A stretch of 64,000 nt of DNA, from the NCBI GenBank assembly GCA_963787715.1, contig CAWBEC010000001.1, forward strand, positions 1,990,449-2,054,448, read 5' to 3'. The DNA is from an uncultured Acidobacteriota bacterium. Lineage in GTDB: Bacteria > Acidobacteriota > Terriglobia > Terriglobales > Acidobacteriaceae. Of this stretch, positions 1 through 64,000 are shown piece by piece. Every line of letters starts with the position of its first letter. Positions within the stretch are counted from its first letter, which is position 1. The position numbers and the translations under genes are program-made. Under the pieces are notes generated by a model. The model was not told where the DNA came from. It searched no databases and saw only the letters and a program-made list of their open reading frames with translations.

Positions 1-1273
1 CGCGCTCCAGGATTGCCACCGGGGAAAGCGTATGGAGTTTCCCGGATGCCTGCTCCAGCCGCGCGCGGCGTTGCATGCGGTAACGTTCGGCGGCGGCCAC
101 CAGAGTCTGCAGCTGGGTGCGCAACTCACGCTTTCTCATACTGAGCTGCTGCCGCAGATCGCGCTGGCCCAGGCGCGATGCGGCCAGATCGAAGCGGCGC
201 GAGCCATCGCCCAGGCGGCTGCGCATCAGGCTCTCCAGGCGGAAGCGCAGATCGTCCACGCGCTGCTGGCGACGGGTAATGGCGTCCTCCATGCGGGCAA
301 AGACGCGGTTCTTCTCCAGCGAGGTAAGACCCTGGCGCTGGCGGAGCAATGCATATTGAGCGGCGCGGCGGAGCCGCTCGCGCAGCGCGGATACGTTCTC
401 CTGCAGCTCCTGCTTGGAGCGGATGACGATCTCAGCCGCCGCCGAAGGCGTGGGCGCGCGCAGGTCGGCGACGAAATCGCAGATGGTGAAATCGGTCTCA
501 TGCCCGACTGCGGAGATAACCGGGATCCGGCTGGCGGCGACCGCCCGCGCCAAGGACTCGTCATTGAAGGCGGCAAGGTCTTCGACGCTGCCTCCCCCGC
601 GCGCAATCAGGATCACATCGACGGCGAAGGCCGGGAACTCCCCCGGCTGCTTACCAATCTGCTTATTAAAGAAGCGAAGCCCGGCTGAAACCTCTCGGGC
701 GGCGCTCTCGCCCTGCACCTGCGCAGGATAGATCAGCACGTTGAGCGACTGATGGCGGCGCTGCAGCACGTTGAGAATGTCCTGAATGACGGCGCCGCGC
801 GGAGAGGTGATGACACCGATGCGGCGGGGCAGCGCGGGCAAGGGCTTCTTGCGCTCCTTGGCAAACAGTCCCTCGGTCGCAAGCTTGGCCTTGAGCTGCT
901 CGAAGGCGACCTGCAACGCCCCTGCGCCCATCGGCTCCATGTATTCCGCGAGCAGTTGCATCTCGCCGCGCGCCTCGTACATCGTGATGCGGCCCCGGAT
1001 AATGACCTGCATCCCGTTCTGCGGACGAAAACGCAGCAGCCGTGCCTGGGCGCGAAACATCACCACCCGAAGCTGTGAGTCGCCATCCTTGAGCGTGAAA
1101 TAGAGGTGGCCGCTCTCAGCCGGACGATAGTTGGAGATTTCGCCCTCGCCCCACACATCCGGAAATCCCTTCTCCAGATGGGTGCGGACGGCTGTAACCA
1201 GATCGCGCACGGCGTAGATGCGGCGCGACGGTACCTCAGCCGGAAACTCGAAGGAAAACTGCGAATCGCCCAC
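1..1273 (-). CDS. xseA: Exodeoxyribonuclease VII large subunit (C-terminus beyond window edge)
   Basis: Absent from the ORF track because it runs off the 5' edge. My minus-strand translation from GTG (complement of 1271-1273, just after an in-frame TAA) reads VGDSQFSFEFPAEV...GEISNYRPAESGHLYFTLKDGDSQLRVVMFRAQA...RIGVITSPRGAVIQDIL...AVGHETDFTICDFVADLRAPTPSAAAE. This is the typical XseA OB-fold plus catalytic core. Confidence 0.85.
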   Translation of the reverse strand, partial: MGDSQFSFEFPAEVPSRRIYAVRDLVTAVRTHLEKGFPDVWGEGEISNYRPAESGHLYFTLKDGDSQLRVVMFRAQARLLRFRPQNGMQVIIRGRITMYEARGEMQLLAEYMEPMGAGALQVAFEQLKAKLATEGLFAKERKKPLPALPRRIGVITSPRGAVIQDILNVLQRRHQSLNVLIYPAQVQGESAAREVSAGLRFFNKQIGKQPGEFPAFAVDVILIARGGGSVEDLAAFNDESLARAVAASRIPVISAVGHETDFTICDFVADLRAPTPSAAAEIVIRSKQELQENVSALRERLRRAAQYALLRQRQGLTSLEKNRVFARMEDAITRRQQRVDDLRFRLESLMRSRLGDGSRRFDLAASRLGQRDLRQQLSMRKRELRTQLQTLVAAAERYRMQRRARLEQASGKLHTLSPVAILER

Positions 1274-1415
1274 GGGGAAAGTTTAGCAGGGGAGGCAAAA
1301 CTCCAGGGCATCGCAAACTTCTAGCTACGACCTTTGAACTGTGCCCACTCGAAAGCTGGAATGTCCCGCCTAAAAGGGGGAGGAACTCCCTCCCCCCAAG
1401 TTCGTGCGACTGCAG

Positions 1416-2384
1416 TTAGAACGCGGTCTTAATATTCATGATTCCCGAAGCTTCGTTCGAGCCACCCGGATCAGTGAAGTGACAGGAGCGGCAGAACTGG
1501 GTCGACGAGCTGGCCTTGGTGCCGTCATTGACCATGGACAAGGAGCCCGGATTGTAAGGAGCAACCAGGAAGAAGTAGGTCGGGTAAGTGCCGCTGACAC
1601 CGCCCCACGTGCCGATTACCGAGTACATGTTATGCGGGGTGTGGCAGGTCGTGCAGAGCACGAACGAAGTGTTAACGGTCGGCGTGGGCTGATAGCCCAG
1701 CGTGGCAGTGCCTTGGAAGAAGTTGCCATAGTTGGACACAAACTGGTCATAGTTCGTGTTCACGCCAATGGTGTAGGAAATGACGTTGTTTGCGATGGTG
1801 AAAGCATTCACATTGGTGCCGAGAACGGCGTTCATTGTAGCATTGATGCCCACAGGGTGATCGTTGCTAAAATTGCCAACGGTGGTGCCGTCGTTGCCGA
1901 GCAGGGTTGGAATCGTGTTCGGACCGTATACATTGAGAGGCAGCTTGCCGATCTTCTGCTCATACACCTGGTTCGTCATCATGCCTCCCTTGGCGATGTT
2001 GCCGTCGTGGCAGGAGAGGCAGAACATTATGCCAACGACTTCACCGGTGGTGTTCGCGACTTCGTTGCCAGGCAGAACTTCAACTGCGCCGCCGCCCGTG
2101 GTAATTGTGTAGCCGAGCAGCGGAGTGGTGTCCTGGCCCCACAGAATGACGTTGCCCGAGTTGACATCGGCGAAAGCTTTCGCGCCGGTAGCCGCATTTC
2201 CACCGCCGCCTTGGGCGCCGCTGTGCGGAGAATGGCAACCCGTGCAACCGCGACCGCCGTTCTGGTGAGCGCCCAATTTATCTAGACCGTTAATGCCGGT
2301 AGAGCCGCCGGTATAGGTCGGGTTCTGCGCGACTGCCATGGCAGAGAAGAACGCCATGCAGAATACGAGAGTAAGCTTCTTCAT
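1416..2384 (-). CDS. Secreted tetrahaem c-type cytochrome
   Basis: 322-aa ORF with signal peptide MKKLTLVFCMAFFSAMAVAQ. It has four CXXCH motifs (CTGCH, CLSCH, CTTCH, CRSCH), two of them in CxxCHxPH form. GGGAGG lies 6 nt upstream of the ATG. Confidence 0.8.
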   Translation of the reverse strand: MKKLTLVFCMAFFSAMAVAQNPTYTGGSTGINGLDKLGAHQNGGRGCTGCHSPHSGAQGGGGNAATGAKAFADVNSGNVILWGQDTTPLLGYTITTGGGAVEVLPGNEVANTTGEVVGIMFCLSCHDGNIAKGGMMTNQVYEQKIGKLPLNVYGPNTIPTLLGNDGTTVGNFSNDHPVGINATMNAVLGTNVNAFTIANNVISYTIGVNTNYDQFVSNYGNFFQGTATLGYQPTPTVNTSFVLCTTCHTPHNMYSVIGTWGGVSGTYPTYFFLVAPYNPGSLSMVNDGTKASSSTQFCRSCHFTDPGGSNEASGIMNIKTAF

Positions 2385-2803
2385 TTAAAGCCTCCCGAAA
2401 CTGACCATTGACAAATTAAATCAAAGGCTGATTTATGAGCGCCCAACCGGGCATGTTAGGCAACGTACGGCTGCTAAGGCTTCAGCCGCTAAGCGTCCTC
2501 GCACTCATGCTGAGCCGAGCTGGTTCAGAGGCTTTGGATGGTTCTACGTGGTAAAAGGTTTCCCTGAGTAGCGGGCCTACAATGCTAATTCTGACCCCAA
2601 TAAAACCGCAGTCTTGAGCCTCGGCCGTTAGGGCTTCTGCAAATACGGCTCTCCGGCGAACCATAGCCTCGGCTATTTGCCTCTGGTGGGCACGCGCCCA
2701 TTCCGTATCCCTGCGGGACTATGCTCGGTGCTGATCGGCAGTTGATTCAAATCCACATTCCGTGGCGAATATTGGCTCTCGCAAATTTGCGCATCCCCCA
2801 ACG

Positions 2804-2828
2804 AAAACGGCAGGCCGAAGCCTGCCGT
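2804..2828 (-). terminator. Probable intrinsic terminator downstream of rpsT
   Basis: Hairpin CGGCAGGC-cgaa-GCCTGCCG (2808-2827). On the minus strand it is followed by a short T tract (complement of aaaa, 2804-2807), about 20 nt after the rpsT stop. Confidence 0.45.
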
Positions 2829-2846
2829 CTCTCAAAAACAAAAAAC

Positions 2847-3119
2847 TTACTTGGTTGCGGTTGCAGCCTTCACGCGAGCCGAAAGGCGGCTCTTGTAGCG
2901 CGATGCCGTGTTCTTATGCAGAATGCCCTTCTGCACGCTCTTATCCAGAGCGGAAACCGTCTCACGGAATGTCGTTTCCAGAGTAGCCTTATCGCCGGAG
3001 GTCAGTGCGGTGCGCAGGGTGCGCAGCGCCGAACGCATACGCGACTTGTTGGCGCGGTTAGTCGCCGTCTTGGATTCCGTCTGTCGTGCGCGCTTCAGCG
3101 CCGAAACATGATTCGCCAT
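2847..3119 (-). CDS. rpsT: 30S ribosomal protein S20
   Basis: 90-aa basic [37 protein letters not shown]..., the canonical S20 N-terminus. Confidence 0.95.
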
Positions 3120-3325
3120 ACTTACCTATGTCCTTATAGTCAAACTGAAACTTCGTCTTGAACAATTCATTCTACGGCAAACCCGAGCTTTGCCGCAACC
3201 GCCCTGGCTCCGCGTCCGTCGGCCTGTACCCGTCCAGCGCCCGATTCGCGCAAGGGAATCTCCAACAGTATGAGATGATTGCCTCACACAACGAACGCGA
3301 GATGGTCGCAGAAAGCGGTACATAA

Positions 3326-3475
3326 ATGTCTGGAAACATCGGTGACAAGGCAAGATTCAATCGGCTCCGCAAGCAAAAGATTCGCAAACGCCTGACCAAG
3401 GCAGCTGTCCTCGCCGCCAAAGCCGCAAACGCATCCCCAACCGCTGAAACGAAACCAGCCAAGCCCAGCAAATAA
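3326..3475 (+). CDS. Small basic hypothetical protein (49 aa), below the ORF-track length cutoff
   Basis: My translation reads MSGNIGDKARFNRLRKQKIRKRLTKAAVLAAKAANASPTAETKPAKPSK*. It lies in the rpsT/gltX divergent gap and is followed by a hairpin plus T-rich tract at 3507-3545. The SD is weak. Confidence 0.3.
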   Translation: MSGNIGDKARFNRLRKQKIRKRLTKAAVLAAKAANASPTAETKPAKPSK

Positions 3476-3506
3476 GCCGGCAGCCGTTCAATTCGATAGT
3501 TCAAGA

Positions 3507-3545
3507 AGCCCCGTACCAGCTCACCCGCGCGGGGCTTTGTTCTTG
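3507..3545 (+). terminator. Possible intrinsic terminator after the small ORF
   Basis: AGCCCCG (3507-3513) pairs with CGGGGCT (3530-3536) and is followed by TTGTTCTT. The loop is long (16 nt), so confidence is moderate. Confidence 0.4.
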
Positions 3546-3646
3546 CGCTTGGTTTTTGCTCCCACGTCTTGCCTGCGCTTTGTTCTTGCGCTCCACGCAA
3601 CTCACACAACTCTGCCGCGCAGCATTTATATATATACTGAAACCTT

Positions 3647-5125
3647 ATGTTAAGAGTACGATTCGCGCCCTCTCCCACCGGCTTCCTTCATGTGGGCTCT
3701 GCGCGTACCTTCATCTTCAATTGGCTTTATGCCCGCCACAACGGCGGAACCATGGTGCTCCGCCTCGATGACACCGATGTCGAGCGCAACTCGGACGCCA
3801 GCGTCAACTCCATCTTCGACGGCCTGCGCTGGCTCGGTCTCTCCTGGGACGAGGAGTACAAGCAGTCCGAGCGCCACGCCCTGCACCGCCAACTCGCCGA
3901 ATCAATCTTCGCCCAAGGCCTTGCTTATCGCGATTTCACCCCGGCCCACGCCGGCGAGAGCGATCAGTCCGGCCCACAAGGCGCATGGCTCTTCAATCCG
4001 GGGATGCGCGATCTTCCGCGCTCCGAGAGCGACCGCCGCGCCGCCGCCGGTGAACCCTTCGCACTCCGCTTCCGGGTGCCGCGAGGCCAAGACCGCGTCC
4101 TTCGCTTCGCCGACGCCGTCTATGGCGCCCAGAGCAAACTCGCCGATGAGGTCGAGGACTTCGCCCTGCTTCGCAGCGATGGAATGCCGACCTATCATCT
4201 CGCCTCCTGCGCCGATGACGCTGACCTGCGTATCAGCCACATCATTCGCGGCCAGGATCATCTCTCGAACACCTACAAACATCTGCTCATCTTTGAGGCG
4301 TTAGCCGCGGCCACCGGAGCCGCAACTCCGCAGTTTGCGCACCTTCCGCTGCTGGTCGCACCTGACGGCGCTAAACTCTCCAAGCGCCGCCACGGCCCTG
4401 TCGTCAGCGTCACCACCTACCGCGACGCTGGTTTTCTGCCAGAGGCGTTCGTCAACTTCCTCTGCCTGCTGGGCTGGTCGCCCAAGGATGATCGCGAGTT
4501 CCTCACCATTCCGGAGCTGACCTCGGCGTTCACTCTCGAGGGCGTCAACCGCGCCAATGCCGTCATCAATTTCAAGGAAGATGACCCATTCGATCCCAAG
4601 GCCGTATGGCTCAATGCAGAGCACATTCGCGCTCTGCCTGTCGAGCAGCTTTCCGGGCGTCTGCTACCGTTCTTGCAGGCAGAGTCTGGGTGCTCCACAT
4701 CTGCTGAATCTGGCAGATGCGGGTCTGTCACCCCGGAGAAGCTGCTCCAGGTCACGCCGCTGATTCGCGAGCGCATCAAATTCCTTCGTGACGTTACGAA
4801 TGCAGCGGACTTCTTTTTTGCCGCCCAGCTTCCGCCGTATGATTGCCTTGAGCTGATTCCGCCGAAGGGCGATGCAGCGCTGGCCCGCCGCATTCTTACC
4901 GAGGCGCGCGAGCTGCTGGCCGCCACGCCCTTTGATCACACAGCTCTGGAGGCCGCCTTGCGTGCGGCTGCCGAACGGTTAGGGCTGAAGGCTGGGCCCA
5001 TGTTTCAGCCCATCCGCGTCGCCGTCTGCGGACGCAAGAATGCCCCGCCGCTCTTTGAGACCATGGAAGTCCTGGGCCGTGAAGTTTGCCTGGAGCGCAT
5101 CACCCAGGCCCTTGGCAGGCTGTAA
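3647..5125 (+). CDS. gltX: Glutamate--tRNA ligase
   Basis: 492-aa ORF with class I motifs [14 protein letters not shown] (HIGH) and [10 protein letters not shown] (KMSKS). Confidence 0.95.
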
Positions 5126-5206
5126 CGCCAAGCTATATGCCAAACGTCTGATGGCCATTTTCAGGAGCAACCTCGATCGTTGCTCGTTTCCTACAAAGGA
5201 ATGTAA

Positions 5207-6943
<1,737 letters not shown>

Positions 6944-6965
6944 CTGTATCAACTTGAAGTTGGCC

Positions 6966-7001
6966 GGTGGCCCACATCCCCCCTCTTTTGGCGAATGTGG
7001 G
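6966..7001 (-). repeat. Short (internally deleted) copy of the MITE-like repeat, inverted orientation
   Basis: GGTGGCCCACATCC...TTGGCGAATGTGGG equals the reverse complements of both termini of the ~90-bp copies at 22651, 23352 and 39441. Confidence 0.6.
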
Positions 7002-7068
7002 ATCGCCGGTGCAGGCAGCCAAGAACTCACGTAGAAGCCCGAACAGCAACTCTTGCTACAATCGCCTC

Positions 7069-7860
7069 GTGTCTACCTCTGGCGAGCAACTCCCGGCTCA
7101 ACCCGCGCCGCGCCCCTGGCCGCTTGCTCCCGAGACCGAGCCGGTCTTCGGCTTGCTTGAAGTTTTCCTTGCCTTCCTCGCCATGCTGCTGGCAGTGCTG
7201 TTTTGCGGCAGCGTCGCGCTCGTCATCGCGCACCACATCCCTTCACTCAGCCGCGTCCGCACCGTCGATCTCGCCACCGACCCGCGCGTGCTCGTACCCG
7301 CGCAATTTGCCGCGTACCTGCTGCTCTTCGCTGCACTCTGGCGATTATTCCGCCACCACCACCGCATAGGATTCTTCAGCGCTCTTTCCTGGCACTGGCC
7401 GCGGCGCTGGCCCATGTTTCTGGTGGGCGGACTTTTGCTCGCCGTGGCGGTTCAACTCATCGCGCGTCTTCTGCCCGCCCCGCCCGAACTGCCTATCGAT
7501 AAAATGCTGCGCACCCCTGTTGACGCCTGGCTGATGAGCGCCTTCGGCATCTTTATCGCGCCCTTCACCGAGGAGCTCTTGTTCCGCGGACTGCTTTTTC
7601 CGGCGCTCGCACGCCGTGCCGGAGCGCTGTTTTCGCTGCTGGTGACCTCCGCCTTCTTTGGCGCCATGCACGCCCAGCAACTCGGGGAAGACTGGACACA
7701 GGTCGCCTGCATTGTGGGCGTAGGCGTCGTGTTGACCCTGGTCCGCTGGCGCTTCCACTCGCTGGCATCCTCTACGCTGGTCCATGTCGGCTACAACGGT
7801 GCGCTCTTTGTCACCCTTTTCGTCCAAACACGCGGCTTCACAAATCTCTCCGGTCGATAG
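7069..7860 (+). CDS. CPBP family intramembrane glutamic endopeptidase (CAAX protease-like)
   Basis: Multi-TM ORF with motifs FTEELLFRG, FGAMH and HVGYNG. The start is uncertain. The track starts the ORF at 6967, inside the repeat; I prefer the in-frame GTG at 7069. Confidence 0.7.
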   Translation: MSTSGEQLPAQPAPRPWPLAPETEPVFGLLEVFLAFLAMLLAVLFCGSVALVIAHHIPSLSRVRTVDLATDPRVLVPAQFAAYLLLFAALWRLFRHHHRIGFFSALSWHWPRRWPMFLVGGLLLAVAVQLIARLLPAPPELPIDKMLRTPVDAWLMSAFGIFIAPFTEELLFRGLLFPALARRAGALFSLLVTSAFFGAMHAQQLGEDWTQVACIVGVGVVLTLVRWRFHSLASSTLVHVGYNGALFVTLFVQTRGFTNLSGR

Positions 7861-7892
7861 GGCGGAGTTGCCCCCACTCTTCGCCTCTTGTT

Positions 7893-8510
7893 ATGGTGAA
7901 TTCCATGTCCGACGCGCGCCAGAAACTTCTCGCACTCCTTTCGCAGCAGTCCTTTCGACTTGGCCAGTTCACACTTTCCAGCGGCGGCACCAGCGATTAC
8001 TACATCGACTGCCGTACCACCACGCTGCATGCCGAGGGAGCGCGTCTTACCGGCCGTGTCTTTCTCGATGAAATCTCCCGCCGCAACTGGCGTCCGCAAG
8101 CCATCGGCGGACTCACCATGGGTGCCGATCCCATCGTCGTCTCCGTCGCCATGCTCAGCGCGCAGCAAGCCCATATAGCCATTGACCCAGCGGCGCAGCA
8201 GTTGGTTCACGGATTCCTGGTGCGCAAGTCCGACAAGACGCACGGTACCGGACAGCGCATCGAAGGCTTCCGCGAAAAAGGCGCGCGCGTCGTCATCGTG
8301 GACGACGTCTGCACCACCGGAGCCTCCACCGTGCAGGCCATCGAAGCGGCCACTGAATTCGGCTTTGAGATCGTGGGCGTCATGTGTCTGGTCGAGCGCG
8401 AGGAGTCGCTTGGCCGCCCCGCCGTGGAAAGTGCCGCCGCCGGAGTGCCTTTCGTCTCCATCTTCACCGCCTCAGACGTCCGTGCGGAGCATCTTCGTCA
8501 ACTCGTTTAG
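7893..8510 (+). CDS. pyrE: Orotate phosphoribosyltransferase
   Basis: 205-aa ORF with FTLSSGGTSDYYID and the PRPP-binding motif VVIVDDVCTTGAS. An alternative start is ATG 7905. Confidence 0.9.
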   Translation: MVNSMSDARQKLLALLSQQSFRLGQFTLSSGGTSDYYIDCRTTTLHAEGARLTGRVFLDEISRRNWRPQAIGGLTMGADPIVVSVAMLSAQQAHIAIDPAAQQLVHGFLVRKSDKTHGTGQRIEGFREKGARVVIVDDVCTTGASTVQAIEAATEFGFEIVGVMCLVEREESLGRPAVESAAAGVPFVSIFTASDVRAEHLRQLV

Positions 8511-8627
8511 CTGGCGTGAGGCCGATTGCATTTCAGTAAGGAAGGCCTACTTGGGATTGCCATTGACCGCGCGCCAGATTACGATGTTCATCGGCCACCC
8601 ACTTTGGCCCGTTGGGAGTCCCTAGCA

Positions 8628-9029
8628 ATGATGTTTGGCAAACTCGGTCTCGTCATGATCGTTGTGCGCGACATGGAGCGCAGCGTCGTATTTTATCGTG
8701 ATGTACTCGGCCTCAAACTTCTCATCCACCAGGACAACTGGAGCCAGTTTGATGCCGGCAACATTATCATCGGGCTTCATCCGGAGGGCGATGAGGTCAA
8801 GGTAAGTCCCACCACTGGCATGAGCATTGGCATTTACGTCGACGACATGGACCACGCCGTCACCGAAATCCGCCGCCGCCTCGCCAAACTCGCTATCGTC
8901 CCACGTGAGGAGCCGTTCGGCCGCTGGGCTCTGCTCTTCGATCCGGATGGATACAGCATCCAGATTATCGAAATGGCGCGCAGCCTTCGCGCTCAGCACA
9001 AACTCCCGCCGGAGCCGAAAGAGTTCTAG
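8628..9029 (+). CDS. VOC/glyoxalase-bleomycin-resistance family protein
   Basis: MMFGKLGLVMIVVRDMERSVVFYRDVLGL... is the typical VOC fold N-terminus. The start was chosen at the ATG after a GGGAG SD; the ORF-track start 8526 is probably too long. Confidence 0.8.
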   Translation: MMFGKLGLVMIVVRDMERSVVFYRDVLGLKLLIHQDNWSQFDAGNIIIGLHPEGDEVKVSPTTGMSIGIYVDDMDHAVTEIRRRLAKLAIVPREEPFGRWALLFDPDGYSIQIIEMARSLRAQHKLPPEPKEF

Positions 9030-9041
9030 TTCGCGCAAAAG

Positions 9042-9068
9042 AAAATCCCTCCGAGGCGGAGGGATTTT
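9042..9068. terminator. Bidirectional hairpin between convergent genes
   Basis: Perfect 12-bp stem AAAATCCCTCCG-agg-CGGAGGGATTTT with A/T runs on both sides. It lies between the VOC stop (9029) and the His-rich peptide stop (9090). Confidence 0.6.
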
Positions 9069-9089
9069 CTTAGTCCGGTAAATCCTAGC

Positions 9090-9215
9090 TTACCGAGCCT
9101 GGCTCGCGTGCGCATGATGATGATGGTGGTGTCTGTGGTGGTGCTTGGCAAAAGCCGGCATCGCTGCGCTCAGCAGCAATACGCCGGCCAGTACGGCGAT
9201 CAACGATTTCTTCAA
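9090..9215 (-). CDS. Small secreted histidine-rich peptide (41 aa)
   Basis: GGAGG, then 7 nt, then TTG (complement of 9213-9215). Translation: (M)KKSLIAVLAGVLLLSAAMPAFA|KHHHRHHHHHHAHASQAR*. This gives a signal peptide with an AFA cleavage motif and a mature 18-mer with 10 His. The ORF track extends it to ATG 9293, which has no SD. Confidence 0.55.
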   Translation of the reverse strand: MKKSLIAVLAGVLLLSAAMPAFAKHHHRHHHHHHAHASQAR

Positions 9216-9410
9216 CGCTAGGCCTCCAGCAAACGCCCCTTGAGAGCGTCTACTCTTTCCATCAACTCTGATCGCATTCCTTCGACTGGTCAAGTATTTT
9301 TCTTACCTATTCGCCTCGCCGCAAGACACCTTACTTTGCTGCCTCTGTCACTCCACAACTCCGTCGCAAACATTTACACTAGCTTCAACTCAATCGACTG
9401 GAAACCAACC

Positions 9411-10463
9411 GTGCTCGAAACCCTGAAGTGGACTGATTCTGGCGTTTTATTCATCGATCAAACCAAGCTGCCGACCGAGGAGATCTGGGTCAACTGCGCA
9501 ACCTATCAAGCTGTAGCCGATGCCATTCGCACCATGATCGTCCGTGGCGCTCCTGCCATTGGGGTCGCCGCCGCGATGGGCATTGCCCTTGGAGCACGCG
9601 ACCTTCCCGCCACCAGCATCGACGAATTTCGCAACGGCCTCGCCGGGGTCTGCCGCATGATCGGCGAAACCCGTCCCACCGCGGTCAATCTCTTCTGGGC
9701 CATTCGCCGCATGCAGCGACGCTTTGAAGAACTCAGCGCCCAATCCATCCCCTCCATCAAACAGGCGCTCATCGATGAAGCGCTTGCGATCTACGCCGAA
9801 GACATCGCCACCAATCGCGCCATGGGAGCCAACGGCGCTGCACTCCTGCCCCACGCCGGAGGAGTTCTCACCCACTGCAACGCCGGAGCCCTGGCCACGG
9901 CAGGTTATGGCACCGCTCTCGGAGTCATTCGCGCCGCCGTCGAGACCGGCAAGAAGATTCACGTCTTCGCCGATGAAACCCGACCCTTTCTGCAGGGCTC
10001 GCGCCTCACCGCCTGGGAGCTGATGAAGGACAACATTCCCGTGACCCTTATCTCGGACAACATGGCGGGCGCGATCATGGCGCAGGGAAAAATTCAGGCC
10101 GTCATCGTCGGCGCCGACCGCATCGCCGCCAATGGCGATACCGCCAATAAGATCGGCACCTACTCGGTCGCCATACTCGCCAAAGAGCACGGCATCCCTA
10201 TGTACATTGCCGCGCCATTCTCCACCATTGATCTCGAAACTCCCGATGGCTCTGGAATTCCCATCGAGCAGCGCGCAGCCACCGAGGTCACGCACCTCGG
10301 CGGCAAACAGATCGCCCCCACCGGAGTTCAGGTCGAGAATCCTGCCTTCGACGTGACCCCTGCGCGCTACATTCGCGCCATCATCACCGAGCGCGGCGTG
10401 GCCACCGCACCCTTCAACGAATCTCTTCTGAAGCTTAGAGAAACAAAGGCTGCCGTCGTCTAA
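9411..10463 (+). CDS. mtnA: S-methyl-5-thioribose-1-phosphate isomerase
   Basis: eIF-2B/MtnA family signatures are present: [38 protein letters not shown]. The GTG start at 9411 gives the usual ~350-aa length. Confidence 0.9.
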
Positions 10464-10497
10464 ACGGGGTCCCTGGGCAGCCGTGCGCTAGAGTGAT

Positions 10498-10528
10498 GGT
10501 GTCATTCCGAGCAACGCGAGGAATCCCC
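10498..10528 (+). repeat. GTCATTCCGAGC...GAGGAATCC palindromic REP-like unit
   Basis: GGTGTCATTCCGAGCAACGCGAGGAATCCCC lies in the convergent gap mtnA/AKR. A reverse-complement copy is at 28652-28684. Confidence 0.5.
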
Positions 10529-10653
10529 GTGCCTCTCAAATCTCCAGCGCGGCCCCAAAGGCACTTCAGCCAAAATTTGTGATTGCGGATTGGGGTGAGT
10601 TCGACGGCCGCACGAGGCTTCCCTCACAACCCTCGGGCCTGAGCGTAGTCGCG

Positions 10654-11649
10654 CTATGCTGGATTTGTTTTCATAAACGCTTCGATCCTTGCCGCTTCCT
10701 GCTCGCTCAAGCGGAACGTCGCCGCCGGAATAATCCCATCTACCTGGCCGGGTCTGCGCGCTCCCACAATGGCTCCGGTCACCTCCGGATTGCGTAATGT
10801 CCAGGCGATTGCCACAACCCCTGGCTGCACCCGGTGTACGTTACCGATCTCGCGCAGCAGCTCCACCAGCTTCAAGTTGCGTGAGAGCTTCGGTTCCTGG
10901 AACTGTGGAGCGCGGCGACGCCAGTCGTCCTCCGGCATCTTCGCAATGCGCTCTGCCGTCATCATTCCGGACAGCAGTCCGCTGGCCATCGGTGAGTAGC
11001 CAATCACGCCGATGTTGTGGGCCTTGCAGAATGGCAGAATCTCCTCCTCCACCGCCGTATCCAGCAAAGAATATGGCGGCTGTAGAGAGGTGATCGGCGC
11101 AATCTTCATCGCCCGTTCCATCTGTCCCACATTGAAATTGGAAACGCCGATGTAGCGCACCTTTCCCTCATCCTTGATGCGCGCCAGCGTCTCCCATCCT
11201 TCTTCGATCTCCGCCTCCGGATCAGGCCAGTGAATCTGGTATAGGTCGATCACATCCAGCTTTAAGCGCCGCAGCGAATTCTCTACCTCCTCGCGCAGCG
11301 AGTCCCTTTTCAGGCTCCTGTAGATCCGGCGGTTCTTCTCCTCCCAGCGCATCGAGCACTTGGAAAAGATGTAGGGATTGGTCGAGCTGTGGGCCAGAGC
11401 TTTGGCCACAATTTCCTCGGAATGCCCGAGGCCATAAATTGCCGCAGTGTCGATCCAGTTCATGCCGCACTCCAATGCGCGATGAATGGTCTCCACCGAT
11501 TCGCGGTCGTCCTGTGGCCCCCAGCCAAAGTCCCAGTCGCCGCCGCCAATCGCCCAAGCTCCAAAGCCGATTGGAGTGATCTTCAAATCTGAATTTCCAA
11601 GTTGGCGCGTTTCGCGTGAGGTGCGATTTCTCTCAATCGTTGTAGACAT
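10654..11649 (-). CDS. Aldo/keto reductase
   Basis: 331-aa ORF with GFGAWAIGG...WIDTAAIYGLGHSEEIV...YIGVSNF, typical AKR motifs. Confidence 0.9.
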   Translation of the reverse strand: MSTTIERNRTSRETRQLGNSDLKITPIGFGAWAIGGGDWDFGWGPQDDRESVETIHRALECGMNWIDTAAIYGLGHSEEIVAKALAHSSTNPYIFSKCSMRWEEKNRRIYRSLKRDSLREEVENSLRRLKLDVIDLYQIHWPDPEAEIEEGWETLARIKDEGKVRYIGVSNFNVGQMERAMKIAPITSLQPPYSLLDTAVEEEILPFCKAHNIGVIGYSPMASGLLSGMMTAERIAKMPEDDWRRRAPQFQEPKLSRNLKLVELLREIGNVHRVQPGVVAIAWTLRNPEVTGAIVGARRPGQVDGIIPAATFRLSEQEAARIEAFMKTNPA

Positions 11650-11688
11650 ATTCTTTCGATGCGCAGGGCATCGCCTCGGTCACATGAT

Positions 11689-12456
11689 CTATGCCGCGCT
11701 AAACCTTTCGTGCTTGCCTTGCTCCCTGCTGCGCGCACGCAAGTAGTCCTGCGCGTTGTGATAACCCTCAATCGTGCCCACGTCCATGTAGTGCTCGCCA
11801 TTGGCTGTGGCGTGAACCGGGTTCCCTGCTTCGATGTAGGCATTGAGCAAATGGCCCAGGTATTCGTCCTCACGGTGGCGCGACTCCCAGAGCATGCGGA
11901 GATCGTGGAAGGCCCGGCCCGAGGCAGTTACCGCGCCCCATATCCAGTTCGAACCAGGATTCGGCTGCTTCACTACAACCTGCTTCACGCGCCCACTCTC
12001 ATCACAGAGCACAGCATCGAAGACGCTCGGGTCTGCCACTGGAAACAGCACCAGCTTCACCCCCGGCCCTTGCTCCACCGAAGCATGAAAGGCGTTCTCG
12101 GGATACCAGATGGTGTCCGGAAGGCCGATCAGCACCGGTTCATCGTGGCGCACAAAGCTCTCGGCGCGGAAGATAGCATCGCACAAACCGCGCGGTCGCC
12201 GCTGCACCGCATAGAAGATCTCCGCCCCGTAATCGCGCTCGGCATAATAGCGCACAATGTCACTTTTTTCGGCTGAAATCACCATGCAGATCTGGCTGGC
12301 TCCAGCGGCAATCATACGCTCCACCAGGTACTCTGAAACAGCCTTGGGCCGCTCGATCCCTTCCACCTCGCGGGAGCCAACGGGCAGAAGCTCTTTGCTG
12401 CATCCAAGCGGCTGAATGCGGAGGCCGGCGCCGGCAGCAGGAATGATTCCGATCAT
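11689..12456 (-). CDS. Sugar-phosphate nucleotidyltransferase (RfbA/GlmU-like N-terminal fold)
   Basis: MIGIIPAAGAGLRIQPLGCSKELLPV is the G-x-G-t-R-x-P nucleotide-binding loop. There is a 4-nt ATGA overlap with the upstream glycosyltransferase-like gene. Confidence 0.85.
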   Translation of the reverse strand: MIGIIPAAGAGLRIQPLGCSKELLPVGSREVEGIERPKAVSEYLVERMIAAGASQICMVISAEKSDIVRYYAERDYGAEIFYAVQRRPRGLCDAIFRAESFVRHDEPVLIGLPDTIWYPENAFHASVEQGPGVKLVLFPVADPSVFDAVLCDESGRVKQVVVKQPNPGSNWIWGAVTASGRAFHDLRMLWESRHREDEYLGHLLNAYIEAGNPVHATANGEHYMDVGTIEGYHNAQDYLRARSREQGKHERFSAA

Positions 12457-13550
12457 GCAACCTCCATCGGGGCTTTGCGAGGGTTGAACGAGCTGGCTGC
12501 GTCAAGCGCAGACAGCATGGTGAGTGCGCGCTGGCGTCCGGTATGCTCGTCGAGGGTGCGCTGACGGGCGCGGCTGGCGATTCCTAGCAACTCTGCATCG
12601 GAAGCTTCGAGCAGGCGCAGCACGTCCTCGGTCTCGCTGGCGACCAGCACCTCCTCGCCGGGCTTAAAGAACAAATCGAGTCCACGGAACCAATCGGTAA
12701 CAATCGGCGCGCCACAGGCCGCAGCTTCAAAGAACCGCCCGGAGGGACAATACCCGGACGCCGCCATTTCCGCTCGCGTCAGATTGAGCGTGAGGCGCGA
12801 AGAGCAGTAAAGCGCGGGATGATCGCTGGGCCCAACATGCTCAAAGCGCCGCACATTCGCAGGCCAACGCCACTCCCAAGGATAGAGTGAACCGGCGAGC
12901 GTGAACTGCGAAGAGGGACGTCGCCGGGCAGCTTCCAGGAACATGGCTTCCAACTTGGCCTGCCGGTCCGGAGCGTAGGTGCCCATGTAGCTGAGTTCGC
13001 AGCGCAGCTCAGGGTAGGGTTGCACCGGGCGATAGACATCCGGATCCACGCAGCCGAAGAGGGGGCACGCCAGCTTCACCCCGAACTCCCGCTCCAGCGC
13101 AACCAGCGCGCCACCGCCTGTCCAGGAGAACACAAGGTCGAAGGCAGGCAGCTGGCTCGCGCGCAGGTAGTCCAGATCGCCCTCGGCAAGGCGATTCAAG
13201 GTGATCGGCGTATCCAGGTCGTAGAAGACGCGCAGTGGTGCGTCCAGCGAGAGCAGCGCGTCGGCAATGCGCGCACCCTCCGGAACATAGCTGGCGGTCA
13301 CGACCACATCGGACTCGGCAGCTTCGGCCAGCGCCTGGCTGCGGATGGCGTCCCACGACGAGTACAGCTTGAGCTCGCAATAGCCGCACTCGTTAAAATC
13401 ACGATGCTTCGCGTAATACGGAACATCGCGCTCGTAGAAGGTGATCCGGTGCCCAAGCTGATGAAGCGCACGCAGAATTGCCCGATACGGCGTGGCATGA
13501 CCATTGCCCCAGGAAGATGACAGTGTCAGGCCGAAAAGTGTGATCTTCAA
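12453..13550 (-). CDS. CgeB-like/GT1-type glycosyltransferase family protein
   Basis: (M)KITLFGLTLSSSWGNGHATPYR... with C-terminal RFFEAAACGAPIVTD (GT-B C-terminal motif). I prefer the TTG start at 13550 over the track's 13598. Confidence 0.7.
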   Translation of the reverse strand: MKITLFGLTLSSSWGNGHATPYRAILRALHQLGHRITFYERDVPYYAKHRDFNECGYCELKLYSSWDAIRSQALAEAAESDVVVTASYVPEGARIADALLSLDAPLRVFYDLDTPITLNRLAEGDLDYLRASQLPAFDLVFSWTGGGALVALEREFGVKLACPLFGCVDPDVYRPVQPYPELRCELSYMGTYAPDRQAKLEAMFLEAARRRPSSQFTLAGSLYPWEWRWPANVRRFEHVGPSDHPALYCSSRLTLNLTRAEMAASGYCPSGRFFEAAACGAPIVTDWFRGLDLFFKPGEEVLVASETEDVLRLLEASDAELLGIASRARQRTLDEHTGRQRALTMLSALDAASSFNPRKAPMEVA

Positions 13551-13808
13551 AGCGCACCATCCGGTTCCGCAGCCCAGCCTGCAAAAGCGGGCAGACAAGT
13601 CCTGCTCAGCTTTGGATGAAAGGTATGCGCGAGATGTTTGCTCGAATTTGTCCTGAAAGCATCGGCTGGTCTGCCAATTGCGGACCGCGCTGACACGGAG
13701 AAGGGAGTGCGAAGGAGCGCAACGAGCCCGTTTGTTTGCAATGGTAAAGCACTGCTCAATGCAGCCGGAAGACGGCCTGAGCCGTCCCCCGGCTGCAGAG
13801 ACTCAGGC

Positions 13809-14231
13809 TTACGCCAGCTTTGCGTCCAGGGTGATTTCCGCGTTGAGCACGCGCGAGACCGGGCATCCGGCCTTGGCGTCGGCGGCGGCTTTCTGGAACT
13901 TGGCGTCGTCGGAGTTGGGAACCTTCGCGCGACACTCCAGGTGAATTTTGGTGATGGTGAAGCCCGCGTCGGTCTTCTCAAAGGTGAGCGCGGCTTTGGT
14001 ATCGATCGCCTCTGCCTTCAGGCCAGCGCCATCCAACTGCGCGGAGAGCGCCATGGAGAAGCATCCCGCATGTGCTGCGGCGATCAGTTCCTCGGGGTTG
14101 GTGCCCACGCCATTCTCAAAGCGCGTGAGAAATGAATACTGCGTCTGCGACAGGACTCCACTTGCCGTGGAGACAGTCCCTCGCCCGTCCTTTAATCCGC
14201 CCTCCCAGTGGGCGCTTGCCGTTCTTTGCAT
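13809..14231 (-). CDS. osmC: OsmC family peroxiredoxin
   Basis: 140-aa ORF with TNPEELIAAAHAGCFSMAL and AGCPVSR, the two conserved Cys of OsmC. Confidence 0.9.
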   Translation of the reverse strand: MQRTASAHWEGGLKDGRGTVSTASGVLSQTQYSFLTRFENGVGTNPEELIAAAHAGCFSMALSAQLDGAGLKAEAIDTKAALTFEKTDAGFTITKIHLECRAKVPNSDDAKFQKAAADAKAGCPVSRVLNAEITLDAKLA

Positions 14232-14549
14232 TGCGATGGCTCCTAACGTGCGCGCTGATATGCGCCATCGATCATGCTACACCCGATCTCCACTCGACGA
14301 TCTGCCATGGGTGCCGTGCGGGGTGAAGTATTGCGCGAAAAGCCAATCGTTTCCGAGTTGAAGTTTACCGATCGGTACATCCTTGGCCGAATCCACAAAA
14401 GATTCACTCTGGAGTAACTGGCTGACGCCCGGAGGATTGGCGGAAGAGTGAATGGCCGTCTGGAACGAGAGTTCAGGCGCGAGAGGGTGGGTAAAAAGAA
14501 AGGCCGGGCTCGCAACTCTGGCGCGGTGAATTTATACTTTCCGGAACCT

Positions 14550-15065
14550 ATGACGAATCGAAAGCAGCTGCTCTTTTCTGGATTAGTTGTAGTTCTGATT
14601 CTTGCGGCCTCATGCCAACGCTCCGGCGATAAGCTCAAGCCGAGCGCGCTGGCCTCTGGGCTATACAGCGGACAGAGTATGGAAGCGGTGGAGCGCAAGC
14701 TGAATGGCGGCAGTTTTGAAGTCATCGAAGATCGCACGCCGCTGCCCAGCGATACGCGCCCTGCCTACCGTCTGCTGGTAATCTCAAAGAAGGACGCGCG
14801 GGTTGACGGGCAGGCGGGCGAACTGGTGCTCACGTTTTTCAATGACCGCCTGATGACCTCGCAGTTTTATTCGGCTGACGTGGCTGCCGCGCGCGCTGCA
14901 GTGGAGGCCGGTGAGCGGTTTTCGCTGTCTGGTGGCGATGCCCACATCCAGCCCTCCACGCGAGTCTGGGTTGGGAAAGACGAGAACGGGCGCAGCTACA
15001 TTGGATGGATTGACAAGGCTCTGCAGGGTGAGCAGGATGCCTGGTTGAAACAGTACGGACAATAA
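14550..15065 (+). CDS. Hypothetical lipoprotein
   Basis: MTNRKQLLFSGLVVVLILAASC has a lipobox-like LAASC. No recognisable domain. Confidence 0.55.
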   Translation: MTNRKQLLFSGLVVVLILAASCQRSGDKLKPSALASGLYSGQSMEAVERKLNGGSFEVIEDRTPLPSDTRPAYRLLVISKKDARVDGQAGELVLTFFNDRLMTSQFYSADVAAARAAVEAGERFSLSGGDAHIQPSTRVWVGKDENGRSYIGWIDKALQGEQDAWLKQYGQ

Positions 15066-15085
15066 AAAAGGAACGCAGGAGCGAA

Positions 15086-15370
15086 ATGACCCCGATTGAT
15101 CTGAACCAATTGCGCACCCAGATCGACTCCATCGATACCAAGCTGGTGGAGTTGCTCAATGAGCGTGCCTATTGCGTGCTGGAAATTGGCCGCTACAAGC
15201 AGCAGAACCAACGCGCGGTCTTTGACACCCAGCGCGAGGAAGCGGTGATGACCAACGTGGCGCAGAGCAATAAAGGGCCGCTGCCGGAGGAAGAGCTGAA
15301 GACGATCTACGTGGCCATTCTCGCGGCCATGCGCCGGCTGCAATCGCCGGATCTGCTGGAGCACTCGTGA
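15086..15370 (+). CDS. Chorismate mutase (AroQ class)
   Basis: 94-aa ORF with LRTQIDSIDTKLVELLNERA...IGRYK. There is a 4-nt overlap with tyrA. Confidence 0.85.
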   Translation: MTPIDLNQLRTQIDSIDTKLVELLNERAYCVLEIGRYKQQNQRAVFDTQREEAVMTNVAQSNKGPLPEEELKTIYVAILAAMRRLQSPDLLEHS

Positions 15371-16296
15371 GCCTGAAGCGCGTTACCGTGATCGGCCTCG
15401 GGTTGATGGGAGGCTCGCTGGCACTGGCGCTGCGCCGCGCCGGATTGGTGGAACACGTTGTGGGTTGCGGTCGCGCGGAGCTGATTCGGCGGGCACTGGA
15501 GATGTCTGCCATCGACTCGGGCTGCTCGGATGCGGCGGAGTCGGTTGCCGGCAGCGACTTTGTCTTTCTCTGCACCCCGGTGGAGACCAGCATTGCGCTG
15601 CTCAAGCAGATTGCGCCGCGGCTCGGTCCGGGAGCGTTGGTCACCGACGTGGGCAGCACGAAGGGTGCGTTCGCCGCGGCGGCTCGCGAGATTCTTGGCG
15701 CTTCGGCTAACGAGCGAGTGCTTCCCGGACATCCGCTGGCGGGTCGCGAGGTCTCCGGCCTGGAGCACGCCGAGGCCGATCTTTACGCGGGATGCGTCTG
15801 GGTGCTGACCCCGCTCAACGACGAGGCGGCAGTTGCGAGCCAAGCGGTGGTTGCAGGGGAGGGCGGAAACACTGCGACTGCTTCGCACCGTGTTTTACAA
15901 GTTGCTTCGCACCGCACGTTGCAAGCGGCGCTGGAGGCGATTGGCGCGCGTGTGGTCTTCACCACTCCCGAGGAGCATGACCGCACCCTGGCCTATACCA
16001 GCCATCTGCCGCAGATGCTCTCAACCGCACTGGCACTGACCCTTGAAGAGGCGTTCGGCAGCAAAGGGAATCCGGCGCTGCAGATTCATGCAGGCGGCTT
16101 GCGCTCGATGCTGCGCCTGGCCGGGAGCGAGCCCGCGATGTGGGAGCAGATTGCTGCCAGCAATCGCGTCAATATTGCCGAGGCGCTGGAGCGGATGGAA
16201 GTCGAAGTGCGAAAGTTGCGCGAGAGTTTGGGCAGCTCGGAGTTCCGCAGGAAGTTTGAAGAGGCGCGTGAGTTTGCGAAGTTTGTGAAGGGGTGA
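15367..16296 (+). CDS. tyrA: Prephenate dehydrogenase
   Basis: VTVIGLGLMGGSLALAL (Rossmann fold) and PEEHDRTLAYTSHLPQ. It contains an extra ~25-aa insertion with a 24-nt tandem duplication (15880-15927). Confidence 0.9.
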   Translation: MSLKRVTVIGLGLMGGSLALALRRAGLVEHVVGCGRAELIRRALEMSAIDSGCSDAAESVAGSDFVFLCTPVETSIALLKQIAPRLGPGALVTDVGSTKGAFAAAAREILGASANERVLPGHPLAGREVSGLEHAEADLYAGCVWVLTPLNDEAAVASQAVVAGEGGNTATASHRVLQVASHRTLQAALEAIGARVVFTTPEEHDRTLAYTSHLPQMLSTALALTLEEAFGSKGNPALQIHAGGLRSMLRLAGSEPAMWEQIAASNRVNIAEALERMEVEVRKLRESLGSSEFRRKFEEAREFAKFVKG

Positions 16297-16344
16297 TCGT
16301 CAGAATCCTGCTCGGTTAAAACCGAGGCGAGCGGAAAATCGAGG

Positions 16345-16419
16345 GCTGGTTGAAGAGCCTGGGGCGGCACGAGATATTTGAGCGGGGCGGGGGTCCTTCA
16401 CTTCGTTCAGGATGACACC
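16345..16419 (+). repeat. ~75-bp intergenic repeat, family 1, copy a
   Basis: GCTGGTTGAAGAGCCTGGGGCGGCACGAGATATTTGAGCG...GGGGTCCTTCACTTCGTTCAGGATGACACC aligns with copies at 21490 and 38597. It lies just after the tyrA stop. Confidence 0.65.
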
Positions 16420-16469
16420 AAAGAAGGAGCAGGAGCCAGCGGTGTGCCTCGCGCTTTCGTGAAAGGTAA

Positions 16470-16682
16470 TTATCCGAGTATCTGGCTGAGAAGAGAGCGG
16501 ACGATGAGGTAGCCTGCTCCGATGAGACAGAGGGTGACGGCGAGCAGGAGTGCGGCGTAGAGGCCTTCCTTGCCGGGCGCGGGAGGGGTGACGCCCAGGT
16601 AGAGCGCGAAGAAGTTGTGAACCGCGCTCTGGAGAAAGGTGCGCTTGGGGTCGGTGGTGGTCATGATCTCGCGCTCGCGCAT
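16470..16682 (-). CDS. Small hypothetical membrane protein
   Basis: 70-aa ORF with one clear TM helix (LYAALLLAVTLCLIGAGYLIV). No other support. Confidence 0.35.
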   Translation of the reverse strand: MREREIMTTTDPKRTFLQSAVHNFFALYLGVTPPAPGKEGLYAALLLAVTLCLIGAGYLIVRSLLSQILG

Positions 16683-16769
16683 ACTGTTCAGGTCATCATA
16701 GCTGCGCCGGGGGCGGCGATGGGAAAGATTTCCGTCCGAAGCTGAAGCGCACGAGATTATTTACAATCG

Positions 16770-18203
16770 GTGCTGATGAACGTTCTCAAGGAATTATTCG
16801 AGCAGCACTTTCACTCCGAACCCTCGCTGGTGCGGCCGGTGCAGGGGGAGCTTGGCGGATCGGGGCGCACCATCGTCCGCCTGGCCAATGAAAGCTTCAG
16901 CGCCATCGGCGTGCAGCACGATGTGAGGGAAGAGAACGCTGCGTTCCTCGAATTCTCAAGGCACTTTCGCCGCCACGGTCTTGCGGTGCCGGAGATTTAC
17001 GCGGAGGACCTCGGCAGAGGCGCATACCTTGAGGAAGACCTGGGAGACACCACGCTGTTTGAGTTTCTCTCGCAACATCGCGTGGGCCAGGAGATTGCTC
17101 CCGTGGTGGTGGAGGCCTATCGCAAGGTAGTGGAGGAGTTGCCGCGCTTCCAGGTAGAGGCCGGTCGGGATTTGAATTACAAGGTCTGCTATCCGCGCGA
17201 CAGCTTCGACCGGCAATCGATTGCGTGGGATTTGAACTACTTCAAGTACTACTTCCTTCGGCTCGCTGCGATCCCTTTCAATGAACAGGCGCTGGAGGAG
17301 GACTTCAAGCGCCTGACGAAGTTTCTGTTGAGCGCCGACCGCGGTTATTTTCTCTATCGCGATTTTCAGTCGCGCAACATCATGCTGCGCGAAGGGCGTC
17401 CTTATTTCCTCGACTACCAGGGCGGCCGCAGGGGCGCGCTGCAATATGACATTGCGTCGCTTCTGTTTGATGGCAAGGCCGATTTGCCGGCGGAGTTGCG
17501 GGAGCATCTGCTGGATCATTATCTCGAATCGCTAGGTCGATATATCGATGTAAAGCGCGAAGCGTTTTTGCAGCACTACTACGCCTATGTGTACGTTCGC
17601 ATGATGCAGGCATTGGGCGCCTACGGATTCCGCGGATTCTACGAACGCAAGCCGCACTTTCTGCAGAGTGTTCCATATGCGCTGAAGAACCTGCGCTGGC
17701 TGCTGCACAACGTTACGCTGCCGGTGGCGCTGCCTGCGTTGATGGACGCGTTCACGGGTATGGTTGGCTCGGAAAAACTGCATAGCATTGCGGCACAGGC
17801 GGAAGGGCTTACGGTGGTGGTGTCGAGTTTCTCTTTTCACCGCGGGCCACTGCAGGACGAGAGCGGACACGGCGGAGGATTTGTCTTCGATGCGCGCAGC
17901 CTGCCGAATCCGGGGCGCGAGGAGCGCTTCAAAACCCTGACGGGCCGGGACGCAGCGGTGATCGAATATCTTGGCGCGCAGCAGAGCGTGCATCAGTTCC
18001 TGGCGAGTGTGATGTCGCTGGTGGATGCCAGCGTGAATGATTATCTGCGGCGCGGATTCAAGAACCTGATGGTTTCATTCGGCTGCACCGGTGGCCAGCA
18101 TCGCTCGGTGTACTTGGCAGAGCAGGTGGCGAAACGCCTCGGCGGAAGAAGCGGAGTCAGGGTTGTGTTGCAGCATCGGGAGCAGGAGAAGTGGGTCCGA
18201 TGA
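16770..18203 (+). CDS. amgK: Anomeric MurNAc/GlcNAc kinase (AmgK-like) fused to a RapZ C-terminal-like domain
   Basis: The N-terminal ~330 aa form an APH-type kinase (YRDFQSRNIML, FLDYQGG). The C-terminal ~130 aa carry FDARSLPNPGREERFKTLTGRD...VSFGCTGGQHRSVYLAEQ, which resembles the RapZ C-terminal domain. The gene is coupled to murU (ATGA overlap). Confidence 0.75.
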   Translation: MLMNVLKELFEQHFHSEPSLVRPVQGELGGSGRTIVRLANESFSAIGVQHDVREENAAFLEFSRHFRRHGLAVPEIYAEDLGRGAYLEEDLGDTTLFEFLSQHRVGQEIAPVVVEAYRKVVEELPRFQVEAGRDLNYKVCYPRDSFDRQSIAWDLNYFKYYFLRLAAIPFNEQALEEDFKRLTKFLLSADRGYFLYRDFQSRNIMLREGRPYFLDYQGGRRGALQYDIASLLFDGKADLPAELREHLLDHYLESLGRYIDVKREAFLQHYYAYVYVRMMQALGAYGFRGFYERKPHFLQSVPYALKNLRWLLHNVTLPVALPALMDAFTGMVGSEKLHSIAAQAEGLTVVVSSFSFHRGPLQDESGHGGGFVFDARSLPNPGREERFKTLTGRDAAVIEYLGAQQSVHQFLASVMSLVDASVNDYLRRGFKNLMVSFGCTGGQHRSVYLAEQVAKRLGGRSGVRVVLQHREQEKWVR

Positions 18204-19003
18204 AGGCGATGATTCTGGCTGCGGGACTTGGCACACGGCTGCGGCCGCTTACGAATGACCGGCCCAAGGCGTTGGTGGAGGTCGGAGGGCGCACGCTGCT
18301 GGAGATTACGCTGCGCCGCCTGCAACGATTCGGCATCAGCGCAGTGATCATCAACGTGCATCATTTTGCCGATCTGGTTGTGGAGTATCTGAAGGCGAAT
18401 GATGACTTCGGGATGAGGATTGAAATTTCGCGCGAGGACGAGTTGCTCGATACGGGCGGCGGGCTGAAGAAGGCGGCAGATTTTTTTCTCCGCGACGTTC
18501 ATCAGCAAGGCGAGGCTAAGCCGGAAGAGCCGTTTCTTCTTCACAACGTCGATGTGCTCAGTTCGATCGACCTAGGGGCGATGGTGAAGTTTCATCGCGA
18601 GCAGGATGCACTGGCGACACTGGCGATGCGGCCACGGGAGAGCTCGCGCCAACTGCTGTTCGACGAGCGTCTTCAACTCTGCGGGCGGCGCGTGGCGGAA
18701 GCCGAGGAGGCCGAGATGGTTCGTCCTGCGCGGCAGCCGCAGGCGCTGGCATTTTCCGGGATTCACGTTGTCTCGCCACGCATTTTTTCTTTTATGGATA
18801 GGCAGTTGAGGAATGAATCGAATGGGGCCGGGATGCGCGAGGAGCGCGTTTTTCCGATCATTCCGATGTATCTGCGCATGGCCGGCGAGGGCGAAAAGAT
18901 TCTTGCCTTCCGGGCTGACGGCGCGTACTGGCGCGACCTTGGAACGCTGGCGAGTTTGCAGCAGGCGGCGGCGGATATCGAGCAGAAGGTTCTTGAGACT
19001 TAG
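18200..19003 (+). CDS. murU: N-acetylmuramate alpha-1-phosphate uridylyltransferase (MurU-like nucleotidyltransferase)
   Basis: MKAMILAAGLGTRLRPLTNDRPKALV. The ATG overlaps the amgK stop, and the pairing with an AmgK-type kinase supports the call. Confidence 0.8.
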   Translation: MKAMILAAGLGTRLRPLTNDRPKALVEVGGRTLLEITLRRLQRFGISAVIINVHHFADLVVEYLKANDDFGMRIEISREDELLDTGGGLKKAADFFLRDVHQQGEAKPEEPFLLHNVDVLSSIDLGAMVKFHREQDALATLAMRPRESSRQLLFDERLQLCGRRVAEAEEAEMVRPARQPQALAFSGIHVVSPRIFSFMDRQLRNESNGAGMREERVFPIIPMYLRMAGEGEKILAFRADGAYWRDLGTLASLQQAAADIEQKVLET

Positions 19004-19059
19004 ACGGAACGTGGGAGTGGGAGTTCTCACCGCGGGGTGAAGCGCGTAGACTGAAGGAC

Positions 19060-19227
19060 ATGTCACAGCAAAGAGAAGAACGCGCCCGCCAGAAGTTCGC
19101 CGATAAGATGCGCCAGAAGAGCCTGACCGCCAGGAATGTGAAGCAGGCGGCGAAGAACGCACCCGAGAGCAAGGCTGCGTCAACCAACGCTGGGTTGAGC
19201 AATGCGGAGAGCGGCAAAAAGGACTAA
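19060..19227 (+). CDS. Possible small basic protein (55 aa), below the ORF-track cutoff
   Basis: MSQQREERARQKFADKMRQKSLTARNVKQAAKNAPESKAASTNAGLSNAESGKKD*. GAAGGA lies directly before the ATG, too close for a good SD. Weak call. Confidence 0.25.
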   Translation: MSQQREERARQKFADKMRQKSLTARNVKQAAKNAPESKAASTNAGLSNAESGKKD

Positions 19228-19371
19228 TCGTTTCCCGTTTACGCATTGTGGCCTGAGACATTCAGAGAAGCTGATTTTGGCACGAGCCGGATTCGGTGAA
19301 GAGCGGCCGTTTGCGGTGAACAGCTCTCAGTTTTTGTCTCATTTCTTGCGTAGGCGCTGTACAATCGCGGG

Positions 19372-20373
19372 GTGCGAGCCGCGGCCATAGCGCATTCGTA
19401 TGTGAAACAGAACGTTGTGGAACCTTTCTGCGACGATGCAAGGGTCAGCGTGTTTCGTGGCAACATGCTGGAGGCCAACGATCTACCCGATGTGGCCATT
19501 GTTTTTGGCGGCGACGGTGCGGTTCATCGCGTACTTGCTTCGCTGGCCTACAGCGAGACGCCTCTGCTGGTGGTTCCTGCCGGCGGCGCCAATGATTTCG
19601 CGCGTTGTATCGGCATCTCGAACCGGATCGAGGCATTGCGGGCATGGCGCCGCTACCTCGATCGCGGCGACAACGTACGTACGATCGATCTGGGCACGGT
19701 TCGCCCGATGGCCGATTCCGTGCCGGGCGAAACCGATCCCTTTGACTCCGCGACCTTCGCCGATGCCGAAGGCCGCATCGCCCTCCCGGAGACTCCGCTC
19801 GGTTCGGCCATCGCACGCCAGCAACTCCATCGCGCCGAGGAGAGCGTCGAAGATTCGCGCGTGGTTTACTTCAGCGGCATTGCCGGACTCGGCTTGGATG
19901 CCGAGACCAACCGGCGCGCGAATCTTATGCCGGGTTGGTTGCGCAGGCATGGCGGCTATATGCTTGCGGCGCTTAGAGCGCTGGCGGATTATGTTCCGCA
20001 GACTGTGCGCCTGCACAGCTATGACGCCTGCGGGCAGGAGACCTGTCTGTATGGCCCGGTACTGTTCGCCGCCATCGGCAACGCTCCTGAGTATGGGAGC
20101 GGTATGAAGATGCTGCCGCAGGCTCAACTGGATGATGGCCAGCTTGATCTCTGTTTTGTGCCGGCCATGCCCAGGAAGTTTGTCCTACGCCACTTTCATC
20201 GCATCTATTCTGGAACTCACCTGCTGGTGCCTAAGGTGCGGTATTTCCGTACCCGGCAGGTTTTCGTGGAGAGCGATGAACCGATTGCGATCTATGCCGA
20301 TGGCGAGTACCTGTGCCAGACGCCGGCAGAGATCTCGGCCTCTTCGAGGGCTTTGCGCGTCATCGTTCCATAG
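19372..20373 (+). CDS. Diacylglycerol/lipid kinase family protein (YegS/BmrU-like)
   Basis: VAIVFGGDGAVHRV and VVPAGGANDFAR are DAGK catalytic-domain motifs. Confidence 0.85.
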   Translation: MRAAAIAHSYVKQNVVEPFCDDARVSVFRGNMLEANDLPDVAIVFGGDGAVHRVLASLAYSETPLLVVPAGGANDFARCIGISNRIEALRAWRRYLDRGDNVRTIDLGTVRPMADSVPGETDPFDSATFADAEGRIALPETPLGSAIARQQLHRAEESVEDSRVVYFSGIAGLGLDAETNRRANLMPGWLRRHGGYMLAALRALADYVPQTVRLHSYDACGQETCLYGPVLFAAIGNAPEYGSGMKMLPQAQLDDGQLDLCFVPAMPRKFVLRHFHRIYSGTHLLVPKVRYFRTRQVFVESDEPIAIYADGEYLCQTPAEISASSRALRVIVP

Positions 20374-20547
20374 AGTTTCGAAGCAGAATTCCTAAGCAGC
20401 ACACACCTGGCGGTTACGGTGGCTGGCGCCTGTCAATTCCAGATTGCCTAATTCTCGGAATGGGCAGAGTGGCGCCGGTCAAAGCTCCCGTCCAGCTCTG
20501 CTTTTCTGATCACTTGCCTGCTCTGCCGTTTTATACTTGAGTCACTC

Positions 20548-21435
20548 ATGCCCAGCCCTGTAATCAATAATCCGCAGTCCCAAGCACCCCAGGACGAGAC
20601 GGCGCATGAAGTTTTGCCGACGCTGTTTGGGGATGGCTACGGGCTCTACGAAGTCCGCAAGGGTTCGTTTGTCTTCTCGTTTTTCCTGAACTCCGCCCTG
20701 ATTGCCCTGCTGGTGTGGGTGACCACCTGGACCGCGTCTCACGCCCCAGAAATCAAGAGAGTGGTTAGCACGTCGGTGGAGATCAGCCCGTACGTGCTGC
20801 CCCCGACCTCCAAGGACGTCTCCGGCGGCGGCGGCGGTGGCGGCTCGCACGATGTTCATCCCGCCTCGAAGGGGGCGTTGCCCAAGTTTGCCAAGACGCA
20901 GATAGCCCCTCCGACGGTGCTCCCCATGGAGCAGCCTAAATTGGCGGTTGCGCCCACGGTGGTGGTTCCTCCAGAGATTAAAATGCCCCAGGTCGGGCCG
21001 ATCGGCGATCCGATGGCGAAGCTTGCGGCGCCAGCCTCAAACGGCACGGGTACAGGCGGCGGAATCGGCAGCGGAACGGGAGGCGGAGTGGGATCGGGAC
21101 GCGGCCCTGGGGTAGGCCCGGGATGGGGCGGCGGTATAGGCGGCGGAGCTTACCACGTAGGCGGCGGCGTCCGCGCTCCGAAGCCGATCTTTAGCCCAGA
21201 GCCTGAGTTCAGCGAAGAGGCACGCAAGAACAAGTGGCAGGGAAATGTAGTGCTTCGCGTGATTGTTGGAAGCGATGGCAAGACCCACGAAGTCGCGGTG
21301 CTGCATTCGTTGGGAATGGGATTGGATGAGAAAGCGGTAGAGGCCGTACGTATGTGGCGCTTTGAGCCAGGGACAAAGGACGGCTCACCAGTTCCGGTGG
21401 AGATCAACGTGGAAGTGAACTTCCACCTGTACTAG
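20548..21435 (+). CDS. tonB: Energy transducer TonB
   Basis: N-terminal TM helix, Pro-rich and Gly-rich linkers, and a C-terminal TonB domain (GNVVLRVIVGSDGKTHEVAVLHSLGMGLDEKAVEAVRMWRFEPG). Confidence 0.85.
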   Translation: MPSPVINNPQSQAPQDETAHEVLPTLFGDGYGLYEVRKGSFVFSFFLNSALIALLVWVTTWTASHAPEIKRVVSTSVEISPYVLPPTSKDVSGGGGGGGSHDVHPASKGALPKFAKTQIAPPTVLPMEQPKLAVAPTVVVPPEIKMPQVGPIGDPMAKLAAPASNGTGTGGGIGSGTGGGVGSGRGPGVGPGWGGGIGGGAYHVGGGVRAPKPIFSPEPEFSEEARKNKWQGNVVLRVIVGSDGKTHEVAVLHSLGMGLDEKAVEAVRMWRFEPGTKDGSPVPVEINVEVNFHLY

Positions 21436-21489
21436 GACGACCTCTTTCCCGCCCGCGCGTGGTCCAGGGGACCGGCGGGTAAATCGGTT

Positions 21490-21565
21490 GCTGGTTGAAA
21501 AGCTTGGGACGGCGCGAGAGATTTGAGCGATACTGGGGTCCTTCGCTTGCGCTCAGGATGACCCC
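21490..21565 (+). repeat. ~75-bp intergenic repeat, family 1, copy b
   Basis: GCTGGTTGAAAAGCTTGGGACGGCGCGAGAGATTTGAGCGATACTGGGGTCCTTCGCTTGCGCTCAGGATGACCCC, just after the tonB stop. Confidence 0.65.
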
Positions 21566-21621
21566 TCCTCGAAATCAAAGCTTCGCTCAAAAGCTTCCCG
21601 CGCCCTGCATGTCTTGCTTAC

Positions 21622-21921
21622 CTAAAAACTAACTTTGCGGAAGGCCCGGGTTACGGGCTCGGCTTTGCGGCGCGCAGCCTCGGCAAACTCGTCGCGGCGC
21701 TCCCAGAAGTCGTTGGCACGATCGCTCATGTTTTCCACGGCATCACGGGCGTCTTCATACTTACGGCGCACGTCCTTGCGGAGCTGTCTGCCGGTTTTTG
21801 GGGTGAGGAACATCGCGGCAAGAGCACCGAAACCCATGCCAATTGCCAGACAACCTAATGCGGTCGTGAAAGTCCGCTGGCGGCGCGAAAACTCGTAGTT
21901 ACCAAAACGAAATTCTGCCAT
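21622..21921 (-). CDS. YtxH domain-containing protein
   Basis: 99-aa ORF with a TM helix followed by FLTPKTGRQLRKDVRRKYEDARD, a YtxH-like pattern. Confidence 0.7.
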   Translation of the reverse strand: MAEFRFGNYEFSRRQRTFTTALGCLAIGMGFGALAAMFLTPKTGRQLRKDVRRKYEDARDAVENMSDRANDFWERRDEFAEAARRKAEPVTRAFRKVSF

Positions 21922-21961
21922 ATAGAAGGGGTCCCTTTCGACATGCGTCTATCCGTTTAGG

Positions 21962-22591
21962 TTAGAGGGAAGATTTACGCGCGCTGTTGCCCGCTTCGAT
22001 CAGAACGCGACGGCCTTCGAGACGAAGATTTCCGCCAGCCACCAGCGCAATGGCTTCGCTGTACGCGAGGTGCTCCTGGGCGAGAATGCGCTCTGACAGC
22101 GTGTGCTCATCGTCGCGGGGCAGCACCGGCACCACCTTCTGCAAGACAATCGCACCGTGGTCCAGGTGCTCATCCACAAAATGTACGGTGCAGCCGCTGA
22201 ACTGGACACCGTATTCGAGCGCCTGCTTCTGCGCTTCAAGCCCGGGAAACGATGGCAGCAGCGAAGGATGGATGTTCAGAATCTTTCCCGCGAACTGCTG
22301 CACGAACCACGGCGAGAGCAGGCGCATGTATCCGGCAAGCACCACCAGCTCCACTCCGGCTTCGCCAAGAGCCGCAACGACGGCGCGGTCGTGCTCCTCG
22401 CGCTTAAAGCCTTTGCTGGGCAGCACCACGGTCTTGAGTCCGCGGGCCTTGGCCTCGGCGATGCCTGCGGCTTCGGGGCGGTTGCTGATCACGATGGCAA
22501 TCTCGGCGTCGAGTTTGCCGCTGGCGATGTTGTTGGCGATGGCAACAAAGTTGGAGCCGCGTCCGGAGAGAAGTATGCCGAGTCGAGTCAT
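21962..22591 (-). CDS. purN: Phosphoribosylglycinamide formyltransferase
   Basis: ILLSGRGSNF, NIHPSLLPSFPG and GCTVHFVDEHLDHG are present. Confidence 0.95.
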   Translation of the reverse strand: MTRLGILLSGRGSNFVAIANNIASGKLDAEIAIVISNRPEAAGIAEAKARGLKTVVLPSKGFKREEHDRAVVAALGEAGVELVVLAGYMRLLSPWFVQQFAGKILNIHPSLLPSFPGLEAQKQALEYGVQFSGCTVHFVDEHLDHGAIVLQKVVPVLPRDDEHTLSERILAQEHLAYSEAIALVAGGNLRLEGRRVLIEAGNSARKSSL

Positions 22592-22650
22592 TGAATTTCA
22601 GGATATAGCGCGGCACAGCTCGCGCTCAAGAACAGAAGAGAGAAAACTTT

Positions 22651-22740
22651 GGACCGCACCTTCGCCAAGGGCGGGCTTCGCCGCCGGGCACGCGCCAAAG
22701 GACGGCGCTCCGGCCGCGGGCCCCGGCGGATATGGGCCAC
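22651..22740 (+). repeat. MITE-like ~90-bp repeat, family 2 (degenerate left end)
   Basis: GGACCGCACCTTCGCCAAGGGCGGGCTTCGCCGCCGGGCACGCGCCAAAGGACGGCGCTCCGGCCGCGGGCCCCGGCGGATATGGGCCAC aligns along its length with 23352-23440 and 39441-39527. Confidence 0.7.
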
Positions 22741-22802
22741 TGAGGCATGCCTCGGGCATCGCGAGACTGCGCGGATCAATCTAGGCACCGGGAGGCTTCG
22801 GA

Positions 22803-23309
22803 ATGACCAGCAATCTGGAAAGCGTGGTTCGGCAGGAACTGATTGCGGCGCTGAAGGGCGGCAATGCCCACGCTCGCTTTGAAGATGTAGTGGCGGATTT
22901 TCCTGTACGGCTTCGCGGCGAAAGGCCGAAAGGTGAAAAAGGGAGCTTGCCCTACACGGCCTGGCAGCTGCTCGAGCACATTCGCCTGGCGCAAAACGAT
23001 ATTCTGCGCTTTTGCGATAACCAGGACGGCAGCTACCAGGGGTTGAAATTTCCCGACGATTACTGGCCCAAAGCCGCCGCGCCGCCCAGCGTTCAGGCAT
23101 GGGATCCATCTGTGGCCTCGGTGCTTTTGGATCGAGAGGCGATCATTCAGCTCGTGAGCGACGCTCGCCGCGAGCTCGCCGCCCCGTTTGCCTGGGGCGA
23201 TGGACAGAATCTCCTGCGCGAGGCGCTCCTTGTCGTTGACCACACCGGGTATCACGTCGGAGAGTTGGTGGCGCTTAGGCGTCTGCTTGGGATATGGCCC
23301 CCAAAGTGA
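22803..23309 (+). CDS. DinB family protein
   Basis: 168-aa ORF with a WQLLEHIRLAQ...DHTGYHVGELV pattern (DinB_2 four-helix bundle with His triad). Confidence 0.8.
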   Translation: MTSNLESVVRQELIAALKGGNAHARFEDVVADFPVRLRGERPKGEKGSLPYTAWQLLEHIRLAQNDILRFCDNQDGSYQGLKFPDDYWPKAAAPPSVQAWDPSVASVLLDREAIIQLVSDARRELAAPFAWGDGQNLLREALLVVDHTGYHVGELVALRRLLGIWPPK

Positions 23310-23318
23310 CTTTGTTGA

Positions 23319-23440
23319 ACCCATATTCGCCAACTGCGGGCTGTATTCCGACCCCACATTCGCCAAAGGAGGGCTTCGCTGCCGGGTACGCGCCAAAGGA
23401 CGGCGCTCCGGCCGCGGGCGCCCGGCGGATGTGGGCCACC
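23319..23440 (+). repeat. MITE-like repeat, family 2, with an extra duplicated left terminus
   Basis: ACCCATATTCGCCAACTG (23319-23336) is followed by the full unit CCCCACATTCGCCAAAGGAGGGCTTCGCTGCCGGGTACGCGCCAAAGGACGGCGCTCCGGCCGCGGGCGCCCGGCGGATGTGGGCCACC (23352-23440). The termini CCCACATTCGCC/GGCGGATGTGGG are inverted repeats. Confidence 0.75.
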
Positions 23441-23532
23441 TGTCGCCGACTGCGCGCTTCCGGGCAAAAAAAATCGCGGGCGGCTTTTGAATTCAGCCCA
23501 GCCCGCGATTCATCTTTCGATGCCTTGATGGT

Positions 23533-24603
23533 TTAGCTGTACTGCACCTTGCGCTCGCCTTTGACGATGCGGCCGATGGTGTATCCCTTTTCTCCGGCGC
23601 GGTCGAGGATCGTTTGCGCCTTTTTGAACTTCTTTGCTGGGACCACGAGGATCATGCCGATGCCCATGTTGAAGGTTCGCATCATCTCGGCGGGCTCGAT
23701 GTTTCCGATCTTCTGCATGTGCTCGAAGATGGGCAGTACGGGCCAGCTTCCCATCTCGACCAGCGCGCCGACGCCCTTGGGCAGCACGCGCGGCAGGTTT
23801 TCGGTGATGCCGCCGCCGGTGATGTGCGCCATGGCAGAGACGACGTCTCCGTCCACCATGCGGCGCACGATGGGCCAGTAGCTCTTGTGCTGCTTCATCA
23901 GTTCGGAGCCGACCTTGCCCTTCATTTCGTTGACATAGGTGTCCGGGGTGTAGCCGGCTACGGAGAACATCAGCTTACGGGCCAGCGAGTAGCCATTGGT
24001 GTGGAGGCCGGTGGAAGGCAGCCCGAGCAGAACGTCGCCCACCTGCACGTCTTTGCCGGTGATAATTTTTTCACGGTCCACGGCGCCCACGATGAACCCG
24101 GCCAGGTCGTACTCGCCGTCGGGATAGAAGCCGGGCATCTCGGCGGTTTCGCCGCCGATGAGGGCGCAACCATTGTGTTTGCAGGCCTCGGCGAGTCCGC
24201 TGATCACTTTTTCAGCGATCTCCAGCTCGAGCTTGCCCACCGCGAGGTAGTCCATGAAGAACAGCGGTGTGGCACCCTGCACGGCAATGTCGTTGACGCA
24301 GTGGTTCACCAGGTCTCCGCCTACGGTGTGATGCACGCCCATCTCAAAGGCAAGCTTCAGCTTGGTGCCTACGCCATCGACGCTGCTGACCAGGACGGGA
24401 TCGGCGAATTTCTTCTTATCCACCTGAAAGAGGCCGCCAAAGCCACCAATTTCGCTAAGGACACACTTGTTGAAGGTTCGGTGCGCCAGGTACTTGATGC
24501 GCTGCTTCGTGCGATTCGCCTGTTCGATGTCGACGCCTGCATCGGCGTAGGTCAGGCTCTTTTGTTCGGTCTGGTCAACCAAGATAGTCCGTCCGTGGAG
24601 CAA
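23533..24603 (-). CDS. purM: Phosphoribosylformylglycinamidine cyclo-ligase
   Basis: 356-aa ORF with SSVDGVGTKL and GGETAEMPG. Confidence 0.95.
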   Translation of the reverse strand: MLHGRTILVDQTEQKSLTYADAGVDIEQANRTKQRIKYLAHRTFNKCVLSEIGGFGGLFQVDKKKFADPVLVSSVDGVGTKLKLAFEMGVHHTVGGDLVNHCVNDIAVQGATPLFFMDYLAVGKLELEIAEKVISGLAEACKHNGCALIGGETAEMPGFYPDGEYDLAGFIVGAVDREKIITGKDVQVGDVLLGLPSTGLHTNGYSLARKLMFSVAGYTPDTYVNEMKGKVGSELMKQHKSYWPIVRRMVDGDVVSAMAHITGGGITENLPRVLPKGVGALVEMGSWPVLPIFEHMQKIGNIEPAEMMRTFNMGIGMILVVPAKKFKKAQTILDRAGEKGYTIGRIVKGERKVQYS

Positions 24604-24834
24604 ATTTTTCGAGGGTTTCGTGATTCAAGATTGTAGCATTTGCAGGCCGGAAGATGCGGGGATGCTGCATCCATTTCCGCGTTTCCGCCGCCCAGTGCAG
24701 CGGCATTCACGCTTCCTCGACTGATTATCAATAGGATGCCCAGGGTTGCCCCGGTACCCACCTTAACCACATAATGAAGAGGTAAGCCATTCTGCCCAAT
24801 TCCGCGTTCTTACCTGCGGCACAGACTGATACGG

Positions 24835-25236
24835 ATGGTTCGTTTGGATTGGATATTCGTTGTTTTCGGCGCGGTGGTCGCGTTCACGGGGGGCTGGATT
24901 CAACTCCACCCGGAGCGTGTCGTACCTGGTCACAGCGTTCCCGGTCAACCCGGTGAGGATGGGCCAGAGCAGTTCGTAAGCTGGCAAATCGACCCGGCCG
25001 CGCGTGTGCAGATCCGCGTGCTCGGCGCCTGCTTCCTCTTCATGGGAGTTTTTTTCGCGCTTCAGATGACGGTCGACCTTGTGGGGCGGCCATGGTGGAT
25101 CGGGACGCTGAGCGGGTTGGTCACATCGATCGCAGCCGTCACGCTGGTCCACGCCCGAGTCCGGCGCCAACAGCACCGGGGCCAGCGCATCCTTCAGCAA
25201 TCGCCCCTGCCTGGAAAGGTGCTCGAACTCCGCTAG
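24835..25236 (+). CDS. Hypothetical membrane protein (3 predicted TM helices)
   Basis: WIFVVFGAVVAFTGGWI, VLGACFLFMGVFFAL and IGTLSGLVTSIAAVTLV. I prefer it over the Arg-rich overlapping minus-strand ORF 24763-25362. Confidence 0.4.
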   Translation: MVRLDWIFVVFGAVVAFTGGWIQLHPERVVPGHSVPGQPGEDGPEQFVSWQIDPAARVQIRVLGACFLFMGVFFALQMTVDLVGRPWWIGTLSGLVTSIAAVTLVHARVRRQQHRGQRILQQSPLPGKVLELR

Positions 25237-25389
25237 AGGCGGGGTGTACTCAGCTCTCCGGAGTAGGCGGTATCGCCTCTTTTTTGCCGCGAATCCAATC
25301 TCGATTTCGTTTTTCCGATTTCCGTTCACCCAAAGTTCTGCCCGGTGTAGGATTCTGGGCATAGATACCGTGAACGGAAAGGTGCGCTC

Positions 25390-28134
25390 ATGAGTTCGAC
25401 CAGCAATGCTTCTGCCTCAAATGTCTCTCCCCTGGCCGATGAGTTTCGAGCGGATCGTCACCCACTCGATCCAATTTTTACGCCACGTAGCGTAGCTTTG
25501 GTCGGAGCCAGCGAGCGCGCCGGTTCGGTGGGCCGCACGGTGCTGTGGAATCTGATCAGCAACCCGTTTGGCGGGACGATCTATCCGGTCAATCCGAAGC
25601 GCGCCCACGTTCTCGGTATTCGGGCTTATGCATCGCTGCAGGCGCTGCCCGAGGTTCCCGACCTGGTGATCGTCTGTATCCCGGCCGAAGGCGTTCCTGC
25701 ACTGTTGCGCGAGTGTGTTGAACTGGGGGTTCCGAGCGCGATTGTCATCTCGGCCGGCTTCAAGGAAACTGGCGAACACGGCAAACAGCTTGAAGCAGAG
25801 ATCCTTCAGACGGTGCAGGGGCGGATGCGCATTATCGGCCCGAATTGTCTCGGCGTAATGAATCCGGTGGTGGGCCTGAATGCGACTTTTTCCAACGCGA
25901 TGGCGCGCCCCGGCAACGTCGCTTTTATCAGCCAGAGCGGCGCTTTGTGTACGGCGATCCTGGACTGGGCCAAAGGTGAAAACGTGGGCTTCAGCGGCTT
26001 CGTCTCCATCGGCTCGATGCTGGATGTGAACTGGGGCGACCTGATCGATTATTTCGGGAACGACCCGCGGACCCACTCCATTGTCATCTACATGGAATCC
26101 ATCGGAGACGCGAGTTCTTTTCTTTCCGCCGCCCGCGAAGTTTCGCTCTCCAAACCAATCATCGTGATCAAGGCGGGACGCACCGCGGCGGCGGCGAAAG
26201 CTGCGGCCTCGCACACCGGTTCGCTGACCGGCTCCGACGCAGTTCTGGACGCTGCCTTCCGGCGTGTCGGCGTGCTGCGCGTGAAGTCGATTGCAGAGAT
26301 CTTTTTTATGACCGAGGTGCTGGCCAAACAGCCGCGTCCCAGGGGCAACCGCCTGTGCATCGTCACCAACGCCGGAGGCCCGGGCGTGCTGGCCACGGAC
26401 GCGCTCATCAACGGCGGCGGCGAACTTGCCGAACTGTCGACGGAGGCACTCGCCGCCTATAACGCCATTCTTCCTCCCGCATGGAGCCACAACAATCCGG
26501 TGGACATCCTCGGCGACGCCGATCCCAAGCGCTACGCCAAGTCGGTGGAAATCGCCGGGAAAGATATCAACATCGACGGATTGCTGGTCATCATGACGCC
26601 GCAGGGAATGACCGCGCCTACGGAGATTGCCGAGCATCTGAAGCCTTATGGCCGCGGCCTCGGAAAACCGGTACTGGCCAGTTGGATGGGAGGGGAAGCG
26701 TCCGCCGCGGGCGCGGAGATACTCAATCGCGTGGGAGTTCCGAGTTTCAAATACCCCGATACCGCGGTGCGCGCCTTCAACTACATGTGGCGCTACTCCT
26801 ACAATCTGCGCGGGCTTTATGAGACTCCTTCGCCGGAGTCTACGGGCTTCCAGCCCAATCGCGCTGAGGCCTCGGAGATTCTCTCGACGGTGCGCAACAG
26901 CGGCCGCACGGTGATGACCGAGTCCGAATCGAAGAAGCTGCTTGCGTGTTACGGCATTCCCAGCGTCACTACCGAAATCGCCGAAAGCGAAGATGCCGCC
27001 GTCGAAGTTGCAGCCAAAATCGGATACCCTGTCGTCCTCAAGCTCCACTCCTTTACCGTCACGCATAAAAGCGACGTTGGCGGAGTCGTTCTCAACCTTG
27101 CCGATGCCGGGAGCGTGCGCCACGCCTTTCATAAAATCCGCGATTCGGTGGAAGCCAAAGTTGGACTCGGACATTTTCAGGGAGTGACGGTTCAGCCCTA
27201 CGCGGTGGAAGAGGGCTACGAACTCATCATCGGATCTTCGATTGATGCGCAGTTCGGCCCCGTACTGCTGTTTGGCACCGGAGGCCGGTTGGTACAGGTG
27301 TTCGAGGATCGCTCGCTGGCGTTGCCGCCGCTGAATACCACCCTGGCCCGCCGCATGATGGAGCAGACCCGTATTTACAAGGCGCTGAATGGAGAGCGCG
27401 GGCAGAGGTGCGTTGACCTGGCTGCGCTGGAAGAACTTATGGTTCGCTTCAGCGATCTTGTGATTGAGAATCCGGCGATCAAGGAGATCGACATTAACCC
27501 CGTGCTTGCCTGTGCGGAGCGGTTGGTCTCGCTCGATGCCCGAGTGGTGGTTCACGACCAGAGCGTGAAGGAAGATCAGCTCCCCCGCTCTGCCATTCGC
27601 CCGTACCCGTCGCGCTATGCCTCTGAGTGGAGGATGAAGGACGGCAACCCGATCATGATCCGCCCGATCCGGCCAGAGGACGAGCCGATGATCATCGAGT
27701 TCCACAAGCCGCTCAGCGAGCGCAGCGTGTACCTGCGTTACTTCCAGTTCCTGAAGTTGACGCAGCGCACCTCGCACGAGCGCCTCACCCGGATCTGCTT
27801 TATCGACTACGATCGCGAAATGGCGCTGGTGGCGGAGCACAAGAAAGCGGATGGCACAGGCGAAATCGTCGCGGTCGGCAGACTGAGCAAAATCCACGGC
27901 CGCCCACACGCCGAATTGGCGGCGATTGTGCAAGACCAGTTCCAAGGCAAGGGGCTGGGCGTCGAACTCTATCGCCGCCTCATCCAGGTTGCGCGCGATC
28001 AGCACCTGACCGAGGTACACTCCACCATATTGGGCGAAAACAGAGAGATGCAGAACCTGTGCAAGAAGCTGGGATTTCGCCTCAGCCCCCCCGACCTGGA
28101 GGACAATATTGTCGTTGCCCGACTCGCGCTGTAG
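25390..28134 (+). CDS. pat: Protein lysine acetyltransferase Pat-type (ADP-forming acyl-CoA synthetase-like domains + C-terminal GNAT)
   Basis: 914-aa ORF. The N-terminus has a CoA-binding/succinyl-CoA-synthetase-like flavodoxin and ATP-grasp architecture (VALVGASER..., ISQSGAL). The C-terminal GNAT carries [16 protein letters not shown]. Confidence 0.85.
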
Positions 28135-28203
28135 TGGTGATGCAGGTAAGCGGTAAGAGAGACTCGGGTGAACACGATTTACGCCAGCGATTGAAGTTCG
28201 TTG

Positions 28204-28428
28204 CTAGATCCGCCCCTTGCGAACTCGCCACCACGCGTAGGAAAAAAAGAGCGCAAGTACCCAGGAGATTACGACGAAGAGCTTGCGTACCCATCCAGCC
28301 GAAAGCCCTTGTATAAGGCCCACACTTCCGGAGATGGCGGCGATCCACCACAGCAGCGACACAAATCCAAAACGGCGCCGTGCCGCAGCAACCGTTTGTG
28401 GGTCCATGTTCTTTTCGTCTTCCGTCAT
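28204..28428 (-). CDS. Small hypothetical membrane protein (2 TM)
   Basis: 74-aa ORF with FGFVSLLWWIAAISGSVGLI and LFVVISWVLALFFSYAWW. No other support. Confidence 0.35.
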   Translation of the reverse strand: MTEDEKNMDPQTVAAARRRFGFVSLLWWIAAISGSVGLIQGLSAGWVRKLFVVISWVLALFFSYAWWRVRKGRI

Positions 28429-28651
28429 ACATCACCTCTGGGGAATCCCGGATGCGCGTACAAACCTTCGCAGGCAATTCTCTCATGCAATCGGAGGAAT
28501 GCCGGTGGCTGCGAAAGATCGAATTCCTGATTTATGAAACGCTTACGCTGGGCTCGTCAGAATATTAGGGTGGTTCCCCAGAAGGTGTACACCGTCAAAG
28601 GCAGTTCGAGGCAGAAGAGACTCTGGGGCGGCATTGCAGATTTGGGCGGTG

Positions 28652-28684
28652 CGGGGATTCCTCGCTGCGCTCGGAATGACAACC
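28652..28684 (-). repeat. GTCATTCCGAGC...GAGGAATCC REP-like unit (reverse orientation)
   Basis: CGGGGATTCCTCGCTGCGCTCGGAATGACAACC is the reverse complement of the unit at 10498-10528. Confidence 0.5.
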
Positions 28685-28706
28685 TAAAGGCGAGAGCAGT
28701 ATCGGG

Positions 28707-29450
28707 CTACGGCAACACGGAGAATAAGTTGGGGAGCAGCTCGCCGGCTTTGCCCAAAAAAGAGTGGGTGAACGCCGTGGCGTTGGCCGGATGCTCGGGC
28801 CCAACGTAATAGGTGCGCACGGCCGCGTCACCGCGGGTATAACGCTCCCTTGCCATGTGCACAAAACTTGCCGCGGGCTGCACCACACCCGAAGTGCCGA
28901 TGACCAGCATCACGGTGCAGCGCTGCAGCTCTTCGAAGATGCGTTCGAGGTGAAACGGCATCTCGCCGAACCAGACGATATTCGGCCGGATGCATCCGCC
29001 ACACTCGCAACGGCGGTGCTCCGCTCTGCTCTCATAGAGGCTGGTATCGAAAAACGGCGCACGCGTGCAGCGGTCGCAGTGTGACTCGAAGAGTTCGCCG
29101 TGCATGTGCACAAGGTTGCGAGAGCCCGCGCGTTCATGCAGATCATCCACGTTTTGCGTGCAGAGGAAGAAGCGCTGGCCCAGCTTGCGCTCCAGCTCCG
29201 CGAGTGCGAAATGAGCGGGGTTGGGCTCGGCGGTGGCAGCCTTCTTCCGGCGGGTGGAATAAAAGCGCCAGACGCGCTCGGGGTTGCGCGCCCATCCCTC
29301 GGGAGAGGCTACGTCTTCGACGCGCTCGCCCTCCCAAAGGCCATCGGAGCCGCGAAAGGTCGCAAGCCCGCTCTCGGCGCTGACGCCGGCGCCGGTGAGC
29401 ACGAAGACGTGGTCGCCGCCGCCGATGACGATCTGATTCGAGTGCTTCAT
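28707..29450 (-). CDS. cobB: NAD-dependent protein deacylase (Sir2 family)
   Basis: GAGVSAESGLATFRG, QNVDDLHERAG, Zn-ribbon Cys pairs (CDRC...CECGG) and VIGTSG are present. Confidence 0.9.
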   Translation of the reverse strand: MKHSNQIVIGGGDHVFVLTGAGVSAESGLATFRGSDGLWEGERVEDVASPEGWARNPERVWRFYSTRRKKAATAEPNPAHFALAELERKLGQRFFLCTQNVDDLHERAGSRNLVHMHGELFESHCDRCTRAPFFDTSLYESRAEHRRCECGGCIRPNIVWFGEMPFHLERIFEELQRCTVMLVIGTSGVVQPAASFVHMARERYTRGDAAVRTYYVGPEHPANATAFTHSFLGKAGELLPNLFSVLP

Positions 29451-29458
29451 GCGAATGC

Positions 29459-30485
29459 CTACTTTGATGAATCCTTCTCTGCTGAATCTTGTTTAGCGGC
29501 GTGCTGCTTTGCGACGACATTCTGCTTTGCAAGATTCTGACTGGCGACATTCTGCGTAGCAACGTTCTGTGCGGCCCCGAGACCTTTCGACTGCGCTTGC
29601 AACAGCGCCGCGAAATGCTCCAGAGCGTATTGCCAATCATGACCGCCGGGGTAGATATGCGCTTCGTGCGGAATGCCGCGTTCGGTGAGCAGTTCGTCCA
29701 TGGCTACGGTACCCTTGTTGAAGTCGTAGCGATCCTGTGCGCCGCAATCGAAATAGATCGTCATGCGGTGGAGCGCAGGGCGGGAGGCGGCGCGCGCCAG
29801 ATGAAACGCAGAGTTCTTTTCGTAGAACGCAAGATCAGGCGGATCGCCAAAAATTGCGCCCATCAACTTTCGCTGCCATTCCTGAGAGAATTCGCGGGGC
29901 AGATGCTCAATCAGTGCGGGCATGCTGGCGCTGACGGCGGCGAACATCTCCGGATACTTGAAGCCATAGTGCAGCGCGCCAAAGCCGCCCATCGAGATTC
30001 CCATGATTCCACGCTGTGAGCGGGTGGTGCCGATGCGATACTTCTTCTCCATTGCGGGCAAAAATTCATGCAGGAAAAAATCTTCGTAGCGGAACTTGCC
30101 CATCCCTGGAATTGACGTAGAAGGATTGAAAGCCCGCCGGCGCCATGAGCGCGAATTCGCCGATCTTCTTTTCACGCATCAGGCGGTCATACATCGGCCA
30201 GCCGCCCAGGTTCACAAGCGACTGCTCGTTGTCTCCGAGGCCGTGCAGGTAATAGACCACCGGAAAACGGCGGGCAGTGTCCTGCGCGTAGCTGGGAGGC
30301 AGTATCACGCAATAAGGCACCTCGCGATCGAGAATACGGCTCTTGAGAGTGGAACACTCCACCTTGGAATGAGGGGCAGAGGATTGAGCCGTGGCAGGCG
30401 AATCGGCGGCAGGCTGAGCAAGACTCAGCGAATGCAAAACAATAAGACATCCCAGCAGCGCCATCCAGCGGCTTGCAGAATTCAT
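29459..30485 (-). pseudogene. Secreted esterase (putative esterase/CE1-like), one frame break as sequenced
   Basis: The N-terminal part (signal peptide MNSASRWMALLGCLIVLHSLSLA ...YLHGLGDNE...SFYVNSRDG) and the C-terminal part (KFRYEDFFLHEF...GISMGGFGAL...) lie in different frames. The break is at ~30095-30110. Confidence 0.8.
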
Positions 30486-30538
30486 TTCACCCCGTCGTAG
30501 TTGATTGACATATATCGATACACGTTGTTGCTCCAGGA

Positions 30539-31859
30539 TCATTCGTAACGCAGCGCCTGCACGGGGTCAAGCCGGGCGGCGCGCGCTGCCGGATAGATGC
30601 CGGCCACCACGCTGACCAGCACCGCGAAGCCAATGGCTCCGGCGACGAGCCAGAGCGGAACCGTCCAGAGATTTTCGGCAGGCATTTTCATGATTTTGTG
30701 AAGATAAAGGTTGCTGCCGAAGTTGATGGCTCGCCCGATGATCCATCCCAGAGCCACGCCCAGAGCGCCGCCGGTCAATCCCATCGTCGCGGCTTCGGCA
30801 AAGAAAAGCTTCTTCACGTCGGCATCGCTTGCGCCGAGGGCTTTCATGATGCCGATCTCTCGCCGGCGCTCCAATACCGCCATCACGAGCGTATTCACGA
30901 TGGCCAGAAAAGCTACGGCCAGGGCAAGCGAGCCGAAGATTCCCAGGAACATATCCAGCACGGCAAAAAAGCGGCGGATGCTCTTGGTCGCGTCCAGGTA
31001 GGAGTAGGCCGAGTAATTCATCTGCTTCACCGACTCTTCCACCTTCTCCGCGTAGGACGCGGATTTCATGCGCACGGTGAGCATCGAATAGGTGCGCGCA
31101 GCCGGAGGTGGTGCGAACCAGTTGCTGGGTGTCGGCGGGCTGCATCAGGTTCATGGCCTCGGCGGTCTGGGTGGGCAGAAAGACGCGGGCGCGGCTGATC
31201 ATGCGCATGCCGCCGAATGGCTCGCGCATCCAGTAGTCCGACGATGCGGAACTGTTTTTCTTTGCGCTCGATGCTGAAGCTGGTGCTGTCGCCATTCTGG
31301 CGTTCGGCGTAGCGCACGGTCAGAATCTTTCCCAGCACGGATTCCGGATCTTTTTCCAGCTTCTTAGCGAAGTCACGTTGGAGTAGAACTTCATCGGCGA
31401 GGGCGGAGCTGAAGAACCTGCCCTTTACGTTTTCTACCGCGTCTTCTTCGCGCGCGGACTGGGGAGCCCGGCAAGCATGGTGAAGTTGGTTTTGTCGCCG
31501 TAGACCACCTCGGCTCCGGCGCGCACCTCGGGAGCGACTTCCTCGACTCCGGGCAGCGCGGCGATTTTCTTGCGCGCATCGTCATCGAGCACGGGAGCTT
31601 CCTCGGGCTTGATGTCGGCGTTGTCCTCGGCGTTTTCCTGGCGATTGCGAAGGTCCTGCTTGCCGGTGACGAAGACGGTCTGGAAGATTCCAGATTTCAT
31701 GAGCTGGTGATTGGCGAATCCCTGCAGCCCGATGCCGAGCGAGAGCATCGCCACGAGCGAGGCGACGCCGACGGCGATTCCCATGGTGGTGAGGGCATTG
31801 CGCAGGCGGGCATTGCGCATGTTGCGAGCCGCGAGTTCGAACAGATCCTGGCGGTTCAT
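30539..31859 (-). pseudogene. ABC transporter permease (FtsX/MacB-LolE type), three frame breaks as sequenced
   Basis: Four collinear fragments were recovered by my translation: [15 protein letters not shown]...FTMLAGLP / SAREEDAVENVKGRFF...FRIVGLLD / EPFGGMRMISRARVFLP...VRTTSG / RTYSMLTVRMKS...ERRREIGIMKALGAS...LDPVQALRYE. The breaks are at ~31455-31468, ~31222-31236 and ~31092-31103. Confidence 0.85.
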
Positions 31860-32590
31860 CGAAGCGCCTCGACGCCGATTGCCGGAGAGGCGACCAGCTT
31901 TCCATCCGCCATGTGCAGAGACTTGCGCGCATAGCGCGCGGCCAGTGCCGGATCATGCGTGACCATCAGCACGGTCACATTCATCTTTTCATTCAGCTCG
32001 CGCATCAGGGTCATGACCTCGTGACCGTTGCGGCTGTCCAGGTTTCCGGTTGGCTCGTCGGCCAGCAACAGTCCGGGACGATTGGCCAGGGCGCGGGCGA
32101 TTGCGGCCCGCTGCTGCTCGCCGCCGCTGAGCTCGGTGGGTTTGTGGCTGGCGCGATGGGCGAGGCCGACATTGGTGAGCAGCTCAAGCACGCGCTCGCG
32201 GCGCTGGCCGCGAGGGGTTTCGGCGAACCGGAGGGGCAATTCGATGTTGTCGGCCAGGGTCATGGTCGGCACGAGGTTGAAGGATTGAAAGATCATGCCG
32301 ACACTGAGGCGGCGGTAGCGGGCCAGTGCCTCGGAGTCCATTGTGCTCAGGTCTCGTCCGGCGACCATGATGCTGCCCGCGCTGAGATGGTCGAGTCCAG
32401 CGAGAAGATTCAGCAGCGTGGATTTGCCCGAGCCCGAGGGACCCAGCAGGGCGGCGAATTCTCCGCGCTCGATGGTGAAGCTGGCGTCATCGACGGCGCG
32501 CACGATGGTGTCGCCCATTGCGTAGAAGCGGCTGGCGCCGCGTGCTTCAATGGCCGTGGCCGTCTCAGTGCTCACTGTCTCCCCGCTCAT
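31856..32590 (-). CDS. ABC transporter ATP-binding protein (MacB/LolD-like)
   Basis: Walker [10 protein letters not shown], signature LSGGEQQR and Walker B LLLADEPT. The start was chosen at ATG 32590 after an AAGGA SD. There is a 4-nt overlap with the permease. Confidence 0.9.
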
Positions 32591-32765
32591 CGTCGCCCCG
32601 TCCTTCGCAGCCGTTTCTCTCGTACCACACAACGTTGCCGTGACCCTCATTGGACGCAAGCTGAGAGGATACGGTGCAATGATGCTTCCGGTTCTGCTAT
32701 TTCCCGACGATTGCTGCTTTTTGCCGTTGACCTGGGCCGCCCTCTCTGGTTAGGATAACTGCATC

Positions 32766-32844
32766 ATGACATCTCTGCTACATCACCGCCATACATCATC
32801 ACCATACGGCGATTGTGTCGGCGGAGGCGCATGGATCCCTGTAA
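32766..32844 (+). promoter_or_regulatory. Candidate his-operon leader peptide (His-codon run, interrupted by one nt as sequenced)
   Basis: ATG 32766 ... CAT CAC CGC CAT (32781-32792), then a single A (32793), then CAT CAT CAC CAT (32794-32805) ... TAA (32842-32844). Without the A the reading is MTSLLHHRHHHHHTAIVSAEAHGSL*. Confidence 0.5.
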
Positions 32845-32866
32845 AAGGTAATCATCCAAGCACTGG

Positions 32867-32899
32867 CCCGCTGGCGCAATCGAAGCCAGCGGGTTTTTT
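32867..32899 (+). terminator. Strong intrinsic terminator (attenuator candidate) 62 nt upstream of hisI
   Basis: CCCGCTGGC (32867-32875), a 9-nt loop, then GCCAGCGGG (32885-32893) followed by TTTTTT (32894-32899). There is no upstream plus-strand gene for it to terminate. Confidence 0.75.
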
Positions 32900-32961
32900 A
32901 TTGTGACCGTTGCGCCCGATCGCTCCAGGAAAGCCAGTCCGAAGAGGAAAAGGAAAAGACA

Positions 32962-33324
32962 ATGCAGATCGATTTCGAAAAGATGGGGGGACTTGCCCCG
33001 GCGATCGTACAGGATGCCGACAATGGCGAGGTTCTCATGGTGGGCTTCATGAACCAGGAGGCGCTCGAGAAGACGCTTCAGACCGGGTATGTAACCTTCT
33101 ACAGCCGCACCCGCAACAAGCTTTGGACCAAGGGCGAGAGCAGCGGCAACCGTCTGCGCCTCACTTATGCCGCCACCGACTGCGACAACGATACGGTTCT
33201 CTGCAAGGTTCGTGTGGAAGGCGACGGATTGGTCTGCCATGAAGGCACCCGCTCCTGCTTCACCAAGCCGATGAGCTTCACCGCGGCTTCTGACATGAAG
33301 GGCTCGGAGGTCTCCAATGGCTAA
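32962..33324 (+). CDS. hisI: Phosphoribosyl-AMP cyclohydrolase
   Basis: 120-aa ORF with [21 protein letters not shown]...[17 protein letters not shown]...DCDNDT...CH. Confidence 0.9.
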
Positions 33325-34190
33325 GATTCGACTTGGCATTCCGAAGGGCTCGCTGCAGGATGCGACCATCGCATTGTTTGCCGCCGCTGGATTCAAGATC
33401 TACGCCAACGGCCGCTCCTACTTTCCCTCGACCGACGATCCCGAGCTGGAATGCATGTTGATTCGCGCACAGGAGATGGCGCGTTACGTCGAGCACGGCG
33501 TGCTGGATGCCGGTCTCACGGGCCTCGACTGGGTGATCGAAAGCGGACGCCAGGTTCATGCCGTCTGCGACCTGATCTACTCCAAGCAGAGCCGTGGCGG
33601 GGTGAAATGGGTGCTGGCGGTGCCGGAAGACTCGACCCGTGAAACGCGCCGAGGATCTGGCGGGCAAAACGATTGCGACCGAGTTGGTCGAGGTCACGAA
33701 GAATTACTTTGCCGCGAAGAATGTTCCCGTGCAGGTTGATTTCAGCTGGGGCGCGACCGAGGTGAAGCCGCCGATGCTGGCCGACGCCATCGTCGAGGTC
33801 ACCGAGACCGGAAGCTCGTTGCGCGCCAATCGTCTGCGCATTGTCGAGACCGTGCTGGAGTCCAACACGCAGGTGATCGCCAATACGAAGGCCTATGCCG
33901 ACCCATGCAAGCGGCAGAAGATCGACAACATTGCACTGATGTTGCAGGGCGCCATCGCCGCGCAGGGACGGGTTGGACTGATGCTGAACGTGCAGCAGAA
34001 GAATCTGCAGGCCGTGCTCGCGGTGCTGCCCGCACTCAACTCTCCGACGATCTCCGCGCTTAGCGACTCCGAGTGGGTCGCGCTCAACACCATCCTCGAA
34101 GAGACGGTTGTGCGTGATGTGATTCCGCGCCTGAAGGCCGCGGGAGGCACCGGCATCGTCGAGTATCCGCTGAACAAGGTGGTGATGTAA
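33317..34190 (+). pseudogene. hisG: ATP phosphoribosyltransferase (long form), one frame break as sequenced
   Basis: [17 protein letters not shown]...WVLAVPEDS continues in another frame as [17 protein letters not shown]...[12 protein letters not shown]. The break is at ~33635 (TCG-A-CCCGTG). Confidence 0.9.
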
Positions 34191-35436
34191 TGAAACTGCT
34201 CAGTGGCGAGGAGGCGGCGCAAGCGGTCGTCTCCCTCGCTCATCGCTACGCCTCGTTTGATCCCAAGGTGGAGAAGACCGTCGCCGGAATCGTGAGCCGG
34301 GTGCGTTCCGGCGGCGATGCGTCGCTGCTGGAGTACGCGCATAAGTTCGACGGCCTCGCCAAAGGGGCGCCGATGCGCGTCCCGGCGGAGGAGTTGCGGG
34401 CTGCAGTCGGCAAGGTGAGCGCCGAGTTCATTCGCGCCGTTGAGCATCGCGGCGAAAAATATTCGCAATTTTGCCGAGTGGCAACTGCCCCGCCCCTGGA
34501 TTCGCACCATTCAACCGGGGCTGCGCGTAGGTCAGGCGGTTCGCCCTCTGGAGTCGGTGGGCTGCTACGCTCCCGGCGGCCGGTATCCGCTGCCCTCGAC
34601 GGTGCTGATGACGGCGATCCCCGCACAGGTCGCGGGGGTCAAGCGCATTGCAGTAGCCTCGCCGAATCCCGCGCCGGAGACGCTGGCGGCCGCGGCCATC
34701 ATCGGGGTCAAAGAGTTCTACCGGATTGGCGGCGCGCAGGCGATTGCGGCCTTTGCCTACGGCACGCAGAGCATTCCTGCGGTGAATAAGATCGTGGGCC
34801 CCGGCAACATTTACGTGACGCTGGCGAAGAAGCTGGTGGCCTTTGATTGCGGCATCGACTTTCTAGCCGGGCCGACGGAAATTGTCTATTGTGCAAGCGA
34901 GGGCAATCCGGAGTTTATCGCCAGCGATCTGGTGGCACAGGCCGAGCACGATCCCGAGGCGCTCGCAATCTTTGTCACGGCCAGCAGTCGGCTTGCAAAG
35001 GCCGTGATCAAGCAGGCGACGGCGATGGCCAAAGACAATGCCATTGCCAAGCAGTCACTGGTGGCGCGCGGGCGTGGTGCTGGTCGCCAAGAACCGCAAG
35101 CAGGCGATGGAGTGGACCAACGAACTCGGCGGGGAGCACGTTACAGTGCCGTCGGAAGATCTTCAAGACGTAACGTGCGCAGGCTCGATCTTTCTTGGCG
35201 ACCATACGCCACAGTCGCTGGGAGACTATGCGAGCGGCCCGAACCACACTCTGCCCACGGGCAATGTGGCGCGATATCGCGGCGGGTTGAACGTGATCGA
35301 TTTTGTTCGCATCATCACCACTCAGGAGGCAAGCCCGAAGGGGCTGGCCCAGATTGCGCCCACGGTCACGCTGCTGGCGGAGGCCGAGGGATTGAAGGGC
35401 CATGCCGCGAGCGTGCGGGTGAGACTGAAAAAATGA
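34190..35436 (+). pseudogene. hisD: Histidinol dehydrogenase, two frame breaks as sequenced
   Basis: There are three collinear fragments: ...KVSAEFIRAVEH / AAKNIRNFAEWQL...AQAEHDPEA...KQSLVARG / VVLVAKNRKQAMEWTNELGGEHV...GDYASGPNHTLPT...VRVRLKK. The breaks are at ~34448 and ~35068-35073. Confidence 0.9.
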
Positions 35437-36542
35437 GTAACCAGTTACGTGCGCGCCGCGTCGTGGAAACGCTGAAGGAGTATCACCCGCCTCTGGGCGG
35501 CCGCGAAGGACTGCGCCTCGACTTCAACGAGAACGTGGATGGCTGCTCGCCGCGGGTGCTCCAGACGCTGCACTCCATCACTGCCGAGTTGCTGAATAAA
35601 TATCCTGAGCGCGAGCCTGGAGAACGGGCGGTTGCGCGCCATCTCGGAATTTCCTCCGAGCAGGTGCTGCTGACCAATGGCGTGGACGAGGCGATCCACC
35701 TGCTGGCGGAAACCTACCTTGAGCCGGGTGACGAGACGCTGATCGCCGTGCCCACCTTCAGCATGTATGAGATCTACGCGCTGGCAACCGGTGCGGTGGT
35801 TCGCAGCGTGCAATCGGGCGAGGGGCTGGAATTTCCCGCCGACGCGTTGCTCGATGCGATCACCCCGCAGACTCGGCTGATCTGCGTCGCCAATCCCAAC
35901 AATCCCACGGGCGCCATCGCCACACGCGAGCAATTGCTGGCGATCTTGCAGGCCGCGCCGCAGGCGGCGGTGTTGATCGACGAAGCCTACATTCATTTTG
36001 GCGGCGAGAGCCTGCTCGATCAGCTTGGCCACATCGACAATCTCTTCATCAGCCGGACTTTTTCCAAGGCCTACGGACTGGCCGGCTTCCGTCTTGGCGC
36101 GCTGCTTGGTTCATCTGCACAGTTGAAGATGCTGCGCCGCGTCGCCTCGCCTTACAATGTAAACGGCATCGCGCTCACTTGCCTGAGCGCCGCGCTCGAC
36201 GATCACGATTACATCGCCAGCTATGTTGCACAGGTGCTTGAGGGACGGAAGCTGCTGGAGAGCTTCTACCGTGAGCGCAAGATTCCTTACTGGCCCTCGC
36301 AGGCAAATTTCGTGCTCGCCTACTTCGGTGATTATCGCAAGGCTTTTGTGGAGCAGATGCGCAAGCGCGGCATCCTGGTGCGCGACCGCAATAGCGACTC
36401 CGGCTGCGCGGGCTGCGTGCGCATTACGCTCGGCAATCGTGAGCAGACCGAGCGGCTCTTGAGCGAACTTCCCGAGGCGCTGGCCAGCATTGGCTTTGCG
36501 CCGCAACCGCGTCCCACGCTCGCCGCCAAGGAGGCGCAATGA
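35433..36542 (+). CDS. hisC: Histidinol-phosphate aminotransferase
   Basis: [20 protein letters not shown]...NPNNPTG...[16 protein letters not shown] (PLP lysine motif). The ATG overlaps the hisD stop (ATGA). Confidence 0.9.
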
Positions 36543-37162
36543 CCAAAGCCGCAAAAGCCGCACCCCAGACGAAGTCGCGTGGCACCGAACTGGAACGCAT
36601 CACCACGGAGACTCAGATCGCGCTGGCGCTCAACATCGACGGCACCGGAATCTACAAGGTGGACACCGGCATCCGCTTCCTCGACCACATGCTGGAGCTG
36701 TTTACCCGTCATGGCGGATTCGATCTGGCGCTGGCCTGCCGAGGCGATCTCGACGTCGATCAGCACCACACAGTCGAAGATGTCGGCATCGCGCTGGGCG
36801 AAGCGTTCGACCGCTCGCTGGGCGACAAGAAGGGAATCCTGCGCGCGGGATATTTCCTGATGCCGATGGATGAGACGCTGGGCATTGCCGCCGTGGACCT
36901 GAGCGGACGCGCCGCGTGCGTGGTGGATACCAAGGTACGCGTGCGGCTGGTGGGCGATCTGCAGAGCGAATTGGTCTTCGATTTCTTTGAGGGATTCGCG
37001 CGCGGAGCGCGGGCCAACGTTCACCTGAAGACGATGTACGGACGTTCCAACCATCACAAGATCGAGGCGCTCTTCAAGGCCTTCGCCCGCGCCCTTCGCG
37101 CTGCTTGCAGCAAGGACCAGCGCCTGGCCGAGATGTTGCCGTCCACTAAAGGACTTCTGTAG
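36539..37162 (+). CDS. hisB: Imidazoleglycerol-phosphate dehydratase
   Basis: [23 protein letters not shown] and SNHHKIEA are present. Confidence 0.95.
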
Positions 37163-37798
37163 ATGATTACCTTCGTCGATTACAAAGCCGGCAACCTGAC
37201 CAGCGTTCGCAAGGCGTTTACCTATCTCGGGCAGGAGACGGTGGTCACCGACGATCCGGCGGCGGTGCGGGAGGCGCAGGCCATCGTGCTTCCCGGCGTA
37301 GGGCACTTCTGCACCACCGAGCGACTCACGTCCAGCGGCGTGCGCCAAGCCGTGTGTGAGGCGATCGAGCGCGGCGTGCCGTTCCTTGGCATCTGCGTGG
37401 GAATGCAGTGGCAGTTCGAGGGCTCGACGGAAGCGCCGGAGGCACCGGGGCTGGGGCTCTTTGAAGGCGCATGCGAACGCTTCCACACTACGCTGAAGGT
37501 GCCGCACGTGGGATGGAACCAGATTCGGCGCGCGCCGCACAGCGCGCCCTCGCGTCTGCTGGAAGGAGTGCCCGACGATAGCTTCGTGTACTTCACCCAC
37601 TCCTATCGCGCGCCGGTTGTCGAGGGCGTCTCGGCCATTACCACTTATGGCGAGACCTTTGCGGCAGCGGTCGAGCGCGATAATGTTTTCGGGGTGCAGT
37701 TCCATCCGGAGAAATCCGGCGACACCGGCCTGCGCATTCTCAAGAACTTCTGCGACTATGCGGCGAAAGGAGTGCGCGATGAGCACTGGGATCACTAA
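37163..37798 (+). CDS. hisH: Imidazole glycerol phosphate synthase, glutamine amidotransferase subunit
   Basis: LPGVGHF, GICVGMQ (catalytic Cys) and FHPEKS are present. Confidence 0.95.
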
Positions 37799-38576
37799 GC
37801 GCATTATTGCCTGCCTGGACGTGACCAAGGGCCGCGTCGTAAAAGGGGTGCAGTTTGTGGATCTGATCGACGCCGGAGATCCATCGGAGCTGGCGCACCT
37901 GCACGCCACCAGCGGCGCCGATGAGATCGTGCTGCTCGACATCACCGCGACCAGCGATGCGCGGCCCATCCTGATCGACGTGGTGCGGCGCACCGCGCGC
38001 CAGCTCTTTGTGCCGTTCACGGTGGGCGGCGGCGTGCGCTCGCTCGCCGATGCCAGCGCGCTGTTCGATGCGGGTGCGGATAAGATCAGCATCAACTCGG
38101 CGGCGATCAAGGCTCCTGAGATTATCACGGAGATTGCGGAGCGCTTCGGCTCGCAGGCGGTGATCGTCGCCATTGATGCCAAGCGCAAGGCGAAGGCCGC
38201 GGTCACTGCCGAGGGTACGGTTGCGGCCGAGGTCTATCTCGCCGGCGGCCGCGTGGCAACAGGCCGCGATGCCGTCGAGTGGGCGCGCGAGGCGGAGTCG
38301 CGCGGCGCAGGAGAAATTCTGCTCACCTCGATGGACTGCGACGGAACCCGCGCGGGCTTCGATTGTCCGCTTACCGCAGCCGTGGCCAAAGCCGTAAATA
38401 TTCCGGTCATCGCCAGCGGCGGCGCGGGTTCGGGCGATCATTTTGTGGATGTGTTCAAAGCTGGATGCGCCGATGCCGCGCTGGCCGCTTCTATCTTTCA
38501 CTTCGGGATTCATGATGTGCGGCAGCTGAAAGCGCAACTGCAGGGCGAGGGGATTCCGATGAGGCTGCCTTGCTGA
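37779..38576 (+). CDS. hisF: Imidazole glycerol phosphate synthase, cyclase subunit
   Basis: [26 protein letters not shown]...[10 protein letters not shown]...IASGGAG. AAAGGAG SD precedes ATG 37779. The ORF-track start 37617 is an overextension into hisH. Confidence 0.95.
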
Positions 38577-38596
38577 AGGCATTTGGCCCAAGCTTG

Positions 38597-38671
38597 ATGT
38601 TTGAAAAGCTTGATACGGCGCGGAAGATTTGAACAGTGCGGGGGTCCTTCGGCTACGCCTCAGGATGACCC
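38597..38671 (+). repeat. ~75-bp intergenic repeat, family 1, copy c
   Basis: GATGTTTGAAAAGCTTGATACGGCGCGGAAGATTTGAACAGTGCGGGGGTCCTTCGGCTACGCCTCAGGATGACCC lies inside the his operon, between hisF and hisA. Confidence 0.65.
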
Positions 38672-38748
38672 TATAAAAACAAGAACGAAGAGCAAGAGCA
38701 CGTGCAGGGGCAACTTTCTTAGATACGACTAGAAGGGCTCAAAAATAG

Positions 38749-39423
38749 ATGCTTATTCCATCAATTGATCTTATGGGCGGCAAGGTCGTCCAGCTTGTGC
38801 AGGGCGAGAAGAAGGCGCTGGAGTTCGATGACCTTCAATACTGGATCGACCGCTTCCTGCCCTATCCGATGGTGCAGCTTATCGATCTGGATGCGGCGAT
38901 GGGCAAGGGCGAGAATACCGAGATTATCCATCACATCTGCCAGCATCTTCCGGTGCAGGTTGGCGGCGGAATCCGCTCGGTGGAAGCCGCGTCGAAGATG
39001 CTGCAGGCGGGGGCCAAGAAGGTGATCATCGGCTCGGCGCTGTTGAAGAACGGCGCAGTCGATCTCCAAATGGCACAGGAGCTGGCGCATTATGCGGCGC
39101 CCAACCGGCTGATCTTTGCCGTGGATTCACGCGGCGGCAAGGTCTCGATCAAAGGCTGGAAGGAAGGCACTGCGCTGACTCCTGCGGAGATGATGCGGCA
39201 AACCGGTGAATACTGCTCGGGCTATCTCTATACCCACATCGATACGGAAGGCACGATGAGCGGCTTTCCCTTCGAGGTGGTCGCAACCTTGAAGGCTGCA
39301 ACCGAGCGCAAGCTGATCGTCGCCGGGGGTATCAAGTCCATGGACGAAGTGAACCGCCTTGATGCCGAGGGCGTGGACGCCGTGGTGGGCATGGCTGTTT
39401 ACACCGGTGCGATGAAGGCCTGA
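38749..39423 (+). CDS. hisA: 1-(5-phosphoribosyl)-5-[(5-phosphoribosylamino)methylideneamino]imidazole-4-carboxamide isomerase (HisA family)
   Basis: MLIPSIDLMGGKVVQLVQG...VQVGGGIRS...IVAGGI is a HisA/HisF-fold pattern, and the gene sits in the his operon. Confidence 0.85.
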   Translation: MLIPSIDLMGGKVVQLVQGEKKALEFDDLQYWIDRFLPYPMVQLIDLDAAMGKGENTEIIHHICQHLPVQVGGGIRSVEAASKMLQAGAKKVIIGSALLKNGAVDLQMAQELAHYAAPNRLIFAVDSRGGKVSIKGWKEGTALTPAEMMRQTGEYCSGYLYTHIDTEGTMSGFPFEVVATLKAATERKLIVAGGIKSMDEVNRLDAEGVDAVVGMAVYTGAMKA

Positions 39424-39440
39424 GCGGGTAGAACGTACGA

Positions 39441-39527
39441 ACCCACATTCGCCAACTGAAGCTTCGCAGCCGGGTACGCGCCACAAGACGGCGCTCCGGC
39501 CGCGGGCGCTCGGCGGATGTGGGCCAC
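39441..39527 (+). repeat. MITE-like ~90-bp repeat, family 2
   Basis: ACCCACATTCGCCAACTGAAGCTTCGCAGCCGGGTACGCGCCACAAGACGGCGCTCCGGCCGCGGGCGCTCGGCGGATGTGGGCCACC, just after the hisA stop. Confidence 0.75.
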
Positions 39528-39669
39528 CCTCGAGTTTTAGCGAAATTTGTAAAATCCCCTGACCTGCATTGCGAATCCAATCTATGTAGCCCATACTGCC
39601 TAGTTCCGTTTTTGTTGGGCAATCTATTTATACGGCAAGTCCCGGAATCCATGCCGGGCGAGGAGCACA

Positions 39670-42160
39670 GTGCCACAAGTCATTTCTCCTTCTGTTGAAG
39701 TCAGCCCTGATCGTCCATCGCAAGAACGTGCTTTTGACCTTTTCCGCCGCTGGGGATACATGCAGGCCGACCTCGATCCCCTCGGCCATTTTCCTCCTCT
39801 CGATTACACCGAGCTGAGAATCAGCGGGCCGGAGGCCGAGCGCGCGCGGGAGATTTACTGCGGCACCGTCGGCGCTGAGTTCATGCACATTCCCGACCCC
39901 GAGCGGCGGCAGTGGATCATTGACCGGCTGGAAGGTCTGCAACCGGAGGTCAATCGCGAAGCCATTCTCAAGCAACTGCTCGAGGCCGACATCTTCGAGC
40001 AGATGCTGCAGACGCTTTACATCGGCACCAAGCGCTTTTCGTTGGAGGGCAACACTGCCCTGATTCCGATGATGGAGGAGATTCTCACCGGAGCCGCCGC
40101 ACATGGCGCGGAAGAATGCGTGATGGCGATGAGCCATCGCGGACGCCTCACCGCCGCCGGTCTCATCGTGGGCTGCCCGGCAACCGATATCTACGCCGGC
40201 TTTGAAGACGTTGATCCGCGCTCCACGCTGGGCGGCGGAGACGTGAAATATCACCAGGGCGCCACCGCCTTTCGTGAGTTCAACGGTCAGCGCATGAGGG
40301 TTCATCTGGTCAGCAATCCCAGCCATCTGGAGGCCGTCGATCCGGTCGCGATGGGGCGGGTGCGAGCCAAGCAGACCCGGCGCGGCGCGGAGGGCAAGCG
40401 CCAGACCCTGCCGGTCATGATGCACGGCGACTCCGCGTTTGCCGGCCAGGGTATCTGGGCCGAGACCCTCAACATGAGCTATCTGCCGGGCTATGAGGTC
40501 GGCGGCACGATCAATATCATCGTCAATAATCTGCTCGGTTTTACCACCAATCCCAGCGAGTACGCCAGCGGACGCTACGCCAGCGATCTTGCCAAGCGCC
40601 TGCCCATTCCGATCTTTCACGTCAACGCGGAAGACCCCGAGGCGGTGGTTCGCATCGGGCGGCTCGCGCTTGAATACCGGTACCGGTTTAGCTCTGACGT
40701 GGTCGTCGATCTGATCGGCTACCGCCGCCACGGGCACTCGGAGATCGACGACCCCACGATCACGCAGCCGATTCTGTATGCGAAGATCAAGGCCCACCCG
40801 CCGCTGTACCAGATTTACGCAAAGCAGCTCGGCATTGATGTAACGCAGCCAGGTTGCCGAATCCAAGGAGCGCTATCAGCAGGCCAAGGTTCAGGCCAAG
40901 GCTATGACCAAAAAGCCGATGCTCTACACCTTGCCGGATTATTGGAAGGGGTACGTCGGCGGCAGATGGAAGCCGGAGCGCGAGATTGATACCGGAGTGG
41001 CCCAGGAGGAGCTCACGCGGCTGGGTATGAAGCTTGGCGAGTACCCGGCGGACTTCCACATTCATCCCAAGGTTGCGGCCCTGCTCAAGCAGCGGCAGGA
41101 GATGGCGGCGGGACGGCGCGTCATCGATTACGGCATGGCCGAGGCCTTGGCCTTTGCCAGCCTGGTGACCAGCGGCGTTCCGGTTCGAATGAGCGGCCAG
41201 GATTCGCGGCGCGGTACCTTCAACCATCGCCACTCGTATCTGATCGACGTGGAAAACGAGAGCGAATATATGCCGCTGCAGCACCTCTCGCCCAACCAGG
41301 CCTTGATTGAGATTTACAATTCGGAGCTCTCCGAAGCTGGCGTGCTGGGCTTCGAGTACGGATTCAGCCGCGATTATCCGGAGGCGCTCACCCTGTGGGA
41401 AGCGCAGTTCGGTGATTTTGCAAACGGCGCGCAGATCATCATCGATCAGTTCATCAGCGCCGGAGAAGAGAAGTGGGGCCTGCTCTCGGGACTGGTGCTG
41501 CTGCTGCCGCACGGATACGAGGGGCAGGGGCCGGAGCATTCCAGCGCCCGCATGGAGCGCTATCTGCAACTCTGCGCGCGGGACAATATGCAGGTTTGCC
41601 AGCCATCCTCGGCTGCACAGTTCTTCCACCTGCTGCGCCGCCAGGCTCTGCGCAAATGGCGCAAGCCACTGATCTGCTTTACGCCTAAGAGCATGTTGCG
41701 GCATCCGGACGCGGCCAGCGAATTAGCAGCGTTCAGCGCGCCACGCTTTCAAACCATTCTTCCGGACTCGTACGTCTCTCCGTCCGATGTCACCCGCATC
41801 CTGCTCTGTACGGGCAAGATTGGCCACGAGCTGCAGGCCGAGCGCAAACGCCTGAACAACGTCAACACGGCCATTCTTTCGCTCGACCAGCTCTATCCAT
41901 TTCCGGAGCAGGACATTCTGAACGCGCTGGCACCGTTCCAGAATGCACACGAGCTGCTGTGGGTGCAGGAAGAGCCTGCCAACATGGGTGCGTACAGCTT
42001 TGTGAGGCCGCGCCTGCGCCGGCTGGTGGGGGAAAAACTTCACGTGCTCTCGATCAAGCGTCAGGCGGCGGCCAGCCCTGCGACGGGCTCGGCCAAGGCT
42101 CACCAGATGGAGCAGCGCACTCTGCTCTCGCTGGCCTTCCCGAGCCTGTTTCACCGGTAG
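39670..42160 (+). pseudogene. sucA: 2-oxoglutarate dehydrogenase E1 component (short N-terminus), one frame break as sequenced
   Basis: ...HGDSAFAGQG...GYRRHGHSEIDDP...YAKQLGIDVTQ continues in another frame as VAESKERYQQAK...LLLPHGYEGQGPEHSSAR.... The break is at ~40849 (ACGCAG-C-CAGGTT). Confidence 0.9.
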
Positions 42161-42187
42161 GCGAGTGCGCACATCTTCTGTTCACGG

Positions 42188-42207
42188 AGGCCGCCTGCTG
42201 GCGGCCT
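42188..42207. terminator. Hairpin between convergent sucA and the hydrolase gene
   Basis: AGGCCGCC-tgct-GGCGGCCT is an 8-bp GC stem. There is no clear T tract on either side. Confidence 0.3.
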
Positions 42208-42235
42208 TCGTAGGTTTACCTAGCCGCGATCTGGG

Positions 42236-43174
42236 CTAAACCGGCGTTTCCGGCTTTTTCGGGGTGCTCGCGGCGGAGAGGCTGGATGCGGTAGATGCGG
42301 CCTGCTCTGTGTCGATTGCGAGGAAATTGGCAATGGCGTCGATCTCGCTGAGGCGCATCAGCGATGGGGCATGGCCGCAGCCGGGAAGAAGCACCAGCTT
42401 CGCCCGCGGCCCGCGCCGGGTCATCTCTTCGGCTGTCTCCGGCAGCAGCACATCGCTGCGCTCTCCGCGCAGCACCAGCGTGGGGCATTTAATCCGATCC
42501 CACAGCGGCCAAAGATCAAAGCTGGCGGTGGCGGCATGCAGCCCTGCGGCGATCTTCGGATCATAGTTATAGGCGATCATCCCCTCCGGCGTGCGGCGCT
42601 TGCTGTGCGCGATCAGGTGTTGCCAGCCGGTCTCGTCAGGCACGCCAAAGTTGGCATAGAGCTCGCGTAGATGCGCCGCGAACTCGTTCTCATGCGCGAA
42701 TCGCGCGTCCATGCCTGCATAGCTCGCGATGCGCGCACGCGCCGCCAGCGGGATGGATGGGCCGACATCGTTCAGCACCAGCCGCTCCACCGGGGTGTTT
42801 GGCTGTGACGCCATGATCAGGCCGAGCAGGCCGCCCATCGAGGTTCCGACCCAGAAGAGCCGTTCGGGAGCAAGGCGCGCGATGAGCACGGTCAGGTCGG
42901 CCATGTAGTGCGGATAGGTGTAACAGGCGGAATCATTTCGCCAATCGCTCTGGCCGCGACCGGCGATATCGACTGAAACCACCTCGACCGGCAATCGTTG
43001 CACCAGCCCCTCGGCGAGACGGTCGAAGTCGCGTCCGTTGCGCGTGAGGCCATGAACGCAGAGCACGGTTGCCCGCGCCTTGCCGTGCGCGCTCGGCCAG
43101 CGATACCAGGCGACACGGTGAAAGCCGTCGCTATCGAGCCCGAGGATGAAATTCTGTTCCGGTATCTCGATCAT
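42236..43174 (-). CDS. Alpha/beta hydrolase
   Basis: 312-aa ORF with VLCVHGLTRNGRDF and the nucleophile elbow VGTSMGG. Confidence 0.85.
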   Translation of the reverse strand: MIEIPEQNFILGLDSDGFHRVAWYRWPSAHGKARATVLCVHGLTRNGRDFDRLAEGLVQRLPVEVVSVDIAGRGQSDWRNDSACYTYPHYMADLTVLIARLAPERLFWVGTSMGGLLGLIMASQPNTPVERLVLNDVGPSIPLAARARIASYAGMDARFAHENEFAAHLRELYANFGVPDETGWQHLIAHSKRRTPEGMIAYNYDPKIAAGLHAATASFDLWPLWDRIKCPTLVLRGERSDVLLPETAEEMTRRGPRAKLVLLPGCGHAPSLMRLSEIDAIANFLAIDTEQAASTASSLSAASTPKKPETPV

Positions 43175-43349
43175 GATGAGCCAAGCTTAAGGGATGATCT
43201 CTCCCACGCCCCCGATTCTCGCCACTCATTCTGGCGTGATTGAGCCTCTAACGGAGAAAGAAATTTTTCCGAGAGTGCGATATCCTCATCTTGCACCTGA
43301 ACACAAGCTGGCGGCAATCGAGCGGCTTTGCCAGGTTTAGCGTGCAGAA

Positions 43350-43425
43350 GGGCCTGTAGCTCAACGGTCAGAGCAGAGGACTCATAATCCTTTGGTTGTA
43401 GGTTCGAATCCTACCAGGCCCACCA
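43350..43425 (+). tRNA. tRNA with CAT anticodon (elongator Met or lysidine-modified Ile2)
   Basis: It folds as a cloverleaf: acceptor GGGCCTG/CAGGCCC, D arm GCTC/GAGC, anticodon arm GAGGA-CTCATAA-TCCTT, T arm GTAGG-TTCGAAT-CCTAC, with an encoded CCA. The G1-C72 pair excludes an initiator. Confidence 0.95.
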
Positions 43426-43487
43426 AAAACAACCCACCTAAACACAATACAAATAAGACTGAACGGATCGTCCGCGACGCCGGATGA

Positions 43488-44411
43488 CTAATTTGGTCTG
43501 CCCAGCCATGAATACTGCCACGCTGTCGAGACGTTTTGGTAGTTGCCGCCAAACCGGATGTAGCTGCCGTTGCTGTAGCTGAATTTCAGAGCCTGGTGCC
43601 TGGTGATGGGTATTGCGACTGTGCCTCCGATGCGGGAGTTCATCTGCCGGGTGAGCGGGTTTTGTACACCGTTCAAACTTGTCGTCCCGCCGAACCAGAA
43701 GTTGCCGTCGAGCGAGACCCAGAGCCGCGGCTTGAAGTCGTAGCTCAGGTGTCCTTCCAAGGCCCCGATTGGACTTTGCGATTGGGAATTGGTGCCCGGA
43801 AAGAAAGCGTTGTGCGAAAAGAACTCAGGATTCCTGGTGAAGAACCACACGCCCATGTATCCGTCGAGCACCCAGTGGCCCCAGCGCTGGGAGTAGCCAA
43901 ATTCCGGTTTGAAAGCCCAGCGATTGGCGCCCCAGTTGATCAGTTTGGTGGGATCGTACTGGCCGGTGGGAGCCACCACCCTGAGACTGGCGCCCAACAG
44001 AACCTTCTGCTTCCATTTCACGAAGTCTCGCACCGGCATTGCCGGGCCGCCCTTCAGGTTTACGGAGAAGCGAAAGGCCGAATCCAAAAGACCGGAACGG
44101 TAAAGGTGCGCCTCTGCGCCGCGTGCTGTCCCCTGGAAGTCTCCTACTCCGTAAGGCAACCATCCGACAATGTTGGCCGAGCGGCCGAGGAAGCTGAACG
44201 AGTGGTAATAGCTGAAGGTCGGCACGCTGTAGGTTCCCGTGCCGCTAACGGGGAGGCCGTTGAAGTCAATACTGCCGTCGTAAAAGCCCCAGGCTAACGT
44301 GATGGCATTGGAATGGAGCGGAGTTATGAGATAGGCCCGCGGAGCGAGATCCTGCGCACGGCAGGAAAATACGGACATTCCAGCGAGAATCGTTAAAATC
44401 AACAGTCTCAT
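43488..44411 (-). CDS. Outer-membrane beta-barrel protein (MetA-pathway/phenol-degradation-like transporter family)
   Basis: It has a signal peptide (MRLLILTILAGMSVFSCRAQ), alternating beta-strand patterns, and an aromatic C-terminal region ending WQYSWLGRPN. Confidence 0.75.
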   Translation of the reverse strand: MRLLILTILAGMSVFSCRAQDLAPRAYLITPLHSNAITLAWGFYDGSIDFNGLPVSGTGTYSVPTFSYYHSFSFLGRSANIVGWLPYGVGDFQGTARGAEAHLYRSGLLDSAFRFSVNLKGGPAMPVRDFVKWKQKVLLGASLRVVAPTGQYDPTKLINWGANRWAFKPEFGYSQRWGHWVLDGYMGVWFFTRNPEFFSHNAFFPGTNSQSQSPIGALEGHLSYDFKPRLWVSLDGNFWFGGTTSLNGVQNPLTRQMNSRIGGTVAIPITRHQALKFSYSNGSYIRFGGNYQNVSTAWQYSWLGRPN

Positions 44412-44774
44412 GAAGGATTTCCGTCCAGTATTCCGTTCCCGGCAAGGATTGTAGTAAGAAACACTCTATCTGAGAACCGTCGAAGGCCTGGAGCTTACAA
44501 TCGGTACTGACGCGAAGCTGATCAACGAGTTGTCAGGCGCAGTGTTACGTTCAATGGGGCTTGCGGGATGTTAAGGTTACAGCTGCGCCAGTCGGCGAAG
44601 AGATGTTGCCGACGGGCATCTTGAGCGAAATGCCGCTCACCTTAATACCAACCACGGAAACGACTTACTTCTGTTTTGTGATTTCTTTTTTGGATGTCAT
44701 TTCGAGTTGGGAATCAGTTGCGGTTCACTTCAGAATCGTGCACAATAACTCCAGATTTGGTACCTGTCACTCAA

Positions 44775-46829
44775 ATGCCACAAGTCGGAAGCTTCACCCT
44801 GCTGCTCGGGCTCGCGCTGAGCGTCTACGCGTTCCTCGCCGGACTATTTGCCATTGTTCGTAACGATGATCGACTGAGCGAGACGGCGCGTCGCGCCGGG
44901 ATCGCGATTTTTCTAGCCGTCACCGCTGCCTCGGCGGTGCTGGTCTATGCCGCTTTCCACAACGACTTCTCGGTTGCATACATTCTCCACCACTCCAACC
45001 GCGCTTTGCCCGCTCCCTACAAGTTCGCTGCGCTTTGGTCAGGGCAGGAGGGCTCGCTGTTGTTCTGGTGCTGGCTGCTCGCGGCGTACGGACTTGTGCT
45101 GCGGCTGCGCCACAAGGTGGATACGCGGTTAGTCGCGCATGCTTCGGTGGTCATCAGCGCGGTACAGATCTTCTTTCTTGCACTGGTCAATTTTGCCGCG
45201 CATCCGTTCGCGCTGGTGGCCGGAACGATTCCTGCCGACGGCAATGGCCTGAATCCGCTGCTGCAATATCCGGAGATGGTCATTCATCCGCCCATGCTTT
45301 ATCTGGGCTACGTCGGCATGACCGTGCCGTTCTGTTTCGCATTGGCGGCGCTCATCATGCGCTACCCCGGCGAAAAGTGGATTCACATCACGAGGCGCTG
45401 GACCATGGTCGGCTGGCTGTTTCTCACCTGCGGAATCTTCCTCGGCTCCTACTGGGCTTACAGGGTGTTGGGTTGGGGCGGCTGGTGGGGATGGGACCCG
45501 GTCGAGAATGCATCGCTGCTGCCGTGGTTGACCGGGACCGCTTTCCTGCACTCGGTGATGATGCAGGAGAAGCGCGGAATGATGAAGGTCTGGAATATGT
45601 GGCTGATCTTCTCCACGTTCCTGCTTGCCATCTTTGGCACCTTCCTCACCCGCTCTGGAGTGGTGAGTTCGGTTCATGCTTTTGCCGAATCCGATATTGG
45701 CCCGTACTTCGTGGTTTTCATCTCGCTGACGTTTGCGGTGTGCCTATACTTCTTTTTGCGTAACCGCTCGCATTTGGAGAGTGAGCACAAGCTCCAGGCG
45801 CTGGTGTCACGCGAGTCCAGTTTCCTGTTCAACAATGTGCTGCTGCTGGTAGCGGCCTTCGCGGTGCTCTGGGGCACGCTCTTCCCGGTGCTTAGCGAAT
45901 GGGTCACCGGACACAAGGTCACGGTTGGACCGCCCTTCTTCAACAAGGTCAACATTCCGATTGCCCTCTGCTTGCTGGTGCTCACGGCCGTGGGGCCGTT
46001 GCTGGCGTGGGGTAAGACTTCAGCGGAGAGCCTGCGCCGCAACTTCCTGGTTCCCGCGCTGATCGCGCTTGCGGTTGGAGTGGTGCTGGTTGCGATGGGC
46101 ATTCGGCCCTGGATGGACATCAGCTATTTCTACTCGCTGATGACCATCATGCTTTCAGTTCTGGTGGCGGCCACCGTTTGCAGCGAGTTTATCCGCGGCG
46201 GCCTGGTGATTGCGCGCCACAACGAGAGCAACGTCTTCCACGGCATGTGGCTGCTGACGCGTCGCAACACTCGCCGTTACGGCGGTTATATCGTCCACCT
46301 CGGCGTCATCGTTACCATGATCGGCTTTGCCGGAGTCGCTTTCTATCAGAACACCGAGCAGGAGTTGGGCTTCGGCGACAAGATGTCCATCGGTCCATAC
46401 ACGCTTGTCTGCCGTTCTTACACGCAGGATGACAAGCCGAATTATTCGAGCGAATGGGCCATTCTTGACATCTACAAGAATGGTAAGCAGATCACGACGA
46501 TGTATCCGGAGCAACGCTTTTACAAGGCGAGCGGCCAGCCCGCCACCATCGTTGCCAACCGCTCCACGGTGATGGAAGACCTGTACCTGGTGTACACCGG
46601 GAAGAATCCGGAGAACGGTCGTCCCATCATCAAGGCACACTTGAATCCGCTGGTCTGGTGGATCTGGGCGGGCGCTCATTTGATATTGGTGGGCACCATC
46701 GTGGCCCTGCTGCCCAACACACAAGCCAAGCGCAAGAAGCCTTCTCGTCCTTCGCGCCGGAGGACGGGCGTCCTGGCGGACGGAGTGGATGAGGCCGAAA
46801 GTCGTGCGCCGGTGGAGGCCGGAGACTGA
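44775..46829 (+). CDS. ccmF: Cytochrome c-type biogenesis protein CcmF (haem lyase subunit)
   Basis: Polytopic protein with the WWD motif GWGGWWGWDPVENASLLPWL. The start was chosen at ATG 44775. Confidence 0.9.
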   Translation: MPQVGSFTLLLGLALSVYAFLAGLFAIVRNDDRLSETARRAGIAIFLAVTAASAVLVYAAFHNDFSVAYILHHSNRALPAPYKFAALWSGQEGSLLFWCWLLAAYGLVLRLRHKVDTRLVAHASVVISAVQIFFLALVNFAAHPFALVAGTIPADGNGLNPLLQYPEMVIHPPMLYLGYVGMTVPFCFALAALIMRYPGEKWIHITRRWTMVGWLFLTCGIFLGSYWAYRVLGWGGWWGWDPVENASLLPWLTGTAFLHSVMMQEKRGMMKVWNMWLIFSTFLLAIFGTFLTRSGVVSSVHAFAESDIGPYFVVFISLTFAVCLYFFLRNRSHLESEHKLQALVSRESSFLFNNVLLLVAAFAVLWGTLFPVLSEWVTGHKVTVGPPFFNKVNIPIALCLLVLTAVGPLLAWGKTSAESLRRNFLVPALIALAVGVVLVAMGIRPWMDISYFYSLMTIMLSVLVAATVCSEFIRGGLVIARHNESNVFHGMWLLTRRNTRRYGGYIVHLGVIVTMIGFAGVAFYQNTEQELGFGDKMSIGPYTLVCRSYTQDDKPNYSSEWAILDIYKNGKQITTMYPEQRFYKASGQPATIVANRSTVMEDLYLVYTGKNPENGRPIIKAHLNPLVWWIWAGAHLILVGTIVALLPNTQAKRKKPSRPSRRRTGVLADGVDEAESRAPVEAGD

Positions 46830-46832
46830 TCC

Positions 46833-47321
46833 ATGAGAATTGCTCGCAAATTCCTTCACCGCTGGGCGGTTGTGCTGCTGTTTGCCAGCGCCTTGCTGTT
46901 GATGGGAGCGACGGCAGACGGCACCGGCCAGCGCTTTGACCGCCTCGGCCACAATCTGATGTGCACGTGTGGCTGCGGTCAGATTCTGCTGGAGTGCAAC
47001 CATGTGGGATGCTCGACCTCCGAGGAGATGCGCAAGGAATTGAAGGCCGCGCTGGATCGCGGCGACAACGACGACGCCATCCTCGCCGCCTTTGTCTCCA
47101 AATACGGACCAACCGTGCTTGCCTCGCCCACCACCACCGGGTTTAATCGCGTTGCCTGGATCATGCCGGTCGTGATCTTCTTCGCCGCGTTGACGGCCGT
47201 GGTGCTGTTCATTCGGGCCTGGAAGCGCCGTTCCCCAACTCCGCCTTCTAATTCCGCGGGCTCCAATTCCGCCGAGCTGGATGAATTCCGCCGCCGCGCC
47301 CGTGAGGAGACTTCACTGTGA
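46833..47321 (+). CDS. ccmH: Cytochrome c-type biogenesis protein CcmH/NrfF
   Basis: It has a signal sequence, the redox motif region LMCTCGCGQILLECN, ...RGDNDDAILAAFVSKYGPTVLASP, and a C-terminal TM helix. Confidence 0.85.
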   Translation: MRIARKFLHRWAVVLLFASALLLMGATADGTGQRFDRLGHNLMCTCGCGQILLECNHVGCSTSEEMRKELKAALDRGDNDDAILAAFVSKYGPTVLASPTTTGFNRVAWIMPVVIFFAALTAVVLFIRAWKRRSPTPPSNSAGSNSAELDEFRRRAREETSL

Positions 47322-47662
47322 TCGCTCTATTGCAAATGCCAGCCGGGCAGCCGGATGCAACCGGCAACAGTTTTCTTCTGTTTGCCGCCATGCTGTTCGC
47401 CATCGCCATCTTTGTTTATATCTTCAAACCCGCGCGAACCGAACACGCGGTGGAGAAGACGCGCCTCGCATTCCTGTATGAGCGCAAGGCGCAGACGTTT
47501 GAGAATCTGCGCGACCTGAACTTCGAATACAAGGCGGGCAAGCTCAGCGACGCCGATTTCAGTTCCATGCGCGACTCCATGGAGCAGGAGGCAGCCAATA
47601 TCCTCGCCGAGATCGAAGAGATCGAGCACGAGAGTGGCAATCGCCAGGAGGTCATCGCCTGA
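47318..47662 (+). CDS. CcmI N-terminal-like membrane protein
   Basis: One TM helix (FLLFAAMLFAIAIFVYIF) followed by LYERKAQTFENLRDLNFEYKAGKLSDADF, like the CcmI/CycH N-terminal module. There is a GTGA overlap with ccmH. Confidence 0.55.
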   Translation: MIALLQMPAGQPDATGNSFLLFAAMLFAIAIFVYIFKPARTEHAVEKTRLAFLYERKAQTFENLRDLNFEYKAGKLSDADFSSMRDSMEQEAANILAEIEEIEHESGNRQEVIA

Positions 47663-48948
47663 TGCGTCATACTCGCCCGGCCTCGATTGTTCTGCTTTTG
47701 CTTCTTCTTGCCGCGGCAGGCTTCGCCGACAGCATCACCGGCACGGTCACCAATGGCACGACCGGCAAACCCGCAGCCGGCGTGGACGTCACGCTGGTCG
47801 ATCCCATGGGCGGCATGGCGGAGGTTGCGACCGCGAAGTCTGACTCGCAGGGACGCTTCAAGTTCGAGACTCCCGCCGCGCAAGGCCCACGGCTGGCGCG
47901 CGCCGGGAAGGGCGGAGTCAATTATTTCAAGATGATTACGCCTGGATCGACAAGTGTCGATTTAAGCGTGTACGACGCGGCCTCCTCAGTTGAGGGGATC
48001 AGCGGCTCGGCCGACGTGCTTCGCCTTCAGACTGAGGGCTCCACGTTGCAGGCGACCGAGTTATTTGCGATCAAGAACGATAGCAATCCGCCGCGCACCC
48101 TCGCCTCAGCGGCCACATTTGAATTCGTGCTGCCGGATGGCGCACAGATTGACGCTGCCGAGGCGCAGGCTCCGAATGGCCAGCCCATCGCCGCAAAGGC
48201 CACTCCGGCGAAGGAGAAGAACCACTACGCCTTTGCGTTTGCGATCAAGCCCGGCGAGAGCCGCTTCCAGATCGCCTATCATCTGCCATACAGCGGCAAG
48301 GCGTCGTTTTCTCCACGCCTCACGCATAACTTCGATCACTACGTGCTGATCCTGCCCTCCAGCATGACTTTTACTCCGGGAGATCAGAAGCAGTTCCAGG
48401 CAATGTCCAACCAACCCGGCAGCAATGTAGAGGTCAGCCTTCAGGCAAAGGCCGGTCAGGATCTGAGCTATAGCATTGCGGGCACCGGGGTTGTCCCGGA
48501 CGAGCAGGCCAACGGCCATGCAGACAGCGCAGAAGGTGGAGCGATGGGCGGAGCTTCGGCAGACGCCAACCGCCCCGGTGGCGGACTTGGCAGGCCCATC
48601 GATGCGCCCGATGGATTGGCGAAATATCGCTGGTACATTCTCGGAGCGCTGCTCACGGTTCTGTTTGGTGGCGGTATCTGGACGCGTGAGCGAACGAAGC
48701 TGGCAGAGGCAACGAGCGCGCCGCTTTCCCCGGCGGCTCTGGAGCCTGCTCCGCGATCCGAAGCACAAGCTCGTTCCTCTGCGAATTCGCCGCCTCCGAC
48801 GGATCTGTTACTCGCGGCGCTTAAGGAAGAGCTGTTTCAACTGGAGATCGAGCATCAGCAGGGAAAGCTCACTGGGGATGAGTACGGGAAAGCTCGCGCT
48901 GCTCTGGAACAGACCCTGCAGCGCGCATTGGCAAGAACCCGAAGCTAG
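47662..48948 (+). CDS. CarboxypepD_reg-like domain membrane protein with a CcmI-like C-terminal motif
   Basis: Signal peptide, ITGTVTNGTTGKPAAGVDVTLVD...SDSQGRFKF (carboxypeptidase-regulatory-like fold), a TM helix (WYILGALLTVLFGGGIW), and C-terminal LKEELFQLEIEHQQGKLTGDEYGKARAALE. Its start overlaps the stop of the preceding gene by 1 nt. Confidence 0.55.
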   Translation: MRHTRPASIVLLLLLLAAAGFADSITGTVTNGTTGKPAAGVDVTLVDPMGGMAEVATAKSDSQGRFKFETPAAQGPRLARAGKGGVNYFKMITPGSTSVDLSVYDAASSVEGISGSADVLRLQTEGSTLQATELFAIKNDSNPPRTLASAATFEFVLPDGAQIDAAEAQAPNGQPIAAKATPAKEKNHYAFAFAIKPGESRFQIAYHLPYSGKASFSPRLTHNFDHYVLILPSSMTFTPGDQKQFQAMSNQPGSNVEVSLQAKAGQDLSYSIAGTGVVPDEQANGHADSAEGGAMGGASADANRPGGGLGRPIDAPDGLAKYRWYILGALLTVLFGGGIWTRERTKLAEATSAPLSPAALEPAPRSEAQARSSANSPPPTDLLLAALKEELFQLEIEHQQGKLTGDEYGKARAALEQTLQRALARTRS

Positions 48949-48995
48949 AGAGTTCCTGAGCAAGAGGGTTTTCGTCACTCGAATTGCACTCAGCA

Positions 48996-49026
48996 TTCGG
49001 GCCGTTTCCACGGCCCGAAAGCTTTT
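48996..49026 (+). terminator. Intrinsic terminator ending the ccm operon
   Basis: TTCGGGCCG-tttcca-CGGCCCGAA followed by AGCTTTTG, about 50 nt after the 48948 stop. Confidence 0.55.
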
Positions 49027-49112
49027 GGGGAATTTTCTCTTGCACGACCGATGGATTGCCGCCAACGCTCCTCTTTCCGGGCGCATCTTCGTTTGCTGAG
49101 GATCGGAAAGCT

Positions 49113-49547
49113 ATGTCCCTGCTGCATAAGAGCACGTCCATTTTTGCCAACCGTCTGCCGAAGGTGCTCGGCCCTGGCCTTCATTCCGTTGTGGATTATT
49201 CGTTGGCCGCACTCTTCTTTAGCGCGAGTGCGCTGTTTTGGCGGCGGCATAAGAGTGCATCGGTCAGCGCGCTTCTCTGCGGAGCGGGAGTGGTGCTCAA
49301 CGGCTTGTTCACGGATTATCCGGGCGGAGCAGTTCAGGCGATCAGCTGGGAGACGCACGGGAAGATCGATGCGGGCCTGGCCGGGATCACCGCCGCGATT
49401 CCCCGAATGATGGGTTTTGCCGAAGACGCACAGGCGCGCTTCTTTGAGGCTTCGGCAATCGCGGAGACCCTTGCCGTCGGCTTCACCGATTATCGTGCTC
49501 AGCCGGGAAAGGGACGGCAGAGCCGGATCCGGCGGCGTGCCGCCTGA
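49113..49547 (+). CDS. Hypothetical membrane protein
   Basis: MSLLHKSTSIFANRLPKVLGPGLHSVVDYSLAALFF... with several hydrophobic segments. GAGGA lies upstream of ATG 49113. Confidence 0.45.
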   Translation: MSLLHKSTSIFANRLPKVLGPGLHSVVDYSLAALFFSASALFWRRHKSASVSALLCGAGVVLNGLFTDYPGGAVQAISWETHGKIDAGLAGITAAIPRMMGFAEDAQARFFEASAIAETLAVGFTDYRAQPGKGRQSRIRRRAA

Positions 49548-49631
49548 GGTGGCTGTCGCTATCATCGGATTTTTCAGCGGGTTACGGATTGGCGCGTCCT
49601 TCCACTCTGGGTTAGCATCTACATAGACATT

Positions 49632-50495
49632 ATGGGAAATAACCTTAAGACCGCATTCTTATTGACGGCGATGACCGTCTTTCTGGTACTCGTGGGGCAG
49701 GCGCTGGGAGGCCGCAACGGAGCGGTGATGGCCTTCTGTCTCGCTGCTGCGATGAACTTTGTCTCGTACTTCTTCAGCGACAAGCTGGCGATTATGGCCA
49801 GCGGGGCGAAGCCGGTAACGAGGGAGGAGCTTCCTCGCGTCTACCAGATCGTGGAGCGCCTTACCGCCAAGGCCGGGCTGCCGATGCCGAAGATTTACGT
49901 GATTCCGACCGGCTCGCCGAATGCCTTTGCCACCGGAAGGAACCCCAGTCACGCCTCGGTCGCCGTCACGGCCGGCATTCTCGATCTGCTCAGCGACGAT
50001 GAACTGGAAGGCGTGCTGGCACACGAACTCGGCCATGTCCGCAACCGCGACATTCTTATCAGCTCCATTGCCGCGACCTTTGCCGGAGCCGTCACCATCC
50101 TGGCGCGCATGGCGGGGTATGCTGCCATGTTCGGCGGAGGCGGCCGTGATCGCGATCGCGACGGCGGCGGCGGTGTCTTGGGCGCGCTGGCAATGATGAT
50201 CCTTGCTCCGATTGCCGCCCTGCTCATTCAGATGGCTGTTTCGCGCTCGCGCGAATACCAGGCCGATGCGACCGGCGCACACTTTACCGGGAATCCCGGC
50301 GCTTTGGCCAGCGCGCTCCGCAAGATGGAAAGCTATGCGCACCGGGTTCCGATGCAAGCCTCTCCCGCCACGGCGCACATGTATATTATTCAGCCGCTGC
50401 TTGGCGGCATCAGCTTCGGCAACCTGTTCTCGACCCATCCGCCCACCGCGGAGCGTATTGCGCGGCTGACCGGTATGCGCCCCGACAGTTATTAA
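49632..50495 (+). CDS. htpX: Zinc metalloprotease HtpX
   Basis: 287-aa M48 peptidase with TM helices and [10 protein letters not shown] (HExxH). Confidence 0.9.
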
Positions 50496-50571
50496 ACTTT
50501 CGATTTGGGCGGAAGCAAAACGGGGCTCTTTGTGTTTTGCCCGAAGGGGCGCAGCGGATACAATCAAGCAA

Positions 50572-51528
50572 ATGTCGCAAGCACCCGGTTCAACCCTTCA
50601 ACGCGCTGCTGAATTGGAGAGCGCGCTGCGCTCCATCATCCGTGGCAAGGACGATGTGGTCCGTCTCGCCCTGGTCGCGATTCTTGCGCGCGGGCATCTG
50701 CTGATCGAAGGTGTTCCGGGGGTTGGCAAAACCACCCTCGCTCACGCCCTGGCGCGTGCCATCGATTGTGATTTCCGCCGTGTGCAGTTCACCAGTGACA
50801 TGCTGCCCAGCGACGTGCTCGGCATCTCTGTGTACTCCACCTCCGAGGAAGAGTTCGAGTTCAAGCGCGGCCCCATCTTCACCAATATCCTGCTTGCCGA
50901 CGAGATCAACCGCACTACGCCGAAGACCCAGTCGGCATTGCTGGAGGCGATGAACGAGCGCCAGGTTACCGTGGAAGGTCATCCGCACCTGCTGCCCAAT
51001 CCGTTCCTGGTCGTCGCCACGCAGAACCCCGTCGAACACCACGGAACCTATCCTTTGCCTGAGTCGCAGCTTGACCGCTTTCTGATTCGCGCCCGCATGG
51101 GTTATCCCGAGCCGGGCAGTGAACGCGAGATTCTGCGCGGACACGCCGGCGCGGCCCGCCTGGAAGAGCTGCGCCCGGTGCTCACCGCAGAGGAGGTGGT
51201 TGCGTTGCAGGATGAGGTTTCCACGGTGCGTGTGGAAGACTCGCTGATCGATTACTCGCTGGCCATTGTCGAGCGCACGCGTCAGCACGAGCAGCTATCG
51301 CTGGGAGTTTCGCCGCGAGGCTCGCTGATGCTCTACCACGCGGCGCAGGCCATGGCATTCCTGGAGGGCCGCAACTTCTGCACTCCGGACGATTTCAAGA
51401 AGCTCACCGTGCCAACCTTTGCGCACCGGCTTGTGGTCAGTGCGCGCTATACCTCGACGCTCAAGCGCGCCGAGCAATCCGAGCAGATCCTGCGCGAAGT
51501 TGTCGATAGCGTTCCCGTGCCAGTTTAG
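50572..51528 (+). CDS. MoxR family AAA+ ATPase
   Basis: Walker A GVPGVGKTT, Walker B LLADEINRTTPKTQSALLEAM, and VVATQNP. Confidence 0.9.
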   Translation: MSQAPGSTLQRAAELESALRSIIRGKDDVVRLALVAILARGHLLIEGVPGVGKTTLAHALARAIDCDFRRVQFTSDMLPSDVLGISVYSTSEEEFEFKRGPIFTNILLADEINRTTPKTQSALLEAMNERQVTVEGHPHLLPNPFLVVATQNPVEHHGTYPLPESQLDRFLIRARMGYPEPGSEREILRGHAGAARLEELRPVLTAEEVVALQDEVSTVRVEDSLIDYSLAIVERTRQHEQLSLGVSPRGSLMLYHAAQAMAFLEGRNFCTPDDFKKLTVPTFAHRLVVSARYTSTLKRAEQSEQILREVVDSVPVPV

Positions 51529-51556
51529 TTTTCACCTTCTCTTCGGAGGTTCGGCT

Positions 51557-52051
51557 TTGTCATTTCTGCGCTCTATTAAGCTGCTCTCGTTGTCGCTGTG
51601 GCTCGGCTCGTTCTTCTTTTTCGCCCTGGTGGTGGCACCTGCCCTGTTCTCCTTGCTGCCCTTGCGCCAACTTGCCGGAATGGTCGTAACCCGCTCGCTC
51701 AACAACCTGCATTGGATCGGCATTGTGTGCGGTCTGGTCTTTCTGCTCTGCTCTGTCTTGCTCGCGATTCTGCACGGAGACTCGGCGCCCTTTCATCCCC
51801 GCGATCTGCTGCTTGTGGCGATGATGGCCATCACGCTCTCGGCTCACTTCGGCATCGAACGCCACATGAACAACCTGCGCGACAGCATGGGCGTCATAGA
51901 CCAAGTCGCGCATGACGACCCACGCCGGGTCGAGTTCAATCGTTTGCACATCTGGTCCACCCGGATGGAGAGCTCGGTCTTTGTCCTCGGGCTTGTGCTG
52001 TTCTTTCTTGAGGTTCGCGCGCAAACATCCAACCAGAGAAGAACATATTAG
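51557..52051 (+). CDS. DUF4149-like membrane protein
   Basis: GGAGG, then 7 nt, then TTG 51557. (M)SFLRSIKLLSLSLWLGSFFFFALVVAPALF... with four hydrophobic helices. Confidence 0.55.
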   Translation: MSFLRSIKLLSLSLWLGSFFFFALVVAPALFSLLPLRQLAGMVVTRSLNNLHWIGIVCGLVFLLCSVLLAILHGDSAPFHPRDLLLVAMMAITLSAHFGIERHMNNLRDSMGVIDQVAHDDPRRVEFNRLHIWSTRMESSVFVLGLVLFFLEVRAQTSNQRRTY

Positions 52052-52087
52052 GCAAGAACGAGCGCCGGTCTGCACGCTTCCAATCAG

Positions 52088-53320
52088 TTACGCTGCTTCG
52101 GTGCTTTCGGTGCTGGAGAACGCGGATAGAGTGCGACGGGCACTGGCCCGGGCAGCTTCCATCAGGACAAAAAACATCTTCGCACGGAATCCGGGCAAGG
52201 TATTCGAAAACACATGTACGGTGCCTTCCTTAAAGATCTCACCACCGATGCGCCGGATATGTTCCTGACTCCCCTCGCCGAGATCCACTCGCCGCACACC
52301 GGCGGCAGCCAGGTTTTCAAACGCCCACGCGGTCAGCAACGATCCAACGGAGAATAAGCAAAGGACGGATCGTAGCCGACGTGTTGACAATAGAATGTGC
52401 CTTGATAGAGCTGGCCAATCAAGAACGCGCGAGGCAGGCCTTCGAGATAGAGAACAAAGATGCGGAGCCATCCCTTTGTCGCAAAGAACTTAAGCTCATT
52501 GTGGATTTGAGGCGTATTCAAGAATTTGTAGCCGGAGCAATACTGCCACGTGGTGACTAAGACCTTTGTGGCGTCGCCAATGCCGCTCTCTACTTCGCTG
52601 GAGTGAGAAAAGCACTTGAAGCTGATTTTGTCTGGGAAACGCATTTTGGAGGATGCGTGTCTTCCTTCTCAATTCTCGTTTCGCTTTTCCAGAAAAGGTT
52701 GAGGGAGGGGCCCCTGCCGCTGCGGCTAAGGGCAAGACCGAGCAACAGAAGACTTTAGAAACGCGTGCTTTCAGGTTCTTGCCGAGTTCGTGCAAGAGAT
52801 CTGAATCCATCGGCAAGCGCCGAAAGCATAGTACGTCCATATCGCCCCGCTGAATGGCATTGAGCAGTGCCGAAACCAATAGCTTATCAATGCCCGACGA
52901 TTGGCACCCTAGCCGACCGCCGTTTGCAATTTCAAGCACCTCGGCTTTGGGACCGGGAATGTGAAGGCCGGCGATCGTGGCCGACATCCTGCGCTTTCTC
53001 ACCCGCCCCAGGAGCATCGCCTGGGGCCCTCTTTCGTCGTACACCGTAATCACATACGGACGCAGAACCGTCGAATCGTTCCTAAGGTTATACAGGTAGT
53101 AGTCGAGGTCGGTATCCAGGCAATGGGGCCACGCGCTCCAAAGTGGCCTGAGTCTCTCGACCTCCTCTATGGTGGTGGCAACGCGTGCGGTGAGTTGGCC
53201 GTCTTCTACAACCCCCGGTGCAGCGGGGCGATAACTGGAAGTAGGGCTGGAAATAGGGCTGACCGAATGTACGCTCTCGTATGACAAGTCTGCTTCGGGG
53301 CCAAGCTCATGCATGTTCAT
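52088..53320 (-). pseudogene. GNAT family (CelD/BioF2-like, FemAB-type) acetyltransferase, two frame breaks as sequenced
   Basis: There are three collinear fragments: ...RRKTRILQNAFP / DKISFKCFSHSSEVE...FYCQHVGYDPSFAY / SVGSLLTAWAFENLAAAGVRRVDLGEGSQEHIRRIGG.... The breaks are at ~52625-52645 and ~52362-52368. Confidence 0.65.
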
Positions 53321-53584
53321 CTCAGCTACCTTGATCAGTCGAATTGTCGAAGGTTCGTGCTCCTCCACTCTAAGAAGACAATAGATTCGCGAGAGTTTGC
53401 CCGAGTTGCTGTCCAACTCCCGACAAAGCAAAGCTGCTGCTGGATATCGAAAGTGGAATTTTGCGCTCTGCGCCTTAACCCCTCCCGTCGTTTATCATGG
53501 AACAGAACACGTTCTCTCGTGGTGCGTTGCCAGCCTAAGGTGTCGCCCCGCGGCGGATCTTGAAACGGAATCGTAAAGATCAAT

Positions 53585-54670
53585 ATGAAGACTGGAATCA
53601 TCGGTCTGCCCCAGGTGGGCAAGACCTCGCTATTCAAGATCCTTACCCGCGCGGATATCTCGCACCGCAGCTCCAACCCGCGCGAGGCGCACATCGGCGT
53701 TGCCACCGTACCCGACGATCGTCTCGACCGCCTCGCCAAGCTCTGCAACCCGCGCAAACTGGTTCACGCCCAGGTGGAGTACGCCGACGTGGGCGCGATC
53801 GGGCAGGAGGCTCTGAAGGAGACCGCTTATCTGGCGAATCTTCGCGGCGTCGACGCACTCGTCCATGTGCTGCGCGTCTTTGAGGAGGACTCCATCCCCC
53901 ACGTTGGCGGCACACTCGATCCCGTTCGCGATATCTCGAACGTCGAGTTCGACCTGATGGTCAGCGATCTTGGACAGGTGGAAGCGCGTCTGGAGCGCAT
54001 GAAGAAGGATCTGCTGAAGAAGAGGACTCCGGAGCTGGAAAAGGAAAACGAACTGCTGCAGCGCGCGAAGGCCTTCCTTGAGAGCGAGCGTCCGCTGCGC
54101 GAGATGGAGATGACGAAGGAGGAGAAAAAGGTCGTTCGCGGCTTCATGTTCCTCTCTGAGAAGCCGATCCTCTACGTTCTCAACATCAGCGAGAGCACAA
54201 CCTTGGGAGCCGACCTGGATGCCGCGGTGGAAAAATTCGGACTCACCGCCTACGCCGCCAAGCCCAACACCGGGGCTAGCGCCATCTGCGGCAAGGTGGA
54301 AGCCGAACTGGCGGATATGAGCGACGAAGAAGCAGCCGAGTTCCTGGGCAGCTACGGATTGACCGAGAGCGGCCTTACCCGCCTCATACGCAAAAGCTAC
54401 GAATTACTCGGACTGATGTCATTCTTCACCGTCGGCGAGGACGAGTGCCGCGCCTGGACGATCGAGAAGCACACTCGCGCGCAGGACGCTGCCGGGGCCA
54501 TTCACACCGATCTGCAGAAGCACTTTATCCGCGCCGAGACGATTCGCTGGGACGCGTTGCTCGAACTCGGCTCCGAGGCCGCCGCGCGTGCCGCCGGTAA
54601 GTTGCGGCTCGAGGGCAAGGAATACATCGTGCAGGACGGCGACATTCTCCACATCAGGCACAGCGGCTAG
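53585..54670 (+). CDS. ychF: Redox-regulated/ribosome-binding ATPase YchF
   Basis: MKTGIIGLPQVGKTSLF (G1 motif), a coiled-coil insert, and a TGS-like C-terminus (...IVQDGDILHIRHSG). Confidence 0.95.
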   Translation: MKTGIIGLPQVGKTSLFKILTRADISHRSSNPREAHIGVATVPDDRLDRLAKLCNPRKLVHAQVEYADVGAIGQEALKETAYLANLRGVDALVHVLRVFEEDSIPHVGGTLDPVRDISNVEFDLMVSDLGQVEARLERMKKDLLKKRTPELEKENELLQRAKAFLESERPLREMEMTKEEKKVVRGFMFLSEKPILYVLNISESTTLGADLDAAVEKFGLTAYAAKPNTGASAICGKVEAELADMSDEEAAEFLGSYGLTESGLTRLIRKSYELLGLMSFFTVGEDECRAWTIEKHTRAQDAAGAIHTDLQKHFIRAETIRWDALLELGSEAAARAAGKLRLEGKEYIVQDGDILHIRHSG

Positions 54671-54673
54671 CCG

Positions 54674-55412
54674 ATGCATCCCATCACACTCATCGTTCTG
54701 CTCGGACTCACCGCCGGTGTTGCCAATGTCGCCGGCGGCGCATTGCTCTCTCACCGCGAGTGGGAGCAACGCTATCTCAAGTACTTCATGGCCCTCGGCG
54801 CAGGATTCATGCTCGCCACCTCCATCACTGAGATGGTGCCCGCCAGCGTCAACATAGAAGGCGGCGAACACGCCGGCTTCCTGGTGCTGCTCGGATATCT
54901 CATCATTCATTTTTGCGAACACGTGGTCTCAGGGCACTTCCACTTCGGAGCCGAGACGCATCACGATGAGTTCTTGAATCATCACAAGAGCACGACCGTA
55001 CTGCTGGGCATGGTCATTCATGCGTTCTTCGACGGCATTGCGATCGCCTCCGGCTTCCTGGTCTCCAACTGGCTGGGCTGGATCGTCTTTCTCGCCATCG
55101 TTCTGCATAAAATTCCCGAGGGTTTTACGGTCTCATCGGTGATGCTGGCCAGCGGACGAAGCACGGTGCGAGCCTTTGGCGCCTCCATTGTCCTCGGCGT
55201 CGCGAACCGTGCTCGGCGCGCTGACTATGGTGGTGATCCGTCACGGCGTCGCAATCGGACTGCCCGTCTCTGCCGGAGTGACAATTTACGTGGCCGCCTC
55301 CGACATTGTGCCGGAAGTCAACCGCGAGCCTGGTATCCGCATGCCGCTGCTGCTCTTTGTCGGTGTCGCTATGCTCTTCGTGCTTGACCAACTGTTTCAC
55401 GTGCACATCTAA
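54674..55412 (+). pseudogene. zupT: ZIP family metal transporter, one frame break as sequenced
   Basis: ...HAFFDGIAIASGF...LHKIPEGFTVSSVM...FGASIVLGV continues in another frame as TVLGALTMVVIRHGVAIGLPVSAGVTIYVAASDIVPE.... The break is at ~55203-55210. Confidence 0.85.
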
Positions 55413-55508
55413 ACGGATGGGAGTGGAGCGCTGATTCTCGAAGGGTTGACTTGTTAGCAGGTGGCAGCGATTCTTACGGTGGTTATTTTTCTACGAGGAG
55501 CTTAAAGA

Positions 55509-56444
55509 ATGCGCATTCTCGTGGTCGGCGCAGGAGCAACCGGCGGCTACTTTGGTGGAAGATTGCTGGAAGCAAAGCAGGATGTTACCTTCCTTGTCCG
55601 CTCGAGACGGGCCGCGCAATTAGCGGGATCGGGCCTGCAGATTCAGAGCGCTTTCGGCGATGTGTCGATCCCGCAACCTCCAACGGTTCTGGCCGAAGAT
55701 CTTCATGAGAGCTTCGACCTCATTCTGCTCAGTTGCAAGGCCTACGACCTTGAAAGCGCGATGGAGTCATTTGCGCCCGCAGTCGGACCAGAGACGGTAA
55801 TTCTTCCCGTGCTCAATGGGATGCGGCACTTGGATGTTCTCGACCAGCGTTTTGGCTCATCCCACGTTCTCGGCGGGCTCTGCGTGATCTCTGCGGCGTT
55901 GGACCCGGGCGGCCGCATTCTGCACCTGAATGACCTGCACCTCATCTCCTTCGGTGAGCGCGATGGTTCGCGCAGCGCGCGTGTTGAGGCGATTGCGTCG
56001 GCATTTTCAGGGGCACGCTTCGTTTCCCGCCTCAGCGAGGTCATTCTTCAGGAGATGTGGGAAAAGTGGGTCTTCATCGCCAGTTTGGCCGGCATCACTT
56101 GCCTGATGCGCGCCAGCATCGGCGATATCGTCGCCGCAGAAGGGGCGCCCTTTGCCATCCAACTGCTGGATGAATGCGACGCGATCGCCTCCAGCCAGGG
56201 CTTTCCCAGCCGGCCAGCCTCGATTGAGAAAAACCGGACGATTCTTACCCAGGCCGGTTCGCCACTGGCTGCTTCCATGTTCCGTGACATCGAGCGTGGC
56301 GCGCCCATCGAAGCCGATCACATGATCGGCGATCTGCTGCGCCGCGGTGAGCAGCGGCAGATCGCGAGCCCTTTACTGCGTCTGGCCTTTGCCCACCTGA
56401 AGACCTATGAAGTTCGCCGCACGCTAGAGGCGGCACGGAGCTGA
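55509..56444 (+). CDS. panE: 2-dehydropantoate 2-reductase
   Basis: MRILVVGAGATGGYFGG (Rossmann fold), ...LLSCKAYD..., and a C-terminal ApbA/PanE domain. Confidence 0.85.
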   Translation: MRILVVGAGATGGYFGGRLLEAKQDVTFLVRSRRAAQLAGSGLQIQSAFGDVSIPQPPTVLAEDLHESFDLILLSCKAYDLESAMESFAPAVGPETVILPVLNGMRHLDVLDQRFGSSHVLGGLCVISAALDPGGRILHLNDLHLISFGERDGSRSARVEAIASAFSGARFVSRLSEVILQEMWEKWVFIASLAGITCLMRASIGDIVAAEGAPFAIQLLDECDAIASSQGFPSRPASIEKNRTILTQAGSPLAASMFRDIERGAPIEADHMIGDLLRRGEQRQIASPLLRLAFAHLKTYEVRRTLEAARS

Positions 56445-56681
56445 TAGACCTGGAGAAGCAGCGATGCAAAAAGAAGGGCGCATTCGTCGTCGATTGCGCC
56501 CCTATCAGGAGGTTTCTTGCCCTGCCAACAAACTTTGCTGAATGGATGCTCAGTAAGCCGGGAAAGGATGCACTGTTGTCGCCGGGAGGAACCGATTTCG
56601 ACACGGTATGCAACCTGATGGCGTTGAGCACTTGCTCGAATGGCGGCTGTAAATCTTAGGAAATGCGGACTGTTTGTTGCC

Positions 56682-57045
56682 TTATTTACTGACCGGCATC
56701 GCCTGATTCCATTCTCTTTCAATCATCACCACCATTAATTCGTGTTTCGCGCGGAAGGCTAACGTATCGTTTTCCGTGTAGCACGCACAGACATATTGAT
56801 GCAGCAGGTTGTTGAGCTTGTGAACATCGGCCCCGGTTTGATTTCGTTGCACAGCAACAATTAGTCCCATATCCGGTTTCATATCGTCTCGTCTTAGGTC
56901 CCAATCAACCTCTGCTTTGTCGTCCAGCTATTTGGATGGTGCCGTCGTCGCGTCCTGTTAACGGACTTTGTGGCTCGGAACCATGAACGTAAACACGAGC
57001 ATGCGAGTCTTTCGCTCTATGCAAATCATCTGAGATGGATTTCAT
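56682..57045 (-). CDS. Hypothetical small protein(s); possibly one ~120-aa gene split by a 1-nt frame break
   Basis: An ORF not in the track, MKSISDDLHRAKDSHARVYVHGSEPQSPLTGRDDGTIQIAGRQSRG* (57045-56905), has an AAGGA SD. The next frame continues LDDKAEVDWDLRRDDMKPDMGLIVAVQRNQ... into track ORF 56682-56882, which has no SD of its own. The junction is at ~56926-56933. Confidence 0.35.
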
Positions 57046-57434
57046 GAAGATCCTTCGGGTTCAAATGCCACCTGTGCAGCCTTCCCAATGACAGTGCTGG
57101 TGGAATGGCGGCAATCGTAGCTAGAGTGGCGGCGCACGGCAAGGTCGCGGAACTGGTGCAAGGCCGGGCTTTTGCACTGCCTTTGCACGGCTTTTTTCAC
57201 AGTTCATCGCCCGCAACCAGCGGCTTGGCCTTAAGCAAAACCAGCTTGCAATGCTTGCACCTGTGCAGAGGCAATGAGCGAGTCGTCACCGCTCGGCTTC
57301 AAAACAAATGCGGAAGCTGAGGTGCGCCGTAACCGCCGAACACGAAAAAAATGCTGCAAAGGAATGCCGCGAATAGTTACACGGCTGAGGACTTGTTGGT
57401 ATTTGCTTGAAAACAAAAACGAAGAAGGAAGGAT

Positions 57435-57509
57435 TGGTAGCGCTACCGGGAATCGAACCCGGGTTTTAAGATTGAGAATCTCACGTCCTAACCCCTAGAC
57501 GATAGCGCC
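57435..57509 (-). tRNA. tRNA-Glu (CTC anticodon)
   Basis: The reverse complement folds as acceptor GGCGCTA/TAGCGCT (G1-U72), D arm GTCT/GGAC, anticodon arm TGAGA-TTCTCAA-TCTTA, T arm CCGGG-TTCGATT-CCCGG, with an encoded CCA. Confidence 0.95.
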
Positions 57510-57598
57510 ACAAGAACAGCTTCAATATAACAAAACCAGCGGCCAACGCCAAACTGAGCGCGCTGCGTTTGCTTGATGGTTTTGCGATTCGCTCCGAC

Positions 57599-57989
57599 TT
57601 AATCGTGCTCGTCGGGATGCAGGCCGATGTTGGTTTCGCCGGCGGCCTTCTTTTCCCAATATTTTTTCACCCAGGCTTCCCAACTCTTGCCGGCAGCGGT
57701 GTCGCGTCCGGTAAAAGCCAGCGCGGCGATGTCCGCATAGGCGATGTCGCGTCTCTGCTGACTCTCCTGCGGCAAGACACGCACGTAGGAATCAGCGAGC
57801 GATTTGCCGGTTCGGCGATCGAAGACGTAGCCGACGACGCTCCTCCCCGCTCTTCAGCGTGATCGTGACGTCGCCCCGGTAATCGAACGCCTGTTCCAGT
57901 GCTGCGCGCAGATCGCTCTCAGCGGCCAGCGCCGGAACCCATCCCTGCAATGTTTCGCGCGTCACTGTGTCCATCTCCTGCGTGCTCAT
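57599..57989 (-). pseudogene. Hypothetical protein, one frame break as sequenced
   Basis: MSTQEMDTVTRETLQGWVPALAAESDLRAALEQAFDYRGDVTITLKSGEE continues in another frame as VVGYVFDRRTGKSLADSYVRVLPQESQQRRDIAYADIAALAFTGRD...LHPDEHD. The break is at ~57838-57850. Confidence 0.5.
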
Positions 57990-58049
57990 CGGGTGGCCTG
58001 CGGTGTGGCTTGCGATTCAACACGGGACTCGACATGGGAGTCATTGGAA

Positions 58050-59147
58050 TCAATCTTCGCTTCGATCCGCACCAGCTGCTCCGGTCGCGGTGTGGGCCTG
58101 CGGAGCCTGCACTGCGGCCAGCGCCTCTGCATCCTCATAGCTGGAGAGCATGCCCTTGACGGTGGCCAACATTCCGTCCAGAGAACCAAAGGTGTGGTTC
58201 ACCGCCGAAGGCTCAAAGCCGCAGTGCACCATGCAGTTGGCGCAGTGCGGATTGCCGCTCTTTTCGCCGTATCCGTCCCAGTTGGTCTCTTCGATCAGTT
58301 CCTTGAAAGTATCCGCATAGCCGTCCTGCAGCAGATAGCAGGGCTTCTGCCAGCCGAACATGGTGTAGGTCGGAATGCCCCAAGGGGTGCATTCGTAGTC
58401 GCGAAGGCCCATCAGGAATTCGAAAAACAGAGGCGTGGCGTTGAATCTCCAGCTCCGTTTACGATTGCTCAAAATCCGCCGGAAGAGCTCGCGGGTACGC
58501 TCTTTGCCCAGGAAATGCGATTGGTCGGGAGCCTTGTCATAGCTATAGCCGGGAGAGACCATCATGCTCTCCACGCCCAGCTCCATCATGTCGTCAAAGA
58601 AGCGGCGTACACTGGCCGGGTCTGCGCCATCGAACAGCGTGGAGTTGGTGGTTACCCGAAAGCCCCTGGCAACGGCTTCCTTCATCGCATCGACCGCAAC
58701 GTCGTAGACGCCCTCGCGGCAGACGGCAAAATCATGATGTTCGCGCTCGCCATCCAGATGCACCGTGAAGGTGAAGTACTTGCTCGGCTTGAACAGGTGC
58801 ATCTTCTCTTTGAGCAGCAGCGCGTTGGTGCACAGGTACACATACTTGCCGCGCTCGATCAGCCCCGCGACGATCTCGCCAATCTGGGGATGCAGCAGCG
58901 GTTCGCCGCCTGGAATGTTCACAATCGGAGCGCCGGCTTCTTCCACGGCGCGGAAGCACTCTTCCGGCGTAAGCTGGCTCTTCAGCACGTGTGCCGGATA
59001 CTGCACCTTGCCGCAACCGGCGCAGGCCAGATTACAGCGGAACAGCACCTCCAGCATCACCACCAGCGGGTACTGTTTGCGCCCCTGGAGCCGGTTCTTG
59101 AGCACATAACTGCTCACCGCCCACATTTGAGAAACCGGAACTGCCAT
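58050..59147 (-). CDS. hpnH: Adenosyl-hopene transferase (hopanoid side-chain radical SAM enzyme)
   Basis: 365-aa ORF with radical SAM CNLACAGC and HpnH-typical IPGGEPLLHP...YLCTNALLL...CTPWGIPTYTMFGWQKPCYLL...NCMVHCGFE. Confidence 0.85.
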   Translation of the reverse strand: MAVPVSQMWAVSSYVLKNRLQGRKQYPLVVMLEVLFRCNLACAGCGKVQYPAHVLKSQLTPEECFRAVEEAGAPIVNIPGGEPLLHPQIGEIVAGLIERGKYVYLCTNALLLKEKMHLFKPSKYFTFTVHLDGEREHHDFAVCREGVYDVAVDAMKEAVARGFRVTTNSTLFDGADPASVRRFFDDMMELGVESMMVSPGYSYDKAPDQSHFLGKERTRELFRRILSNRKRSWRFNATPLFFEFLMGLRDYECTPWGIPTYTMFGWQKPCYLLQDGYADTFKELIEETNWDGYGEKSGNPHCANCMVHCGFEPSAVNHTFGSLDGMLATVKGMLSSYEDAEALAAVQAPQAHTATGAAGADRSED

Positions 59148-59248
59148 TGAGAACTATCCCCCGTATTCCTATATCGTACCCGATTCGCAGCTCCTGCGGC
59201 CCGATGCATCGTCCGGTTCGGCGAATCCCGAATTAAACGCCCGCAATC

Positions 59249-59942
59249 TCAACCTGAATGGGCAAACAGCGCATGCATATTGTGCCGCAGCATGTTTTCC
59301 ACAATCCGGCTCTCTTCTTCGCCAATCGACTTCCATCCCATCGAGCGCATTACGGAGGCTCGATCGACTCTGGTGAACTTGATCATGGAAAGGATTGCCA
59401 TGAATTGGATGCGGGTTTCGGCTGCCTCTGCCGGCTGTTTTGTCAGCCGCGAAACATATTCAAAGCCGAGCTCCAGCATCGGGGCAAACTTGGTGTGAAG
59501 GATCTCAAAGGCCTCGGTCGGATCAAACTGCTCACGGTAGATGAACTGTCCCCATGAGCGCGGCGTGTGCGTTGCCCAGCATAATGTGGGCGAATTCCAC
59601 GATGAACTCGGTAAAGGCGCGCAGGGTCTCTTCATGGGTCAAGCCGGATTCGGTCAGTCTTTGCCGGGCGCGCTCGCACGCCGGCCTGAAACGCTCCGCT
59701 ATGTTCGAGCCGATGTACTCGGCGGCAGCATGGTAGAGTCCTAGCTTGCTGCCAAAGTAGTAGGGAATCGAGACCAGGTTGGCCTGTGCGCGCTCCACGA
59801 TGGTCCGGGTGCTCGCGCCTTCAAAGCCGAGTTCGGAAAAGACCTCCACCGCTACTTCGATCAGCCGCTGGCGGGTCCGTTCGCTCCGGTCCTGGCAACC
59901 AGAGCGTCCAAGGGCAGGTTTGATTTTCGTTGTGTTCGTCAT
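59249..59942 (-). pseudogene. TetR family transcriptional regulator, one frame break as sequenced
   Basis: The N-terminal HTH (RQRLIEVAVEVFSELGFEGASTRTIVERAQANLVSIPYYFGSK) ...IVEFAHIMLGNAH continues in another frame as TPRSWGQFIYREQFDPTEAFEIL.... The break is at ~59558-59572. It is divergent from the efflux operon. Confidence 0.8.
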
Positions 59943-60038
59943 TTCTTTACACTTTTCAGCAGAGATTCGATTGACAAATAAATCAACCGTATGATTTCTT
60001 AGTGATAGTAACCGAAGTCGGGTGGAGATTCAATCAAT

Positions 60039-61529
60039 CATGCAAGTTCACCAAATCTATCGCTGGCTGCTTCTGCGCACTCTTGGCCATTCCCGCCTCT
60101 GCCCAGCAACTAAGCGGCGCCCCATCTCCGCTCAGTGTTCCCCAGTCGCTGGACCAACTTCTAGCCTCGGAAGCTCAGAGTCCGTTCTCCGGCAGCGTTC
60201 CCTCCGCCAAACTAACTCCGGGCGTTCTCGATCTCAGCGTTGAGGATGCAATCGACCGCGGTCTCAGGTACAACCTGGGAATCGTCCTCAGCGGTCAGGC
60301 TACAGCCCAGGCCAAGGCGTCGCATCTAAAGGAGTTAAGCAACATCCTGCCTCAACTGACTGGCAGTTTGCGCGAGAGTGCGATCAAAATCAACCTCCAG
60401 GCAGAGGGCTTTGACTTCAATATTCCCGGCATGAACATCGGCGCGTGCCGTCAGCTTCGGCAACTCCGACGCCCGGGTATACATGACGGAGAACCTGGTC
60501 GATCTGCACTACATCGAAAACACGCGAGCCGCCACCGCCAATGTTCGTGCCGCCGGCTTCACCTTCAATTCCGCCAAAGAGACCGTAACCCTTGCGGTTG
60601 CCGCCAGTTATCTGCTGGTGATCGCCGCCGAGAGCCAGGTCGAGGCCGCAACGGCCGAGTTGAACACCGCCGAAGCGCTACAGCAGTTGGCCGAAGATCG
60701 CGAGGCTGCCGGCCTCTCACCCGATATCGATACGCTCGCGCTCGCGTGTTGAGTTGCAGGTCCGCCGGCAGAATCTGATCGAGGCCAACAACAACGTTGC
60801 CAAGCAGCGCATCGCGCTGCTGCGCGTTCTCGGACTCCCCGTCGCATCAGCAGATCAGGCTGGTCAGTCGCGTCCCATACAAGCCGCTGCCCAATGTCTC
60901 CGAAGAAGCGGCGTTGCAGCGTGCGCTCGCGGAGCGTCCCGACTACCTGGCCGCAGAGCAGCAGGTGAAAGCCGCCGAGCTGCAAAAGAAGGCCGCGGAA
61001 GCCGAGCGCCTGCCATCGATTGGAATCAATGGCGATTACGGTGTGCTCGGAACCCATCCCGACAACGCCTTTCCCACCTGGACCGCCAATGCAGGACTGA
61101 GAATTCCAATCTTTCAGGGTGGCAAGAGTTGAGGCTGACATCCGACAGGCCGACGCGGTTCTCCGGCAGCGCAGGGCCCAGCGCGATGATCTCAAAGGCC
61201 GTATCGAGCAGGACATCGCTGATGCCGTTCTCGACGCAACCGCCGCCGCGGAACAGGTCGAAGTAGCCAAGGCCACCCTTGACTATGCGCAGCAGACGCT
61301 GACCCAATCCGAGGATCGTTTCTCTGCCGGCGTCACCAATAACATTGAAGTCATACAGGCGCAGGAAGCGCTGGCCACGGCAAATCAGCAATACATCAGC
61401 AGTCTTTACTCTCACAACATTGCCAAGGTTCTGCTGGCGCGCGCTGTCGGCGCTGCCGAGCAAACGCTGCGTCAGGTTCTCGGCGGCGGCTCGGCCGTCC
61501 CGCAGGTCACTCCTGCCCCGGCCAAATAG
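60039..61529 (+). pseudogene. TolC-family outer membrane efflux protein, 4-5 frame breaks as sequenced
   Basis: The collinear fragments are: signal peptide KFTKSIAGCFCALLAIPASAQQ...NIPGMNIG / AVSFGNSDARVYMTENLVDL...SPDIDTL / RSRVELQVRRQNLIEANNNVAKQRIALLRVLGLP / HQQIRLVSRVPYKPLP...IPIFQGGK / VEADIRQADAVLRQ...NIAKVLLARAVG.... The breaks are at ~60438-60450, ~60737-60745, ~60841-60848 and ~61127. A further one right after ATG 60039 is tentative. Confidence 0.8.
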
Positions 61530-61572
61530 AAACCGAATTGCGAATCGTCCGAGAACTTTTGGAGAAACTGGA

Positions 61573-62754
61573 ATGGTAGGAACGGTACAGGAAGAACAAC
61601 TGAAGAAAACGGCTGCGGTTGATCACAAGTTGGGATTGTTCGAGCGCAAGCCGTGGCTGGCCACTCGTGTTGCGCGTGCTGCTGGTGGTCGCCCTCATCG
61701 GAGCTGCGCTTTTCTGGTGGCAGAGCCGCAAGTTTGAGAGATACCGACGATGCCCAGGTCGATGGCTACATCTATCCCATCAGCGCCCGTGTCGCTGGAC
61801 ACGTGATCAAGGTCAACGTCGAGGAAGGGCCAGTACGTCAAGGCCGGTACCGTGCTGGTTGAGATCGACGACCGCGACTACCAGGTTGCCGTCGAGCACG
61901 CCAAAGCCGATTACATGGATGCGCTCGCCTCCTCGCAGGCGGCGCAGTTCAATGTGCCGATCTCGCAGGTAGGCTCCAGCAGCCAGATTCATTCCGCGCA
62001 GGCCGATGTGCTCAACTCCGAAGCCGGAATCTCGGGGGCCACCAAGCAGGTTGAGGAAGCCGAGGCGCGGCTGATTCAGGCCCAGGCTAACGCCACCACG
62101 GCCAATGCCGACCGGGTGCGGTATGAGCAACTCGTGGGAAAGAAGGAGATCTCGCAGCAACAATATGAACAGGCAGTTGCTGCCGCCACCTCCGCCAATG
62201 CCACGGTTACCGCTGCCCAGGCCGGTGTCCGCTCCGCCCAGGAAATCGTAAAGCAAGCCCGTGCCCGCCTTGGCCAGGCGGAGGCGGCGCTCGCCAACGC
62301 CCAGATCACTCCGAAGCAGATCTCCGTGACCGAGGCTCGTGCCCGGGCGGGTGAGGCGCAGGCAGCCAAGGCCAAGGCCACGCTCGACCAGGCGGAGCTC
62401 AATCTTAGCTACACGAAAATCATCGCGCCCGTCGATGGCGTGGTCGGCACCCGCAACGCCCAGGTCGGACAGAACGTGCAGGTCGGTCAGGAACTGCTCT
62501 CGGTCGTGCCCTCGAAAGATATCTGGGTGACTGCCAATTTCAAGGAGACCCAGCTTGAGCATATGCGCCCCGGCCAGCCGGTTGAAATCAGGGTGGACGC
62601 GCTTGGCGGAAAGAAGTTCCAGGGCAGGATAACGAATATTGGCGGTGCAACCGGAGCGAAGTTCAGCCTCCTGCCCCCGGAGAACGCAACCGGTAACTAC
62701 GTCAAAGTGGTGCAGCGCGTTCCGGTTCGCATCGACTTTGCCGACGAGAGATAG
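61573..62754 (+). pseudogene. HlyD/EmrA-family membrane fusion protein, three frame breaks as sequenced
   Basis: MVGTVQEEQLKK...FERKPWL / PLVLRVLLVVALIGAALFWWQSRKFE / TDDAQVDGYIYPISARVAGHVIKVNVEEG / QYVKAGTVLVEIDDRDYQ...YTKIIAPVDGVVG...VPVRIDF. The breaks are at ~61655-61662, ~61736-61742 and ~61830. GGAGAA SD precedes ATG 61573. Confidence 0.85.
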
Positions 62755-62820
62755 CAGCACATTCAATCAGGATGGCAGGCTTCGCCCTGGACTTTCCGTG
62801 GATCCGGATGTGAGGGTTCG

Positions 62821-64000
62821 ATGAGCTCGCCCAAACTCGGCGTCAGCCCGCGATGGCGGCCGAGCCACAATCCCTGGGCCGTAGCCATGACGGTGACTCT
62901 GGCCACCTTCATGGAAGTGCTCGACACCTCGATTGCCAATGTGGCCCTGCCTCACATCGCCGGTTCGCTCTCGGCCGGGCAGGATGAATCCACATGGGTT
63001 TTGACCAGCTACCTGGTCTCCAATGCCATCGTGCTGCCTATCTCGGCGTGGGCCAGTGATCGCTTTGGCCGCAAGCGCTTTTATATGACTTGCGTCTTTC
63101 TTTTCACGCTTAGTTCGCTGTTGTGCGGTCTCTCCACCACTCTGCCGATGCTGATCTTTTTCCGTGTGCTGCAAGGCGCGGGTGGCGGCGGATTGGGGCC
63201 GAGCGAGCAGGCGATTTTGGCCGATACTTTCGAACCTAAGCAGCGCGGAATGGGTTTTGCCATGTATGGCATGGCCGTCGTTCTTGCTCCTGCAATTGGC
63301 CCCACCCTCGGCGGCTATCTCACGGACAACTACTCCTGGCATTGGATCTTCTTCATCAACGTTCCGGTCGGCATTCTCTCCCTCTTCCTCTCCGCGCGAA
63401 TGGTGGAGGATCCACCCTGGATCGACGACGCACAGGAGCGAGCGAAACATTCTCCGGTCGACTATATGGGCCTGAGCCTTATCGCCGTTGGTCTTGGAGC
63501 GTTGCAGGTAGTTCTCGACAAAGGTGCAGCGCGAAGACTGGCTGTCTTCGCACTTCATCCAGATTTTTACCTTGCTTACGGTCGTCGCCCTGCTCGGCTT
63601 CGTCGTCTGGGAGTTGCGTGAGAAACATCCCATCCTGAATCTGCGGTTGCTCAAGAACCGCAACTTTGCCGTGAGCAATGTGCTCATGTTCACCCTGGGC
63701 TTCGTGCTCTACGGAACCACCGTGCTGATCCCGCAGTTTTTGCAGACGGTGCTGGGCTACACCGCCCAACTTGCCGGAATGGCGCTCTCCCCCGGTGGTC
63801 TGGTGGTGATGGCCATGATGCCGGTCGTTGGAGTTCTAGTCTCTCGCGTCGATCCCAGAAAGCTGATCACATTCGGGTTTCTTGCGCTGGCTGCGTCCAT
63901 GTTCCACATGTCCTCGATCTATCTCGGCATCGACTTCAAGACAGCGATGATGTACCGCATCTTCCAGTCATTCGGACTCGCATTCCTGTTCGTGCCCATC
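62821..64000 (+). pseudogene. DHA2-family MFS efflux pump (EmrB/QacA type), one frame break; 3' end beyond the window
   Basis: ...LDTSIANVALPHI...SDRFGRKRFY...RVLQGAGGG...LQVVLDKG continues in another frame as QREDWLSSHFIQIFTLLTVVALLGFVVWELREKHPILNLRLLKNRNF... to the window edge. The break is at ~63526. Confidence 0.85.

Follow-up and report, generated by a model that had tools for sequence, protein, structure and literature searches.

In the enterobacterial his attenuator (hisL, Rfam family RF00514) a short ORF that contains consecutive His codons lies directly upstream of the his operon, an intrinsic terminator precedes the first gene, terminator and antiterminator are mutually exclusive structures, and stalling of the ribosome leads to read-through. 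The E. coli his attenuator model comprises six segments, designated A to F. The element described here, which was found upstream of hisI in acidobacterial DNA, has the same arrangement, and the same stalling logic would apply to it, but it also differs in several respects. A conserved Arg codon breaks up its His run (HHRHHHHH), whereas E. coli has seven His codons in a row, and it has three pairing segments and a small hairpin (P1) instead of the six-segment scheme. Unlike the enterobacterial attenuator, it has no Shine-Dalgarno (SD) sequence, and the -10 box of the predicted promoter ends close to the AUG, 6-11 nt ahead of it. The first gene under its putative control is hisI rather than hisG, and it occurs in Acidobacteriota.

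Proteobacteria and Firmicutes are both known to use His attenuators (PMC9413887). The candidate His leaders of Firmicutes, reported in the Bacillus cereus group, Peptostreptococcaceae and Erysipelotrichales (Naville & Gautheret 2010, PMC2965389; PMC9413887), resemble the present element in that each is a His leader ORF specific to a lineage, accompanied by hairpins for termination and antitermination, detected by comparing genomes, and without a match to RF00514. They belong, however, to an unrelated sequence family and to other phyla, have 3-5 His codons, and a leaderless arrangement has not been reported for them. Leaderless attenuators are represented in Actinobacteria, where attenuators have been predicted (PMC1262725): transcription of the Corynebacterium ilvB leader starts at the start of the leader (PMC5784534, PMC11857589), and mycobacteria have leaderless polycysteine sORFs (bioRxiv 10.1101/834739). 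In these systems, which control the downstream operon by the supply of the cognate amino acid, the sORF begins at, or immediately beside, the site where transcription starts and lacks an SD, an arrangement that for our element is predicted from promoter spacing only. They sense Ile/Val/Leu or Cys and occur in another phylum. For three genomes of Acidobacteria, a prediction by Zheng et al. 2011 (PMC3160421) classed about 13% of the genes as leaderless. The full-text literature that we searched contained no description of a His attenuator in this phylum, in agreement with the initial annotation of the locus, which knew of no characterised example; Lopatovskaya et al. 2010 (Mol Biol 44:128) might mention one.

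In the window, i.e. the whole 64,000-nucleotide stretch of DNA that was analysed, hisI (phosphoribosyl-AMP cyclohydrolase; 32962-33324, plus strand; Pfam PRA-CH, E 9.6e-31) is the first structural gene of the operon and is followed, as identified by Pfam, by hisG, hisD, hisC, hisB, hisH and two His_biosynth genes. An ABC ATPase gene is located upstream of hisI in divergent orientation on the minus strand. The neighbouring genes are those named in the initial annotation, and all coordinates given there agreed with the sequence when 32400-33200 was re-read. That annotation interpreted the gap in front of hisI as a ribosome-stalling attenuator, a reading that receives strong support from the comparison with related loci described below. 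We think it very probable that the element is a ribosome-mediated (leader-peptide) transcription attenuator, which responds to the level of charged tRNA-His and regulates the hisIGDCBH... operon.

The order of the components is promoter, His ORF, stop codon, GC-rich hairpin with U-tract, and hisI. The hisL-like leader ORF (32766-32844, plus strand) begins with the ATG at 32766, continues with ACA TCT CTG CTA, and reaches the His codons at CAT CAC CGC CAT (32781-32792). These are followed by a lone A (32793) and by CAT CAT CAC CAT (32794-32805) in the +1 frame, which ends at the TAA at 32842-32844. As read, the leader is thus frameshifted: the uncorrected ORF (32766-32906) encodes 46 residues (MTSLLHHRHTSSPYGDC...GFLL), contains HHRH alone, and crosses the terminator hairpin before stopping at TGA 32904-32906. 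With the A removed the ORF reads MTSLLHHRHHHHHTAIVSAEAHGSL, and the regulatory His-codon run (32781-32805) becomes HHRH plus HHHH, i.e. seven His in eight codons. Precisely this peptide is encoded by L088, the closest metagenome contig, which is 93% identical to the window over 1.5 kb.

A scan with the HisI protein, restricted to one genome per species, yielded 80 loci, all from Acidobacteriota and mostly from Terriglobales, including Korobacteraceae, with others from Vicinamibacterales/gp6. Upstream DNA was available for 78 of them, and every one of these had an ORF with His codons, a hairpin and a T-run upstream of hisI; a pattern scan of JGI metagenomes added eight contigs with the same layout. 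A regular-expression search for at least three consecutive CAY codons 75-350 nt upstream of hisI was successful in 75 of the 78 loci, and the three that it missed (L034, L051 and L074) were recovered at 80, 103 and 16.5 bits, respectively, by a covariance model (R1) built from the leader alignment. The copies in Vicinamibacterales matched the model at 22-38 bits. At least four CAY codons in a row are expected by base composition about 0.1 times in the whole 64-kb window, and practically every related locus has the feature ahead of hisI, which places it far beyond chance. Separately from this element, CAY runs occur in the window at 35310, within a part of hisD that is out of frame, and at 56724, where a tiny ORF ends. 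We also considered a second attenuator at 9041-9161 on the minus strand, which matched the model at 27.7 bits, and rejected it since no gene on the same strand lies downstream.

The leader ORFs of the relatives are 19-29 codons long and contain 5-8 His codons, typically as HHRHHHHH, the family consensus being HHRHHHHH(H). Examples are the peptides of L002 (MTSLLHHRHHHHHTAIVSAEAHGTL), L008 (MTSLLHHRHHHHHHTAIVSAEARGSL), L043 (MQSHLHHRHHHHHAHSVSAGVHLI) and, from Vicinamibacterales, L077 (MFAFAHHVHHHSASTLRSCA). The length of the His run differs between loci by multiples of three nucleotides, and an intact orthologous ORF was present in 74 of the 76 analysed loci and in all eight metagenome contigs, only the window and L012 being out of frame. 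Relatives such as L002 and L088 thus have an intact His-rich ORF where the initial annotation proposed the leader peptide.

The strict conservation of the frame bears directly on the extra A. When the 22 close loci were aligned, the sequence was CGCCAT-A-CATCATCACCAT in the window, CGCCAT-CATCATCACCAT in L002 and L003, and CGCCAT-CAC-CATCATCACCAT in most of the others; none of the 22 genomes carries the insertion. The metagenome scan had permitted 0-3 bases at this position, and among the eight contigs three had no base, five had three, and none had one or two. Moreover, A32793 belongs to a series. Relative to each of L002 (92% identical) and L003 (90% identical), isolated 1-nt insertions are present in the window at 30096, 31225, 32793, 33634/5, 34445 and 35070-73, which makes at least six private single-base insertions between 30.1 and 35.1 kb, all disrupting frames that are intact in relatives. 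The insertions at 33634/5, 34445 and 35070-73 account for the splitting of hisG into two ORFs and of hisD into at least two, both genes being unbroken in L001-L003.

If A32793 were real, the copy in the window would fail to work as described. The attenuator, hisG and hisD might then be inactivated in a decaying operon, or the attenuator might be constitutively open through translation across the terminator; the sequence as given does contain the A, the ORF as read does extend over the hairpin to TGA 32904-32906, and hisG and hisD are broken too. We regard this explanation as improbable. Each of the frame breaks is a lone 1-nt insertion relative to two independent relatives, the breaks are spaced along 30.1-35.1 kb, and the insertion in the leader is absent from the close genomes and from the metagenome contigs alike. 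Similar sporadic frameshifts are seen in other long-read MAGs (L012, L004, L008). Furthermore, the flanking sequence, the synonymous sites and both RNA helices are perfectly conserved, which would be unexpected in a decaying locus. Since A32793 stands in a series of private, frame-breaking single-base insertions, a sequence error is the simplest reading. The suspicion voiced in the initial annotation that the A is an error thus gained much weight, and we are highly confident that this base is an artefact.

The intrinsic terminator (32865-32899, plus strand) has the stem GGCCCGCUGGC/GCCAGCGGGUU, a 9-nt loop and a U6 tract at 32894-32899. The hairpin core, CCCGCTGGC (32867-32875) and GCCAGCGGG (32885-32893), begins 22 nt past the TAA, and the structure ends 62 nt ahead of the hisI ATG (32962). 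Its folding energy is -22.2 kcal/mol (z = -5.0), a value that none of 200 shuffled sequences equalled. A consensus terminator scan, limited to loops of 3-8 nt, reported no terminator at the locus; as the loop here has 9 nt, the miss is explained by the limit and is no evidence against the terminator. A GC-rich hairpin with a U-tract is present between the leader ORF and hisI in all loci. The hairpins of the relatives, including the T-run, fold at -17 to -30 kcal/mol, the T-run begins about 50-70 nt past the leader stop codon, and the modal distance from the stop codon to the left arm of the terminator is 21 nt.

To compare the structures at the level of base pairs, 66 Terriglobales leaders were aligned from the start codon to the T-run (alignment A2). 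In the terminator stem (columns 133-143 with 155-165) 90.8% of the cells were paired, compared with 27-50% in slid controls, and double-change cells numbered 37 versus 14 ± 2.8 in column shuffles, a count as high as the observed one being found in 0 of 500 shuffles. The five core pairs CCCGC/GCGGG were invariant, whereas the flanking pairs covaried from UA to CG and from AU to GC. The alignment of the hisI upstream regions, which had been suggested as a check of the initial annotation, thus revealed conservation of the His run, the stop codon and the terminator, with compensatory changes in the terminator stem.

The left arm of the terminator has an alternative partner within the leader ORF. 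The segment UGUGUCGGCGG (32814-32824, segment 2), which spans the codons V-S-A-E, can form 11 bp with CCGCUGGCGCA (32868-32878), as seen in a fold of 32814-32884, and 32868-32878, i.e. the left arm plus the first bases of the loop, is common to the two structures. The antiterminator put forward in the initial annotation was an 8-bp pairing; its partner, the left arm of the terminator, was correctly identified and the pairing is conserved, but the helix is longer than proposed. Folding of the antiterminator in the window gave -29.6 kcal/mol (z -2.9). When the region from the end of the His run plus 8 nt to the terminator loop was folded for each locus, the mean z was -2.18 over 76 loci, z was below -1 in 87% of them, and the partner of the terminator arm was always found 8-25 nt past the His run. 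The nucleotide sequence of segment 2 hardly varies, even at third codon positions.

The 13 aligned pairs of the antiterminator were formed in 85% of the cells (29-54% when slid), with 34 double-change cells against 20 ± 3 in the shuffles, of which 0 of 500 reached that number. The nine-pair core alone showed no excess of covariation over column shuffles; the excess emerges only when the helix is lengthened by four pairs toward the terminator loop. A small hairpin that surrounds the TAA (32832-32858) is predicted as the loop region of the antiterminator; it is weak (-4.8 kcal/mol, z -0.5) and shows one compensatory change, in L008.

A third structure, P1, would act as anti-antiterminator. In the window this short and thermodynamically weak hairpin (32803-32817) pairs CAUA (32803-32806) with UGUG (32814-32817), and in the family the last His codon and the next one or two bases pair with GYGUG. 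Its alignment columns (46-50 with 60-64) were paired in 82% of the cells, the pair 49-61 being GC in 39 sequences and AU in 15, and 22 double-change cells were counted versus 9.9 in the shuffles (0 of 500 as high). P1 consists of only 4-5 bp, and a slide by +2 pairs nearly as well (74%). Folding of the 1:2 region is weak throughout the family (mean z -0.83); in the window the MFE structure pairs UCUCUGCU...ACAU with GUGU.CGGCGGAGG (z -1.5). The initial annotation had suggested a different 1:2 pairing, CCGCC with GGCGG, which is less well supported than P1. The MFE structure of the window has the pairing just given instead, and the N-terminal part of the leader aligns poorly. Judged by the alignment, P1 (32803-32806 with 32814-32817) is the best-supported candidate for the 1:2 element.

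Columns 49, 61 and 146 change jointly, being A/U/A in the clade of the window and G/C/G elsewhere, which is the pattern predicted by alternative pairing. It must be noted that the covariation of the antiterminator and of P1 is largely due to one clade split, and it may therefore represent a single evolutionary event. For the whole leader the terminator conformer was computed to be more stable (-34.8 kcal/mol) than the antiterminator conformer (-29.6 kcal/mol), and the MFE state without translation consists of P1 and the terminator. The terminator thus does have a competing structure, as the initial annotation had anticipated, and the difference in stability implies that antitermination must be kinetic, as in classical attenuators.

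The conservation of segment 2 also has to be considered from the side of the peptide. The His-rich ORF could encode a functional small peptide, e.g. a metal-binding one, or the leader could be a trans-acting RNA, the hairpin being a mere terminator without a His-dependent switch. The C-terminal half of the peptide (TAIVSAEARGSL) is conserved among close relatives, attenuator products are known to act in trans in Sinorhizobium (rnTrpL, peTrpL: PMC6614838, PMC7298713), and the window contains a second His-run ORF with a terminator (9090-9215, minus strand), all of which would be compatible with such a role. However, the conserved C-terminal codons are the very strand that pairs with the terminator arm, their third positions are conserved as well, and in distant relatives the residues after the His run diverge while the potential to pair persists. 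The position of the element is also constant, as in each of two classes of Acidobacteriota it directly precedes hisI in the same orientation, and a role in trans would add to attenuation rather than replace it. A function of the peptide or the RNA in place of attenuation thus seems highly improbable to us.

The 5' end of the leader was ambiguous in the initial annotation, because AGGA (32752-32755), a possible SD, overlaps the tentative promoter TTGACC-N18-TAGGAT (32727-32756). The comparison favoured the promoter. This is the sole sigma-70-like site between 32300 and 33300, where 0.3 would be expected. In the -35 hexamer (TTGACC, 32727-32732) the TTGAC is invariant in the 22 close loci, and about 70 of 75 loci have TTGAC[ACT] separated by N17-18 from the -10 box. 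The -10 hexamer (TAGGAT, 32751-32756) belongs to the family consensus TAnnnT and ends 6-13 nt (mode 8-9) ahead of the leader start codon in 73 of the 75 loci. The AGGA was rejected as SD: it lies inside this conserved hexamer and is itself not conserved, relatives having TAGCAT, TACAAT or TATTCT. Between the -10 box and the leader start, comparison of the 75 loci showed no conserved purine-rich SD. As the -10 box is so near to the start codon and a conserved SD is lacking, the leader ORF is probably leaderless or near-leaderless, with a 5' UTR of 1-3 nt.

These features suggest the following model. The sequence elements, with their conservation, alternative pairings and covariation, were observed; where transcription begins, that translation is coupled to it, that ribosomes stall and that histidine is sensed we infer on the basis of the classical attenuator. 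Transcription directed by TTGACC-N18-TAGGAT would start 0-3 nt before the AUG at 32766, as deduced from the promoter spacing, and the leader would be translated without an SD by a ribosome following close behind the RNA polymerase. When charged tRNA-His is scarce, the ribosome would stall on the HHRHHHHH codons (32781-32805), melt P1 and set segment 2 (32814-32824) free. About 9-12 nt separate the last His codon from the start of segment 2, which would lie immediately past the 3' edge of a stalled ribosome, and this geometry is conserved. The free segment 2 would capture 32868-32878 once these bases have been transcribed, the terminator would not form, and the polymerase would enter hisI. With ample charged tRNA-His the ribosome would reach the stop codon at 32842-32844, which is situated in the 42-nt loop of the antiterminator about 21 nt before the terminator arm. 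A ribosome at this position would prevent closing of the 2:3 helix, so that the 3:4 terminator could form and transcription would end at the U-tract (32894-32899).

It could be argued that his expression is governed by some other cis-acting RNA (T-box, metabolite riboswitch) or by a protein repressor, the His codons being incidental, since his genes of other phyla are under T-box or HisR control (PMC9413887). An Rfam cmscan of 32000-33500 with E values up to 10 returned five matches at chance level, none of them to His_leader (RF00514) or to a T-box. A repressor acting at the promoter would leave the ORF and the alternative helices unexplained, whereas about 86 independent sequences share a leader of approximately 135 nt with a conserved in-frame ORF containing 5-8 His codons. 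We consider regulation of this other kind the least likely of the explanations discussed here, and retain the leader-peptide attenuator as the preferred one. The lack of a match to the Rfam His_leader indicates that the element represents an independent sequence family.

The proposed mechanism is that of the textbooks and as such not surprising; what is apparently undescribed is its occurrence in this phylum, where it had not been documented. There is a somewhat better than even chance, in our estimate, that with this element an amino-acid attenuator family is recognised for the first time in Acidobacteriota, as a phylum-wide His sensor (Terriglobia, Vicinamibacteria) with a leader translated from a leaderless mRNA. 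The approximately 135-nt element, for which a working covariance model (R1) is available, is a candidate for Rfam-type resources and could improve the annotation of his loci in thousands of MAGs. Given the strict conservation of its reading frame, the element can double as a check of long-read assemblies, and in the window it exposed a run of probable single-base insertion errors. Acidobacteria are among the most abundant soil bacteria and their regulatory RNAs are almost unannotated. The element offers a simple handle for testing coupling, leaderless initiation and intrinsic termination in these organisms, and if the proposed reading is true, leaderless initiation, tight coupling of transcription and translation, and intrinsic termination would all operate in the poorly studied Acidobacteriota.

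In most Terriglobales leaders an Arg codon, usually CGC, is conserved within the His run (HHRHHHHH), and the homologous codon in the window lies at 32787-32789. It may act through RNA pairing, as in the initial annotation, which proposed that CCGCC pairs with GGCGG, or it may have a role in translation kinetics. A small hairpin, UGGAU.CCU / AGG.....AUCCA, can be drawn at 32832-32858; its loop contains UAA, the stop codon of the leader. This hairpin is energetically weak (-4.8 kcal/mol, z -0.5), and the related hisI locus L008 has a compensatory CUU/AAG version of it. The structure may have a part in positioning the antiterminator loop or a pause.

The T-run of the attenuator is usually found 10-80 nt upstream of hisI, whereas in ten of the related loci (L020, L025-L028, L034, L054, L070, L075 and L079) this distance is 110-300 nt. 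The extra space could accommodate a further small ORF or an additional regulatory element. At the other end of hisI, the start of hisG (ATG 33317) and the end of hisI (stop 33322-33324) overlap by 8 nt (33317-33324), and this arrangement suggests translational coupling inside the operon.

The covariance model built from the alignment of His leaders (R1) also matched a second element in the window, at 9041-9215 on the minus strand (27.7 bits, E 1e-5). This element contains a small ORF that has GGAGG as its SD, starts with TTG near 9213 and encodes the peptide MKKSLIAVLAGVLLLSAAMPAFA-KHHHRHHHHHHAHASQAR followed by a stop codon. The N-terminus of the peptide is signal-peptide-like, and its His run (9114-9131) is similar to the leader consensus HHRHHHHHAH. 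The ORF is followed by a hairpin, TCCCTCCG/CGGAGGGA, and a T-run, which it has in common with a convergent VOC/glyoxalase-like ORF (8526-9029). Because there is no same-strand gene after it, the element is no obvious attenuator; it may encode a secreted His-rich peptide or be a relic copy.

Comparison with both L002 and L003, two related hisI loci, revealed that the window has a 1-nt deletion at 31465 and a series of lone 1-nt insertions at 30096, 31225, 32793 (in the leader ORF), 33634/5, 34445 and 35070-73. The insertions break up hisG, which is left as ORFs 33317-33739 and 33639-34190, and hisD; both genes are unbroken in the relatives. The series appears to be a block of sequence errors and not a case of pseudogenisation. 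Similar sporadic frameshifts were found in other long-read MAGs: L012 (3801-3937) has an additional C within the leader ORF (CTGCTGCCATCAC), and in L004 and L008 hisG/hisD are in fragments. Since the frame of the leader is strictly conserved, it provides a convenient test for indel errors.
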